Below the pieces are notes generated by a model. The model saw only the letters and a program-made list of their open reading frames with translations. It made no database searches and was not told the DNA's origin. A DNA stretch of 64,000 bases from an uncultured delta proteobacterium. GTDB taxonomy: Bacteria > Desulfobacterota > Zymogenia > Zymogenales > Zymogenaceae. Position numbers and translations under genes: made by a program. Every line of letters starts with the position of its first letter. Position 1 is the first letter of the stretch. The DNA lies in the NCBI GenBank assembly GCA_963735595.1, contig CAVTLK010000002.1:795420-859419 (forward strand). Direction: 5' to 3'. Positions 1 to 64,000 of the stretch are shown here, piece after piece.

Positions 1-67
1 TGAGGGCGGCGGTGATGTCTCCTGCCTTGGTGTCGTAGGTCTTGAGAATGTAGTTGACCTGTTTCAT
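1..67 (-). CDS. 5' end of an unidentified gene running off the window (MKQVNYILKTYDTKAGDITAAL...)
   Basis: Minus-strand ATG at 67 with AAGGA upstream; open to the edge. Confidence 0.45.
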   Translation of the reverse strand, partial: MKQVNYILKTYDTKAGDITAAL

Positions 68-229
68 TTAGTTTGGTCCTTTAGTAAGTGGTGCCGGTAT
101 CGGAATGCCAATATAATAACTATACCATGCCGTGCCGTGCCTGTCCAGACGGTGCGCCGATTTTTTTTATGGATGCCCGGGATGGGTATAGTGGACGTCG
201 GGGTGAGGGACGGCGAGGAAGCGAAGAAG

Positions 230-259
230 TCCGGGGCGGGATTTCCATCCCGCCCCGGA
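230..259 (-). terminator. Probable intrinsic terminator of the outer-membrane protein gene
   Basis: Perfect 13-bp stem tccggggcgggat/atcccgccccgga just past the stop at 271; weak U tract. Confidence 0.55.
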
Positions 260-270
260 TTACAGCAATA

Positions 271-1770
271 TTAGAGATCCCACATTCTCATAAAGCCAAC
301 CGATACCGTCCAGTCAGGATCGTATTCGGCAAGTCCGGCAGCGCCCGAGACGTAGAAGGCGGATTTGCCGACGAGGAACCTGAGGCCGCCGCCGGCCATG
401 TAGCTCCGGACGGTCTCCGCGGTGGAGAACTTACCATAGAACTCGCCATATACGGACATCCAGTTGGTCACGGCATATTCCGTACCGAGGGAGACGACGT
501 ACGAGTCGTTCTGGCTGTTCAGATTTTCGGGATCACCCTCGATCACAAGGCCTGCGTTTGCATGGGCGGCCAGTTTCTTGTACGAGACCGACGCAAGGAT
601 GAGGCCGGTGAAATCCATCTTTCCGCTGTCCAACCCGTCGTCATACGAATCCAGGGGAAGTTTGACGTCGGTAAGGAATCCGAAGCGGAATGCTCCAACC
701 TCCCAGGGAGATACCTTGAAGCTGACGTGGACGTTTGAAATGCCGTCGGTATCACCATAGGCGGGGGAATCGTCAAGGAAATAATACGAACTGGAGAATC
801 CGATATCGACGCCGTTTGCCAGACCGACCCTGAACTCCTTGAAAAAGGCATCATAGAGCATCGAGTCGTCCGAGTAACCCGCAGCCGAAAGGCCCAGCCC
901 GGTGTAGACCTCGCCCTTCCCGACCGTCCATGCCTCCCTGGTTTTCATCGGGAAGGGGTAGTAGGCCAGACGCAGGGGGGACTCATCGGTGTAGAACGAC
1001 AGCGCGCCGCTGGGTCCGACAGCCCATACGCGGGAGAGGGACAGTCCGGCCGACCACTCGGGTGTATCCGACGTCAGGCCGTACGACCCGGTGACACCCC
1101 ATTCCCATCCCCAGGCGAGGGGGCCGACGACGCCGAGGGAGACCGCTGCGATTTCGTGATCTTCGTCGCCGGCGGTTCCGGCAACGTCAGCCACGATTGA
1201 CCAGTGATCGGTAATCAGGTATTCTACGCCCACGCCGTAGGCGAACAGGTAGTCATAGTGGCGGTAGCGCTGGCCGTCGCCGATAACGGCCAGGCCGGCG
1301 TTGAGGTTGATCTTCAGGTTCTTAACCGTCGCGGTATAGAGCCCGGTTACGAAGAAATCCTGTTCGTCGGTTCCAATCCCGTTAAATTCCTGGGCGTTTG
1401 GGAGCTTGGTCGCGATCGAAAAGCCGAGCCGCCCCCAGGGCCCCTTCCAGGGAGACACCTTGAGGCCGATAGTAAGGTCACCGGAGCCAGAATCCGTGCT
1501 GTCGTCGGACCACCGGCGCGTCATATAACCGCCGTATCTGAGGATCAGATCGGTATCGTCCGAGACGCCCCACGCCGCGTCGAAGCCGGGCGTGCTCAGG
1601 AGCAGCGAAGAATCGGGAAGCTCCGAAGCCGAGAATTTTAAGTCAAAACGGAGGTTCCCGCCCCCGACGGTCTCGGCGCGGTCGGTAGTCAGAGGGTTGA
1701 GCTCAGCGGCCTGCGCGGAAACCCCGGCGGTGAGTAGCCCCACAAGAACGAGGAAGAGAATCCTTTTCAT
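271..1770 (-). CDS. Outer-membrane beta-barrel protein (phenol-degradation/transporter-like), internally duplicated
   Basis: Signal peptide MKRILFLVLVG...AQA, amphipathic strands, two homologous halves, aromatic C-terminus. Confidence 0.7.
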   Translation of the reverse strand: MKRILFLVLVGLLTAGVSAQAAELNPLTTDRAETVGGGNLRFDLKFSASELPDSSLLLSTPGFDAAWGVSDDTDLILRYGGYMTRRWSDDSTDSGSGDLTIGLKVSPWKGPWGRLGFSIATKLPNAQEFNGIGTDEQDFFVTGLYTATVKNLKINLNAGLAVIGDGQRYRHYDYLFAYGVGVEYLITDHWSIVADVAGTAGDEDHEIAAVSLGVVGPLAWGWEWGVTGSYGLTSDTPEWSAGLSLSRVWAVGPSGALSFYTDESPLRLAYYPFPMKTREAWTVGKGEVYTGLGLSAAGYSDDSMLYDAFFKEFRVGLANGVDIGFSSSYYFLDDSPAYGDTDGISNVHVSFKVSPWEVGAFRFGFLTDVKLPLDSYDDGLDSGKMDFTGLILASVSYKKLAAHANAGLVIEGDPENLNSQNDSYVVSLGTEYAVTNWMSVYGEFYGKFSTAETVRSYMAGGGLRFLVGKSAFYVSGAAGLAEYDPDWTVSVGFMRMWDL

Positions 1771-1983
1771 TTTTCTACCTTCCATGAATTGATTACTTAT
1801 TTATTCATTAGAAATAGAGCCAGTATAGTTCTACCATTTTATATCCCGTTTTGTCAAACAATAACGGGATACTGATAAACAGCACGCTCCGGCCGTCCGT
1901 TCGGCGGTCGCCCGACGGTTTTCTGTTGATTATTCGCCGTGTCGTTTGTAAAATAGTAACAGGACCATCCGATAGGATTATCG

Positions 1984-2778
1984 GTGAGAATTCTCTGCTT
2001 TTTTGCGATAGTACTTGCCCTGATCGGCCCGCTGCGCGACGCGACGGCCGCCGCAGAGGACGTATCCCTGCTTCTCGGCCGGGGGGACGCCGCCTGGGAA
2101 AAACGGGGGACGGATGGGACCGTCGAAAACGGTAACGCCGCCAACCTTTTCCTCTCCGCCGCCAAAACCGCTCCCTACAATTACGAAGCGCATTGGAAGG
2201 CCGCCCGCTGCCTCTGGTGGATGGCCGACCAGGACCTCCTGGCCAACGACAATAGAAACCGGCAGCGCGATCTCTCACGCGGGGCGATGGACCTTGCCGC
2301 CCGGGCTATCCTCATCCGGCCCGACGGAGTCGAGGGGCGTCTCTACTGGGCGCTGTCGGCCCTGCATTACTGCTACGGTGTCGGCATGGTCGATGCCCTC
2401 AAGGAGGGCATACAGGACGAAGCCGCGCGTCACCTTCTCTATTGTTACGAACATGACAAGACCGCCGGAGGGGGGATCGTCATGCTGGGTCTCTCATCGC
2501 TGTATCGAACGGCGCCGTGGCCGCTGAGGGATTCGGGAAAGGCCGTCGATTACGCCCGCGAAGCCCTATCGGCGCGCCCGGGAAATATTCGGGCCGCGGT
2601 CTTCCTGGGTGTGGCAGTGGGGGCGGCCGGTCGGTACGACGAATCGTTGGAACTCCTCACCGTGGCCTCCGAAATGGACGGGGATACGGCGCTGGAACCC
2701 GACTGCACGTGGTGGAAACGTTTTGCCCGGACATGTATCGAGAGGGGGAACATACCCGATCCCGATAAACTGCTATAG
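1984..2778 (+). CDS. Exported TPR-like helical repeat protein
   Basis: Signal peptide; TPR-like segments (NYEAHWKAARCLWW, DGVEGRLYWA, GRYDESLELL). Confidence 0.65.
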   Translation: MRILCFFAIVLALIGPLRDATAAAEDVSLLLGRGDAAWEKRGTDGTVENGNAANLFLSAAKTAPYNYEAHWKAARCLWWMADQDLLANDNRNRQRDLSRGAMDLAARAILIRPDGVEGRLYWALSALHYCYGVGMVDALKEGIQDEAARHLLYCYEHDKTAGGGIVMLGLSSLYRTAPWPLRDSGKAVDYAREALSARPGNIRAAVFLGVAVGAAGRYDESLELLTVASEMDGDTALEPDCTWWKRFARTCIERGNIPDPDKLL

Positions 2779-2837
2779 GGAGCGCCCTTCTCCGGATCGG
2801 GCGTCGGTCTATTCACGGGTCTAAACCGGTAACCGGG

Positions 2838-3407
2838 ATGAATGGCACGGGCGATTCTCAAGAGAAACTCGGTTGGTTTTCCCATATCCCGCTGGACTAC
2901 TACATTGACCAGAAGGGGAGGGAGCATATCTTTCGGTTCGCCGGGAGGCGCGATTTCGAAAAGGTCATGGCGATGTACCGGGGATTTGAGCCGAAGCGGA
3001 GTAACATGGGGGTGCCGCCGGAAGACCCGGATCGACTTGAGGCATGGGTAACGCACTTCTTTGCGGAAGGCATCAGCAACCTCGTGGCGATGGACCCCGA
3101 TGACTCGATCGTGGGGCACGCCGCCATCCTGCCCATAACTTCCGAGGTCTCCGAGTATTTCATGGCGGTGCTGCCGGTCGACCAGAGCGCCGGGATCGGA
3201 GGTGTGCTGGCCCAGGTCGTCATAGAGGCCGCCCGGTACCTGAGGGTCAAGCGGCTCTGGATCTGTGTCGATAAATCAAACGTCAGGGCGTTGCGTCTGC
3301 ATCGGAGGCTCGGTTTCGTGATCCAGGAGGGAAGGCTCGGGTATGATTACGAGATGACCTACGAAGTCGGCAGCGCGGTGGGTGTGCACTACGGGTTGGA
3401 GACGTAG
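2838..3407 (+). CDS. GNAT family N-acetyltransferase
   Basis: VLPVDQSAGIGG acetyl-CoA motif A; SNVRALRLHRRLGF motif B. Confidence 0.8.
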   Translation: MNGTGDSQEKLGWFSHIPLDYYIDQKGREHIFRFAGRRDFEKVMAMYRGFEPKRSNMGVPPEDPDRLEAWVTHFFAEGISNLVAMDPDDSIVGHAAILPITSEVSEYFMAVLPVDQSAGIGGVLAQVVIEAARYLRVKRLWICVDKSNVRALRLHRRLGFVIQEGRLGYDYEMTYEVGSAVGVHYGLET

Positions 3408-3624
3408 GCCGGCGCCGTCCGGGGATTTCTCGTGACATACCGCGCGCGAGCGTATAAAATAACAATCAGATCCGATACCGCGGCGCCGGTATCTCCGCAT
3501 CTCACATTCGCGCCGCTCCCGAAATACCGTGGTTCCCCCGTGCTCCGGGCCCTTCCCCGATGATTGATCGATTTCTGCGGGCGTCCGGGAGCGGGTTTTT
3601 TCCTCAACAAGGGTAGAGTCGCGC

Positions 3625-5556
3625 GTGCAAACCATCAGGTTTCTCCCCAACCGGCATGAGATCTCCGTTTCAGGGCAAACGACGGTCCTGGAAGCGGCGT
3701 TTGGTGCGGGGGTCTTCATTCATGCCCAATGCGGGGGTGCGGGGACCTGCGGCGGATGCGCCGTCAGGGTGTTGGGGCAGGCGCCGGAGTCGGCCCAATC
3801 GCTGGCGGTCCTGGGGCGGCGGCGATACGCGGCGGGCTGGCGCCTGGCCTGCGACACCGAGGTCACCGGAGATATGTCGGTCGAGGTGCCGAACAGGCAC
3901 GTCGCCGAATCGGCCCGTCCGCGCGGGGCCGCCCGGCCCGCAGGTGCGCCGGATAATACCGAAGGTCTTACCGATCCACCTACCGAGCGGCACCGCGTTA
4001 CGCTCGTGGCCCCTACCCACGAGGACAACGCCGGCGACCTGACCAGGACCGTCTCCGGGATCAAAAAGGCTGCCGGGGGGCGGCACGTCGCGGTATCCCT
4101 GGAACTGCTCAGGCAAATTCCCGGCCTCGTGCGCGACTATGGCTGGGACGTGGCGGCATATCTGTCGCACCGCGGGCACGACATGGAACGGCCGCACCTG
4201 GCCGGGATCGGTCGCGGCGGGGCACACGAGCCGATGCTCGCGGTTGCCTGTGACGTTGGTACGACCGGCCTCTGGGCGAGCCTCCTTGATATCGAGACAG
4301 GGCGGGAAATCGGCCGGTCGTCCGTCGTGAATCCCCAAGAAGCCTACGGCGCCGATGTCATTTCCCGGATCGTCTATGCCCGTACGGAGGAGGGCGGCCG
4401 AACACTCCAGCGGATCGTAATCGAATCCCTCGACGGGCTGATCGACGAGCTCGTTGCCGCGGCCGGGGCAGACAGGGCGGCCGTCGGCCATATCGTTGTG
4501 GCAGGCAATACCGTCATGAGCCACCTGCTGCTGGGCCTCCCGACCCGGTACCTCCAGATGGCGCCCTACGTCCCGGCGGCGGGCGTCTATCCGGACGTGC
4601 CGGCGCGCGGCCTGGGGTTTGACCTCCCGCCCGAGGCGCCCCTTTTCGTCTTCCCGTCGGTGGCCAGCTACGTCGGGGGAGATATCGTTGCGGGCGTGCT
4701 GGCAAGCGGGTTTTTCAGGGAAAAAACGGTGACCCTCTTCATCGACATCGGCACCAACGGCGAGATTGTCCTGGGCAATGACCAGTGGATGCTCACCGCG
4801 TCGGCCTCGGCCGGCCCGGCCTTCGAGGGGGGAGGCGTACGCTTCGGCATGCGCGCGTCTATCGGGGCCGTCGAGGGATTTTTCATCGACGACGACTACG
4901 AGCCGATGATAACCACCATCGGTAAAAAACCCCCCGTCGGTATCTGCGGCTCCGGGATTATCAATATACTGGCCGGACTCTTTTGTGCAGGGGTGCTCCT
5001 GCCCAACGGGAAGATCAGGGAAGACCTCTCCACGGGCCGGGTGCGGGAGGGCGAAAGCGGGATTGAGTACGTGCTTGTTTGGGCCAAAGACGCCGGTATT
5101 GATGAGGACATCGTCGTTTCCGACGCGGATATCGAAAACGTGATACGGGCGAAGGCCGCGATGTTCGCCGGGTACCGATCGCTCACGGATGCGGCCGGGA
5201 TCGGTATGGATGAAATCGGCCGGGTGATCATCTCCGGTGCCTTCGGAAACTTCCTGGATATCGAAAACGGTGTTCGCATCGGACTGCTGCCCGATATCCC
5301 GAGGGACCGTTTTGTCTTCATCGGCAACGGGTCGCTCTCGGGTGCCTGTCTTGCCGCGCTTTCCCGGTCGCGTTTCAGACAGGGGCTCGAAATAGCGCGA
5401 GGCATGACGAACGTGGAGCTCTCGGTCGACCCCGGATATATGGACCGCTACCTGGCCGCCTCATTTCTTCCCCACACGGACAACGGCTTATTTCCGACGG
5501 TCAAAAAGGTACCGGGCGCGCGTCGGGACGCACGCAGGGAGGGGGCATCGGGATGA
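3625..5556 (+). CDS. acsV: ASKHA-family reductive activator of corrinoid Fe-S protein (RACo/AcsV) with N-terminal 2Fe-2S domain
   Basis: CGGAGTCGGC...RLAC ferredoxin; DVGTT, NPQEAYGADVISR, DIGTNGE, SAGPAFEG, GICGSG; acs context. Confidence 0.9.
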   Translation: MQTIRFLPNRHEISVSGQTTVLEAAFGAGVFIHAQCGGAGTCGGCAVRVLGQAPESAQSLAVLGRRRYAAGWRLACDTEVTGDMSVEVPNRHVAESARPRGAARPAGAPDNTEGLTDPPTERHRVTLVAPTHEDNAGDLTRTVSGIKKAAGGRHVAVSLELLRQIPGLVRDYGWDVAAYLSHRGHDMERPHLAGIGRGGAHEPMLAVACDVGTTGLWASLLDIETGREIGRSSVVNPQEAYGADVISRIVYARTEEGGRTLQRIVIESLDGLIDELVAAAGADRAAVGHIVVAGNTVMSHLLLGLPTRYLQMAPYVPAAGVYPDVPARGLGFDLPPEAPLFVFPSVASYVGGDIVAGVLASGFFREKTVTLFIDIGTNGEIVLGNDQWMLTASASAGPAFEGGGVRFGMRASIGAVEGFFIDDDYEPMITTIGKKPPVGICGSGIINILAGLFCAGVLLPNGKIREDLSTGRVREGESGIEYVLVWAKDAGIDEDIVVSDADIENVIRAKAAMFAGYRSLTDAAGIGMDEIGRVIISGAFGNFLDIENGVRIGLLPDIPRDRFVFIGNGSLSGACLAALSRSRFRQGLEIARGMTNVELSVDPGYMDRYLAASFLPHTDNGLFPTVKKVPGARRDARREGASG

Positions 5557-6317
5557 TGAGGATCGCAATAGCAGGAAAAGGCGGAACCGGCAAGACAACG
5601 CTTACCGCGCTCATGGTCGGCGCGCTCAAGGCGAGTGGTATGGTGCCGATTCTGGCCGTGGATGCCGACCCCAACGACAATCTGGGGCCCGCAATCGGGA
5701 TGGCGGTCACGCGGACGCTCGGGGAGATCCGGGAAGATTTCATCGACCGAAGTCCCGATATTCCGCCGGGGATGACCAAGGGAGCTCTCCTCGAAATGCG
5801 GATGCACCAGTCGGTTATCGAGGGCAGCGGCGTTGACCTCCTGGTCATGGGTCGGCCGGAGGGCCCGGGGTGTTATTGCTTTGTCAATAACCTCCTGAGA
5901 AAATCGATAGAGGAGCTCTCGGGCAACTACCGGGTCGTCGTTATCGACAACGAGGCGGGGATGGAGCATCTCTCCCGAAAGGTCGTGGGGGGGATTGACC
6001 GGCTCTTCCTTGTCAGCGACCATACCGTAAAGGGGGTCAGGACGGCGATCCGCCTCAGGGCGCTGGCCGACGACATAGGCGTGGCAGTCAAAAAGGCGCA
6101 TCTCGTGATCAACCGGGTGGGGCCGGATGGATTATCCAATGCCGTGAGGGAAGAGGCCGAAAGAAGCGGGCTTGGGCCGTCGACGATACTTCCCGAGGAC
6201 GAGGACATCGCGCGGGCGTGCCGGGACGATATCCCCCTGGTCGGCCTGCTGGAGACGCCGTACGGGCGGGCGGTAGGCCATCTCATTAATCAGGCAATAC
6301 GAGAGGAGACGACATGA
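5553..6317 (+). CDS. acsF: CooC/AcsF-type nickel insertion ATPase
   Basis: GKGGTGKTT, DADP, GPGCYC, DNEAGMEHLSR. Confidence 0.85.
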   Translation: MMRIAIAGKGGTGKTTLTALMVGALKASGMVPILAVDADPNDNLGPAIGMAVTRTLGEIREDFIDRSPDIPPGMTKGALLEMRMHQSVIEGSGVDLLVMGRPEGPGCYCFVNNLLRKSIEELSGNYRVVVIDNEAGMEHLSRKVVGGIDRLFLVSDHTVKGVRTAIRLRALADDIGVAVKKAHLVINRVGPDGLSNAVREEAERSGLGPSTILPEDEDIARACRDDIPLVGLLETPYGRAVGHLINQAIREETT

Positions 6318-6517
6318 GCGCCGAGAACAATAAGACCCGGGCGGAGGCACCCGGCGTCCTCGGGCCGACCTACGAGGCGGGCAAGCCCGACGCACCCGAC
6401 GACTGGAGGAAGAAGCTCCGCAGCCGGGAAGAGATGCTGGGTTACCTGAAGACCGCCTGCCGCTACTGGTATTCGGACGACTGGTACGGGAGCGAACGGC
6501 GAAAGACCAAGGCGTGA
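6314..6517 (+). CDS. Small hypothetical protein (67 aa) in the acs operon
   Basis: ATGA overlap with upstream gene, GAGGAG RBS, high GC3 codon bias. Confidence 0.7.
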   Translation: MSAENNKTRAEAPGVLGPTYEAGKPDAPDDWRKKLRSREEMLGYLKTACRYWYSDDWYGSERRKTKA

Positions 6518-6683
6518 AGCCACCCCGGATGTGCGTTCATTGGCCGGGTGACATTCGGGGAATCGTGACGTCAATTTTCCGGGCAGCGGGCTTAATCGGT
6601 AATCCCAAAATAACCCTTTTTTTTCCCGCGCCGATCGTTTACAATGAGGCGTTTTTTTCGTCAACACCTGTCAGGAAATCCCC

Positions 6684-7631
6684 ATGGCACAGCTCGAAGC
6701 AAAGATAGTCTACTCCGGGGCCGTGACCCCGGTAACCCTCGGGGCGGCGGGCCGCACCGTGACGGTCGGGGGGGAGACCTCCTATCCCTTTCACCTGTTC
6801 GAGGGGGCGATGCCCAACCGTCCGAGGATCGCCCTCGAAGTGGTCGACACGGGCCCCGGTCAGGAATCGGCGGCGCTCGATTCCGTCTTCGGAGAGGCGA
6901 CCGGCGACCCCGCCGCCTGGGCGAAAAAGGCGGTCTCGGACTATAAGCCGGACCTCATTTGCCTGACGCTCGTCGGAACCGACCCCAACGGGAGAAACGA
7001 TCCCCCCGAGAAGGCGGTCCAGACCGTGCAGGCGGTCCAATCGGCCATCGACGTGCCGCTGGTGGTCTGGGGGTCGGGAAACGAGACAAAAGATGCCGCC
7101 GTCCTCAAGGCGGTGGCAGAGGCGTGCCAGGCAACGCCGCTTGCCCTCGGGCCGGTGGCGGAGGGGAACTACAAGCAGATCGGGGCCTCGGCGCTGGCCT
7201 ACGGGCATGTGGTGATTGCGTCAACCCCCATCGACATCAACCTGGCAAAGCAGCTCAACATCCTCCTGGAAAACCTCGGCATCCCCGCCGACCGCATCCT
7301 CATCGATCCCACGGTGGGGGGGTTGGGGTACGGCTTCGAGTATACCTATTCGGTCATGGAGCGAATCAGGATAGCAGCGCTGACGGCCGGGGACGAAAAG
7401 CTCAGGTCGCCGCTGTTTTGCCATGTCGCCGGGGAGGTGTGGAAGACCAAGGAGGCGCGTCTTACCAAAGAAGAGGCCCCGCTGCTGGGCGATCCCGCGG
7501 TGCGGGGGGTATTACTCGAGGCAATGACTGCCCAGGGGATGCTGCTTGCCGGGGCCGACGTCCTGGTGGTACGCCATCCCGAGACGGCCCGCCTCATGAA
7601 CTGGTTTATGGACGAGATGGCCAAATCATGA
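6684..7631 (+). CDS. acsD: Corrinoid iron-sulfur protein small (delta) subunit
   Basis: VTVGGETSYPFHLFEG, STPIDINLAKQLN, GLGYGFEYTYSVMERIR, GADVLVVRHP. Confidence 0.95.
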   Translation: MAQLEAKIVYSGAVTPVTLGAAGRTVTVGGETSYPFHLFEGAMPNRPRIALEVVDTGPGQESAALDSVFGEATGDPAAWAKKAVSDYKPDLICLTLVGTDPNGRNDPPEKAVQTVQAVQSAIDVPLVVWGSGNETKDAAVLKAVAEACQATPLALGPVAEGNYKQIGASALAYGHVVIASTPIDINLAKQLNILLENLGIPADRILIDPTVGGLGYGFEYTYSVMERIRIAALTAGDEKLRSPLFCHVAGEVWKTKEARLTKEEAPLLGDPAVRGVLLEAMTAQGMLLAGADVLVVRHPETARLMNWFMDEMAKS

Positions 7632-8185
7632 GCCCGACGCTATCGATAGACATCGATCGCTGCGTGGCCTGCGGGCGGTGTGAGATCGCCTGCGTGGTGG
7701 AGCACTCGCCTTCGCGGGACCTGTTGACCGCGGTCGGGCGGCCGGACGCGCCACCGCCACGGGTTACGCTGACCCAACAGGAGGGGATGCCGATCATTCT
7801 GGTCTGCGTCCACTGCGACGATCCGGCGTGCGCCGCTGTATGCCCGGCGGGTGCGATCACAAAGAAGCCGTCGGGCGAGGTGGTGCTCGTCGAGGAAATC
7901 TGCGTGGGGTGCGGCGCCTGCGCGGTCGCCTGTCACCTGGGGGTGCCCGCCGCCCGGGCCGACGGCAGCACGTATGTGACGTGCGATCTCTGCCCGTCCC
8001 GGAGAGACGAGGGGAGGCCGACGGCATGCGCCGAGGCATGCCCGACGGGGGCGATAGCCTTCGACGAGGGCAAAACGGAGAAAGGTCTCGTCTACTATAC
8101 GAAACCGGGCGAAGGCCGCATAGTGTATATGGAACTTGTGGGGGAACTCGCGGGGGAACTCGTGGGCGGCAAAACCGCAAGGTAG
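7628..8185 (+). CDS. 4x[4Fe-4S] CooF/HydN/DmsB-like electron transfer protein
   Basis: CVACGRCEIAC, CVHCDDPACAAVCP, CVGCGACAVAC, CDLC...ACAEACP; ATG overlaps the acsD stop. Confidence 0.85.
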   Translation: MSPTLSIDIDRCVACGRCEIACVVEHSPSRDLLTAVGRPDAPPPRVTLTQQEGMPIILVCVHCDDPACAAVCPAGAITKKPSGEVVLVEEICVGCGACAVACHLGVPAARADGSTYVTCDLCPSRRDEGRPTACAEACPTGAIAFDEGKTEKGLVYYTKPGEGRIVYMELVGELAGELVGGKTAR

Positions 8186-8213
8186 CCAACCCGAATGTCG
8201 CGAGGGGTACGTG

Positions 8214-8969
8214 ATGCTCGATATCACGATTGATGGGATACAGGCGTCGGTCAACGAGGGCCAGACAATACTGGACGCCGCGCGTAAACTCGGGATCGAG
8301 ATCCCGACGCTCTGCTTTGCCCGGTCGCTCCGCCCTCACCGGGCCTGCCGTATATGCACCGTCGAGGTTACCAGGGGGGACAAGGTCAGCTACCTGACGG
8401 CCTGCTCGTACAAGATCACGGAGCCGTTGACCGTCAACACCCGTTCCGAGGGGGCGCTGGCGCGGCGGCGCGAGATCGCCGTGGCGCTGCTCGGTTCGTC
8501 GGCCGGCGCGCCGGCCGTACGACGGATCGCGCGGGAGGCGGGGATCGGTGACCTCCGGGATGGCCCGGAGAACCGCTGCATCCGGTGCGGCCTCTGCGTC
8601 CGGGTCTGCGACCAGGTCATCGGGCGAAAGGCCCTCACCTACGAGAAAGGGGCCGCCGATACGCCCTATACAACCGTGACGGACGGGTGCATCGGCTGCG
8701 GTACCTGCGCGGCGATATGCCCCACCGGGGCCATCACCGTCACGGACAAGAACGGCATCCGGCGCTTTGAGCAGGGGAAGAAAGAGTTTAGACTGGCGTC
8801 CTGCGATACATGCGGCCGTCCCATTACGACCGAGGAGCACCTTTCCGTCATCCGGGAGAAACGCTGTCTCCCGGACGAGGTGGCCCGCATGTGCCCCTCG
8901 TGCAAACGCGCCCGGTTTGGCGATCGCGTCCTCACGGGGGCGTCGGTGGCGCCGCAGAACGTGTCATAG
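8214..8969 (+). CDS. 2Fe-2S plus 4Fe-4S protein resembling the NuoG/HoxU/FdhA N-terminal module
   Basis: IEIPTLC...ACRICTVE...TAC; CIRCGLCVRVC; CIGCGTCAAICPTGAI; C-terminal CDTC/CPSC. Confidence 0.85.
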   Translation: MLDITIDGIQASVNEGQTILDAARKLGIEIPTLCFARSLRPHRACRICTVEVTRGDKVSYLTACSYKITEPLTVNTRSEGALARRREIAVALLGSSAGAPAVRRIAREAGIGDLRDGPENRCIRCGLCVRVCDQVIGRKALTYEKGAADTPYTTVTDGCIGCGTCAAICPTGAITVTDKNGIRRFEQGKKEFRLASCDTCGRPITTEEHLSVIREKRCLPDEVARMCPSCKRARFGDRVLTGASVAPQNVS

Positions 8970-8984
8970 CAATCGGAGACATCG

Positions 8985-10929
8985 ATGGGTATCGATAGAA
9001 AGAAGAGCATAGACCCGGCGGTTATAGAGCTCGCCGAGAAAGCCGCAGCGGATAACGTCACGCTGTGCTGGGACAGGCTCGACGAGCAGTCGCCCCAGTG
9101 CGGCTACGGGATCGCGGGCGTCTGCTGCCGCAACTGCGCGATGGGGCCGTGCCAGGTCAGCCTCTTCGGCGATCCGCCCCAGAAGGGCGTCTGCGGGGTT
9201 GACGGCGAAACGATCGCCGCCCGAAATTTCCTCAGGGCCGTGGCGGCCGGGGCCGCCGCGCACTCGGACCATGCCCGGGCGGTGGTAGAGGCCTTCATCA
9301 GGACGGCCGACGGTGAGCTTCCCGGCTTTGCGATCAAGGACGAGCAAAAGCTCCTGTCTCTGGCGCTGGACCTGGGAGTGACGGTCGACGGTAAGGATAC
9401 CGCCGCCGTCGCCAAAGAGGTGGGCGCGATCCTCCGGGATCAGTTCGGCCGCCAGGACGGGGAGCTGTGCTTCGTTTCCAAGGCGCCGGTAAAGAGGCAG
9501 GCACTCTGGAGGGAGCAGGGAATCGTCCCCCGGGGGATCGACCGGGAGATCGTGGAGTGCATGCACCGGACCCATATCGGGGTCGATCAGGACTACAAGA
9601 ACCTGATGAAGCAGGCGTCTCGCACGGCCCTGGCCGACGGGTGGGGCGGATCGATGATCGCCACGGAGCTTCAGGACGTGCTGTTCGGCAATCCCGTTCC
9701 GATCGTCGGTTCCGTGAACCTGGGGATACTGGCGCCGGATAAAGTGAACATCATTGTCCACGGCCACGAACCGCTCCTCTCGGAGATGGTCGTGGCGGCC
9801 TCCCGCGACAAAGACCTCCTGGCGCTGGCAAAAGAGAAGGGGGCCGACGGCATTAATATCGGCGGCATCTGCTGTACGGCCAACGAAATCCTGATGCGCC
9901 ACGGGATACCGGTAGCGGGCAATTTTTTACAGCAGGAGGTGGCAATCGTCTCCGGGGCGGTGGACGCGATGATCGTGGACGTCCAGTGCACCTGGCAGTC
10001 TCTGGTAGACGTGGCCGGCTGTTACCACACGGCGCTTATTACCACTAACCCCAAGGCCCGCTTCTTCGGGGCGCGCCACCTCGAATTCGACGAGAAAAAC
10101 CCGCTCGCGGCCGCCCGAGAGATTGTAACAATCGCCGTGGAAAACTTCCCCAACCGGAAGAGTGAGGTCGCCATTCCGAAAGACAGCACCATGGACATGG
10201 TGGTCGGGTTCTCCCACGAGACGATCAACTATATGCTCGGCGGCGTCTTCCGGGGGTCATACAAACCTCTCAACGATAACATCATCAACGGGAGGATCCG
10301 CGGGGTCGCGGGGGTCGTCGGGTGCAACAACGCCAAGGTGACCCACGACCAGAGCCACGTGGCGCTCGTCAGGGAGCTCATCAAGCACGACGTGCTGGTG
10401 CTCCAGACCGGGATGCTCGGCGGTGGCCTGCGCCAAGGAGGGGCTCCTGGTGCCCGAGGCGGCGCGGTTTGCCGGGCCGGGGCTTGCCGAGGTCTGCGAG
10501 GCGGTGGGTATGCCGCCGGTGCTGCACATGGGCTCCTGCGTGGACAACTCACGCATCCTGATAGCGGCCACGGCCATGGTCAAGGAGGGGGGGCTGGGCG
10601 ACGACCTGTCGGACCTGCCCTGCGCGGGGGCGGCGCCCGAGTGGATGAGCGAAAAGGCGCTCTCTATCGGCCACTATTTTGTCGCCTCCGGGATCTTCAC
10701 GGTCTTCGGGGTGACCTGGCCGACACTGGGGGCCAAGAGCCTCACCGAGTACCTCTTTTCCGGCATCGAGCAGGAGCTCGGCGGAAAATGGGCATTTGAG
10801 CGCGACCCCATCAAGACCGCGCGGCTCATGATCGACCACATCGATCAAAAACGGCACAAGCTCGGCATCGACAAGGCCCGGGAGCGGGTCCTCTATGACA
10901 TGGAGAAGCGCCGGGAGCTGGAGACGTAG
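8985..10929 (+). CDS. cooS: Anaerobic Ni-CO dehydrogenase catalytic subunit (one frameshift near 10411)
   Basis: CCRNCAMGPC, HGHEP, ICCTANE, DVQC, VGCNN, then HMGSCVDNSR and PEWMSEKA in the next frame; extra G in a G run. Confidence 0.95.
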
Positions 10930-10944
10930 AATCAGGAGTAACCG

Positions 10945-13187
10945 ATGTCAAAGATCATTGCCTCTGCCGGCATAAACGGGGCGTATACGATAGTCGGCCG
11001 GGCGCGAAAGAAGTACGAGGAGGCGCTCGGAAAAGTACGGACCGGACCGGGAGGTCGGGTTTCCCAACACGGGGTATTTCCTGCCGATCATCTACGGAAT
11101 CCTCGGGGTCGCCGTAAAGAAGCTCTCCGACATGGGCCCGGTGCTGGACCGGGCGGCCTCGCTCCTGCCGCCCCGCGTGAAAGCAGACCCACAACCTGCC
11201 TTACCTCGGCCCGGCGCTGGACGCCGGGATGGCGACCTTCTTTGCCGAGGAGTGCGAGGAGGCCGTCCGCTACCTCGATAACCCGAATTTCTATCTCGCC
11301 GGGAGGGAGGAGGTTACCGACGACGCCATCTGGCTGGGGGCCGCAGACGACGTGATCGTGCGAAAGCGCGGCGTTGAGTTCGTGGACGGCACGGCGCCCG
11401 GTTTTGCGGCGGTACTTGGCCGTGCCCCGGACGCCGGAATCGCCGCGAAAATCGCCCAGGAACTGCAGGAAAAAAACCTCTACGTCTTCATGTCCTCGGG
11501 GATCGGCGGCAAACCGGGATTTGCCGAACAGCTGGTCGAGGCCGGCGTACAGATCGGCTGGAACACACGGCTTGTCCCCTTTGGGCCGGATACGTCGTCG
11601 GTCGTCTTTTCCATCGGCTTTGCGACCCGCGCGGCGATGTCGTTCGGGAACATCAAACCCGGCGATTTCAGGAAGATCCTGATCTATAACAAGGACCGGA
11701 TCTTCGCCTTCGTGCTCCCCTTCGGGTACGTGGACGAGGAGTGGTACGCCAACGCCCTGGGCGCCGTCAACTTCGGGTTCCCCGTCATCGCCGATACCGC
11801 CATTCCCCAGATCCTCCCCACGGGCGTCTGCACCTATGAGCACGTGGTCTCCGGCGTCCCGTACGACCAGCTGGTGCCCAAGGCCGTCGAGGTGCGCGGC
11901 CTCAAGGTCAAGGTCGCCAACGTCCCCATCCCCGTCGCCTACAGCCCCGCCTACGAGGGGGAGCGGGTGAGGAAAGACGACCTGGTGGCCGAATGCGGCG
12001 GCGGCAGGACTTTAGCCGTGGAGCTGACGACGACCCGCGAGATGGACGATGTCACCGACGGGGCTATCGAGGTGATCGGCCCCGACCTGGACAGCGTCAC
12101 GAACCGGCCCGCCGGGACGGACGCCTCAGCCGAGAGCCCGGCGCTGCCGCTGGCCATCGTCGTGGAGGTGGCGGGACGGCAGATGCAGAAGGACTTCGAG
12201 CCGATCCTCGAGCGCCAGCTCCACCACCTCATCAACTACGCCCAGGGCGTTATGCACATCGGGCAGCGCAACATCGTCTGGCTCAGGTTCTCGCGACAGG
12301 CCGTTGAGAAAGGCTTCCGGCTCGGGCACCTGGGCTCGATCATCCACGCCAAGTACCACGAGGATTTCGGCAATATCTTCGATAAGGTCCAGGTCAAGAT
12401 CTACACCGAAGGCGCCAGGGTCAAAGAGATATACGACCGGGCGCTGGCAATTTTCCGCGAGCGCGACGAGCGGATCGAGGGCATGACCGACGAAAGCACC
12501 GATCCGTTTTACTCCTGCACGCTCTGCCAGTCGTTTGCCCCCAACCACGTCTGCATCGTGACCCCGGAACGGCCGGGGCTGTGCGGGGCCTATTCGTGGC
12601 TCGACTGCCGCGCCTCTTTCGAGATCAACCCCACCGGGCCAAACCAGCCGGTTATCAAGGGAAAGACCATCGACGAGCAGTACGGGCAGTGGGAGGGGGT
12701 CAACGAGTTCGTCGCCAAGGCCTCCCGCGGCAACGTCACCGAATATGACGCGTACAGCCTCATGCGCACCCCGATGACCTCCTGCGGCTGCTTCGAGTGT
12801 ATCGCCTGCATCATGCCGCTCACCAACGGGGTGATGACGGTGGACCGGGACTTCCCTGACATGACGCCGGCCGGCATGAAGTTCACGACGATGGCCGGGA
12901 TGGTCGGGGGAGGAAACGTCACGCCGGGGTTCGTGGGGCACAGCAAGTACTACGTCACGAGCCGGAAGTTTTTGAGGGCCGACGGCGGCATAAAGCGGCT
13001 GGTCTGGATGCCGTCCCGGCTCAAGGAAGAGATCATGGATCGGCTCATCGTCCGCGCCAGGGAAGAGGGGGTGCCGAACCTGCCGGATATGATCGCCGAT
13101 GAGCGGATCGGAACGACGGAGGAGGAGATCCTCCCCTTCCTCGAAGAGGTCAAACACCCGGCGCTGAGCCTGCCGCCGTTGTTTTAG
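10945..13187 (+). CDS. acsB: Acetyl-CoA synthase (frameshifts near 11030 and 11190)
   Basis: MSKIIASAGING start; FYSCTLCQSFAPNHVC...PGLCG and PMTSCGCFEC A-cluster motifs. Confidence 0.95.
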
Positions 13188-13303
13188 AGAGAACGATCGA
13201 CAGGGGGATACGTACCGCTTCGCGATAGCGGTGAATCCGTAACGGTACGGCAAATAAGCACGTGTCGCCCTCATACCGACGAACGCACCAGAAAGGAGCC
13301 GCC

Positions 13304-14650
13304 ATGCCTTCAGGAATTGAAATCCTAAAACTCCTTCCCAAGACCAACTGCGGCGAATGCGGCCAGCCCACGTGCCTGGCGTTTGCCATGAACATCGCCG
13401 CGGGAAAGATGGAGCTTTCGGCCTGCCCTTATGTCTCGGAGGAGGCCAGGGCGGCGTTGGCCGAATCGGCGGCCCCGCCCATCCGGGAAATCACGATCGG
13501 GACCGGGCCCGACAAGGTAACCGTCGGCGGCGAGACGGTCCTCTTCCGCCACGAGAAGACCTTTTTTCACAGGCCGGGGCTGGCCCTCCTTGTCACCGAC
13601 GCCATGGCCGATGCCGAGGCGGACGGGCGGATCGCCGCCTTTGCCGCCCACCGGTACGACCGGGTCGGAACGGTGCTTTCGGCGGAGCTCATCGCGGTCC
13701 AATCAACGACAGGGCAGAAGGAGAGGTTCGTCCAGCTTGTTAAAAAGTCCGCCGAGAAGGCGGCCGGCGTCATCCTCATGACCGATGACCCCGGAGTCAT
13801 GGAAGCGGGGCTTGGGGCCGCGGCCGAAAAGAGGCCGCTCATCTACGCGGCGGGCCAGGCGAACGCCGACGCGATGGCGGACCTCGCGCTTAAATATAAA
13901 TGCCCGCTGGCGGTTGCGGCGCCCGACGTATCGGCCCTGTCGGAGCTGGTCGAGCGGATTACGGCCAGGGGCGTAACGGATATCGTGCTCGACAGCGGCT
14001 CGCAGTCGGCCGGCCGCGTCCTTTTCGACCAGACCTCTATACGGCGTCTGGCCCTGAAGCGCCAGAAGTCCCTCGGGTTTCCGACGATTGCGTTTCCGGG
14101 CAGGGCGGCCGGGGGATTCGAAGAGGAGATGCTTACCGCAAACCTCGCCGTCGCCAAGTACGCCGGCATCGTGGTCGTCTCGGACATCAGGGGGGAGGGG
14201 ATATTCCCGCTGTTGGTCTCCCGCCTGAACATCTATACCGACCCGCAGCGGCCGATGATGACGGCCCAGGGGGTTTACCCCATCAACAACCCGAACGAGG
14301 GTTCGCCGCTCCTGGTGACCTCAAACTTTTCGCTGACCTACTTTATCGTCTCCGGAGAGATGGAGTCAAGCCGGGTTCCCTCGTGGCTCCTGGTGCTGGA
14401 TACTGAGGGGCTCTCGGTGCTGACGGCCTGGGCCGCCGGCAAATTCGCGGGGGACCTGGTGGCGGGCCTCATGAAGAAGACCGGGATCGCCGAAAAGGTC
14501 AGCCACAAGAAGGTCGTCATCCCGGGCTACGTGGCTGTCATCAGCGGTGAGCTGGAGGAAGAGCTGGGCGGCGGCTGGGAGGTGATCGTCGGCCCCCGGG
14601 AGGCCGCCCACATCCCGCGCTTCCTCAGGGATGTGTCGGGTGCGGTATAG
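13304..14650 (+). CDS. acsC: Corrinoid iron-sulfur protein large (gamma) subunit
   Basis: LPKTNCGECGQPTCLAFA, GGETVLFRHEKTF, NIYTDPQRP, GLSVLTAWAAGKF; AAGGAG RBS. Confidence 0.95.
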   Translation: MPSGIEILKLLPKTNCGECGQPTCLAFAMNIAAGKMELSACPYVSEEARAALAESAAPPIREITIGTGPDKVTVGGETVLFRHEKTFFHRPGLALLVTDAMADAEADGRIAAFAAHRYDRVGTVLSAELIAVQSTTGQKERFVQLVKKSAEKAAGVILMTDDPGVMEAGLGAAAEKRPLIYAAGQANADAMADLALKYKCPLAVAAPDVSALSELVERITARGVTDIVLDSGSQSAGRVLFDQTSIRRLALKRQKSLGFPTIAFPGRAAGGFEEEMLTANLAVAKYAGIVVVSDIRGEGIFPLLVSRLNIYTDPQRPMMTAQGVYPINNPNEGSPLLVTSNFSLTYFIVSGEMESSRVPSWLLVLDTEGLSVLTAWAAGKFAGDLVAGLMKKTGIAEKVSHKKVVIPGYVAVISGELEEELGGGWEVIVGPREAAHIPRFLRDVSGAV

Positions 14651-14787
14651 TACAGCAGGGCAATGGTGCAACAGGGCAACGGTGCAACGGGGCGGCAGTC
14701 CCGAATGAGACCGATGAAAAGGACAAAGGGACGCGGAACGGGTCCCGGAGGCCGATAGGTACGCTGTCAATTCACGGAGGCCTTTTC

Positions 14788-15675
14788 ATGCTTATCATAG
14801 CCGAAAACATCAATATCATGTCCAAGACCATCGGCGAGGCGATCAGGAACCGGGAAAAGAAGCCGGTACAGGAATTGGCTGCGGAGCTGGAGAAGGCCGG
14901 CTGCCACGCCCTTGACCTCAACGCCGGGCCGGCCCGCAAGGACGGCCCCGAGCTGATGGAGTGGCTGGTCACGACGGTGCAGGAGGTTACCAAGCTCCCC
15001 CTGTCGCTCGACACTACCAACATCGAGGCGATCGAGGCCGGCCTGAAGGTCTACAGGGACCTCGGGGGGGCGCCCATCATCAACTCGATCTCGGTGAGGC
15101 CCGAGCGGATGGACGCGCTGCTGCCGGTGGCGGTTGATACCGGGGCGCGAGCCGTCGCGCTCATGCTGGGCGTCGAGGGTATCCCGCGGGACGCCAACGA
15201 GCGGGGTGTGCTGCTGGCCGAATTTCTCTACCGGGCGTCACAGGCGGGTCTCGCCGAGACAAACATCTACGTCGACCCGATCGTCCTTCCCATCAGCTCC
15301 CAGCAGGAGCAATTGGCGGCCTGCACCGAGTTCATGACGATGCTGCCGGAGCTTGCGCCCGGCGTCGTGTCGACCTGCGGCGTTTCCAACGTCAGCAACG
15401 GTGTTACCAATGACCTACGCCCCATCCTGAACCGCACCTACACGGCTATGCTCATGAAGCTCGGCCTGAAATCTGCCATCGTCAACGGGTTTGACCCGGT
15501 CACCATCGACCTGATGAGCGGCAAACGCCCCGATATCACCGGCATCGTCGGCCGCGTCATGGACGGCGAGACTGTAGATGACGCATCGCTTTCGGGCGAC
15601 GAGCGCGACTTCGCCAAGACGACCCGGGTGCTGCTGGGAAAGACGATATTCTCGGAGTCCTGGCTTACTATTTAG
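14788..15675 (+). CDS. acsE: Methyltetrahydrofolate:corrinoid methyltransferase (pterin-binding barrel)
   Basis: IIAENINIM, LDLNAG, PLSLDTTN, IINSIS, GVSNVSNG; follows acsC. Confidence 0.9.
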   Translation: MLIIAENINIMSKTIGEAIRNREKKPVQELAAELEKAGCHALDLNAGPARKDGPELMEWLVTTVQEVTKLPLSLDTTNIEAIEAGLKVYRDLGGAPIINSISVRPERMDALLPVAVDTGARAVALMLGVEGIPRDANERGVLLAEFLYRASQAGLAETNIYVDPIVLPISSQQEQLAACTEFMTMLPELAPGVVSTCGVSNVSNGVTNDLRPILNRTYTAMLMKLGLKSAIVNGFDPVTIDLMSGKRPDITGIVGRVMDGETVDDASLSGDERDFAKTTRVLLGKTIFSESWLTI

Positions 15676-15681
15676 AAGAGT

Positions 15682-15714
15682 GTTGCGGCGGCGGGGGAAC
15701 CCCGCCGTCGCAAC
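15682..15714. repeat. 15-bp stem hairpin with a GAA loop after acsE
   Basis: gttgcggcggcgggg-gaa-ccccgccgtcgcaac, one G-T pair. Confidence 0.7.
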
Positions 15715-15875
15715 GATAAGAGGTTGTCATTGCGAGCCGCCGAAGGCGGCGTGGCAATCTCGGACGATAGTGATAAGAGGTTGTCATTGCGAGCCGCCGA
15801 AGGCGGCGTGGCAATCTCGGACGATAGTGATAAGAGGTTGTCATTGCGAGCCGCCGAAGGCGGCGTGGCAATCTC
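15715..15875 (+). repeat. Tandem array of a 57-bp unit (2.8 identical copies) containing a REP-like palindrome
   Basis: gataagaggttgtcattgcgagccgccgaaggcggcgtggcaatctcggacgatagt starts at 15715, 15772 and 15829. Confidence 0.95.
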
Positions 15876-15894
15876 CGACACGGAATCTACCCTC

Positions 15895-16571
15895 ATGCCG
15901 TATCCTGCCGGAAAGGCGCAGTCCCCAACCAACTACGAGGCCGCCCTCGCGGCGGCGCGGGACGGCCTCGCCCGGGCGGACGTCCGGCTCCAGGCCGGGC
16001 GCCTCGGCGGGAATCCTCGATACCGGACGGGACGGGGGACAAACCGTAATCTTCCCGTGCATGGGGGCGACCTACCGTATCAGCCTTTCCGACGGCGCCG
16101 TCTCCCGTGACGGGAGCGCGCTATCGGCCCGATCGGCCCCCTGAGCATATTCGCCGAAATCCTCATCCTTCACGCCCTGCTCCGGCACACCGGAAGGCCC
16201 CCCCGTGGGGGACTGGATCGCATTTTCGGACATCCCCGACGGGCTCCTGTACGGCGGCGTCTATGAAAAGCGGACGGCGGGGCGGCTGGCCTGCGATGCT
16301 TTCGGGCGCGGGAGACCGGCTCAAGGCCGCGGCCGAGCGGTTGGGAGGGCGTACCGCGGCGCTCGGGGGAGACGCATCCGCAGTCCTGGAGCCGTTTTCC
16401 GGCGTGCCGGTTGGAATCGTCTTCTGGGAGCCCGACGACCGGTTCACCCCCGCGGTTACGTTTCTCTACGACAGGACGATTACGGAGATATTCCCGGCGG
16501 AAGATATCGTCGTTTTGACCCAGTGGGTGACCGAAGAGATGATTCGCATCATCAAGGAGACGGCCCCATGA
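15895..16571 (+). CDS. DUF3786-like protein (several frameshifts)
   Basis: Fragments NYEAALAAARDGL, GDWIAFSDIPDGLLY and PFSGVPVGIVFWEPDDRF...FLYDRTI lie in different frames. Confidence 0.7.
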
Positions 16572-17351
16572 AGATTGCCGTCAGCGGAAAGGGCGGCGTG
16601 GGCAAGACCACCCTCGTCCTGCTCCTGGCACGCCATTTCCGAGACCGGGGTGCGGGCGTGATCCTTGTGGACGCAGACCCGGACGGGAACCTGGCCGCGG
16701 GAATGGGGATCGACCCCGCGATCGGTTACCCCGATCTCGGCCATGAAGGATCTGATCGCCGAGCGCACCGGCGCCGCGCCGGGAAAGCCGGGAGGCCTGT
16801 TCCTTCTCAATCCGCGCGTGGACGACCTGCCGGAAACGGTCGCGGTTCAGAAGGACGGCATCCGCCTGCTCGTGATGGGTACGGTGCGGCGGGGGGGAGG
16901 GGGGTGTATCTGCCCCGAGAGCGCCCTGGTCAGGGCGCTGGTCGGCCACCTTATCCTCGAACGGGACGAGGTGGTGATCATGGACATGGAGGCGGGTATC
17001 GAGCACCTCGGCCGCGGGACGGCCCGCGCCGTGGACATCCTGATCGTCGTGGTGGAGCCGGGCAGACGCAGCGTCGAGACGGCAAACCGGGTACGGGCGC
17101 TCGCGGCCGACATCGGCATCGAAAAGATCGCCGTGGTGGGGAACAAGGTCAGGGATACGGGGGACGAACAATTCCTGCGGACGGCGATGCCCGATTTCGA
17201 CTTCCTCGGGTTCATCCCGTATTCGGCCGAGGTCATTCAGGCAGATATGGTCAGTGGGGCCGGCGGCGGGATATCGCCCGCCGATTCGCTGGTTACTGCC
17301 GCTGCGGGCCGGATTGTACAGCGGCTCATCGATAAAAAGCCGGTCACGTAG
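16568..17351 (+). CDS. cooC: CO dehydrogenase nickel-insertion ATPase (frameshift near 16720)
   Basis: MKIAVSGKGGVGKTT, DADPDGNL, then GGGGCICPE and DMEAGIEHLGRGT. Confidence 0.9.
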
Positions 17352-17375
17352 ATCGAGGCCCCGGCCTCGGGCCCT

Positions 17376-18227
17376 TTACTTCATGGCCTTTTCCGCCGCC
17401 TTCAGCGTATTCTTCAACAGCATCGCCCTGGTCATGAGCCCCACCCCCCCCGGGACCGGGGTGATCAGCGAGGCGCGCTTGCAGGCCTCATCAAAATCCA
17501 CGTCTCCCACGAGCTTGCCGTCGGGCATCCGGTTGATCCCCACGTCGATAACCACCGCCCCCTCCTTTATCCACGGTCCCTGGATCATCCGCGGCTTTCC
17601 GGTGGCGGCCACCAGGATATCGGCCTCTGAAACGCGGCGCGCAAGGTCGGTCGTCCGGGAGTGGCAGACGGTGATGGTGGCGTGCTCGCGCATGAGCATC
17701 AGCGCGACGGGTTTGCCCACGATGTTGGAGCGGCCGACGATAACGGCGGACTTCCCCTTGACGGCCACGTCGTAGCGGCGCAGCAGCTCCATGACGCCGG
17801 ACGGCGTGCAGGGCTCCAGGAACGCCTCGGACGCGAGCAGCCTCCCGAAGTTCTCGGGCGTAATCCCGTCCACGTCTTTAGCCGGGTCGATCCGCCCGAT
17901 GACGGCCTCGGTGTTGATGTGGCCGGGCAGGGGAAGCTGGACGAGGATACCGTGGACGGCGCGGTCGGCATTGAGGCGGTCGATGAGCGCCGCGACCTCG
18001 TCCTCTTTCGTATCGACGGCCATACGGTGGGTGATGGAATCGATGCCGACCTCGGTCGCGTCCTTCTCCTTGTGGCCGACGTAGACCTGGGACGCCGGGT
18101 CATCGCCCACCAGCACGACCGCGAGATGGGGGACAAGGCCGGTCTTTTCCTTCAGGGCGGCGACGTCCCGGGCAACCTCGGCCCGGACGAGCCGGGCGAT
18201 CTCTTTTCCGTCGATGATCTGTGCCAT
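17376..18227 (-). CDS. folD: Methylene-THF dehydrogenase/cyclohydrolase
   Basis: [40 protein letters not shown]. Confidence 0.97.
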
Positions 18228-18240
18228 ACCTACTCCGCTT

Positions 18241-18429
18241 TTATATACCACAAATGACGACCCGGTGGTTCATCAGGTCGATAAGCTCGATGCGGCCGGG
18301 TACCTCCTGGGACCTGCCGAGGATATCCTCTACATAAACAGCGCCCGGCGCCGGCCTGATCAAGACCACGTCTTCGAGGACGAGCCGCTCATCTTCGCCG
18401 TCTCTAAAATATACGCTCGATTCGCACAT
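18241..18429 (-). CDS. cooT: CooT family nickel-binding protein (62 aa)
   Basis: MCESSVY start (Cys2), [17 protein letters not shown]; next to CODH genes. Confidence 0.85.
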
Positions 18430-18481
18430 ACTATGCCTCTCCAGCCGGCCTCCCGATGTCACGCCCGGGGGCGTTCGCGGG

Positions 18482-20353
18482 CTAAAAGAGCCCCCGGATC
18501 GTCTCGGTGGCCGGGTCGATATCGACGTCCATGAAGGCGGGCCGGGACGGCAATCCCGGCATCGTGCGCATCTCACCGCACAGGGGGTAGATGAAACCCG
18601 CCCCGGCCGAGATGCGGATGTCTTCGATGGGCAGCAGGTAGCCTTCGGGCACCCCCTTCAGCGCCGGGTCGTGGGAGATTGACAGGTGCGTCTTTGCCAT
18701 ACAGATGGGGAGCCCCCCAAGGCCGAACCTGTTGATGAGCTTGATCCTCTTCACGGCGTCCGGGTATAGCTCGATATCCTCGGCGTTGTAAAACTCCCGG
18801 GCAATGGTGCGGATCTTCTCTTCGATGGGGATATCCAGCGGATACAGGAACCGGAAGTCCTTCTTCTTTTCGCAGGCCCCGGCCACCCCCCGCGCCAGCT
18901 CGATGGCCCCGTCGCCCCCCTTCTCCCATGCCTCGCTCAGGTACGCCCCTTCGGCGCCCGCGGCGACAGCCGCCTGCCTGATGATGTCGATCTCGCGGTC
19001 GCTGTCGGTCAAGAAACGGTTGACGGCCACGACCACCGGAACGCCGAACTTGCGGCAGTTCCTGACGTGAAACGTGAGGTTGGGAAGCCCGGCCGTCACG
19101 AGCTCACAGTTTTCCGTCCGGTAGGCGGCGTCAAGCGACCGCCCCGGCGATACCTGGGGGCCGCCGCCGTGCATCTTGAGGGCGCGGACCGTCGCCACGA
19201 TCACGATGCAGTCGGGGGATAACCCCGACGCCCTGCATTTGATATTGATGAATTTCTCAAGCCCGCACTCCGCCCCGAAGCCCGCTTCGGTTATCACGTA
19301 GCCGCCCGATGCGAGCTTGAGGGCGATGGCGTCGGCGATGATCGACGAGTTGCCGTGGGCGATATTGGCAAAGGGCCCGGTATGGACGAAGACCGGGCTT
19401 TTTGCCATCGTCTGCATCAGGTTGGGCTTGAGCGCGTCTTTGAGCAGCACCGTCATGGCCCCGGCCACGCCCAGGTCCTCGGCGGTGAGGGGCTCGCCCC
19501 GGCGGCTCATCCCAAAGATGATGCGGCTGATCCTCCGCCGGAGGTCGGCGAGGTCCGTGGCCAGCGCCAGGACCGCCATGATCTCGGAGGCCACGGCGAT
19601 GTCAAACCCATTCTGACGGGTCAGGCCGTCCAGCGGCCCGCCCAGCCCCGTGACGATGTTGCGCAGCGACGAATCGCTCACGTCGACCACCCGCCGCCAG
19701 AAGACGTTATGGTCGTCTATATCCAGGTACGAAAACCGGAGCTTCTCGGTCTCCGAGAAGTCCGCGGGGCGTTTACCCGGATCGATGCCGAGCCGTTCGA
19801 GGCGGTGCTTCTGCCAGTCGGTAAAACGTCCGTCCTTTACCAGTATGTCAAAAAGCTCGGACGCGCTCCTGCGGGATTCATGGAGCCTGCGGGCGTCGAT
19901 GGCCGCTGCCATCAGGTTGTGGGCAACGGCCACGGCGTGGATGTCGCCGGTCAGGTGGAGGTTGAATTCCTCCATCGGGACGACCTGCGAATACCCGCCG
20001 CCGGCAGCCCCCCCCTTTATCCCGAAGGTCGGCCCCATGGAAGGCTGGCGGATGCAGGTAAAGACGGGCTTGCCGAGGGCGGCGAAGCCCTGGGAGAGCC
20101 CGATGGTGGTAATGGTCTTACCCTCTCCGAGCGGGGTCGGGTTGATGGCGGTAACGACGACGTACTTTCCGTCGGGCCGGTCGGCAATCGTACCGAGGAT
20201 GCCGGGCTGGACCTTGGCCTTATAGTCCCCGTACGGCAGGAGGTAACGGGCTTCGATGCCGGCCGCCCGGGCCACGTCGGCAATGGGGGCGACGGACGCC
20301 GCCTGAGAGATTTCAAGGTCGCTTGGGAATCGTGCGGGGCTGTGCTGCTGCAT
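18482..20353 (-). CDS. fhs: Formate-tetrahydrofolate ligase
   Basis: TAINPTPLGEGKT, GIKGGAAGGGYSQ, FNLHLTGDIHA, GPFANIAHGNSS, TMPGLP; GAGGAG RBS. Confidence 0.97.
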   Translation of the reverse strand: MQQHSPARFPSDLEISQAASVAPIADVARAAGIEARYLLPYGDYKAKVQPGILGTIADRPDGKYVVVTAINPTPLGEGKTITTIGLSQGFAALGKPVFTCIRQPSMGPTFGIKGGAAGGGYSQVVPMEEFNLHLTGDIHAVAVAHNLMAAAIDARRLHESRRSASELFDILVKDGRFTDWQKHRLERLGIDPGKRPADFSETEKLRFSYLDIDDHNVFWRRVVDVSDSSLRNIVTGLGGPLDGLTRQNGFDIAVASEIMAVLALATDLADLRRRISRIIFGMSRRGEPLTAEDLGVAGAMTVLLKDALKPNLMQTMAKSPVFVHTGPFANIAHGNSSIIADAIALKLASGGYVITEAGFGAECGLEKFINIKCRASGLSPDCIVIVATVRALKMHGGGPQVSPGRSLDAAYRTENCELVTAGLPNLTFHVRNCRKFGVPVVVAVNRFLTDSDREIDIIRQAAVAAGAEGAYLSEAWEKGGDGAIELARGVAGACEKKKDFRFLYPLDIPIEEKIRTIAREFYNAEDIELYPDAVKRIKLINRFGLGGLPICMAKTHLSISHDPALKGVPEGYLLPIEDIRISAGAGFIYPLCGEMRTMPGLPSRPAFMDVDIDPATETIRGLF

Positions 20354-20479
20354 GGTCTCCTCGTAAAGGTTTTTCATTATACCAGAACGGCGGCAAATCA
20401 CAACTGAATCGTTATCGTGTCCCGGTTTTGTTCGTTCCCCTCCGCCTGCAGGGGCGCCGCCGCCGGGCCGATCGCGGTA

Positions 20480-20508
20480 TTGACACGGGCGCACCGCTGT
20501 GGAATAAT
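20480..20508 (+). promoter_or_regulatory. Putative sigma-70 promoter
   Basis: TTGACA-17-AATAAT with an extended TG. Confidence 0.5.
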
Positions 20509-20538
20509 GGAACGCCCTATTGTTTTACGGAGACATCA

Positions 20539-21333
20539 ATGGAATATCGGTTACTCACCCTCGAGCAGCAGGACAAGACCGCGGTCGTCAGGATATCGCG
20601 GCCGGAAAAAAAGAATGCCCTCTCGATTGACCTGATCGAGGAGCTGTCGCTCATGGCCGAAGATCTCAAGAAGCGCACCGACATCATCGCGGTGGTGCTT
20701 ACCGGCGGCGACTCCTACTTCTCTCCCGGCGTGGACCTGTCCGACCCGAAGCTTTATGCCCTCTTCGGCGAAGGATTGGCCGAAAAACGCCGGGCGATGG
20801 AATACGCCCCCCGGATGTGCCGGGCATGGGAGGAGCTGGATCAATTCACGATCGCGGCGATCGAGGGGTTTTGCGTCGGTGGGGCGGTGGCGCTGACCTC
20901 CGCCCTCGACTTTCGGGTGATGGCCGAGTCCTCGTTTATCCGGGTTTCGGAGATCGTCCTGGGCATGAACATGAGCTGGGCCACGCTGCCGCGCCTCGTC
21001 CACCTCGTGGGCCCGGCCCGCGCCAAGGAGATCGTCATCTTCGCGGACAGGGTAACGGCTGCGGAGGCCTATGAGTGGGGGTTCGCCCAGCGGAAAACGG
21101 CGGACGGCAACGCCCTGTCGGTTGCGCGTACAATCGCCGAACACGTGGCCGAACGGCCGCCCGTCCCGGTCGCCATGACCAAACAGACGATCAACGCCCT
21201 GACGACGGCGATGGACCGCCTGGCCTCGCACATGGATACGGACCAGTTCATCCTCTCGATCATGTCGGAGGATTTCAAGGAGGGAGTCGCCGCGTTCCAG
21301 GCCAAGCGGAAACCCAACTTCACCGGACGTTGA
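20539..21333 (+). CDS. Enoyl-CoA hydratase/isomerase family protein
   Basis: RPEKKNAL, FSPGVDL, IAAIEGFCVGGA, EDFKEGVAAFQAKRKPNFTGR. Confidence 0.9.
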   Translation: MEYRLLTLEQQDKTAVVRISRPEKKNALSIDLIEELSLMAEDLKKRTDIIAVVLTGGDSYFSPGVDLSDPKLYALFGEGLAEKRRAMEYAPRMCRAWEELDQFTIAAIEGFCVGGAVALTSALDFRVMAESSFIRVSEIVLGMNMSWATLPRLVHLVGPARAKEIVIFADRVTAAEAYEWGFAQRKTADGNALSVARTIAEHVAERPPVPVAMTKQTINALTTAMDRLASHMDTDQFILSIMSEDFKEGVAAFQAKRKPNFTGR

Positions 21334-21512
21334 TTCGTCCAGACTCTGCAGGCCTGCCGCCGTTATCCGGGGTCCCCGCCGGCGTCCGCCGTTGGTCCGA
21401 GCGCGGATAGAAACGCGCCCGGTTTGCCGCCTTTTCTTGACCTTTGCTTGACACGCCGGTAAAAATATATTAAGGTCTACCTTCATCAATAACCTTCCGG
21501 GTGAGTTACGAT

Positions 21513-22754
21513 ATGGTAGATACCACGCTGCTGCTTCACGCAAACCTCCTCTACGCGGAATTCCCCTTTGCCGAGATACCCAACGTCGTCGACAGGAGCT
21601 ATCTGCCGGTACTGGAGATGCTCGAAAAGAACCCCCAGTACAAGATCGTCCTCAACGTGACGGGGTTTACGCTGGACGTGCTGTCCGGCGCGTTTCCCGA
21701 ATACGGCAAGTACCCGGAGGTCATCGCCCTGATCAAGACGCTCGTCAAGCGGGGCCAGGTGGAGATCACCGGGACGAGCTGGACCCACGCGATCCTTCCG
21801 CTCATGACGACCGATGACGTCCGGCGGGACGTCGAGCGCTACCTCGATACGGCAAAACGGGTGCTCGGGACGAGGCCCACCGGGTTTTTCCCGCCGGAGC
21901 TTTCCATCGACCCGCTGCTGCCGTCGATCCTGACGGACCTCGGCTTCTCGTGGTGTTTCGTCGACCACGGGCTGCTGCGTTACACAACGGAGGGCCTGCT
22001 CAACGTCGCCAACGATTTCAAGCCGGTGCCCCGCTCGCTGCACAAGCAGATCGCGGGGGCCATGCAGATGAACCCGCTGCGCCAGCTGTGGCTCCTGATG
22101 AAGATGAAAAAATCGATCAGGACGTTGACGGATCTTTCCCCGTTCGTCTGGAACGGCGCCGGGGCCGCGTCGCTGGTCGCGTTTCGGAGCGTCCAGCAGT
22201 GGAACGCCTGGACGCTGTCGAGCCTGGGCCGGATGGCTATCATGAACGAGAAGCGGCTCTACAAGATGCTGGATGCCGTCGCACCGACGCTCTCCGGCTT
22301 TTTCCTGCCGTTTTCCACCGACTTCGAGTTCTACGGTTACCGGGGCAACGTCCTGGAGGATGCGATCCCGATCTCACGGCTGGCGGGCTTCCTCGAGTAT
22401 ATCCACCAGAGCCCGCACCTGTCGTTCACCCTTCCGTCGGAGTATCTCGCAAAGACCGATACCGCCTCGCTCACAGCTCACTACCTGCGCTCCGGCAGCT
22501 GGAGCACCGATGCGGATTTCGCGCTCTGGGACGCCGACCCGGACAACCGGCGGCTCAACGATTTCGTGCGGGAGGTCAAGGGCCTCTACGACCGCCGGGC
22601 AGACGCGCTGTCCAAGTCCGACCGGGAGATTGTCGAGAAATACCTGCTGCTGGCCCAGGGGAGCGACGGCAGGGGATGGACGCCCATACCGGAGCACCGG
22701 CTCTTTTGCTACAACGCGGCCCTCTCTGCGCTCACTATCCTCAAGGGGAAGTGA
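21513..22754 (+). CDS. Glycoside hydrolase family 57, alpha-galactosidase-like
   Basis: HANLLYAE, EITGTSWTHAILPL, GFFPPEL (nucleophile), TDFEFYGY, SDGRGW. Confidence 0.8.
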   Translation: MVDTTLLLHANLLYAEFPFAEIPNVVDRSYLPVLEMLEKNPQYKIVLNVTGFTLDVLSGAFPEYGKYPEVIALIKTLVKRGQVEITGTSWTHAILPLMTTDDVRRDVERYLDTAKRVLGTRPTGFFPPELSIDPLLPSILTDLGFSWCFVDHGLLRYTTEGLLNVANDFKPVPRSLHKQIAGAMQMNPLRQLWLLMKMKKSIRTLTDLSPFVWNGAGAASLVAFRSVQQWNAWTLSSLGRMAIMNEKRLYKMLDAVAPTLSGFFLPFSTDFEFYGYRGNVLEDAIPISRLAGFLEYIHQSPHLSFTLPSEYLAKTDTASLTAHYLRSGSWSTDADFALWDADPDNRRLNDFVREVKGLYDRRADALSKSDREIVEKYLLLAQGSDGRGWTPIPEHRLFCYNAALSALTILKGK

Positions 22755-22823
22755 CGGCGGCGGCGCGCACCGCAAGGGCCTGAAATATCATGATAAACCT
22801 CGATTCACTGATAAGGAGCTGCC

Positions 22824-23609
22824 ATGTCCGAACTCTTAATTGACAAGCGCGATAACGTGGGGATCGTAACCCTCAACCGCCCCGACAACATGAATGCTCT
22901 GACGTTTGGCATGATCAAGGGCCTGATCTCCTATTTCCAGGACGCCGAGCAGGACGACTCGATCCGCGCGATAATCCTCACGGGCAGCGGCCGGGCGTTT
23001 TGCACCGGGGCCGACCTCGTGTCGGGCGCGGGGCGCACCGACATGACCACGGCAATGGGGATGAAGCTCTCGGCCCACCTCTACGGCAAGGTCTACTTCA
23101 GCATGGCCAACTGCGAAAAACCCATCGTCAACGTGATCAACGGTACGGCCGCCGGCGCCGGCGTCAACATCGCGCTGGGGGGCGATATCATCGTGGCGGG
23201 GGAAGGAGTGAAATTCATCGAGGTCTTCGTCAGGCGGGGCCTGGTGCCCGACGCGGGGGGATGCTTCCTGCTGCCGCGGATCGTGGGGCTGGCGCGGGCA
23301 AAAGAGATCATGTTCTTCGGCGAGGACATCCTTGCCGAGAAGGCCCTTGATATGGGGCTGATCCACCGGGTATTCCCCAAGGAAACGCTCATGGACGAGG
23401 CAATGGCGCTGGCGTCGCGGCTGGCGGCGGGCCCGACGCGCTCCATCGGGATGATCAAGAAGATGCTCAACCGCTCGTTTGACGTGGACATGCAGACGAT
23501 GCTCGAATTCGAGAGCGCGTTCCAGGGCATCGCCGTGACCACCGAGGACGCCCGGGAGGGGGTCATGTCGTTTATCGAGAAACGTCCGCCGAAGTTTCAG
23601 GGGAAGTAG
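22824..23609 (+). CDS. Enoyl-CoA hydratase/isomerase (PaaG-like)
   Basis: LNRPDNMNAL, AFCTGADL, NGTAAGAG, GLVPDAGG, EDAREGVMSFIEKRPPKFQGK. Confidence 0.9.
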   Translation: MSELLIDKRDNVGIVTLNRPDNMNALTFGMIKGLISYFQDAEQDDSIRAIILTGSGRAFCTGADLVSGAGRTDMTTAMGMKLSAHLYGKVYFSMANCEKPIVNVINGTAAGAGVNIALGGDIIVAGEGVKFIEVFVRRGLVPDAGGCFLLPRIVGLARAKEIMFFGEDILAEKALDMGLIHRVFPKETLMDEAMALASRLAAGPTRSIGMIKKMLNRSFDVDMQTMLEFESAFQGIAVTTEDAREGVMSFIEKRPPKFQGK

Positions 23610-23850
23610 GAGAAACGGCGGGAGTGCAGCAACTTTTTTTAGGGATTGTTTCGAAATTATGGTGGCGTCATATATCTATATGGCGTCACTTTTGTTTTAT
23701 GGTTTGTCGTATTATTGAGGGGGATGAGGGGGAAGGTCAGGGGTATATCCGTGTTTTCACGGTTAATCTGAGAATATTCGGTTGTCCTTTTCGCTGAGTA
23801 TGCTATATTTCGTTCGGAAGGGAATTAGCGTTAAAATCCCTCGGGAAAGA

Positions 23851-24393
23851 ATGAAAAAGAAAAAAGTCGACGTTGGGCAATTTGTCGGCGATACAAAGAA
23901 CCCTGAAGGTGCCAGCGAAGAGTTTTTAGAAAAAACGGCTCCTCTTATAGGCTATATCGTCCATAGCTTCAATTCACTTGAGCAGCTACTAAACGATACT
24001 ATTTGTCAGCTATTCCATGACGATATGGATTTTATGGGCCTGATAGTAATTCATAAATTAAACTACTCCGCAAAAGTCGATCTGTTTAAACGTTTCCTAA
24101 TTGAACAGCAGACTATGATGGGAATGGAGCTACCGGTTTTCGATAGTCTTGTTAAAAACCTAGAAAAGGCGGGAGAGCTTAGAAATCAGGTAATACATGC
24201 TGACTGGGAAAGCGCCCATGCCGATGGTTATACTCTATGCAAGCTAGTCATAAATACCAAGAATGGCTTTCAGCAGGAATACATTCAATTTACGCCTGAA
24301 GCCCTAGAGGAAATCCTGCAGCTAATCGATGAAACATACTCTATGTTCGAAAAATACGAGGAAGAACGAGAGACAGCATATGCCAATTATTAA
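23851..24393 (+). CDS. Hypothetical protein with AT-rich, foreign codon usage
   Basis: 180-codon helical ORF containing ELRNQVIH (RxxxxH-like). Confidence 0.65.
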   Translation: MKKKKVDVGQFVGDTKNPEGASEEFLEKTAPLIGYIVHSFNSLEQLLNDTICQLFHDDMDFMGLIVIHKLNYSAKVDLFKRFLIEQQTMMGMELPVFDSLVKNLEKAGELRNQVIHADWESAHADGYTLCKLVINTKNGFQQEYIQFTPEALEEILQLIDETYSMFEKYEEERETAYANY

Positions 24394-24456
24394 GACTAAG
24401 TAATTAGTTGCATTAGTGCCTCAACTATCCAAAAGGGAACCATAGAAAGAGTGAAA

Positions 24457-24626
24457 ATTCTTAAAACCCTGCGTTTGCCTCTCCCGCCCCTTGCCACTCA
24501 GCAAGCCATCGTCGCCGAGGTCGAAGCTGAGTAGACACTGGTCAGTGCAAACCGCGAACTGATCGCCCGCTTCGAGAAGAAGATTCAGGATGCTATGGCC
24601 CGTGTCTGGGGCGAAGATGAGCCGGC
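24457..24626 (+). pseudogene. C-terminal relic of a type I-like restriction-modification specificity domain
   Basis: ILKTLRLPLPPLATQQAIVAEVEAE*TLVSANRELIARFEKKIQDAMARVWG; in-frame TAG at 24532; no 5' part. Confidence 0.7.
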
Positions 24627-25667
24627 TCACTTCTTTGGTGGAACAGGTTTGGCGATCTCTTCAAGCGCTTTGACGGACTCCTTTTCCGCCTCGGCTTCAA
24701 GGAAGGCGCGTCGCCGTGCGGCGAATCGCTCGTACTCGGCCTGGGCCTTTGCGTCCGCGCTTTCTTTGCTCACCGTTCCCGCCCCAGGCAGGACACGACG
24801 CTCATTGAAGGCGAGGAACTCGTCGAGCTTCGTCTCCCAATCCTTCAGGAAAACCTGTCTACGGCGGCGCGCCTGGTCCTCCGCGTAATCGAGCCACATG
24901 GTCACAATTCGGTTCAACTCCGATATCTCGTCTTCGGCCAGGTAATTCTTGGCCACGCTGACATCGGCCTTACGGACCGCGCCGCCTTTCCATGTGGTCA
25001 GGCCCATATTCGGCCTGGTATGATCGGCACGCGCGGCGATCAACTCCGCCGCCGTTTTGCCGGTCGCGGCAAAATGGAGCTTGTTTTGGATGATCTTAAA
25101 GAACTCAAGCGTCTTTTCATTATCCGGCTCATAGTCGGCGGCAAGGGCAAATATCTCCCGCACCCTCAGATACATCCGTCGCTCGCTGGCGCGGATGTCA
25201 CGGATACGTTCAAGCAGCTCGTCAAAATAGTCGGGCACACCGGCACCAAGGACAGGCGGATTCTTTAACCGCTCGTCATCCATGGTGAAACCCTTAACTA
25301 AATATTCCCTCAGACGCTCCGTGGCCCACCGACGAAACTGAGTGCCGCGCGGCGAGCGTACCCGATAACCAACGGCAAGAACGACATCCAGGTTGTAGTG
25401 TTCGATCTCCCGCGCTACCTCGCGGGCCCCCTCCCGGCGAACTATCCGGAATTTCCGGATAGTTCCCTCGGGATCGAGTTCTCCATCCTCATAGATATTT
25501 TTAAGGTGTTCATTAATTGTCCTTACATCTTTCTGAAACAATTCCCCGATCAATGCCTGGGAAAGCCACAGAGTTTCCCCTTGAAAACGGCATTCAACGC
25601 GGGTTTTACCGTCCTCGGTTTGATACACGAGAATCTCGCCTGCCGGTGGTGCTTGTTTCCTGTCCAT
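24627..25667 (-). CDS. rhuM: RhuM family protein
   Basis: EILVYQTEDG, YNLDVVLAVGYRVRS, YLVKGFTMDDERLK, DYFDELLERIRDIRASE. Confidence 0.9.
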   Translation of the reverse strand: MDRKQAPPAGEILVYQTEDGKTRVECRFQGETLWLSQALIGELFQKDVRTINEHLKNIYEDGELDPEGTIRKFRIVRREGAREVAREIEHYNLDVVLAVGYRVRSPRGTQFRRWATERLREYLVKGFTMDDERLKNPPVLGAGVPDYFDELLERIRDIRASERRMYLRVREIFALAADYEPDNEKTLEFFKIIQNKLHFAATGKTAAELIAARADHTRPNMGLTTWKGGAVRKADVSVAKNYLAEDEISELNRIVTMWLDYAEDQARRRRQVFLKDWETKLDEFLAFNERRVLPGAGTVSKESADAKAQAEYERFAARRRAFLEAEAEKESVKALEEIAKPVPPKK

Positions 25668-25903
25668 ACGCGGGAACTCCTGGGGTAATTGACAGATAGG
25701 GAGGGCATACGAATTATAGAGAATGAGGCCGAGTATGTCAATTTGGAATAAGAGTAAATCAGGGGGTTTATACATAATTCTATTAGGTGTTTCAATCTCT
25801 CGACCGTCTCATTCCTCCTATGAAGAGCGCGCTCTTCATGAAAAATATTCCCAATATCGTCCATTTGTGCTATATTTTCTAATATTTCTCTTGGAGGTCC
25901 CCG

Positions 25904-27040
25904 ATGAAAATAACCGAGATCGATTTTTATCTCTGTCATTATCCGCTGGCCGCGCCCTTTATGCCGTCATGGATACCCGGCTTTCCCCAGCACAACAACA
26001 GCTGCCTGGTCTGCGTTGTCAAGACCGACGAGGGGATCGAGGGGTATTCGGCCATGGTCGGGTTTCTCGACGAATCCCGCGGACTCGTCGGCATGATGCG
26101 CCCGTTCATGGTGGGGCGCGACCCGACGCGTATCGAGAACATCGTCCAGGTCATCCGCAGCGCACACTACCTGGGCTACAAGGCCTTCTTCATCGAGGTG
26201 GCGATGTGGGACATCCTCGGCAAGAAGGCGGGCCTGCCGATCTATAAGCTCCTCGGGGGAGGGACCGGCATTATCAAGGCCTATGCCTCGTCCGGCGAGA
26301 TACAGGAGCCCAAAAAGCGCCTCGACTACATCAAGCAGATCAAGGACATGGGCTTCAAGGCGGTGAAGCTGCGCATCCGCTCCATGGAGTTCGAAAAGGA
26401 TATCGCGATAGTCGAGTCCGTCAGGGCCGCGGTCGGCGACGATTTTGACATCATGGTCGACGCCAACCAGGGCTGGCCCATCCACCTGGGCCTGGTGGAC
26501 TGGCCGCGCTGGGACCTGAAGCGGGCGATGCGCACGGCCGCGGCGCTCGAGGACCTCAACGTGCGCTGGATCGAGGAGCCGCTCTTCAAGCACGACTACG
26601 ACGGCATGGCGGCGCTCCGCGCCTCCACCACCATCCCGATCGCCGGCGGCGAGTTCAATACCGACCTCTACGAGTTCCGCGACCTGATCGGCGGCGGGTG
26701 CCTGGATATCGTCCAGCCCGACGTGACGCTGGCCGGCGGCATCCTCATGGGAAAGAAGATCGCGGGGATGGCCGAGGCCGCCAACCTCCAGTTTTCTCCC
26801 CACACCTGGACCAACGGGCTGGGGCTTGCCGCAAACCTCCAGCTGATGGGCTCGATCCACATCTGCCCCTACTGCGAGTTCCCCTTCGAGCCGCCCGGAT
26901 GGGTGCCCGAGGCGCGCGACTTCATGCTCACGGAGCCGTTTACGGTCGACAAGGACGGGTTCATCCACGTCCCGGACAAGCCGGGCCTCGGCGTGGAGCT
27001 TGACATGGAAAAGATCAAGGCCCACGGCGAGAAGCTGTAG
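25904..27040 (+). CDS. Mandelate racemase/muconate lactonizing enzyme family protein
   Basis: KAVKLR, MVDANQ, WIEEP, IAGGE, DIVQPD, SPHTW, KPGLGVE. Confidence 0.9.
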   Translation: MKITEIDFYLCHYPLAAPFMPSWIPGFPQHNNSCLVCVVKTDEGIEGYSAMVGFLDESRGLVGMMRPFMVGRDPTRIENIVQVIRSAHYLGYKAFFIEVAMWDILGKKAGLPIYKLLGGGTGIIKAYASSGEIQEPKKRLDYIKQIKDMGFKAVKLRIRSMEFEKDIAIVESVRAAVGDDFDIMVDANQGWPIHLGLVDWPRWDLKRAMRTAAALEDLNVRWIEEPLFKHDYDGMAALRASTTIPIAGGEFNTDLYEFRDLIGGGCLDIVQPDVTLAGGILMGKKIAGMAEAANLQFSPHTWTNGLGLAANLQLMGSIHICPYCEFPFEPPGWVPEARDFMLTEPFTVDKDGFIHVPDKPGLGVELDMEKIKAHGEKL

Positions 27041-27102
27041 CGGGGCCGTCAGTCGGTCACTGCGGTCGTCCAACGCATCACGATAATACGGGGAGGGCAG
27101 CA

Positions 27103-28201
27103 ATGCAGATCGGCATTCCGAAAGAGATAAAGAAGGAAGAATACCGGGTTGCCGTCACGCCGGCCGGCGTGGCGGCGCTGACCGGCCGCGGCCATATCGT
27201 CATCATCGAGAAGGGGGCCGGGGAAAAAAGCGGCATCACCGATGCCGACTACGGCAAGGCGGGGGCGACGATCGCTGCCTCAAACAAGGCGGTGTGGGAG
27301 GGGGCCGAGTGTATCGTCAAGGTCCGGGAGCCGGAGGGGCCGGAGGTGGCGCTTGCCGACGGGTCACCTGGTCTTTTCTTACCTGCACCTGGCGGCAAAC
27401 CCCGAGCTTACCGAGCGGTTGTTAAAGGGCAACGTCACGGCGATCTCCTACGAGACCGTCCAGACCGACGACGGCTACCTCCCGCTGCTGGCCCCGATGA
27501 GTGAGGTGTGCGGGAGGCTCTCCATCAAACAGGGGGCCTACGGGCTGGAGAAGATCAGCGGCGGCAGGGGCGTGCTCCTTTCGGGCGTCTCGGGGGTGCC
27601 AGCCGCAACGGTCGTGATCCTCGGGGCCGGTATCGCGGGGTTCAACGCGGCGTTTATCGCCGCGGGCATCGGCACCGAGGTCTTTATCCTCGATACGTCA
27701 CCGACGCGCCTCAAATACGCCGGCGACATGCTCCGGGGCAAGGCCGTCACCGTCATGAGCAACAAGGCCAGCGTCGAGGAGCACGTGTCCCGGGCCGACG
27801 TCGTGGTCGGAGCGGTACTCATTCCTGGTGGACGGACGCCGCACCTCATATCGAAGACACTCGTCGGGAAGATGAAGCCGGGCGGCGTCATTGTTGACCT
27901 GGCCATCGACCAGGGGGGCATCTCAGAGACCTCCCGGCCCACAACCCACAAGGACCCCTTCTTCGTCGAGGAGGGTATTGTTCACTACGCGGTCCCGAAT
28001 ATGCCGGGGGCGGTGCCGCGCACGTCGACCTTCGCGCTGACCGGGGTGACGATCACCTACGTCTTGGAGCTGGCCGACAAGGGGTTCGAGGGGGCGATCG
28101 CCGACAACCCGTCGCTCAGGCGCGGGGTGAACATCCACAAGGGAAAGGTCGTCCACCGGGGCGTGGCCGAGGCCTGCAGCGAGACCTACTGCGAGTTGTA
28201 A
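27103..28201 (+). CDS. ald: Alanine dehydrogenase family protein (frameshift near 27350)
   Basis: IGIPKEIK..EYRVA, FSYLHLAA, LPLLAPMSEV, AIDQGG, NMPGAVPRTST. Confidence 0.85.
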
Positions 28202-28231
28202 CGGTTCGGGACGATAACCCGAGGGTTATTA

Positions 28232-28684
28232 GTGGACGAAACTGACTTACAGCGGATCGCCGAGGAGATCCTGTCCATGGTCGACCGGGAGACGCGCGCC
28301 TGGGACACGAAGGACGCCGGGGCGCTGGTAGACATCTTCCATCCGGACATGGTGTGGCCCTGGCCGCCGGACAATAGCTTGCATGACCCGATGACCTGGG
28401 AGTTTGTCCAGGGGAGGTACGACCGCAAGCGCTGGCGCGACGGCTGGCAGGGACTGTTCGATACCCACACGCTCGTGCACAACCACAGGCGGACGCTCCG
28501 CATCGAGGTGTCCGCCGAGGGCGACGGGGCGTTCGCCGTGGTCGACGTGGATACGCTCTGGCGGCACAACGAAACCGGAAAAGAAGCTCACTGGAAGGGG
28601 CGGGCCTGCAAGGGCTACACGAAGACGCCGGACGGCTGGAAGCTGATCATGCACACGGGGCTGTTGGAGTACGGGAAGAAGTAG
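28232..28684 (+). CDS. NTF2/SnoaL-like protein
   Basis: RETRAWD..D...L..IFHPD; GWKLIMH C-terminus. Confidence 0.75.
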   Translation: MDETDLQRIAEEILSMVDRETRAWDTKDAGALVDIFHPDMVWPWPPDNSLHDPMTWEFVQGRYDRKRWRDGWQGLFDTHTLVHNHRRTLRIEVSAEGDGAFAVVDVDTLWRHNETGKEAHWKGRACKGYTKTPDGWKLIMHTGLLEYGKK

Positions 28685-28749
28685 GGCTCTCCGATATTTC
28701 GCGCACACGGGCCGGGGCTGACACTGTCATGCCCGGCCTTTTCGTCATA

Positions 28750-28778
28750 TTGACTCCCGCAACAAACCGTCTTATACT
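28750..28778 (+). promoter_or_regulatory. Putative sigma-70 promoter
   Basis: TTGACT-17-TATACT about 30 nt upstream of the ATG. Confidence 0.55.
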
Positions 28779-28809
28779 TGATCAGTTACAGGATGATTAT
28801 CGGTGTCCC

Positions 28810-29592
28810 ATGGATTATCCGATCGGCGGCGGGCTGATCCGCCACTACCGGGTCCTCGGCCTTGTTCCGGGGGCCGACCTCGGGCAGGTGAGGACCGCCT
28901 ACAAGCGCCTTGCCAAACGCTGGCACCCGGACCGCTGCCCCGAGGACCGGCGCACCCCCGCCCGCTTCCAGAAGGTATCCGAGGCCTACCGGGCGATCGT
29001 CGACAGCAAGGAGCGCTCCGGGGCGGAGCTCTTAGCCTTCCTCAGGACCGCCGCGGCGCACGGTGGTCCCCGCGATATCGTCAAGAGCTACCGCGCCCGC
29101 ACGATCTCGACCCTGCTCCTTTCCCGCCTGGCGCTGGCCTACGTCGAAGAGGGGTCGTTCCCGGAGGCCCGCGATATCCTTGACCGTATCGACGCTGCGG
29201 GCGTGCCGCTTGTCTCGACCTCGGTCGGCCGCGCGTACCTCTCGTTTCTGACGGGCGACGACGAGGGCGCCCTCGATAGTCTCTACCGTGCCAAGGACCT
29301 CTTTGGGGGCGACCCCTTGATCGCGCTCAACCTGTCGGTGTTGCTTAAGAAGGTCGGCAGACTTTCGGACGCGTACCGGGAGATAGAAGAGCAGGCCGAC
29401 GACGCCGAGCATAAGGGGAGTTTCTTTGTGGAGCTGGCGGGCTCGGTCTCGTTTCTGGACGATAAGCGCCGGGTTGTGCGGCATTTGAGGCGGGCCGTGG
29501 ACGATCGGCGGCTGGAACTTGCGGCGCAGGGCGGGGCACGCCGGACCGCTCGATTACTGACCGGGCCGGCCGTCTCAACTACCGGACGATGA
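28810..29592 (+). CDS. J-domain protein with TPR-like C-terminus
   Basis: HYRVLGL...AYKRLAKRWHPD...FQKVSEAY. Confidence 0.85.
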   Translation: MDYPIGGGLIRHYRVLGLVPGADLGQVRTAYKRLAKRWHPDRCPEDRRTPARFQKVSEAYRAIVDSKERSGAELLAFLRTAAAHGGPRDIVKSYRARTISTLLLSRLALAYVEEGSFPEARDILDRIDAAGVPLVSTSVGRAYLSFLTGDDEGALDSLYRAKDLFGGDPLIALNLSVLLKKVGRLSDAYREIEEQADDAEHKGSFFVELAGSVSFLDDKRRVVRHLRRAVDDRRLELAAQGGARRTARLLTGPAVSTTGR

Positions 29593-29682
29593 CGGCCGCC
29601 GGAATCTTCACCAATCCTATCAATCGGGGCGCAATGAATTCGGGGCCTTCCCGTCATTCCCACTGTCCGGTACCGTCTCCCT

Positions 29683-30252
29683 CTACTTGCGCAGCTCCTC
29701 CTCGATGACGGTGCTCATTTCGGCAATCCGCGCCGGATCGGAGAAGACCAGCTCAAAGGTGTCCTGGGGCCGGGCGGCCCGCCACAGGTCGAGCGACTCC
29801 TTTGCCTTGAGGTAATAGCCCTTCGGGTCGGGGTCGAAAGGGGCGAAGCTGAAATAGTAATAGGCCCAGAGGCCCGGTATCATGGACGATTTCTCGTCAA
29901 ACCGCGTGAGGTTGCCGATGTCCTCGACGCCGGCTTCGAGACGGTAGAGCATGATGGAGGCGTACGCCCGCATGGCATAAAAATAGGAGAACAGCTCGCG
30001 GTGTTTCGGGATGGCGTCAAGCCCTTCCGTGGCGCTTTCGACCACCATCGCGAAATCTCCCTCCGCGAGGTAGTCGTTAAGCTCATAGAAGTATTCCATG
30101 ACGAGGGGGTCCTCGCTGTCGCTGACTTCGGTAAAGTAGGCGTCGGACAATTTATCGGGATGCGACTGCGGCAGGACCGTCGCGCAGCCGGATATAACGA
30201 TGGAACCGATACAGAATATCAGGAGTCTAATAATCCACGATCGCCGTTTCAT
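29683..30252 (-). CDS. Putative lipoprotein
   Basis: Basic N-terminus, hydrophobic core, ISGC lipobox. Confidence 0.7.
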   Translation of the reverse strand: MKRRSWIIRLLIFCIGSIVISGCATVLPQSHPDKLSDAYFTEVSDSEDPLVMEYFYELNDYLAEGDFAMVVESATEGLDAIPKHRELFSYFYAMRAYASIMLYRLEAGVEDIGNLTRFDEKSSMIPGLWAYYYFSFAPFDPDPKGYYLKAKESLDLWRAARPQDTFELVFSDPARIAEMSTVIEEELRK

Positions 30253-30629
30253 GGGCTTCCCCCTCTTTTTTCGGGGTATTATCCGTCAATCGACGGGCCA
30301 TTTCAAGATAAATCGGCAGCGGCGGCCGCGCGGGAGGGCACCGGGTCTTTGACACGTGTTAGACGGCGGGTAAAAGTTGCTTGACTTTATTCGACGACCC
30401 GGCGTATGATATCGGTAAATGGTGCCCCCGCAGACGTACGGTGAATTGCTTATTACGGGCCTTATCACGGGGAATAAGCAGATGGCCGGCGGAAGGGGAA
30501 AGGGCTCGGGCGGGAAGCTTAACGGCGATGGAGGGGCGGGGGGGTCAATATCGTGCACAAACAAGGGATACAGTAGGGGGAGATTGCCAGCGGCCGTTAC
30601 CGGGGCCGCCGATCTCTCACTTTTTTAAA

Positions 30630-31947
30630 ATGATGGTATCACCGGCAGATGAGGGGCCCAAACGCCCCCTGTTGGTCGTCATCCCGGCCTCATCCGGTGA
30701 GATGACGGCCCACCTACCACCCGCGTATCTGCGCCCGGTCATGGGCAGGCCGCAGCTCGGGCACCTGCTTGACGCCGTACTTACGCTTGCCCCCGAAGGT
30801 ATTATCGTCTTCGTGTACGGCGCCGATGAAAAGACGGTGGCCGAGGTGCGGGCGCTGATGCCCCACAGGGGATCGGTCGTGGCCGATTCGGGCGATGCCG
30901 GCGCCTTCATCGACCGTATGCTCGCTCATCTCCGGGGACACCCCGGGGATATCCTTTTTGTCTCGGCGACCGCGGCGCCGCTCTCGGCCGCGTTCCTCCG
31001 CGATCTTATCGACGACTACCATCGTAATCAAAACGTCCCGTGCGCCGTTTCCGGCCGCGCGAAAGGCGGAATGAGCACAATGCGGCTCTTTATAGCGGAG
31101 GCGTCAGCAATTGGGGCACTGGGGGGGATAAAGGGGCAGTCGGGTGATCGGGACGAGCCCTTTGCAGATCGGGTCTTCGAACTCCTGGATCGCGGGAAGG
31201 GCGCGAGGGATTACGCCGGAGACCGGAACCGCCTGCCGGGAGACATAACGGTTCCGCGGGACTTTGCGGCTGCGGCGCGTATCGTTCGCGGGTCTGTCGT
31301 CGAGCGCCTGATGGACGGGGGGGTGACGATCATCGACCCGGAGCGGACCTACGTGGACTGGGGCGTCACGGTTGGTTCGGGCACGACGCCTGTCTCCCGA
31401 TACGTACCTGGAGGGCGCCACGACCGTCGGCGCCGGCTGCGTCATCGAGCCCACCGTGAAGATCACCAACTCCGAGATAGGGGACGACGTTACCGTGAAG
31501 ATGTGCTCGGTCATCACCGAGAGCGTCGTCGAATCGGGGGTGCAGATCGGTCCGTTTGCCCATATCAGGCCCAAGACCCGGTTGGGCCGTGACGTCAAGA
31601 TCGGCAACTTCGTCGAGGTAAAAAAGTCGACGATCGGCAGAGGTTCCAAGGCAAACCACCTCAGCTATCTGGGCGACGCCCGGATCGGCACAGACGTCAA
31701 CGTGGGCGCCGGGACCATTACCTGCAACTACGACGGGATTGATAAACACGTAACCACTATCGGCGACGGTGTCTTTATCGGCTCGGACACCCAGTTTATC
31801 GCGCCGGTCTCGGTAGGGGACAATGCCCTTATCGGCGCCGGGTCCACCATCACCAAAGACGTCCCTTCCGATTCCCTTGCGGTGGCCAGATCAAAACAGG
31901 TCACTATCCCCGGCAAAGGCGTTAAATCTCGAAAACAGCATACGTAA
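30630..31947 (+). CDS. glmU: GlmU-like protein: degenerate uridyltransferase domain, intact acetyltransferase domain (frameshift near 31390)
   Basis: [47 protein letters not shown]; directly upstream of glmS. Confidence 0.85.
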
Positions 31948-31960
31948 CGAGGAATCGATT

Positions 31961-33797
31961 ATGTGCGGAATAGTCGGGTACATCGGCCCGAAAAAGGTAA
32001 GCACGGTCCTGCTTGACGGGCTCAGGAGGCTTGAATACCGCGGATATGATTCGGCGGGGATAGCCGTTATTTCCGGCGACTCGGTGACCATCAGGCGAAG
32101 CAAAGGTAAGCTCTCGGTCCTCGAGGCTATAATCTCCCAGGAGTCGCTGGACGGCTCCGTGGGGATCGGCCACACCCGCTGGGCCACTCACGGCAAGCCG
32201 TCGGACGAAAACGCCCATCCCCATAAGGCGGGGACGATCGTGGTCGTCCATAACGGGATCGTCGAAAACTACCTCGAGCTCAAAGATATGCTTATCGACG
32301 AGGGGCATACGTTCACCTCCGAGACCGACACCGAGGTCATCAGCCACCTCATCTGGCGCTTCATCAAGGATGACTGTTCCTTTCGGGACGCGGTGCTTTC
32401 GGCGCTCAAGATGATCAAGGGATCGTATGCGCTCGGCATTCTTAAGGAAGACGAGCCGGGCACGCTTGATGGCCGCACGCTTCGAGAGCCCCCTCATCCT
32501 CGGCCTTGGGGACGGTGAATTTTTCGTCGCCTCTGATATCCCGGCGGTCATCAACCATACGCGGGATATCGTTATCCTGGATGACGGAGAGGTCGTGGAG
32601 TACAAGGACGGCACGCTCACGGTGATGGATCTTGCGGGAGCGGTACGCGACCAAAGCCGGTCAGGCGTATCGACTGGAGCCCCGTCATGGCCGAGAAGGG
32701 GCGGCTATAAGCACTTCATGCTCAAGGAGATATTCGAGCAGCCGCAGGGGATCATCGATACGATGCGGGGGAGAATCTCCGAGGATCGGGGCGAGATAGC
32801 CCTGCCGGAGCTCAACCTCACCAGGGAAATCATCGAGCGCATCGACAAGATCGTCATCGTGGCGTGCGGTACGTCGTGGCACGCCGGGTTGGTCGGTAAG
32901 TTCATGATCGAGCAGACTAGCCCGCGTTCCCGTGGAGGTGGAGCTGGGCAGTGAGTTCCGCTATCGCGACCCGATCATCGGAGAAAGGACCCTCATCATC
33001 GGGATTACCCAGTCCGGAGAGACGGCCGATACGCTTGCGGCGATGAAGGAAGGAAAGGAGAAGGGGGCGGCCGTCGTTTCCATCTGCAACGTCGTGGAGT
33101 CGAGCGCCGCGAGGGCCTCCTCGGGGGTCCTCTATACCCACGCGGGCCCGGAGATCGGCGTCGCGTCCACCAAGGCCTTTACGACGCAGCTGACCTCGCT
33201 CTACCTGATCGCCCTCTACATCGCCCAGACGCTTCAGAGGATATCTCCCTCCGAGATGAAGCGCCGTTTGATGGACTTCGTGGCGCTGCCGGGCTGCGTG
33301 GATCAGGTCCTTTCGATGACAACGATTCCATCCGGGCGCTCGCCCGCAAATATATGCATGCGAAGAATTTCCTCTACCTCGGCCGCGGGATCAACTATCC
33401 CATCGCGCTGGAGGGGGCGCTCAAGCTCAAGGAGATCTCTTATATCCACGCCGAGGGGTACCCCGCCGGCGAAATGAAACACGGGCCCATCGCCCTCATC
33501 GACGAGGAGATGCCGGTCGTGGTCACGGTGACCAAGAACAAGACCTACGAAAAGGTCCTCAGCAACGTCGAGGAGGTGAGGGCGCGCGGCGGCATGGTCA
33601 TCGCCGTGGCGACCGAGGGGGACGAAGAGATTACCAAGAAGGCCCAGGACGTCATCTATATTCCCGAGACGGACCCGATGGTGGCCCCGATCGTCCTGGT
33701 GGTGCCGCTCCAGCTATTGGCGTACCATGTGGCTGATCTCAAGGGGACGGACGTGGATCAACCGAGAAACCTGGCTAAAAGCGTGACCGTAGAATAG
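31961..33797 (+). CDS. glmS: Glutamine-fructose-6-phosphate aminotransferase (several frameshifts)
   Basis: [59 protein letters not shown]. Confidence 0.95.
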
Positions 33798-33885
33798 TGA
33801 TGAATGTCGGGGGTCATCCGGAGAGACCGGTTATGGAACCGGAATACTCTCCTGCTCTCTTTCAACCTATTGGTGGTTCTTCATA

Positions 33886-35238
33886 GTGGGCGGGTTAATA
33901 CGGTCCAGACTCAGTCGAATCGCCCCGATTCAATCGATAACGATCGGCTTCTTACTTATCGTCATTATCTCGACGTGCGTCCTTACCCTCCCTATTTCTA
34001 ACGCAGACGGTAATTTTCAGTCTTTCCTCGACGCCCTATTTACTATCACGTCGGCAATCAGTACGACCGGCCTGGTTGTCGTCGACACGGGAAGCTTCTA
34101 TTCGCTATTCGGCCAGATCATCGTCATTATTGTCGTTCAAATCGGCGGGCTCGGATACATGTCGATAATCGTGTATCTCTTCTTCGCTGCCGGAAAAAAA
34201 CCGTCTCTGACGGTCGGTATGACGCTGCGGGAATCGATGTCGGGCGTGTCGCTTCATAATTTCCGGGAATTTGCGCGAATTGTGATTATTTACACCCTTT
34301 TCTTTGAGATCATCGGGGCGGCGGTCCTTGCCTGCTACTGGATGGATACGTACCCGGTTGGCCGTTCAATTTATCTGGGCATATTCCACTCGATATCCGC
34401 TTTCTGCACCGCGGGATTCGGGCTCTTTTCGGACAGCCTCGTATCGGGCAAAGAAAGCCCCTTGCTCAACATCACGGTCGATATCCTCAGCGTAGCAGGG
34501 GGGCTCGGTTTTTTCGTGCTCCACGATGTAGTCGCTTTCTTCAAACGGCCCAAAACCCCCGGCCAAAAAACGAGGCTGTCGACGCACACCAAACTCGTCT
34601 TATTCACCTCGCTGGTCCTGATGACGGTGGGCTCTATTCTCATCTTTATATCAGAAGGGGGAGGGGTATCGCGGTCGATAGTCGATCGAGTGCTCGATTC
34701 CACGTTCCAGGCGATCTCGGCCTCGACCACGACCGGGTTCAACACGATAGACATCGCTGTTATGACGAACGCGGGCCTTTTTGCCATCATCGTCCTCATG
34801 TTTATCGGCGCGTCGCCGGGCAGCACGGGCGGGGGGATCAAGACGACGACGTTCGGGGTTATATTCCTCAGCACGTTTGCGGTGCTCGGAAACAAGGAAA
34901 CGACGAATGTCTTCAGAAAGCAGGTGTCGCTCGAAATAGCGAAGAAATCATTCGCGATCATGTGCCTTGCCCTCTTCCTGGTAACGGCGGCGATGCAGAT
35001 TATGGTGCTGACCGAGAAGGCGACCTTTATGCAGGTATTCTTTGAGGTCGTCTCGGCGTTCGGAAACGTCGGGCTGTCGACGGGCATTACCGCCGGGCTT
35101 ACTTCGATCGGCAAGGTTGTCATCATTATCACGATGTTCATCGGGCGGGTAGGGCCCTGGGGTATCGGGCTATCCCTCCTCGGTCGGGTAAAGCCCGACC
35201 CCTACGCTTATCCCGAGGCGGAGATATTCGTCGGGTAG
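33886..35238 (+). CDS. TrkH/KtrB family potassium uptake membrane subunit (start uncertain)
   Basis: Four pore loops SAISTTGL, SAFCTAGF, TTTGF, SAFGNVGLS; GSTGGGIK. Confidence 0.9.
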   Translation: MGGLIRSRLSRIAPIQSITIGFLLIVIISTCVLTLPISNADGNFQSFLDALFTITSAISTTGLVVVDTGSFYSLFGQIIVIIVVQIGGLGYMSIIVYLFFAAGKKPSLTVGMTLRESMSGVSLHNFREFARIVIIYTLFFEIIGAAVLACYWMDTYPVGRSIYLGIFHSISAFCTAGFGLFSDSLVSGKESPLLNITVDILSVAGGLGFFVLHDVVAFFKRPKTPGQKTRLSTHTKLVLFTSLVLMTVGSILIFISEGGGVSRSIVDRVLDSTFQAISASTTTGFNTIDIAVMTNAGLFAIIVLMFIGASPGSTGGGIKTTTFGVIFLSTFAVLGNKETTNVFRKQVSLEIAKKSFAIMCLALFLVTAAMQIMVLTEKATFMQVFFEVVSAFGNVGLSTGITAGLTSIGKVVIIITMFIGRVGPWGIGLSLLGRVKPDPYAYPEAEIFVG

Positions 35239-35349
35239 GTCGCCGCGTCGCACGATAGTACGTCAGATTCACCAGGCGGGGTGAAAAAGGGCGTTTGGAG
35301 CGGAGGCAAATAGCGGGGAACGGTTGGTGTCCGCCGAAAGAAAAGATAT

Positions 35350-36714
35350 ATGTTAACCGTCTATCATAAGAAGAATCCCGCCCGGTTTATGCTGTCGGGG
35401 TTTCTTTTCATCATCCTGTGGGGGACGTTTGTCCTTCTGCTGCCGCAGTCGACGGTGACGGGCCACATCCCCTTTATCGACGCCCTGTTCACGGCCACGA
35501 GCGCCGTGTGCGTCACGGGGCTCACCACCGTGGATGTCGGCACTACCTTCACCCTGCTGGGACTGGTCACGATCCTCGTCCTCATCCAGCTGGGGGGCAT
35601 CGGGGTCGCCTTCTTCGGGATCCTGTTCGGCCTGGTCTTCACCGGGAGGATAAACGTCGGCCAGAAATCCCTCTTCTCATCGGCAATGACACCCCACGCC
35701 CAGTGGGATATCTGGGGGGTCTTTCGCGTCATCTTTCTGGTCACCATAACGGTAGAGCTGATCGGGGCGGCCATTATGGCGATCCCGATGATGAAGGTCT
35801 CCGGCGGCGACCCGTTTCGGGCCTTTTACCACGGGCTTTTTCACTCCGTCTCCGCCTTCTGCAACGCGGGTTTTGCGCTGATGCCCGACAACTTCGTCTC
35901 GTTCAGGGGGGAGCCGCTGGTCATCATCCCGGTCATGTGCCTCATCGTGATCGGGGGCATCGGTTTTTTCGTGATCGACGAGCTGCTGCAGATGGTACGG
36001 TCCCGGCGGCGCCACACCCTCAGCCTCCACTCGAAGATCGTGCTGACCACGACGGCCCTGCTGATTGCCGTCGGCGCGGTCGTCATCGGTTTCTTCGAGT
36101 TTCGCAACACCTTTGCCGGGGAGAAGACGGGACTGCTGGTCATGGACTGCCTTTTTTATTCCATTACGCCGCGGACCGCCGGCTTCAATACCGTCAACGT
36201 GGCCGATATGCTCAACCCGAGCATCCTGATTATCGTCATCCTCATGTTTATCGGGGCCTCCCCGGCCTCCACCGGCGGGGGGGTAAAGACGACTACGTTT
36301 TCGGTCATCATGCTGCTGATCCGGTCGCAGTTTCGGGGCAGCGAGGCCGTATCGGCCTTCAAGAGGACGATCCCGTCCAACACGGTGCTGCAGGCGCACA
36401 TCATCATGGCCCTTTCAACCGCGCTCGTTATTATCATGACAGTGCTCGTGCTCTCGTTTGATCTTGTGGGGGCGCCGGCAAAGATTACCGGCCGGGGGGT
36501 ATTCGTTTCGAGCCTCTTCGAGACGGTCTCGGCCTTCGGGACGGTGGGACTCTCGCTGGGGATTACCCCGTACTTGAGCTGGCCGGGGAAATTTTTCATC
36601 ACCGTGACGATGTTCATCGGCCGGGTAGGGCCGCTGACGATGCTCTTGGCGATGCGGAAACGGGCGGGGTCGGTAAATTATGCGTATTCCGAAGAAAACC
36701 TCATGGTGGGATAG
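35350..36714 (+). CDS. ktrB: TrkH/KtrB family potassium uptake membrane subunit
   Basis: SAVCVTGL, SAFCNAGF, PRTAGF, STGGGVK, SAFGTVGLSLG. Confidence 0.9.
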   Translation: MLTVYHKKNPARFMLSGFLFIILWGTFVLLLPQSTVTGHIPFIDALFTATSAVCVTGLTTVDVGTTFTLLGLVTILVLIQLGGIGVAFFGILFGLVFTGRINVGQKSLFSSAMTPHAQWDIWGVFRVIFLVTITVELIGAAIMAIPMMKVSGGDPFRAFYHGLFHSVSAFCNAGFALMPDNFVSFRGEPLVIIPVMCLIVIGGIGFFVIDELLQMVRSRRRHTLSLHSKIVLTTTALLIAVGAVVIGFFEFRNTFAGEKTGLLVMDCLFYSITPRTAGFNTVNVADMLNPSILIIVILMFIGASPASTGGGVKTTTFSVIMLLIRSQFRGSEAVSAFKRTIPSNTVLQAHIIMALSTALVIIMTVLVLSFDLVGAPAKITGRGVFVSSLFETVSAFGTVGLSLGITPYLSWPGKFFITVTMFIGRVGPLTMLLAMRKRAGSVNYAYSEENLMVG

Positions 36715-36722
36715 GAGGAGCT

Positions 36723-37379
36723 ATGAGAAGCTTTGCGGTCATCGGGTTGGGGAAATTCGGCTTCAACGTAGCCAAGACCCTCTACGAGCTGGGGCAGGAG
36801 GTCACGGCCATCGACGAGGATAAGGAGATCGTCCAGAGGATACAGGAGTTCTCGACCCAGGCGGTGGTCACCGATGCGACCCTCTCGGAAAACCTCCTGG
36901 CGCTGGGCGTCAACAACGTGGACGTGGCGGTGGTCAGCATGGGCGAGAAAATGGACTCGTCTATTCTCATCGCGCTCCACCTCAAGGAGATGGGGGTGCC
37001 GGAGATCTGGGTCAAGGCCATCAACGAGGACCACGGCAAGATCCTCAAGCGCCTCGGGGTCACCGAGATCATCCACGTGGAAAAAGAGATGGCCCAGCGG
37101 ATCGCCCAGAGCCTGTCGCGTCCCAACGTCATAGATTACCTGCCTATCTCGGAAGGATACAGCATCCAGGAATTCGCGGTGCCGGCGGTGTTTACCGGAA
37201 AGAGCCTGGCCGAGCTTGACCTGAGGCGCAAGTACGGGGTCGTTGTGATAGCCGTCAAGGAACTGATCCCCGAGCGGGTCGTGCTGAATCCGGAGGCGGA
37301 TTTCGTCTTTAAAGACAGTGACATCATGGTAATCCTCGGCAGCGATGTGGATTTGGATAAGCTCAAGGCCGTGAAATAG
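36723..37379 (+). CDS. ktrA: KtrA/TrkA RCK regulatory subunit
   Basis: FAVIGLGKFG Rossmann motif; TrkA-C segment GKSLAELDLRRKYGV. Confidence 0.9.
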   Translation: MRSFAVIGLGKFGFNVAKTLYELGQEVTAIDEDKEIVQRIQEFSTQAVVTDATLSENLLALGVNNVDVAVVSMGEKMDSSILIALHLKEMGVPEIWVKAINEDHGKILKRLGVTEIIHVEKEMAQRIAQSLSRPNVIDYLPISEGYSIQEFAVPAVFTGKSLAELDLRRKYGVVVIAVKELIPERVVLNPEADFVFKDSDIMVILGSDVDLDKLKAVK

Positions 37380-37434
37380 GAACCGGGCGCCGCCCCTGTT
37401 ACCGGCCCGTACCGAACGGACACCCTACCCCATA

Positions 37435-39606
37435 ATGGAAAAGAGCGAGATTCTCAAACGGCTCAACGACGAGCAGCGGCAGGTCGTCACCACAACCTCC
37501 GGTCCCATCCTGGTCCTGGCGGGCGCGGGCAGCGGGAAGACGCGGGTCCTCACGCACAGGATCGCCTACCTCGTCTCCGAGGGGATATCCACCGACCGAA
37601 TCCTTGCCGTCACCTTTACCAACAAGGCGGCACGGCAGATGAAGGAGCGGATATCCCGGCTCCTTTCGGTCGACTGTGACCTGCCCTGGATCACCACCTT
37701 TCACTCGGCCTGCTTGAGGGTATTGCGGAGACAGGCGCGGCACATCGGCTACGACACGCACTTTGCCATCTACGACGAGTCCGATCAGGTTTCGGTAATT
37801 AAGGGCGTCCTCAAGCACCTCGGCGTCACCGACAAGGCCATAAGCCCCCAAACGGCCCTCTACTTCATCGAGCGGGCCAAGAACCGCCTGATCTCGCCCG
37901 AGCGCTTTGAGCGCGAAGCCTCCGACCCGTTCTTGTCCAAGATCGCCAGAATCTACGGCCGGTACCAGAATGATCTTAGAAAGAACGGCGCCATGGACTT
38001 TGCAGACCTCATCATGCAGACGGTGCGTCTTTTTGAGGAGGCTCCGCGGGTTCTGGCGGACTACGAGGATCGATTCATCCACGTCCTCGTAGACGAATAC
38101 CAGGATACCAATACGGCACAGTACCGCCTGATACGGCACCTCACGGAGCGCAGGAAAAACCTCTGCGTCGTGGGGGACGACGACCAATCGATTTACCGGT
38201 GGCGGGGGGCCGACCTCGGCAATATCCTTGAGTTCGAGCGCGATTTCCCCGAGACGACGGTGGTCGTGCTCGGGAAAAACTACCGCTCGTCCAAGAATAT
38301 CCTGGGAGCGGCCGGCTCGGTGGTTCGAAACAACATCGGGAGAAAGGAGAAACGGCTCTGGACCGATAACGAGCAGGGAGAAAAGCTCATCTTCTTTGAG
38401 GCAAGCGACGAGCACGAGGAGGCGCGCTACGTCATCAGGTCGATAAAGGACCTCATGGCCCGCCACGAATACCGGCCGGCGGATTTTGCCGTGTTCTTTC
38501 GCACGAACGCCCAATCGCGCACCTTTGAGGATGAGCTTATCAGGCAGAGCGTGGGGTACCAGATCATCGGCGGTATGCGGTTCTATGACCGGATGGAGAT
38601 CAAAGACGCCATGGCTTACCTGCGCTCGGCCGTCATGCCGAACGACTCGGTAAGCCTTACCCGGATCATCAATACCCCTCCCCGCGGCATCGGGGATAAA
38701 ACCATCGAGACGATCCGGGACCTCGCGTCCAAACGAGACATCGATTTTCACCGGGCGGCGGGCCTTCTTGTTGAAGAGGGGGGCGCCGCGCCGAAGGCCG
38801 CCAAGGGGATCGCGTCGATAATGGATATCCTGGGGGCAATCGGAAGCGAATCGGCGATCGTCGGGGCCGCCAGGAAGGCGGTTATAGACTCCGGGCTGCT
38901 GGCATACTGGCAGTCGATGAAGACCGAGGAGGCCCAGGCAAGGGTGGAGAACCTCGAGGAATTCATGTCGGCGGTTGCCGAATTCGAGCGGGCAAACCCG
39001 AGCGGCGGCGTAACCGATTTTCTGGATCAGGTGGCGCTCGTCTCCGACGTGGACGCAATGGATGACGCCTCCGCGACGGTGTCGCTGTTGACCTTTCACA
39101 GCGCCAAGGGGCTCGAGTTCCCGGTGGTCTTCATGGTGGGGATGGAGGAGGGCCTCTTCCCGCACCAGCGCTCGATGGATGCCGCCGAGGATATCGAAGA
39201 GGAGCGCCGGCTCTGTTACGTGGGGATGACCAGGGCGAAGGAACGGCTCACGCTGACCTCAGCTAGGAACCGCACGGTATTCGGGCAGGAGCGGATCTCC
39301 GCCCCGTCCCGATTCATCAGTGAGATAGATACCGCGTATATAACGATGGAAAGGAAGCTCGTCCATCTGGATACCGGACACCGGCTGGACCGAACATACG
39401 CCCAGCGCGAGCCGGAGCTGGACGATTACTTCGACGATGGGGCCTCTCCGTTCCGGCCGGGGGTCCGGATACGCCATCCCGAGTTCGGCGTCGGGGTGAT
39501 CAAGGGAGTGGAGGAATCGGGGGGAAGGTACAAGCTCTCGGTACTCTTTTCCGGCCTGGGGATCAAGAAGGTTATCACCGGCTATGTGCCGATCGAAATC
39601 GTGTAA
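37435..39606 (+). CDS. pcrA: ATP-dependent DNA helicase PcrA/UvrD
   Basis: AGAGSGKT, TFTNKAA, VDEYQDTN, VGDDDQSIY, HSAKGLEF, EERRLCYVGMTRA, HPEFGVG. Confidence 0.95.
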   Translation: MEKSEILKRLNDEQRQVVTTTSGPILVLAGAGSGKTRVLTHRIAYLVSEGISTDRILAVTFTNKAARQMKERISRLLSVDCDLPWITTFHSACLRVLRRQARHIGYDTHFAIYDESDQVSVIKGVLKHLGVTDKAISPQTALYFIERAKNRLISPERFEREASDPFLSKIARIYGRYQNDLRKNGAMDFADLIMQTVRLFEEAPRVLADYEDRFIHVLVDEYQDTNTAQYRLIRHLTERRKNLCVVGDDDQSIYRWRGADLGNILEFERDFPETTVVVLGKNYRSSKNILGAAGSVVRNNIGRKEKRLWTDNEQGEKLIFFEASDEHEEARYVIRSIKDLMARHEYRPADFAVFFRTNAQSRTFEDELIRQSVGYQIIGGMRFYDRMEIKDAMAYLRSAVMPNDSVSLTRIINTPPRGIGDKTIETIRDLASKRDIDFHRAAGLLVEEGGAAPKAAKGIASIMDILGAIGSESAIVGAARKAVIDSGLLAYWQSMKTEEAQARVENLEEFMSAVAEFERANPSGGVTDFLDQVALVSDVDAMDDASATVSLLTFHSAKGLEFPVVFMVGMEEGLFPHQRSMDAAEDIEEERRLCYVGMTRAKERLTLTSARNRTVFGQERISAPSRFISEIDTAYITMERKLVHLDTGHRLDRTYAQREPELDDYFDDGASPFRPGVRIRHPEFGVGVIKGVEESGGRYKLSVLFSGLGIKKVITGYVPIEIV

Positions 39607-39721
39607 AAGAAACAGGTAAATACTTTTTATTTTGACTTTTGAGGAAAAATCTCGTAATTTATATATGTTTGCGGTGGTATGTGCGGCGTTTTTGCCGCCG
39701 GGCTCCTGTGGGTAACGCGAG

Positions 39722-40282
39722 ATGGCAAAATTCATCAGGGTAAACTGCCCCAGCTCTTTGTGCGGGAAAGAGATATTTCTTGATCCTACCGAGGTTCCTC
39801 CGGAAGGCAAGAGCGTTATCTGCTCTGCCTGCGGCATATCGTTTAAAATTAAGCTTAGCAAGAAAATCGCCGAAAGGCAGGAGATCCGCGATCACGGCAC
39901 CCGGGGCCTGGTGGTTGTCCTCGAGGACTCGAGGTTTGCCCGAACCCAGATAGCGGATGCTCTCGCTCAGGAGGGGATCGAGATCGTAGAGGCCGAGACC
40001 GCCGAGGAAGGGCTCGAAAAGGTCATTGAGCTCAAGCCAAAGCTTGTCATCGTCGATATCTTTCTGGGCAGTGGAAACCCGAAGGGCCTGGACGTCATCA
40101 GGACTATCAGGAAGAGAACCGACGGCGAAATCCCCAAGGACATCAAGATCATCATGTATACGGTGATGTCAGAGGACAAGGTTCCGCTGGCAATCAGAAA
40201 GATGGCCGACGCCTTCATCCACAAGGGCCCCACCGCCCTCTACCACCTCGTTGAAGAAGTACTCAGGCTCCTGGCGGAGTAA
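39722..40282 (+). CDS. Response regulator with N-terminal zinc ribbon
   Basis: CPSSLC...CSAC followed by a receiver domain (LEDS, IVDIFL, HKG). Confidence 0.8.
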   Translation: MAKFIRVNCPSSLCGKEIFLDPTEVPPEGKSVICSACGISFKIKLSKKIAERQEIRDHGTRGLVVVLEDSRFARTQIADALAQEGIEIVEAETAEEGLEKVIELKPKLVIVDIFLGSGNPKGLDVIRTIRKRTDGEIPKDIKIIMYTVMSEDKVPLAIRKMADAFIHKGPTALYHLVEEVLRLLAE

Positions 40283-40403
40283 CAGCGCCCGAACGCGGTA
40301 AAAAACCGGCGCGGTTTCAGCGGGGCCGCGGCCGAACTTCCACCCGTCCCGGCAGCCGGCCGCTAAACCTGCAGCGGCCACTGCGCATATTCCGGATCCA
40401 TCA

Positions 40404-40832
40404 ATGGCGACTTCCGATTTACCACAGGACATAATCGTTCCGGTCTGCGCGGCTGCCGTCATTCGAGATGGCCGGGTGCTGGTCGGAAGAAGAAACCGAT
40501 CTGTTCGCGACCCGGGACGGTGGGAGCTGCCGGGGGGAAAGCTTCTTGCCGGTGAAGACCCGCGCGACTGTCTTTCCCGGGAGCTCTTCGAGGAATTCGG
40601 GGTGCGCTCACTGGTCGGCGACCTCTTTTCCGTTACGAATCATCACTACGAGCACCACAACATACTGCTGATGGTATACCGGGCGTCGATTCCCGGTGGG
40701 CCGTTATCCTCCTCCGATCACGACAGGCTCGTCTGGGCAGACCGGAACCAGCTGGCGGAGCTTGACTTTCTGGAGGCCGACAGGCCTGCCGTCGGGCAGC
40801 TCATAGACGAGCTGGGTCGCGGGGAGCCGTAA
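40404..40832 (+). CDS. MutT/NudG-like NUDIX hydrolase
   Basis: WELPGGKLLAGEDPRDCLSRELFEEFG Nudix box. Confidence 0.9.
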   Translation: MATSDLPQDIIVPVCAAAVIRDGRVLVGRRNRSVRDPGRWELPGGKLLAGEDPRDCLSRELFEEFGVRSLVGDLFSVTNHHYEHHNILLMVYRASIPGGPLSSSDHDRLVWADRNQLAELDFLEADRPAVGQLIDELGRGEP

Positions 40833-40972
40833 CATCGTACGATTTAGCGGGCGGCCGAAGGCAGGGCGGCCGGCCTATTTTGGGGAGGTATTCGGGGGGT
40901 GGCGAGTCGGCGGAACAGTCATGCCTGAGGGCCGGGCGGGACGCCGGAGAGATCGATCCGGGTTCTGTAATA

Positions 40973-42658
40973 CTACCCGTTGCTTTTTCGCTGACTAATC
41001 TTCTCGTTGAGGATGGTAATCTGCATGGCCAGCGAGGCCGCGTTGCAGAGGATCTGCACCTGGTCAAGGTTCTTGAAAGCGCTCCCCTGCTCACCGTCAT
41101 CGCAGTAGAGGACTGCCACCGTCTTCTCGTACACGCGAAACGGAATAATAAAGCAACTCATAGGGACGTAGCCCCCGAGAAACGAATTGATGACCTTTCC
41201 TTCGTCGGGCGAGAGTTTTCCCGTGTACATTTTGTTGAAGCCGAGGACGTCCTCAAAAGGCTTGAGCTCCGGAAAGCCGACGCAGTATTGGTCTTGCTTG
41301 CCGTTGTATTGGGGGATATTATCCCCGGGACTATTGCTGAACCCCCGGTAGAAGCAAAGCTCACCGCGCCTGGTCACGGCGATGAACCCCCGTTTTTGAT
41401 CGATCTTGAGAAAATCCACCAGTATATCGGCGATAAAGGCGAAACTCTGCTTTTTCGCCAACTCATGGGTGGTCTTCTTGAGATACGTCAGGTCAAAGAT
41501 GTCCCGCTCGATCTCCCTTTCGGCGTGGCCAAGCTCGAACTTTGCGTCCATCAGCTCGTTGATGAGCTGCTCACGGATAATAGCCAACTGCTCCTTTTCG
41601 TGGTGAATACGCTTGTTTCTCAGGAGGTTGCCCACGCAAAAGGAGAGCTCCTCGACAAACTGGTCAAGCCCCGTCCGGAGCATGTCGGAAGAGAGCCTGG
41701 CCTTCTCGGGCTTCTGGAGGTAGTAGCTCGATCCCATGAAAAGGGACTTGAGCCTGATTTCATAGTCCGCGATCGACGTACTGACGATAACCGGTATGTG
41801 CGGATAGCTCTGGTTGATCTCCGATAGAAGCTCCAGCCCCCCGTAGATTTCCGTCGGCGACGAGATGCCCGGCATAACGAGGTCCATGATCAGTATGGGC
41901 GAGACGCGGGTCGGTTCCATGGTCTTGATTCGGTCGAGTGCTTCCGTCGGATTGTCGAAACTCTCTACCCGGTAGCCGAAGTTTTTAAGACCGTCGGCGA
42001 AGATCGTGCGCATCAGCTTTTCGTCTTCGACGAGGATAACGATCTCCTGGGGGGCGAACGAGGAGATGCTCTTGGTAATGTTATCGATCGACTCTATGAT
42101 TTCATCCTTGATATCCCGATGATTATGTGCGGGGGCCTTTTCAGTCTCCTGCGGGACGGCGTCAACCGATAAGAAGTCGTCTTCAATCTTGGTGAACGAC
42201 TTACCGATGTCATCGAGAAACTTGTCGACGTCGATTGTCAGGTGCGTGTCCTGGTCTTTCTGGTCACCGGTCTCGAAACGGTATATGCCATCCCAGAAGA
42301 CCATCGTATAGAGGGCATCCTCCATCAGTTCCTGTAGTGTGTCGTTGAGCAGTTGTTCGCTGATGAATTTTTGCTGGACGAGTATCTGACCGATACGCAC
42401 GTTCTTGCCTTCGGTCTTCTGGTAGATTATGATCTTCCTGAGATCCTTTTCGGTGATATGGCCCTTATCGATAAGCCGCCTGCCGAGCCGCTCCCGGAAG
42501 GTTGGGGAATAGGCGTTAGTGACGACACCGTCTTTGAAATTGATGGTGCCGAATCCCTCCTGGGATTTAAGGGCTAAAACACCGGTCAGCTTTTCAGCCT
42601 TGACCTCGCGAAGGAGGTCGGAGAGCTTGTTTTTTTCGAGACTTCCGGAGAGTTTCAT
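40973..42658 (-). CDS. DUF4388-like + receiver + GAF-like signalling protein
   Basis: LSGSL...TGVL..FKDG; RLGRRLIDKGHI/RIGQILVQQKFI repeats; LVEDE..MDLVMP..LQKP; VAVLYCD. Confidence 0.75.
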   Translation of the reverse strand: MKLSGSLEKNKLSDLLREVKAEKLTGVLALKSQEGFGTINFKDGVVTNAYSPTFRERLGRRLIDKGHITEKDLRKIIIYQKTEGKNVRIGQILVQQKFISEQLLNDTLQELMEDALYTMVFWDGIYRFETGDQKDQDTHLTIDVDKFLDDIGKSFTKIEDDFLSVDAVPQETEKAPAHNHRDIKDEIIESIDNITKSISSFAPQEIVILVEDEKLMRTIFADGLKNFGYRVESFDNPTEALDRIKTMEPTRVSPILIMDLVMPGISSPTEIYGGLELLSEINQSYPHIPVIVSTSIADYEIRLKSLFMGSSYYLQKPEKARLSSDMLRTGLDQFVEELSFCVGNLLRNKRIHHEKEQLAIIREQLINELMDAKFELGHAEREIERDIFDLTYLKKTTHELAKKQSFAFIADILVDFLKIDQKRGFIAVTRRGELCFYRGFSNSPGDNIPQYNGKQDQYCVGFPELKPFEDVLGFNKMYTGKLSPDEGKVINSFLGGYVPMSCFIIPFRVYEKTVAVLYCDDGEQGSAFKNLDQVQILCNAASLAMQITILNEKISQRKSNG

Positions 42659-43055
42659 AATATCAGCCGGTAATAAACCAGCCTCCGATGTGTAGAGGAA
42701 ATTGAGCAGAAAACCTGCTAAAGAACATAGCGAAATTCAAACTCTGAATATTATAAAAGAGAAGAATTCGTAATGCAATAGGAAATTCCGCCCTATATAC
42801 TGTATACAATGATATATTGACACGTTACCTCGGAAAATAGCCATATGTGCAAATATTCTTCCTGCTGGATGCAGTGGAGCAGGTTTTTGACGCGTGAAAG
42901 CCAGGTCTCAAAAGCGGCCTGCCGTCTTTCCTGCTGCGAACCAGGCATAATGCGGAGTACCCTTTTGTTTTTGTATAGATTAAGGTATAATGAATAGCCA
43001 ACCTCGAGAGGATAGCGGGCGGGCACGTATACCCCTTATTTTGGGGATTTTTTTC

Positions 43056-43084
43056 TTGACAGGAAAATGTTGCGGTGATACAGT
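43056..43084 (+). promoter_or_regulatory. Sigma-70 promoter of the rnf operon
   Basis: TTGACA-17-TACAGT with an extended TG. Confidence 0.7.
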
Positions 43085-43093
43085 GCCGACGAG

Positions 43094-43111
43094 TGAATGA
43101 ATAATCATTCA
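43094..43111. promoter_or_regulatory. Palindromic operator (TetR/FadR-like) near the rnf transcription start
   Basis: TGAATGA-ATAA-TCATTCA, 9 nt after the -10 element. Confidence 0.7.
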
Positions 43112-43323
43112 TAGTCATCGGTAATCCGAATCGCAATAGTCGCTTTGCGGAGGGGGCAAGGCGCTTTTTTTAGGTAAGGCCGAGGGGATGGCAACGGGTG
43201 CGAGCACCTCATTCCCATTGAACCGGCCTCGAAACGGTGAAAAAAGACGGGTAGCCGATTGCCCGGGCGTGAAAACGGGGCAATCCGAAAACCCGTTCGA
43301 TAACCGGAGGCGGTTAAAAGACT

Positions 43324-43905
43324 ATGCGTGAGCTGATTCTGCTGATCATCAGCGCCGTCCTTGTCAACAACTTTGTACTGGCACGATTCCTGGGCATCTG
43401 CCCCTTTCTGGGTGTTTCAAAGAAGACCGAGACAGCGATCGGTATGGGGATGGCGGTCATCTTCGTGATGACGCTCTCGTCGCTGTTCACCTGGCTTTCC
43501 TACGCGTATCTACTGGTGCCGTATCATATCGAGTACCTCCAGACCATCGTCTTCATCCTGATTATCGCCGCCTTTGTCCAGCTCGTTGAGATGTTCATTA
43601 AGAAGGCCAGCCCCTCCCTCTATCAGGCCCTCGGGATATACCTTCCGCTCATCACGACGAACTGCGCGGTCCTGGGTGTGGCCGTTATCAATATTCAGGC
43701 AAGTTACAATTTCTGGGAATCGGTGCTCTTCGGGTTCGGGGCGGCCGTGGGCTTTGCATTGGCGCTCGTCCTTTTTTCGGGGATCAGGGAACGATTGGAG
43801 CTCTCCGATATCCCCAAACCCCTTCAGGGTACGGCTATCGCCCTGGTCACGGCGGGGCTCCTAGCCCTGGCGTTTATGGGATTTACCGGACTGGTTAAGA
43901 TGTGA
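43324..43905 (+). CDS. rnfA: Rnf complex subunit A
   Basis: [30 protein letters not shown]. Confidence 0.95.
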
Positions 43906-43913
43906 CGTGACAA

Positions 43914-44942
43914 ATGATTGAGTCAATTATCGTCCTGGCGGGTCTCGGTCTCTTATCGGCGTTTGGCCTCGGGATTGCATCCCGGGCTTTTCACGTTGAT
44001 ACCGATCCGCGCGTTCAGACAATCGCCGACCTGCTGCCGGGCGCAAACTGCGGCGCTTGTGGATTCGCCGGCTGCGGCGGGCTGGCCAGCGCCATCGTCT
44101 CCGGCAACGGAAAGATCGAGGCATGCTCGGCGGTAAGCGATCAGAACCGCAAGGAGATCGCCTCTATCATGGGGGTGGAGGCCGGCGAGACCCTCAAGCG
44201 GGTCGCCGTTATTCACTGCAACTATCCAGCCGGCGGTGTCGGCAACAGGTTTGAGTATATCGGCGTCGCTGACTGCCGGGCGGCAAACCTCGTGTCGGGC
44301 GGGCCGAAAGGGTGCCTGTATGCCTGCATCGGGCTGGGAACCTGCAAAAACGTCTGCCCGTTTGACGCCGTGAGTATGAGCGATTCGGGTCTGCCCAGTA
44401 TTAGCCCCGAAAAATGCGTCGCCTGCGGAAAATGCGTGGAGGCCTGCCCGAAAAAGATCATCGATCTTGCCCCGGTTTCCCGCACGGTGCAGGTCCTCTG
44501 TTCCTCGCACGACAGGGGCGCCCAGGTCAAGAAGCTGTGCAGCGTCGGGTGTATCAACTGCATGCTGTGCCAGCGGATTTGCCCGTTTGAGGCGGTACAT
44601 GTGATCGACAACGTCGCCCGCATCGATTACGAGAAGTGCCGGGTATGCGGGCTCTGCGTCCGCGAGTGCCCCACCGGGTCGATAGCCAATCTGCGCGGCT
44701 GGGACCGGATTGCCGAAATTGGGGAGGCCTGCAACGGCTGCACCCTCTGCGCCCGGGTCTGCCCGGTCAACGCCATATCGGGAGGCCCGAAAGAGCGCCA
44801 CGTTGTTGACCCGGAGCGCTGTATCGGCTGCGGGATCTGCGTAGAACAATGCAAGCGTGACGCCATTACCCTTGTCAGGAAAAAGGCCGCGGTAAAAATA
44901 GCGGCCGGGGCAGCCGCAGCGGCCGGCGCCGCCGGAGTATAG
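43914..44942 (+). CDS. rnfB: Rnf complex subunit B, polyferredoxin type
   Basis: TM anchor, LPGANCGACGFAGC, six further Cys-cluster motifs. Confidence 0.95.
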   Translation: MIESIIVLAGLGLLSAFGLGIASRAFHVDTDPRVQTIADLLPGANCGACGFAGCGGLASAIVSGNGKIEACSAVSDQNRKEIASIMGVEAGETLKRVAVIHCNYPAGGVGNRFEYIGVADCRAANLVSGGPKGCLYACIGLGTCKNVCPFDAVSMSDSGLPSISPEKCVACGKCVEACPKKIIDLAPVSRTVQVLCSSHDRGAQVKKLCSVGCINCMLCQRICPFEAVHVIDNVARIDYEKCRVCGLCVRECPTGSIANLRGWDRIAEIGEACNGCTLCARVCPVNAISGGPKERHVVDPERCIGCGICVEQCKRDAITLVRKKAAVKIAAGAAAAAGAAGV

Positions 44943-44945
44943 TTG

Positions 44946-46283
44946 ATGGCATCGGATACAATCAAGATATATCGATTTAAAGGGGGGGTGCACCCCCCGG
45001 AAGAAAAGCTGACAAAATCGGAGCCGGTGCGCGTGATGCCGATTCCGAAAAAAGTTTTCATCCCTCTTTCCCAACACCTGGGCGCGCCCGCCAAACCCAT
45101 CGTTGCGGCCGGCGACCATGTCAAGGTCGGCACCAAGATCGCCGAGGCCGGCGGTTTTGTCTCGGCCGCGGTCCACGCCTCCATCTGTGGGGTCGTCAAG
45201 GGCATTGCCGATTACCCTAACGTGGCGGGCCGCACCCTCCCGGCCGTCGAGATCGAGGGCGACGGGACCGACCAGTGGGACGACGCGGTGAAGCCCCGTT
45301 CCGACGTGTCGAAGCTTACTCCCGCTCAGATCAAGGAGATCATCAAGGAAGCGGGCCTGGTGGGTATGGGGGGGGCCGCCTTTCCGACGCACGTCAAGCT
45401 CTCACCCCCCGAAGGAAAGCCGATCGACACCCTCATCATCAACGGGGCCGAGTGTGAGCCGTACCTGACCGCCGACCACCGGCTGATGCTGGACGCCCCG
45501 GATCACATCGTCGGCGGGGCCGGGCTCATGGGGAAGGTCCTCGGTGTCAGCCGGATACTCATCGCCGTCGAGAATAACAAGATGGACGCGGTGGACGAGC
45601 TGAAAAAGGCCGTACACAACGATGCCATCACGGTGGTGGCCCTAAAAGTAAAATATCCCCAGGGTGCGGAAAAACAGCTCATCAAGGCGCTGCTCGACCG
45701 CAGCGTCCCCTCCGGCGGCTTGCCCATGGACGTTAAGGTGGTGGTCCAGAACGTGGGGACGGCCAATGCGCTATACGAGGCGGCGGCCGAAAACCGGCCC
45801 CTGGTCTCCCGTTATACGACCGTCACCGGCCCCGGCATCAAGAATCCCGCAAACCTGGTGCTGCGTATCGGCACCCCCGTCTCGGAGGTCATCGAGTACT
45901 GCGGGGGTCTTACCGGAGACGTCAAAAAGGTCATCCTCGGCGGGCCGATGATGGGTATTGCCGTTTGGGACTTTTCCGTCCCCGTCACCAAGGGTACGTC
46001 GGGCATCCTGGCGCTGACGGAAGCATCCCTCGATACGAATCACGAAGGGCCGTGCCTGCGCTGCGGCAACTGCGTGCGGGTTTGCCCCATGGGTCTGGTT
46101 CCGCTCATGTTCGCGCGCAACACCCAGCTCGGGGCGTTCGACCGGGCCGAGGAATTCAACGTCATGGACTGCATCGAATGCGGCTGCTGCGCGTATGAAT
46201 GCCCCGCCCATATACCGCTCGTCCACCTGGCCAAATACGCCAAGGCCGAGATCCAGGCACGGAGGAGGAAAGCCCAGGGATGA
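44946..46283 (+). CDS. rnfC: Rnf complex subunit C
   Basis: FKGGVHP, GMGGAAFPTHVK, NGAECEPYLTAD, CLRCGNC, CIECGCC. Confidence 0.97.
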   Translation: MASDTIKIYRFKGGVHPPEEKLTKSEPVRVMPIPKKVFIPLSQHLGAPAKPIVAAGDHVKVGTKIAEAGGFVSAAVHASICGVVKGIADYPNVAGRTLPAVEIEGDGTDQWDDAVKPRSDVSKLTPAQIKEIIKEAGLVGMGGAAFPTHVKLSPPEGKPIDTLIINGAECEPYLTADHRLMLDAPDHIVGGAGLMGKVLGVSRILIAVENNKMDAVDELKKAVHNDAITVVALKVKYPQGAEKQLIKALLDRSVPSGGLPMDVKVVVQNVGTANALYEAAAENRPLVSRYTTVTGPGIKNPANLVLRIGTPVSEVIEYCGGLTGDVKKVILGGPMMGIAVWDFSVPVTKGTSGILALTEASLDTNHEGPCLRCGNCVRVCPMGLVPLMFARNTQLGAFDRAEEFNVMDCIECGCCAYECPAHIPLVHLAKYAKAEIQARRRKAQG

Positions 46284-47275
46284 AAGAGACCTATCTCCTG
46301 ACGACATCGCCCCACATCCATAATGCCGAGTCGATCCCCCGGGTCATGTATTCGGTGGTCATTGCGCTGATTCCGGCGATCCTGGTATCGATTTACTACT
46401 TTGGCCTGTCGGCCCTCATGATTTACGCGATCTCGATCGTCTCCTGTCTTGTCTTCGAGGCGGCCGCCCAGAAGGTAATGGGCCGGCCTATCACGATCGG
46501 TGACGGGAGCATCCTGATTACCGCGATCCTCCTTGCCATGAACATCCCCTCCACGGTGCCCTGGTGGCTGGTGGTGATCGGCGCGCTGGTAGCCGTTGTA
46601 TTGGGAAAACAGATTTACGGAGGCCTGGGCCACAATCCCTTTAACCCGGTGCTCGTGGCGCGGATACTGCTGCTCATGTCATTCCCGATTCAGATGACCG
46701 CGTGGGTAAAGCCCGTCCCCCTCTTTTCGGGGGTGGACGCCGTCTCGATGGCGACTCCCCTCGGCGACATGAAGACGACGCTTATGATGAAGGGCGCCAT
46801 CGATATGTCGCAATTTAACTATTTAGACTCGTTTGTCGGGTTCGTGGGGGGGAGCCTCGGAGAGACCTCGGTCCTGGCTCTGCTGGCGGGGGGGATATTC
46901 CTCCTGGCGCGGCGCGTTATAACCTGGCAAATCCCGACGGCGTTTATCGGCACGGTCTTCGCGATGACCGGCATATTCTGGCTCATAGACCCGACGAGCT
47001 ACGCCAACCCCGTCTTTCACATCCTGTCGGGGGGGTTGATGCTCGGTGCCCTGTTCATGGCAACCGACATGGTCACGTCCCCCGTCTACCCAAGGGGGAT
47101 GCTGGCATTCGGTATCGGGTGCGGCGTTATTACGGTAATCATCCGCCTCTTCGGGGGGTATCCCGAGGGAGTAGCGTTTTCCATCCTCCTGATGAACGCC
47201 GCCACCCCGCTCATCGACCGCTATACCGCGCCGAAGAAATTCGGCTTGATCGCACTTGACGAGGCTGCCAAATGA
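46280..47275 (+). CDS. rnfD: Rnf complex subunit D
   Basis: SPHIH, GGLGHNPFNP, SMAT FMN site, GSLGETS, FMATDMVTSP. Confidence 0.97.
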   Translation: MKETYLLTTSPHIHNAESIPRVMYSVVIALIPAILVSIYYFGLSALMIYAISIVSCLVFEAAAQKVMGRPITIGDGSILITAILLAMNIPSTVPWWLVVIGALVAVVLGKQIYGGLGHNPFNPVLVARILLLMSFPIQMTAWVKPVPLFSGVDAVSMATPLGDMKTTLMMKGAIDMSQFNYLDSFVGFVGGSLGETSVLALLAGGIFLLARRVITWQIPTAFIGTVFAMTGIFWLIDPTSYANPVFHILSGGLMLGALFMATDMVTSPVYPRGMLAFGIGCGVITVIIRLFGGYPEGVAFSILLMNAATPLIDRYTAPKKFGLIALDEAAK

Positions 47276-47889
47276 AGGAGATCGCACGGCTTGTTATTGT
47301 CCTGACCATCATCTGCGCTGTGGCGGCGGCGTCCCTCTCGGCGGTCTACACCGTGACCAAAGACCCGATTGCAAAGGCGGCCCGTGAAGAAAAGCTCTCG
47401 GCCATGAGGCAGATTACTCCCGGCTTTGACAACGAGCCGGACATAGAAACGGTGTCGCTTCCCAACGGAAAAGACGATAAGGGCAACGACATGACCCGGA
47501 CCTACTATATCGCCCGGAAGGGGGAGGATGTCATCGGTGTGCTGTTCGAAACCTCGTCGTCGGCCGGCTACGGCGGGACGATAACGGTAATCGTGGGTGT
47601 TACCCCCGAGGGTACGGTTACGGGTGTGGTGGTCCTGAAACATTCGGAGACCCCCGGACTCGGGACAAAGGTCACCATCCCCGCATGGCTGGCGAAATTT
47701 ACCGGCAGGACCCTCGAGAACACGAAATGGGCCGTCACGAAGGACGGGGGCGATATCGACTACACGTCGGGCGCCACGATCTCCCCGCGGGCGGTGGTCG
47801 CCGCCGTCAAGGAAGGACTTGAAAGTTTTACCTCCCACAGGGAGGAGATCCTCGCCGAGGCGGGCAAATTCATTACCACGATGAAATAG
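47272..47889 (+). CDS. rnfG: Rnf complex subunit G
   Basis: GYGGTI, ETPGLG, SGAT FMN site. Confidence 0.95.
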   Translation: MKEIARLVIVLTIICAVAAASLSAVYTVTKDPIAKAAREEKLSAMRQITPGFDNEPDIETVSLPNGKDDKGNDMTRTYYIARKGEDVIGVLFETSSSAGYGGTITVIVGVTPEGTVTGVVVLKHSETPGLGTKVTIPAWLAKFTGRTLENTKWAVTKDGGDIDYTSGATISPRAVVAAVKEGLESFTSHREEILAEAGKFITTMK

Positions 47890-47907
47890 GACTCATAAGG
47901 TCGTATC

Positions 47908-48510
47908 ATGGTTGACATCAAAGATTTTACCAAGGGGATTTGGTCCGAGAACCCGATCTTCAGGATCGTGCTGGGAATGTGTCCTACCCTTGCGGTGACT
48001 ACCGCCGCCGAGAACGGCGTGGGAATGGGATTGGCGACCACGTTCGTCCTTGTTTGCTCCAACATCGTGGTGTCCGGCGTGCGAAAGACCATCCCCGACA
48101 AGGTCCGGCTTCCGGCGTTTATCGTCATCATCGCGTCATTTGTGACCATTGTCGATCTCGTGATGAACGGGTTTTTCCACGAGCTTCACAAAGTTCTCGG
48201 CATCTTTATCCCCCTGATCGTGGTCAATTGCATTATTCTCGGCCGGGCCGAAGCGTTTGCCTCAAAGAACCCGATCTCATCTTCGGCCCTCGACGGGCTG
48301 GGGATGGGTGTCGGCTTTACGCTTTCCCTGGTAGTCCTGGGAAGCATCCGGGAGGCCCTCGGCAACGGCACCATCTTCGGGGTCTCGCTGTTCGGGCAGG
48401 GATTCGTCCCGGCGCTCATCATGATCCTTCCCCCCGGCGCGTTTGTCACCCTCGGGCTGCTGCTGGGGCTCATGAACAAGATCGAGCAGTCAAGAGGCGC
48501 CAAAGCCTGA
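47908..48510 (+). CDS. rnfE: Rnf complex subunit E
   Basis: ENPIFRIVLGMCPTLAVT, FIPLIVVNCIILGRAEAFA. Confidence 0.97.
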   Translation: MVDIKDFTKGIWSENPIFRIVLGMCPTLAVTTAAENGVGMGLATTFVLVCSNIVVSGVRKTIPDKVRLPAFIVIIASFVTIVDLVMNGFFHELHKVLGIFIPLIVVNCIILGRAEAFASKNPISSSALDGLGMGVGFTLSLVVLGSIREALGNGTIFGVSLFGQGFVPALIMILPPGAFVTLGLLLGLMNKIEQSRGAKA

Positions 48511-48550
48511 GGAGGACTGTCCATCGTGCTGGGATCGGATAGCGGCGGGC

Positions 48551-48579
48551 AAAAAAAAGGGATACCCACGCGGTATCCC
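48551..48579 (-). terminator. Minus-strand intrinsic terminator with no adjacent minus-strand gene
   Basis: On the minus strand: gggatacc-gcgtg-ggtatccc followed by T8. Confidence 0.7.
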
Positions 48580-48794
48580 AATAAAGGAGGTAATTGTATG
48601 TTCCGCTTCCTTTATACCACCGTAGAATTAGATTAGTCTTAAACCAGTATTAAAATACGATTAAACCATTAGAACCGAACCGGCCTGCCCGGCCCATACA
48701 ACACCCGGACATCCGACTCCTCCCTGCCGGGCTTCACGCGTAAATGTAAGGATAGCGTCTTCTTTCTCTTCACCTGTCGAGCGATGATCATACC

Positions 48795-49247
48795 GTGAAA
48801 CGAGCGGCCATTACCATACGGATAAAGCGGGTCGACGGCTACGAGGGCGAGCTTCCCCACCCGGCCAGCCACGGCTCGGCGGGACTGGATCTTGCGGCGC
48901 ACCTGAGCGGACCGCTCACGATCGAGCCCGGCGGCAGGCTTCTTATCCCCACGGGAATCGCCGTGGGCATCCCCGCCGGCTTCGAGGGGCAGGTTCGTCC
49001 GCGCAGCGGCCTCGCCGTCCGCCACGGGGTGACGGTCCTCAACAGCCCCGGCACCATCGACAGCGACTATCGGGGTCAGGTGCAGGTAATCCTGATAAAC
49101 CTGGGTAAAGATCCGTTTGTCGTCAATCCGGGGGACCGGATCGCGCAGCTGATCGTCGCGCCGGTTGCGGCAGTCCAGTGGGAGGAGACAGATGTCCTCC
49201 CGGAAACCGGAAGGGGCCACGGGGGATTCGGCCACTCGGGCCGGTAG
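48795..49247 (+). CDS. dut: dUTP diphosphatase
   Basis: GSAGLDL, RPRSGLA, GTIDSDYRG, GDRIAQL, RGHGGFGHSG. Confidence 0.97.
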   Translation: MKRAAITIRIKRVDGYEGELPHPASHGSAGLDLAAHLSGPLTIEPGGRLLIPTGIAVGIPAGFEGQVRPRSGLAVRHGVTVLNSPGTIDSDYRGQVQVILINLGKDPFVVNPGDRIAQLIVAPVAAVQWEETDVLPETGRGHGGFGHSGR

Positions 49248-49382
49248 ACAAACGGTGTTAAGAGCGGCCGTGACGGCCGTTGGCAGGGAAAACGGGGAAG
49301 ACGCGTATTATCTATCCGGGTATTGGACAAGACGCCCAGACGGCCGCGGCAAACGCGAAATATCCAGACGATTCAATCAGGG

Positions 49383-50156
49383 CTACCGCTCGAAGAACTC
49401 GAGCACGGTCTTTGCCACCAGCTCCTTTTCCACGTCAGCCGTGATGGTATGATACGACCGCTCAAGAATCACCTTTTCCTTGACCGTCGATGAAACCTCG
49501 TCGCAGATAATATCGGCGCTGTGCGGGTCTACGACGGTATCGGCCGCCGACTGCATGACCAGAAGCGGCGCATCGATCCGGGGAAGTCCGCGCCGAACCC
49601 GCTTCATGAAACGGATCAGTGATGCCGCCGCGACAACCGAATCCCGGTCGTAGCAGACGTGGGTGCGCCCGCCGGGCAGCGCTACGTCGTCAATGGCCTT
49701 GGGCAGATCGGGCACCAGGTATTTCAGCCCCGTCACGTCGGCGACCGGCAGGAGGCAACGCGCCTTCCAGTCACGAAACCGCATCGGTGCAGCCAGGGCC
49801 GCACCGCCGCCGATACGTCCGAATTTATTGGCCATCAGCCAGAGGGCGATAAGCCCCCCCATCGATAACCCCGCGATGAAGACCTTCTCGAAGTGGGCCG
49901 AGAGCGACAGGAAATCGATCTCCGCCCGGCCAAACCAGTCGCGCCACGTCGTCTTGTTCAGGTCTTTGATGTCGGTCCCGTGGCCGGGCAGGAGAGGCGC
50001 ACGGACGTGATAGCCGGCCCGGTTGAGGTAGTCACCGAGGAAACGCATCTCCGAGGGGGTTCCGGTCAGTCCGTGAAGCAAAAGGACGGCCTTGGCGGTA
50101 CCGGAAAGCTCGAACGGCTCGGCACCGGGCATGAGACGGGGGGGCGGTTGTATCAT
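49383..50156 (-). CDS. Carboxylesterase (alpha/beta hydrolase)
   Basis: LLHGLTG, LPGHG, GLSMGG, DTVV, SYH. Confidence 0.9.
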   Translation of the reverse strand: MIQPPPRLMPGAEPFELSGTAKAVLLLHGLTGTPSEMRFLGDYLNRAGYHVRAPLLPGHGTDIKDLNKTTWRDWFGRAEIDFLSLSAHFEKVFIAGLSMGGLIALWLMANKFGRIGGGAALAAPMRFRDWKARCLLPVADVTGLKYLVPDLPKAIDDVALPGGRTHVCYDRDSVVAAASLIRFMKRVRRGLPRIDAPLLVMQSAADTVVDPHSADIICDEVSSTVKEKVILERSYHTITADVEKELVAKTVLEFFER

Positions 50157-50169
50157 CGTTTCCTCGTGG

Positions 50170-50709
50170 TCAGGTCAAGAGTAATGATCCATTCGGGGCG
50201 GCTTTGTAGCCGGGGGGCAAAAGCGGCTCACCGTGTGGGCCTTCGAGAAGCGTGATCCGGTTATTACCGACCGGGCGGGCCTTGTCCCAGTCAAGGACGC
50301 AGATGACCGGCCTCAGGGAAAACCAGCCGCCGGTTGCCGCCAGCGGCGGGCATAACCCGGAGAGCGCCCCGGCGAGATCGGCGTGGAGCACCACCAACAG
50401 CCCCTCGCAGGGGTAGTCGGCCAGCGCGCCAAAGAGCTGATCCGGCCCCATCGGGTCCCGGGCCGCCATCAGCCGCGGATCGGTATCGAGCCGCCGGAGT
50501 TTCTCGTCCGCGAGCGTCGTCAGTATCTCGAGCGCAGTCTGTACGCAGCGGACCGCCGGAGAAGAGACCGCCTTTCTTGCGCGCCACGCCGGTCTCATGA
50601 TCTCGCCGATCCTTTCGGCCGCCTTGCCGGCAGATGACACCCCGGCGGGGGTCAACGGCCGGGGCGGAAGCTCCGACGCCTCGGCATGGGTGACCAGCAC
50701 AATCCTCAT
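50170..50709 (-). CDS. Divergent SixA-like histidine phosphatase fold protein
   Basis: IVLVTHAEA (RH motif altered), RPLTPAG, SSPAVRCVQTA, LVVLH. Confidence 0.65.
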   Translation of the reverse strand: MRIVLVTHAEASELPPRPLTPAGVSSAGKAAERIGEIMRPAWRARKAVSSPAVRCVQTALEILTTLADEKLRRLDTDPRLMAARDPMGPDQLFGALADYPCEGLLVVLHADLAGALSGLCPPLAATGGWFSLRPVICVLDWDKARPVGNNRITLLEGPHGEPLLPPGYKAAPNGSLLLT

Positions 50710-50740
50710 GGTCGATCTCATACCAACGGTAGAGCGAAGC

Positions 50741-51547
50741 CTATTTCTTGCCGGCCGCGCTCGCGATGAAGTTCTTGACCATCTCGAAAAACGTCCCCGA
50801 AAAGACCATGATCGTCTGGTTGCGGTTCTCGAAATTCATGGCGACTTCCAGGCTCGGCGCGTCGATGTTCTGATCAAGGGCGCGTTTGGTAAACTTGAGG
50901 GCCGCCCCCGATTTTGCGAGCATCGGCCGCGCGATTTCGACGGCCGTCTCCAGCAGGCGATCGGCAGGCACGACCCGGTTTACCAGGCCGATCTTTTCGG
51001 CCTCTTCGGCCCGGACCTTTCGTCCGGTATAGAGGATATCGGCCGCGGCCGAAAGGCCGATCAGGCGGGGCAGCAGGTAGGATGAGCCCAGCTCTCCGCC
51101 CGAAAGCCCGATATTGACAAAGGAGGCGACGAACAGCGCCTCGGGAGCGGCGACCCTGACGTCTGCCGCCAGGGCGATACAGAAGCCGCCGCCGGCCGCC
51201 GGACCGTTGACGGCCGCGATCACCGGCTGCGGAATTTTCCTCAGCCCCAGGATTATGGCGCCGTACCGCTCCTGCACGAGCTTGATGAAGCGCTCGGGGT
51301 CCTTGAAGTGGTCGGACTTTTCATGGGTGACGGCAGCCATGAGGTCGGCGCCGGCGCAAAATCCGCGGCCGGCCCCGGTGATGATGACGACCTTGACCGA
51401 TTCGTCGTCCGCGAGGAGGCTGAAGAGGTCCTGGAACTCGGTCAGCATGACCGGGTCGATCGCGTTGAGCGATTCGGGCCGGTTCAGGGTGACGACCATA
51501 AGCCCCGGCTCGGGCCGGGTCAGGAGCATCGACTTTAATTCTTTCAT
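50741..51547 (-). CDS. Enoyl-CoA hydratase/isomerase family protein
   Basis: LNRPESLNAI, GFCAGADL, PVIAAVNGPAAGGG. Confidence 0.9.
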   Translation of the reverse strand: MKELKSMLLTRPEPGLMVVTLNRPESLNAIDPVMLTEFQDLFSLLADDESVKVVIITGAGRGFCAGADLMAAVTHEKSDHFKDPERFIKLVQERYGAIILGLRKIPQPVIAAVNGPAAGGGFCIALAADVRVAAPEALFVASFVNIGLSGGELGSSYLLPRLIGLSAAADILYTGRKVRAEEAEKIGLVNRVVPADRLLETAVEIARPMLAKSGAALKFTKRALDQNIDAPSLEVAMNFENRNQTIMVFSGTFFEMVKNFIASAAGKK

Positions 51548-51549
51548 AT

Positions 51550-52656
51550 CTATTGAACTTCCCTGAGTGTGTATGCGCGTGAGCCCAGCCCGAGCTTCTC
51601 GGCGTGGGCCAGTTGAACCGACCAGTCGATCTGGGGATAGACGCCGCGGAACTTGTCGCCACCGGGCGCCAGCCCCTCCTTGACGGCCGTGCCCTCGATA
51701 CCCGGCGCGGCGTTCACGAGATCCACCGACGCCTGGTCCAGGGCCACCGGATCGGCCGATACCGTAATCCCGATGTCGGGGACGATCGCGGGGTTCGAGA
51801 ACCCGTAGCAGTCGCACTGGGGGGTGACGGCGGTGATCACGTTGAAGAAAAGAGAGGTCTTCTCTTTCCCGGCCAGCGCCCCGAGGCAGTATTCGGCCAT
51901 TTTCTTTTGAAACGACTGGGCCGATTCGTTCCAGACGATCTGGATGGACCCGGTGGGGCAGGTGAGGATGCACTGGCCGCACCCGATGCAGGTCTCGGGG
52001 TTTATCGACGCGGTCTCGTTGACGGCAATAGCGTCGGCGGCGCACGTCAGCGTGCAGTCGCCGCAGCCGGTACAGGACTTCGTCCGAACCTTCGGCGAGA
52101 CGCTGGAGTGCTGGGCGAGCTTTCCCTGCCTTCCGGCGCACCCCATTCCGAGGTTTTTGAGAGTACCGCCGAATCCCGACAGCTCGTGCCCCTTGAAGTG
52201 GGAGACGAGGATCAAGCCGTCGGCCTTGACGATATCGGCGCCGATGTGGGCGTGGTCAAAGATCTCGCCTTTGATGGGGACGGAGACGGCGCTGTCGCCC
52301 CTGAGCCCGTCGGCGATGATGACGGGCGACCCGATTGCCTCCGGCGTAAACCCGTGGTCATGGGCGGTCGCCAGGTGATGCGCCGAATGGCCCCTCGTCC
52401 CCACGTAAAGCGTGTTGCAGTCCGTGACAAAGGGGATACCGCCGGCGGCCTTGACTGCATCGACCACGGGCCGGATGAAGGGAGGCTTGACGTAGGCGGT
52501 GTTTCCCTTCTCCCCGAAATGTACCTTGACGGCCACGAGCGCCCGCTTGGCTACCCTGGTCTCTATCCCGGCGGACGCGAGAAGCCGCCCAAACCTGGCC
52601 AGGGAGTCCTGCTCGGAGAGCCCCGCGATACCCGCGAACCAGACGGTCTCGGACAT
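51550..52656 (-). CDS. DUF362 family Fe-S protein
   Basis: KVHFGEKGN, TDCNTLY, SHFKGH, KNLGMGC, two 4Fe-4S motifs, CDC, DPVALDQAS. Confidence 0.9.
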   Translation of the reverse strand: MSETVWFAGIAGLSEQDSLARFGRLLASAGIETRVAKRALVAVKVHFGEKGNTAYVKPPFIRPVVDAVKAAGGIPFVTDCNTLYVGTRGHSAHHLATAHDHGFTPEAIGSPVIIADGLRGDSAVSVPIKGEIFDHAHIGADIVKADGLILVSHFKGHELSGFGGTLKNLGMGCAGRQGKLAQHSSVSPKVRTKSCTGCGDCTLTCAADAIAVNETASINPETCIGCGQCILTCPTGSIQIVWNESAQSFQKKMAEYCLGALAGKEKTSLFFNVITAVTPQCDCYGFSNPAIVPDIGITVSADPVALDQASVDLVNAAPGIEGTAVKEGLAPGGDKFRGVYPQIDWSVQLAHAEKLGLGSRAYTLREVQ

Positions 52657-52785
52657 GGAGTATTACCTTTTTGAATAAAAAAGCATTATCGTCGATGGGC
52701 CGGCCAAAGTCAATACGCCAGTGGTCGGTTTTTGATTTATTTTAGCTGTCCGGTCTGCTATAATCAAAATAAGGAAGTGAGCGCT

Positions 52786-53226
52786 ATGATCATAGAAACC
52801 GGAAAGATCGTCGAGATTACCGCGGCGGATACAATTGTCCTGGTTTCCCGAAACTCGGCGTGCGTGGGGTGCGCGTCAAAAAACGCGTGCCATGCCTTCG
52901 GGACAAACAGCGAGGCACGGATCATCGTCAGCAACGAAATCGGCGCGAAGATCGATGACGTGGTGGAGATCGGCGTGGCCGAGGGCGGGTTGGTGGCGGC
53001 CTCGTTTATCGTCTACATCCTGCCTGTGGCCGCGCTCTTTGTCGGCGCGGGGCTGGGAACCTGGATTGCCCGCAGGAACGGGATTGACATCGGGGGTATC
53101 TCGGCCCTCATGGGGCTGTTGTTCCTGGGGGCGGGGTTCGCGGCCATCCGCCTGATGGACCCGTACCTGAAAAAGAAACATACGCTGAGGCCCCGGATCA
53201 TCCGGGTCGTGGAGGAGTGCCGGTGA
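52786..53226 (+). CDS. RseC/MucC family membrane protein
   Basis: [21 protein letters not shown], two TM helices, YILP. Confidence 0.85.
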
Positions 53227-53687
53227 AGAAGGAGGGCGTTAAAGTAGTAACCGCAAACAAGAAGGCGCGGGCGGACTATTTCATCGAGGATACCTTCGAG
53301 GCGGGCATGTCGCTGATGGGCACCGAGGTGAAGTCGTTGCGGGAGGGGCGCGCCAACCTGAAGGACTCGTACGCCCGCGAGAAAGACGGCCGGATCGTCC
53401 TGGTGGGGGCGCATATCAGCCCGTACCCCTTCGGAAACCGTGTCAACCACGAACCGGAGCGGGAGCGGCAGCTTTTACTGCACAAACAGGAGATACGGCG
53501 GCTGCTGATAAAGACCCGGGAGCGGGGCTTTACGCTCGTGCCGCTGGCCATCTACTTCAAGAACGGTAAGGCCAAGATCGAGATAGGGCTGGGCAAGGGT
53601 AAGGCGCAGTACGACAAGCGCGAGACGATCAAGAAGCGGGAACAGGATCGCGAGATGGAACGGGCCATCCGGGGCAGGGGGAGGTAA
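53223..53687 (+). CDS. smpB: SsrA-binding protein
   Basis: [35 protein letters not shown]. Confidence 0.97.
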
Positions 53688-53832
53688 TCGGAATACATTA
53701 AGCCTTTTTTCGGCGGTCCCGGCAGCGGAGCCGTTGTTTAAAAGCCCGATCGGGCTTGATATTTTTGCCGGATGTGCTATAGTACCTATACAGAAGCAAT
53801 CTCAGCGATATAGTCAATCATCACACACAAAG

Positions 53833-54188
53833 GGGGGCGATCTGGGTTCGACGGGGATATTTGATCTCGGTGCTGCATGCCGGGGAGCTTACCTACCCGT
53901 TAATCATGGTGGGAATAAACACAAGCGCAGACAATTACGACTACGCTCTGGCCGCTTAAGTCAGGCCAGCGTCCGTTCAATTTCGCTCCTGCCGGGGTTG
54001 AAACGGGCGTGACCAATGCGGGATAAGCCGATCACAACTCCCGGAGTGATCGGACGAAAATAAACGGGATCCCCTTATAGAGACCCCGCCGTTAGGGGCT
54101 CGTGGGGCGGTACAATATAACGGCTGAGCATGGAGATGTATCGGGTGAAGATCTTCGGACGCGGGTTCGATTCCCGCCGCCTCCACCA
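53833..54188 (+). ncRNA. ssrA: tmRNA; tag reading frame ADNYDYALAA* at 53927-53959
   Basis: 5' GGGGGCG..GGTTCGAC; 3' GCGGGTTCGATTCCCGCCGCCTCCACCA; follows smpB. Confidence 0.97.
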
Positions 54189-54294
54189 AAAACATTCCCG
54201 TCCTTTATTTAGCCCGGACTATACCGGGAGAGAAGGGAAGGGTTTGGTTATTCCTGTATGGGTGACTTAATACCCTATCCATTCGAACGTGTCT

Positions 54295-54729
54295 ATGAAT
54301 GACCTTGCTAAACTAATCATGTCCGCTCTGACACTCCTTGGCATTGGAGGTATTGCAGGAGGTTACATAACCTATCTGCTTGATAAAAAGAAAGAGCGTG
54401 AATTCAAGGTATTAGAGCAGAAGGAGAAAAGGTATAAATCCTGCCTCCTATATATGGACGCTTTTTTCGAGCCGAAGAATATTAAGTACCTTTCTAGCCG
54501 ACAACCAGATATAAGTAGTGCTCAGGATATTATCGAGTATCTGAAAATGGAATTCCATGAAATGATACTCTATGCTTCAAAGGACGTGATATTTTCTGTT
54601 AAGAACTTCATCGAGAACCCCACCTATAAAAACTTCCTGGAGACAATTATTACGATGCGGAAGGATTTGTCGACGAAAAACAATGACTTGGATTTGGAAA
54701 AAATAAGGATTGAACTGAAGATAAAATAA
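54295..54729 (+). CDS. AT-rich hypothetical protein with an N-terminal TM helix
   Basis: LIMSALTLLGIGGIAGGYITYLL then a charged helical domain; directly after ssrA. Confidence 0.65.
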   Translation: MNDLAKLIMSALTLLGIGGIAGGYITYLLDKKKEREFKVLEQKEKRYKSCLLYMDAFFEPKNIKYLSSRQPDISSAQDIIEYLKMEFHEMILYASKDVIFSVKNFIENPTYKNFLETIITMRKDLSTKNNDLDLEKIRIELKIK

Positions 54730-54815
54730 CAATTGTTTTCTATGTTCATGAATTACGTGGATATTACTAAGACCACCGAAACTTCCGGCATTTCCCCCAA
54801 CTCGAAAAAAAGGCA

Positions 54816-54960
54816 TGTCATCGCGAGGGCCCGAAGGGCCCGTGGCGATCTCGGACGAATTCATAGGGCTCGAACCGTCTGTTCGGCGACTCTCTTGTTC
54901 CTGTTCTCCGATAGCGTCCGGGATTGCCACGTCGCTTCGCTCCTCGCAATGACAACCTCT
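54816..54960. repeat. Left inverted doublet of REP-like palindromes
   Basis: Forward copy 54816-54858 tgtcatcgcgagggcccgaagggcccgtggcgatctcggacga; inverted copy 54915-54960. Confidence 0.9.
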
Positions 54961-55004
54961 GAATCGACTTATACGGCGTAGAATGGATTGCTGGCTGCGT
55001 AATA

Positions 55005-55292
55005 ATGAATAAGCAATACTACGTGTACATTATGACCAACCGGACCAATAACGTCCTGTATACCGGCGTAACGAATAACCTGTTAAGAAGGGTTTATCAA
55101 CATAAGGAAAAGATAGTCGATGGGTTTACCGAGAAGTATAACGTTACTAAGCTTGTCTATTACGAGATTTCAGAAGACGTAAGGAGTGCAATCCAGAGAG
55201 AAAAGCAGATCAAGGACGGTTCACGGACTGATAAGAAGAAGCTTATTTCAGGTTTCAATCCTCAGTGGGATGATCTCTCGACGGAAATCTGA
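55005..55292 (+). CDS. Small standalone GIY-YIG nuclease family protein
   Basis: YYVYIM...LYTGVTNNLLRRVYQH, GFTEKY, LVYYE, AIQREKQIK, NPQWDDL. Confidence 0.92.
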   Translation: MNKQYYVYIMTNRTNNVLYTGVTNNLLRRVYQHKEKIVDGFTEKYNVTKLVYYEISEDVRSAIQREKQIKDGSRTDKKKLISGFNPQWDDLSTEI

Positions 55293-55360
55293 CGTACTTT
55301 CCCAATAAATACGAAAAGACATATATGCGTGGTCTATTGAAGGTCGGACATTCAATAGCG

Positions 55361-55479
55361 TGTCATTGCGAGGAGCGAAGCGACGTAGCAATCGCGGACT
55401 TTGTAATTATTTATTATCATGTTATAATGTACATCGGCATCCGAGATCGCCACGCCCCCTACGGGGGCTCGCGATGACA
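55361..55479. repeat. Right inverted doublet of REP-like palindromes
   Basis: Forward copy 55361-55399 tgtcattgcgaggagcgaagcgacgtagcaatcgcggac; inverted copy 55440-55479. Confidence 0.9.
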
Positions 55480-55572
55480 CTCCCTTGGATAGCGAACTTT
55501 CTCAACGATCTGGGTGGAGCTACGTTCCCTGATCTTCCTTTGACGCCGTCTTCATCTTGAAAGGAGTAATCC

Positions 55573-55974
55573 ATGGATGAATCCAAGATCAAAAAAGAGG
55601 TGTGGGAAACGGTTCAAACCCTCAACCGTCTCTGGACGGTCGAAGGCAGAGCTGACGAGCTGGTGAATTACTTCCACGAAAAGATGGTGGCGGTAACCCC
55701 CACCGACCGCCTGCGCCTTGAGGGGGGTGCGGCATGTGTTGCGGGGTGGAAGGGCTTTACCGATGCCGCGAAGATCCACTACTGGGAAGAGACCGACCCA
55801 CAGATCGAGGTGTTCGGAAACGGTACGTTCGCCGTAGTGACTTACTATTATGACATGGCCTTCGATATGGGCGACCTAAAGATCACGACGGGGGGGCGCG
55901 ACATGATGTCGCTGGTCAACGAGGGCGGCAAGTGGCTCGTCGTGGCTGACCAGTTTTCGCCGTATCCTGTATAA
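55573..55974 (+). CDS. NTF2-like (DUF4440-type) protein
   Basis: LVNYFHEKM, AVVTYYY, GRD, GKWLVVADQFS; AAGGAG RBS. Confidence 0.75.
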   Translation: MDESKIKKEVWETVQTLNRLWTVEGRADELVNYFHEKMVAVTPTDRLRLEGGAACVAGWKGFTDAAKIHYWEETDPQIEVFGNGTFAVVTYYYDMAFDMGDLKITTGGRDMMSLVNEGGKWLVVADQFSPYPV

Positions 55975-56104
55975 ATGTACAAGAAAGTATGGCCCACGGC
56001 AATTCTTCTGTGACGAGTATCACTGAAAACCGGATGCGTCTATTGATAGACTATGATAACTGCAATTTTATTTTAGTCCTTCATAACTGCAGAGGAGTAG
56101 CGAC

Positions 56105-56590
56105 ATGAAAAAGACGATACTGCTTCTTTGTACGCTTTGCATCCTTTTCCCGGCCGCGTCCCTCTCTCTCGCCGCGGACGACATGCCGCTGGTTCCGCTG
56201 ACGCCGCCCATCAATCCCGCGCTCATCAGCATCGCGGGGACCTGGAGCTACACCGCGTCCGGCTCCTCGGTTACCGGGATGTGCCCCCCCGGCCCCCCGG
56301 GTTCCGGCACCGTCACCATCTCCGGGGGCGCGGGCGCCTACACCGTGGTCTTCGTTTCCGGCAGGGTATGCAGCCCGGCGTCGATGTGCACCTTTACGGG
56401 GACCCTCGCGGGTAATAACCTCCTTGTCTCCAATGCCGATATCGTGGACGACGAGGGGGGATCGGCCGGCAACGCCCTGAACCTGACGGTATACAACAAC
56501 GGGTTTATCTCCGGTGACGGCAGTTCCAGCTATATCCACCCGGAGGGCTTCGAGTGCCACTGGAGCTACAGTATCACCCTCACGAAGTAG
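56105..56590 (+). CDS. Secreted hypothetical beta-rich protein
   Basis: Signal peptide, IAGTW motif, four Cys in the mature part; AGGAG RBS. Confidence 0.75.
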   Translation: MKKTILLLCTLCILFPAASLSLAADDMPLVPLTPPINPALISIAGTWSYTASGSSVTGMCPPGPPGSGTVTISGGAGAYTVVFVSGRVCSPASMCTFTGTLAGNNLLVSNADIVDDEGGSAGNALNLTVYNNGFISGDGSSSYIHPEGFECHWSYSITLTK

Positions 56591-56796
56591 CAAAACGGGC
56601 GATCCCTCGTTTGCCGGTTCCGGCTCGGGAAGGCGAATCGGTTACAATCGGTGCGCCCGAAAGGCTGCCGTATCGGCCTCACGTCTCTTTTAGGGCTCAC
56701 CGTTGTTAGCCGGTCGCGGCACGCGTAGCAGCCCTGTCTATGGTATCTCCCTGACTCTTACCGAAAACGCGAATAATAATATCGGTTGCGATAATT

Positions 56797-56812
56797 CCTA
56801 CAATATGGTAGG
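56797..56812. promoter_or_regulatory. Palindrome CCTAC-N6-GTAGG upstream of the sigma-54 activator gene
   Basis: cctacaatatggtagg; related copies at 58410 and 58441. Confidence 0.55.
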
Positions 56813-56846
56813 ATTTATCGCATAACGATATCAGTGACGGATACGC

Positions 56847-58424
56847 ATGTCCACTGAAACGAAAAAGACGACATCGACGGCGCCCGGCAGGGTCTGCGCC
56901 GGGAAATGACCGAGATCAACCTCCTGTTCGAGATCAGCCGAACCCTGGATATGAGCATCGACCTCAAGGACGTGCTCGGGCCGGTCCTCGAAAAGATGGC
57001 CCATCACATGTCGATGCTTCGGGGCACGATCACGATCCTGGACCGCAAGACCGGGGAGATATTTGTCGACGAGGCATACGGCCTGTCGGAATCCGCAAAA
57101 GGAGCGGGGCCGATACAAGATCGGGGAGGGCGTAACCGGGCATGGTGGTGAGGACCGGCAAACCGGCCGTTGTTCCACGGGTCTCCAGGGAGCCGCTTTT
57201 TCTCGACCGCACGGGAGCGCGTACCGGCCCCCAGAAACAGGACGTTTCGTTTATCTGCGTGCCGATCATGCTCGAAAACGAGGTGATCGGTACGCTGTCG
57301 GCCGACCGCCTGTTTGACGAGGCCGTTTCCTATGATGAGGATATCAGGCTGTTGTCCATCATTGCCTCCATGATCGCCCAGGCGGTGACGATCAGGCAAT
57401 CGGCCCAGGAGATCATCGAGGAGAACATACGGCTTAAGGAAGAGCTCAAGGACCGCGTACCGGCCGAAGAACATCATCGGCAACTCAAAGGCGAATGCAG
57501 GAGGTCTACCGGCACATCGCGCAGGTCGCCGGGACCAGTCCACCACCGTATTGATCCGGGGCGAGTCGGGGACCGGAAAGGAACTGGTGGCGCACGCTAT
57601 CCATGCCGAAAGCGACCGCGCGGACAGGCCTTTCATTAAGGTCAACTGCGTCGGCACTGCCGGAGGGCGTTATCGAGAGCGAGCTCTTCGGGCACGAAAA
57701 AGGCGCGTTTACCGGTGCGAATCAGACCAAAAAGGGACGTTTCGAGCTTGCCCACGAGGGCACGATATTTCTGGACGAGGTGGGCGATCTCACGCCCGCG
57801 GTCCAGATCAAGCTGCTGCGGGTAATCCAGGAGCGGGAGTTCGAGCGGGTGGGGGGAATGAATACCATTTCGACGGACGTGCGGATCATCGCCGCCACCC
57901 ACCGCGATCTCGAACGTGCTTATCGCCGGGACCGGTTCCGGGAGGATCTCTATTTCAGGCTCAATGTCTTTCCCATCCACGTGCCCCCGTTGAGGGAGCG
58001 TCCCGACGATATCCTGCTGTTGGCCGACCATTTCGTCGAGAAATACAGCACCAGTCACCATAAGCGGATACGGCGCATCTCCACTCCCGCCATCGATATG
58101 ATGATGGCATACCACTGGCCGGGTAACGTCAGGGAACTGGAGAACACCATCGAGCGGGCGGTGTTCTTGAGCGAGCGACGGTGTCATCCACGGGCGTAGC
58201 CTGCCCCCCACGCTACAGACGGCCGAGGCCTCGGGAACGCAGCCGCACGGCGGCCTCTCGACGCCGTGGACGCCTTTGAGCGGGACATGATCCTGGACGC
58301 GCTGAAATCGGCCAGGGGCAATCGGGCCGAGGCGGCCAGGATACTGGGTATCTCCGAGCGGCTCATGGGCCTGCGCGTCGGTAAACATGAGATCGATCCA
58401 AGACGATTTCGTACCAAACGGTAG
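56847..58424 (+). CDS. NifA-like GAF + sigma-54 AAA+ + HTH activator (several frameshifts)
   Basis: GAF (SFICVPI...IGTLS), [46 protein letters not shown]. Confidence 0.9.
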
Positions 58425-58456
58425 GTTGCGGTCAAATAAACCTACCATTTGGTAGC
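58410..58456. promoter_or_regulatory. Two putative activator-binding palindromes
   Basis: cgtaccaaacggtagg (58410) and cctaccatttggtagc (58441), 31 nt apart. Confidence 0.55.
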
Positions 58457-58552
58457 TATTTCTGCACTTTCTGCAGCCCATGTCCTCTATCACATCCAAT
58501 AACTCCGTGATTACAGTACGTTAGACTCTATCTTTTCCGTCCGGAAGTATTC

Positions 58553-58568
58553 TGGCAGCGTTCTTGCA
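58553..58568 (+). promoter_or_regulatory. Sigma-54 (-24/-12) promoter of amtB-glnK
   Basis: TGGCAG-CGTTC-TTGCA versus consensus TGGCAC-N5-TTGCW. Confidence 0.8.
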
Positions 58569-58709
58569 CTATATCTAACCCTAAGAAGCATGTGTCGCGG
58601 GCCCGAAGAGGAGACAACGTCTTTTCGCTAACAGGCCAATTGGAGGCGTCGTCCGTCGGCACGTCCAGGACGCCCCCATTGGATGGAAACAGAAAAGGAG
58701 GTTTATGGT

Positions 58710-59943
58710 ATGAATTCCGGGGATACAGCATGGATTCTGGTTTGTACGGCCCTCGTCTTTATCATGACGCCGGGGCTGGCTTTCTTCTACGGCGGGATGG
58801 CCAGACGCAAGAACGTCCTGTCGCTCCTTGATGCAGTGCTTTATCATCATGTGCGTCATCGGACTGCAGTGGGTTCTCTTCGGGTATTCTCTCGCCTTCG
58901 GGCCCGATACCGGCCACGGCATCATCGGGAGCCTCAAGTGGATGGGGCTTGCCGGCGTGGGTGGGGCTCCGAATCCCGACTATGCCGGGACCATCCCGCA
59001 TTATGTGTTCATGATGTTCCAGATGATGTTTGCCGTTATCACGCCCGCCCTCATCATCGGGGCGTTTGCCGAGCGAATCAAGTTCTCGTCCTTTCTGGTC
59101 TTCACAGTCCTCTGGGCGACCTTTGTCTATGATCCGTTGGCCCACTGGGTCTGGGGTGTCGGCGGATGGCTCAGGGAGCTCGGTGCGCTGGATTTCGCCG
59201 GGGGCATCGTCGTTCACTTCAGTTCCGGGACGTCGGCGCTCGTGATGGCGCTGCTTCTGGGCAAACGGGTTGGATACGACAAGCATACGTTTCGACCCCA
59301 CAATGTCCCGTTCACGGTTCTGGGGGCGGCGCTTCTCTGGTTCGGGTGGTTCGGCTTCAACGCGGGAAGCGCGCTGGCCGCCGATGGTCTGTCGGCAAAT
59401 GCATTTGTGACCACCTACGTGGCCGCTGCCGCCGCCGGCCTCACCTGGGCCCTGATCGAATGGCAGCAGCACGGCGGTGCGACGGTCCTTGGGACGGCCA
59501 CCGGTGTCGTGGCGGGACTTGTGGCAATCACCCCCGCGTGCGGGTTTGTCAATCCGATGAACGCGATATTCATCGGTATCATCGTCTCCATCTTCTGCTA
59601 TATCGCGGTAGCAAAGATTAAGCCGCTGCTCGGCTATGACGACTCTCTGGATGTCTTCGGCGTTCATGGCGTCGGCGGCCTTTGGGGAACGCTGGCTACG
59701 GGGTTGTTTGCCGAAACGGCGGTCAACGCTGCGGGAGCCGACGGCCTGTTCTTCGGCAACGTACACCAGTTCCTGGTGCAGTGCCTGTTGCTTGTTGTCG
59801 CCGGTGTCTTTGCCGTCGTGGCAACCTGGATTCTCTATAAGATTGTCGATGCAACCATGGGTATGAGGGTGGACGTCAAGTCCGAGACCATCGGCCTTGA
59901 TCTGACCCAACACAACGAATCCGCATACACCATGCTCGAATAG
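58710..59943 (+). CDS. amtB: Ammonium transporter (frameshift near 58825)
   Basis: [54 protein letters not shown]. Confidence 0.95.
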
Positions 59944-59955
59944 GAGGACGAGACG

Positions 59956-60300
59956 ATGAAATATATCATTGCCATCATTCAGCCCCACAAGCTCGACGAC
60001 GTAAAGAAGGCGCGCTCGAGGAGGTCGATGTAAACCTCATGACCGTCACGCACCGTGCTCGGCCAGGGAAGGCAGAAGGGCATCACCGAGGTCTACCGGG
60101 GCGCCAAGGAGGCGGGAGGTCTCCTCAAGAAGGTTAAGCTTGAGATCGCATGCAACGATGAATATATGGAGCCGACGATAGATGCCATCATCAAGGGGGC
60201 ACGAACCGGAGATGTCGGTGACGGGAAGATCTTCGTGATGGATCTCCAGAACGTCGTTCGCATACGGACCGGCGAGCGGGGAGGGCGTGCCATCGGATAG
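59956..60300 (+). CDS. glnK: P-II nitrogen regulator (frameshifts in the 5' half)
   Basis: [49 protein letters not shown]. Confidence 0.9.
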
Positions 60301-60594
60301 ACCGCCCACGGAAGGCATTTTTCCCGTGGAAACGGTAAGCCCCCCAGGAAACAGACGTTTTTGGGGGGTCCCAGAATGAGAAGAGGGAAAGAAGATAGGA
60401 GTGACCAAGGAAAAGAGATCGACGTTTAGGAGGTGGGAATGATGTCCTTTCTTCTCATAGGGTTGCCGCCAAAGATTTCGACGGCACGTGTTAAATAGCC
60501 CGTATCGAGCCCACTGGAGAAAAGACCTCTGTGGGCGCGATGCGTTTGATAAGAAACACAAGAAAACAGAAAAACTAAAAGGAGGAAAACAATA

Positions 60595-61440
60595 GTGGGA
60601 ATTTCAATCCAGGTATGGACCGCCATCGGGATCATCCTGATTGCGCTCATCATTATCTTCGTCAAGGCCAACCTGCACATCTGTGAGCCGAATGAGCTCT
60701 TGATATTCTCGGGCAGGCAGCGCAAGCTCAAGGACGGGACGAAGGTCGGCTACCGGGTCATCAAGGGCGGCAGGGGCCTCAAGATACCCATCGTCGAGTC
60801 GGTGACGCGTATGCCCCTCAACACGATCCCCATCGAGATCGATCTCAAGGGGGCGCTCACCAACGGTCTGATCCCTATAGACATCGAGGCGATGGCCAAC
60901 GTCAAGATCGCCGGATCCGAGAAGGAGGGAGTGTACAACGCGCTGGAGCGTTTCGCGGGCAGAAATCTCGGTGAGATATCCCAGGTGGCCAGAACGACTA
61001 TTGACGGCTCGCTGCGGGGAGTCCTGGCAACCCTCTCGCCCGAGGAGGCCAACACCCGGCGTCTTGAATTCGCGGAAAAGGTTGCCGAACAGGCGGGGAT
61101 CGATCTTGAACGCCTGGGACTGGTCCTGGATACCTTCAAGATCAAGCAGATCGCCGATCCCCAGGGGTATCTTGAAAACATCGGGCGCAAGAAAAACGCC
61201 GAGGTGCGCAGGGACGCCCTTATCGCCGAGGCAACGGCCGAGGCGGAGGCCAGGGTGGTGGCCGCCGAGGCCAAGAAGAAAGGAAGCGTGGCCGAATTCC
61301 TGGCCGACGTTGCGGTGGTCGAGGCCGAAAACAAGTATAAGATCAAGAAAGCGGAGCTGACGGCGGACGTCAACCGGGCCGAATCCAGGGCCGCCGTGGC
61401 CAAGGGAATCACCCAGGCCCACATGGAAAAAGAGCGATGA
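60595..61440 (+). CDS. Flotillin/SPFH domain protein, possibly C-terminally truncated
   Basis: TM helix, PNELLIFSGR, ANVKIA, GSLRGVLATLSPEE, GYLENIGR, AEAEA coiled coil. Confidence 0.85.
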   Translation: MGISIQVWTAIGIILIALIIIFVKANLHICEPNELLIFSGRQRKLKDGTKVGYRVIKGGRGLKIPIVESVTRMPLNTIPIEIDLKGALTNGLIPIDIEAMANVKIAGSEKEGVYNALERFAGRNLGEISQVARTTIDGSLRGVLATLSPEEANTRRLEFAEKVAEQAGIDLERLGLVLDTFKIKQIADPQGYLENIGRKKNAEVRRDALIAEATAEAEARVVAAEAKKKGSVAEFLADVAVVEAENKYKIKKAELTADVNRAESRAAVAKGITQAHMEKER

Positions 61441-61642
61441 ACCGGCTGACATGTTCACGCGGAACGGCATCGAGCGCTAAGGAAAAGTTGAGAAAACTTT
61501 TCCTGAAAAATATTTTCATTTTTAGAGCGAAAATGCAAAAAAAATGTTGACATATTTTTCTACTTGCGTAAATTCAAAAATTAATGAGGCCGCCAACAAA
61601 GGGCCATGTTTAAACGGAAGAATGCTTCCGGAAGGAGACGGG

Positions 61643-62953
61643 ATGGAAAACGAAACGCTGTTTAATGAGGATGCAGAACCTCCAGGTACCATGGCCGGTC
61701 TTGTCGTGGTTCAAAATGAAACGACGAACTTTTTTTTGTCGTCCACTGACCATCAAGAACCCTCTCCGGCAAAATCAAAGCCTGAACGCCTTTTCTTTCC
61801 TTTTAAAGATTCACCCCGCGCAAAAGCCTTTCGCAAAAAACATTATCCCGACATCAGCCGCATCGAATGGTTCGATTGGCGCTGGCAATTACAAAACGCC
61901 ATTCGCGACGTCGAGGCGCTCGATAACCTCATTCATCTCTCCGACAACGAACGGCAAGCCATGATGCATCCGTCGGGCGATCTGCCTGTGGCCATTACCC
62001 CCTACTATGCCAGCCTGCTCGACCCGCTGAATCCCGCTGCGGCTCTTCGGCGTTGCGTTGTGCCGGTGGTCGATGAATGTCTGCATACCAAGGGTGAAGA
62101 AGAAGATCCCCTCTGTGAAGACGCCGACTCGCCCGTTCCCGGCATCATCCATCGTTACCCGGACGGCGTCTTGTTTCTAGTCACCGACATTTGCGCGACC
62201 TACTGCCGTTACTGTACCCGCTCCCGCATTTTTGGCCGGCATCATCAGTGTTTTATCGATACCGCCAAATGGGAAAGGGCGTTGGCCTACATTGAATCCA
62301 ATCCGAATATTCGCGACGTCATCATGTCCGGGGGCGACCCTCTGACTCTGTACGACGACAAACTGGATTGGCTGCTCGTCCCGTCGGAACATTCCGCATG
62401 TTGAACTCATCCGTATCGGCACGAAGGTTCCCGCTGTCCTGCCGCAACGGATTACACCGGACGTTCACCTCGATGCTGAACAAATACCATCCGATCTGGA
62501 TGAGCATTCACATCACGCATCCGGACGAATTGACGCCGTGAAATGAGCGCAGCCTGCAATCCGCCTGGCAGACGCTGGCATTCCACTGGGCAGCCAGACC
62601 GTTTTGCTTTCCGGTATTAACGACTCCGTCTCCGACGATGACACGCCTGATGCACGGCCTTTTCCGCTTTCGAGTCCGCCCCTACTACCTGTATCAGTGC
62701 GACCCCATATCCGGATCATCCCATTTCCGCACGCCGATCGAAACGGGTCTGGGGATCATCCGGGTCTGCGCGGCCATACGACCGGTTACGCTGTTCCGAC
62801 CTATGTCATTGACGCACCTGGAGGCGGCGGAAAGATTCCGCTTTTTCCCGAGTATGCTCACGGCGGGATGATGGCGACTGATCATTGCACAACTATCAGG
62901 GCAGTATCTTCCGTTACCCGGACAATTCGGCCGGACGAAAGATCATCCATTAG
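61643..62953 (+). CDS. KamA family radical SAM 2,3-aminomutase-like protein (several frameshifts)
   Basis: [57 protein letters not shown]. Confidence 0.9.
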
Positions 62954-62984
62954 GATTGTTCAATGACATTAGTCCGGCCGTAGG

Positions 62985-64000
62985 ATGCACTTCAACCAGC
63001 GCATCGCAAACATTAGTCATCGGTCTGACATATGACTTGCGGGAGGACTATTATGGACGGTTACAACCGCGAAGAAACCGCCGAATTTGATTGACTCGAT
63101 ACTATCGACGCCATTGAAGGTGTGCTGAAAGGGATGGGCTTTCAGACGACCGTATCGGCCGTGAAGGCCCTAATCCGTCGTCTGGCCAGAGGTGACCGCT
63201 TCGATCTGGTATTCAATATCGCCGAGGGTCTCTCTGGCTTTGGCCGGGAGGCGCAGGTTCCCGCGATTCTGGACGCGTACGTATTCCGTATACATTCTCC
63301 GATGCGATCGGGCTGTCCATGACGCTCCATAAAGGTATGACCAAGCATATCGTGCGCGATCTCGGAATTCCCACACCCGATTTCGCCGTCGTCACCGACG
63401 AGCAAGATATTGATTCCATCTGCCTTCCCTATCCCCTTTTTGCCAAGCCCGTCGCGGAAGGCACGGGGAAGGGGATCACGTCCTTGTCAAAAATCAGCAA
63501 TGCCGATGAACTCAAAAGCGTCTGTCTCAGCCTTTTGCAAATGTTCCGACAGCCGGTCCTGGTAGAGACCTATCTCCCGGGACGGGAATTTACCGTTGGA
63601 ATCGTTGGAACAGGCCGTGCCGCCAGAGCCGTTGGAGCGATGGAGGTCATCTTAAACCCGGACGCGGAGCAACATGCCTATTCCTATGACAATAAGGAAC
63701 ATTACCGGGAAAAGCTCGTGCGATACGCCGCAGTTGATGACGCCGAGGCCCGGCAAGCGATGGAAATATCTCTTCTGGCCTGGCGCGGACTCGGCTTGCT
63801 GGACGCAGGAAGACGCATCGACCTTCGATCGGACGCCCGCGGCATTCCACATTTTATCGAAGTCAATTCGCTGGCCGGCCTGAATCCCATTCGTTCGGAT
63901 TTATCCATTCTTTGCAGACTGGTGGGGATGCCTTATGACCAGCTCATTACCGATACTTTGAATTCCGCGCTGATGCGGGCAGGACATTCAATAGCATGTT
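62985..64000 (+). CDS. D-Ala-D-Ala ligase-like ATP-grasp protein (frameshifted, reaches the window edge)
   Basis: IGLTYDLREDY, VFNIAEG..GFGREAQVPA, FAKPVAEGTGKGI, VETYLPGREFTVG, RIDLR, FIEVNSLAGL. Confidence 0.85.

Follow-up and report, generated by a model that had tools for sequence, protein, structure and literature searches.

A GIY-YIG gene between bulged hairpin repeats: a probable Ssn-family nuclease and its proposed cognate sites in an uncultured Zymogenaceae bacterium

What does a minimal GIY-YIG nuclease do when its gene stands between inverted doublets of hairpin repeats, and does it spread those repeats? The question arises from a locus at 54816..55479 of a 64,000-nt stretch of DNA (the window, from a genome referred to as G000), where four hairpin repeats bracket a 95-aa open reading frame in the arrangement A> <B gene B> <A (Table 1). 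The original prediction had described this bracket, and it is borne out: the open reading frame matches the Pfam family GIY-YIG (PF01541) with an E-value of 1.9e-18, and all four copies were located. The pairing of the copies was also described correctly, in that the near-identical inner pair (B1/B2) forms a 39-nt inverted repeat with 95% complementarity and the outer pair (A1/A2) a 47-nt inverted repeat with 83%, the ATCGC/GCGAT stem being present in both outer copies. A1 and B1 make up a 137-bp heads-out doublet, with related doublets at the same locus of the congeners G001 and G002, and B2 and A2 make up a 117-bp doublet, the spacer of which is that of a dispersed A-B subfamily. The G+C content of the gene is 41%, compared to 60% for the window.

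Table 1. Features of the ssn locus and its surroundings (window positions) and copies of the related MITE elsewhere in G000 (contig:positions).
Feature	Position	Strand	Description
smpB	53217-53687		context, ahead of tmRNA and the ssn locus
tmRNA gene	53833..54188	+	context; downstream DNA varies between congeners
146-aa ORF	54289..54729	+	38% G+C; directly behind tmRNA; N-terminal hydrophobic stretch
repeat A1	54816..54850	+	TGTC tag, ATCGC/GCGAT stem, GA bulge, upper hairpin
repeat B1	54922..54954	-	ATTGC/GCAAT stem
ssn gene	55005..55292	+	95-aa single-domain GIY-YIG nuclease; Y8/Y19/R29/E66/N85 intact; signature K70-DGSRTD-K77
12-bp inverted repeat	55334..55358	.	behind the ssn gene; not scored as terminator
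repeat B2	55361..55393	+	inner right copy
repeat A2	55445..55479	-	outer right copy
degenerate MITE terminal inverted repeat	55497..55512	-	3 mismatches; starts 34 bp outside the A2 head
DUF4440/SnoaL-like gene	55573..55974	+	conserved right-hand anchor
MITE copies in G000 (among others)	C2:509543-509768, C2:648616-648806, C4:503313-503505, C5:604746-604943		

The neighbouring 146-aa open reading frame has no Pfam or NCBIfam match, is broken by a stop codon in G001 and was not found at the ssn locus of G002 and a third congener, G003. In G002 (locus L127, C2:54340-54960), part of the tmRNA 3' end recurs ~590 bp further downstream with a 152-aa gene between the two copies, an arrangement reminiscent of an integration scar. 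Elsewhere in the window (57000-58200), a gene that reads in translation like a sigma-54 activator is apparently broken into overlapping open reading frames, possibly by frameshifts or assembly errors.

Nucleases of the Ssn family are single-domain GIY-YIG proteins of ~95 aa; CGTC-tagged hairpins flank their genes, and the enzymes cleave single-stranded DNA (ssDNA) a few bases to the 5' side of these hairpins (Chenal et al. 2025, PMC11893778). Hairpin recognition was shown biochemically for four Ssn enzymes, and SsnA requires sequence besides shape (PMC11893778). The same paper describes the arrangement NTS-ssnA-NTS and compares it to IS200/IS605 transposases and REPs (PMC11893778). Both the nuclease-hairpin pairing and the REP/HUH analogy are thus already published, and the headline claim of the original prediction is not new. 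The present locus resembles the Ssn/NTS system of Neisseria meningitidis in the protein length of ~95 aa, the catalytic Tyr/Tyr/Glu, the YGTC-tagged hairpins on both sides and their dispersal genome-wide.

Sequence comparison revealed that the window protein shares 45 identities over 98 positions (46%) with the product of an unannotated N. gonorrhoeae gene (L139), with E-values of 3e-30 pairwise and 3e-20 in the plasmid-collection search that retrieved it. L139 served as a stand-in for meningococcal SsnA and was taken as the ssnA orthologue because it has canonical NTS flanks and Y6, Y17 and E64 at the numbering of Chenal et al.; these residues align with Y8, Y19 and E66 of the window protein. 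With this stand-in, the similarity falls within the family limits of E < 1e-10 and ≥75% coverage against Neisseria SsnA. Moreover, the protein stays below 150 aa and has PF01541 as its only domain, the catalytic Y8, Y19 and E66 are in place, and two YGTC-tagged repeat copies stand on each side of the gene within 500 bp. Y8, Y19, R29, E66 and N85 are kept in all 103 aligned homologues. The AlphaFold model has a pLDDT of 93.6, and its best fold matches are the GIY-YIG proteins 1zg2 and Slx1. Supplementary Data 4 of Chenal et al. (PMC11893778) gives YES for the CDD family cd10448, that of the Ssn nucleases, in the genomes of two close homologues, Nostoc favosum CHAB5714 and Legionella jamestowniensis. 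Searches of phage records, PDB sequences and NCBIfam gave no match to the window protein. As its residues D71 and D76 are unusual and the G001 orthologue (78% identity) carries G21D, this copy of the gene may be decaying.

The exact repeat pattern GTCATYGCGAG-N-GCRATC has 108 copies in G000, compared to none for the reversed control, and a looser pattern found 169 repeats, compared to 7, 3 and 5 in three shuffles; the family is thus not a product of chance. The repeats combine a 5-bp stem with a G·A bulge and an upper hairpin that varies, and the third stem pair covaries among the 108 copies (92 T-A, 15 C-G, one T-G and no C-A). The stem starts with AT, and C or T precedes GTC in 162 of the 169 repeats, among which there are 34 heads-out doublets. 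Folded as ssDNA, the A copies were better than their shuffles (z -1.9 and -2.5), and the B copies were not (z +0.5). No Rfam match was found on the repeats. G000 has three intact ssn paralogues and one remnant, with 51-59% identity to the window protein; all three intact paralogues lie within 200 bp of repeats, and the four HUH (Y1_Tnp) transposase matches of the genome lie 9.6-85 kb from the nearest one. The remnant is a fourth, 5'-truncated ssn copy (C3:109495-109725), adjoining a repeat with a nested insertion. Tandem arrays of the same family were also observed, with three nearly identical head-to-tail copies at a 57-bp period in the window (15715-15875) and four copies at C5:441935-442337.

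Compared to the SRM of the Ssn system, which is an unbroken 8-bp stem, the repeats described here have a shorter stem interrupted by a GA-containing bulge, and the published SRM search pattern matches none of the 169, the four copies at the locus included. Since SRMs stand at 71% of homologues (PMC11893778), the mismatch sets these repeats outside the published pattern but does not count against the protein's place in the Ssn family. The repeats are also like the CGTC REP superfamily, as far as the relevant parts of Di Nocera et al. 2013 (PMC3733652) describe it, in the CGTC/TGTC tag, the AT at the stem start, the predominance of inverted heterodimers and the absence of an HUH link. Those parts give 8-9-bp stems and 4-5-nt loops in four families and name no dedicated transposase, and the present repeats, with their 5-bp stem plus bulge, do not fit this text description of families 1-4. 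Inverted doublets at the gene and genome-wide, and several enzyme-repeat pairs that can coexist in one genome, recall the RAYT/REPIN systems in the portions of Bertels and Rainey 2011 (PMC3116915) drawn on here. However, RAYTs are described there as IS200/IS605-type tyrosine transposases with excision footprints in reads; the repeat-flanked gene here encodes no HUH/Y1 transposase, as a RAYT or REPtron would, but a GIY-YIG hydrolase.

The association of gene and repeats extends far beyond this genome. Among the best 80 of at least 578 homologues from GTDB genomes (58-73% identity, four redundant loci included), bulged GTC repeats were found at 73 loci, with 51 ATTGC-, 19 ATTCT- and 3 ATTTC-type stems followed by GA, and seven loci had no repeat by the rule used. 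The homologues with bulged repeats come from many phyla. As the original prediction had expected, the flanks are strongly enriched: repeats occur in 126 of 154 proximal 400-bp windows, compared to 3 of 138 distal ones. Homologues at 43-55% identity are mostly flanked by perfect-stem, NTS-like repeats. Similar repeats may also occur in Rickettsia and alphaproteobacteria. The papers listed by a full-text search for the first 11 letters of the repeat were unrelated, and among those listed by further searches none besides Chenal et al. dealt with Ssn repeats; the bulged hairpin class missed by the published SRM pattern may be new, as far as figures and papers outside these searches do not already show it. 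At a further locus, on a Planktothrix plasmid (L141), the genes on the two sides of a CT-class ssn gene are annotated as MmeI-type restriction-modification and as DISARM drmA.

The class of the repeat follows the protein. On a quick tree of 110 proteins, from which seven rows had been dropped as duplicates or fragments, repeat class changes 13 times, compared to 49 times when shuffled, and the most informative alignment columns include 71-73 and 76. Among the 95 classified rows, Trp or Tyr at residue 72 occurs in all 39 non-GC rows and in none of the 56 GC rows, whereas Trp at residue 76 occurs in all 13 perfect-stem rows and in none of the 82 bulged ones; the window protein, with G72 and D76, differs from the perfect-stem enzymes (W/Y72, W76) at both positions. 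Applied to 98 new loci (80 metagenomic, 15 viral and three from the Melioribacter genome G041), a rule based on these two residues was right for 80 of the 84 with a classifiable repeat and wrong for four, the other 14 having no classifiable repeat. G041 itself has GC-, CT- and perfect-class ssn genes, and wherever the repeats could be classified they were of the type proper to the gene. The perfect/bulged split has a support of 98 with all columns and of 41 without columns 70-77, and in view of this drop we do not claim that the bulged enzymes form one clade. Two or three class switches (L054, L067 and L099) appear independent, though well-supported branches do not force this reading. Residues 72 and 76 are thus a candidate recognition code for repeat class, which may only mark clades.

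Family likeness, intact catalytic residues, tight repeat association and the covariation of residues 72/76 with repeat class together indicate that the gene probably encodes an Ssn-family nuclease with these repeats, a bulged-stem class, as its cognate sites. By analogy with SsnA, it is likely that the enzyme recognises its bulged hairpin and cleaves on the 5' side of the tag. It would bind the hairpin in single-stranded DNA only, read the YGTC tag plus the base after the stem, and hydrolyse the strand a few bases upstream of that tag; as none of the 169 repeats fits the SRM pattern and SsnA needs sequence besides shape, this cut position is extrapolated. The cuts would feed host repair and recombination, through which ssn genes and repeats may be gained, shuffled and lost piecemeal, and both would in addition travel as cargo of DDE-type MITEs.

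Comparison with the congeners gave no support to the symmetric four-copy bracket as one unit, as it had been taken. The anchors, smpB-tmRNA and the SnoaL-like gene, are kept in all three congeners, and what lies between them differs in each: in G001 the ssn orthologue has a pair of A-B doublets to its left but no doublet to its right; what remains in G002 is a single doublet, a truncated A copy and the 3'-terminal codons of ssn; G003 has neither gene nor repeat. The exact four-copy pattern recurs at only three of 56 two-sided homologous loci. With ends that differ between congeners, no target-site duplication and paralogues as diverged as 51-59% identity, the locus also departs from an autonomous insertion sequence. 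We infer that the bracket was put together locally from two parts, the left doublet being the older and the right one belonging to a MITE-borne subfamily.

Several observations bear on this subfamily. Homology of the aligned A copies extends beyond the doublet, and a 15-bp motif lies 33-35 bp outside nine of 18 A heads, A2 among them, compared to two of 1500 random sites. The five of 117 non-A heads with the motif, at 38-43 bp, are all partners of A copies, and across the whole genome the motif by itself shows no enrichment (40 vs 41 and 28). The elements form a MITE family of ~190-230 bp with 15-bp terminal inverted repeats and the A-B doublet inside, which sits in terminator-like palindromes and is also found in G001; several are flanked by exact direct repeats of their palindromic targets, 10-26 letters long. 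In its ~15-bp ends and long duplications of palindromic targets this family is like IS-derived MITEs with cargo. The A-B doublet subfamily is the cargo of an IS-type MITE, which explains part of the repeat spread. At the locus itself, no partner MITE end was scored on the B2 side. The MITE ends presumably resemble those of the IS1182/IS5 and IS4 families. PF05598, the sole transposase family searched, reached its cut-off in none of five genomes, and an IS1182-type transposase was set aside as the source of the G000 MITE, the one weak match, in G003, being without MITE ends. In G041, three near-identical repeat-ssn-repeat cassettes with different flanks (L038-L040) lie inside an 18-bp inverted repeat. 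A reading of this triplet as self-mobility was rejected, for the shared ends are those of the outer 18-bp inverted repeat, which also bounds an 81-bp gene-less element in the same genome. A single MITE end occurs at L131 in G041, and the 3-bp ATT repeated at the inner ends of the cassettes is too short to weigh.

It could be argued that the nuclease is itself a mobilising enzyme, analogous to the RAYTs, with repeat-gene-repeat units or doublets moving via its cuts; we consider this rather unlikely. In line with it, the outer-end heads point outward in 36 of the 56 two-sided loci, the commonest form is a single inverted pair (15/56), close homologues are scattered over many phyla, and ssn genes occupy 5-6 loci in a patchy manner across four congeners. 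CGTC REPs, too, are reported without a transposase in the cited parts of Di Nocera et al. (PMC3733652). Repeat counts in genomes with and without the gene point both ways: 46-108 repeats occur in the four genomes of the genus, all of which have GC-class ssn genes but are kin rather than independent cases, compared to 0-21 in six other genomes of the family in which no GC-class gene was found and at most 23 in each of 39 other genomes sampled from the phylum, yet 9-21 repeats occur in G004, G005, G008 and G030, drafts of 88-95% completeness in which the gene was not found. Against mobilisation, a scan of the 34 doublets for target-site duplications of 2-6 bp at 36 offset pairs established none (the best excess, for 2-bp duplications, was seven vs 2.1 expected, and lengths of 5-6 bp gave none). 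Empty-site alignment of gene-less alleles at three other ssn loci, which the original prediction had suggested, gave no clean junction, as the spacers were too diverged, and two of the three alleles keep repeats, so that loss fits as well as gain. L036 and L037, considered as two insertions, are identical over all 1501 columns and thus represent a duplicated region with no evidence of insertion. Sequencing runs speak for neither side: the best share was 0.13, and the four of 24 runs that were aligned left ssn nearly all uncovered and gave no joint across the element. The sole multi-copy, near-identical cassette seen is the one inside an unrelated MITE in G041. GIY-YIG enzymes are hydrolases and are not known to join strands, so that spread would depend on host repair or on other carriers, of which this genome and G041 offer examples. 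The transposase reading of the nuclease is therefore weak. Of the proposal that a GIY-YIG enzyme fills the RAYT role, hairpin recognition is supported by the biochemistry of four Ssn enzymes (PMC11893778), whereas dispersal of the repeats by the nuclease is not supported, as no target duplication was established and part of the spread is due to the MITE.

A domesticated host function is not mutually exclusive with a mobilising one. The enzyme might restrict incoming ssDNA during transformation or conjugation, or trim hairpins at forks, like meningococcal SsnA, which reduces transformation by NTS-bearing DNA ~5-fold (PMC11893778); one paralogue locus, moreover, is kept in three of four congeners. 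We regard such a role as possible, if on balance improbable, since only G000 has this locus intact: it is changed in G001, reduced to a remnant in G002 and missing from G003, which together with the truncated fourth copy in G000 indicates turnover rather than conservation. Finally, a UPF0213/Slx1-like repair nuclease could lie by coincidence in a repeat-rich spacer behind tmRNA, where the DNA is variable, and the nearest solved folds are indeed UPF0213 and Slx1. This explanation is refuted by the flank enrichment, and the way repeat class tracks the protein tree also speaks against it; we hold it to be extremely improbable.

An Ssn-family nuclease paired with bulged hairpins thus remains the preferred reading, and it has consequences for the family. 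The published motif undercounts Ssn-repeat pairs: Nostoc favosum CHAB5714, listed by Chenal et al. with an ssnA homologue and an SRM enrichment of 0.84 (Data 4, PMC11893778), has five bulged repeats around its ssn gene (L041). The MITEs caution that an Ssn cassette, even if symmetric or present in several copies, may have been moved by something other than Ssn; a role of Ssn in the spread of CGTC repeats, raised as a question in 2013 and 2025, is possible. A broader picture, which we find doubtful as a whole, would be that a large, multi-phylum Ssn branch pairs with undescribed bulged hairpins, that residues 70-77, after the catalytic-Glu helix, set the hairpin recognised, making specificity readable from sequence and perhaps switchable, and that these enzymes spread "orphan" CGTC repeats by cut-and-host-repair, the repeat-ssn-repeat unit being a selfish element of ~400 bp without a transposase. 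Residues 72 and 76, as a candidate code, offer a testable handle on specificity for enzymes that have been proposed as ssDNA tools.
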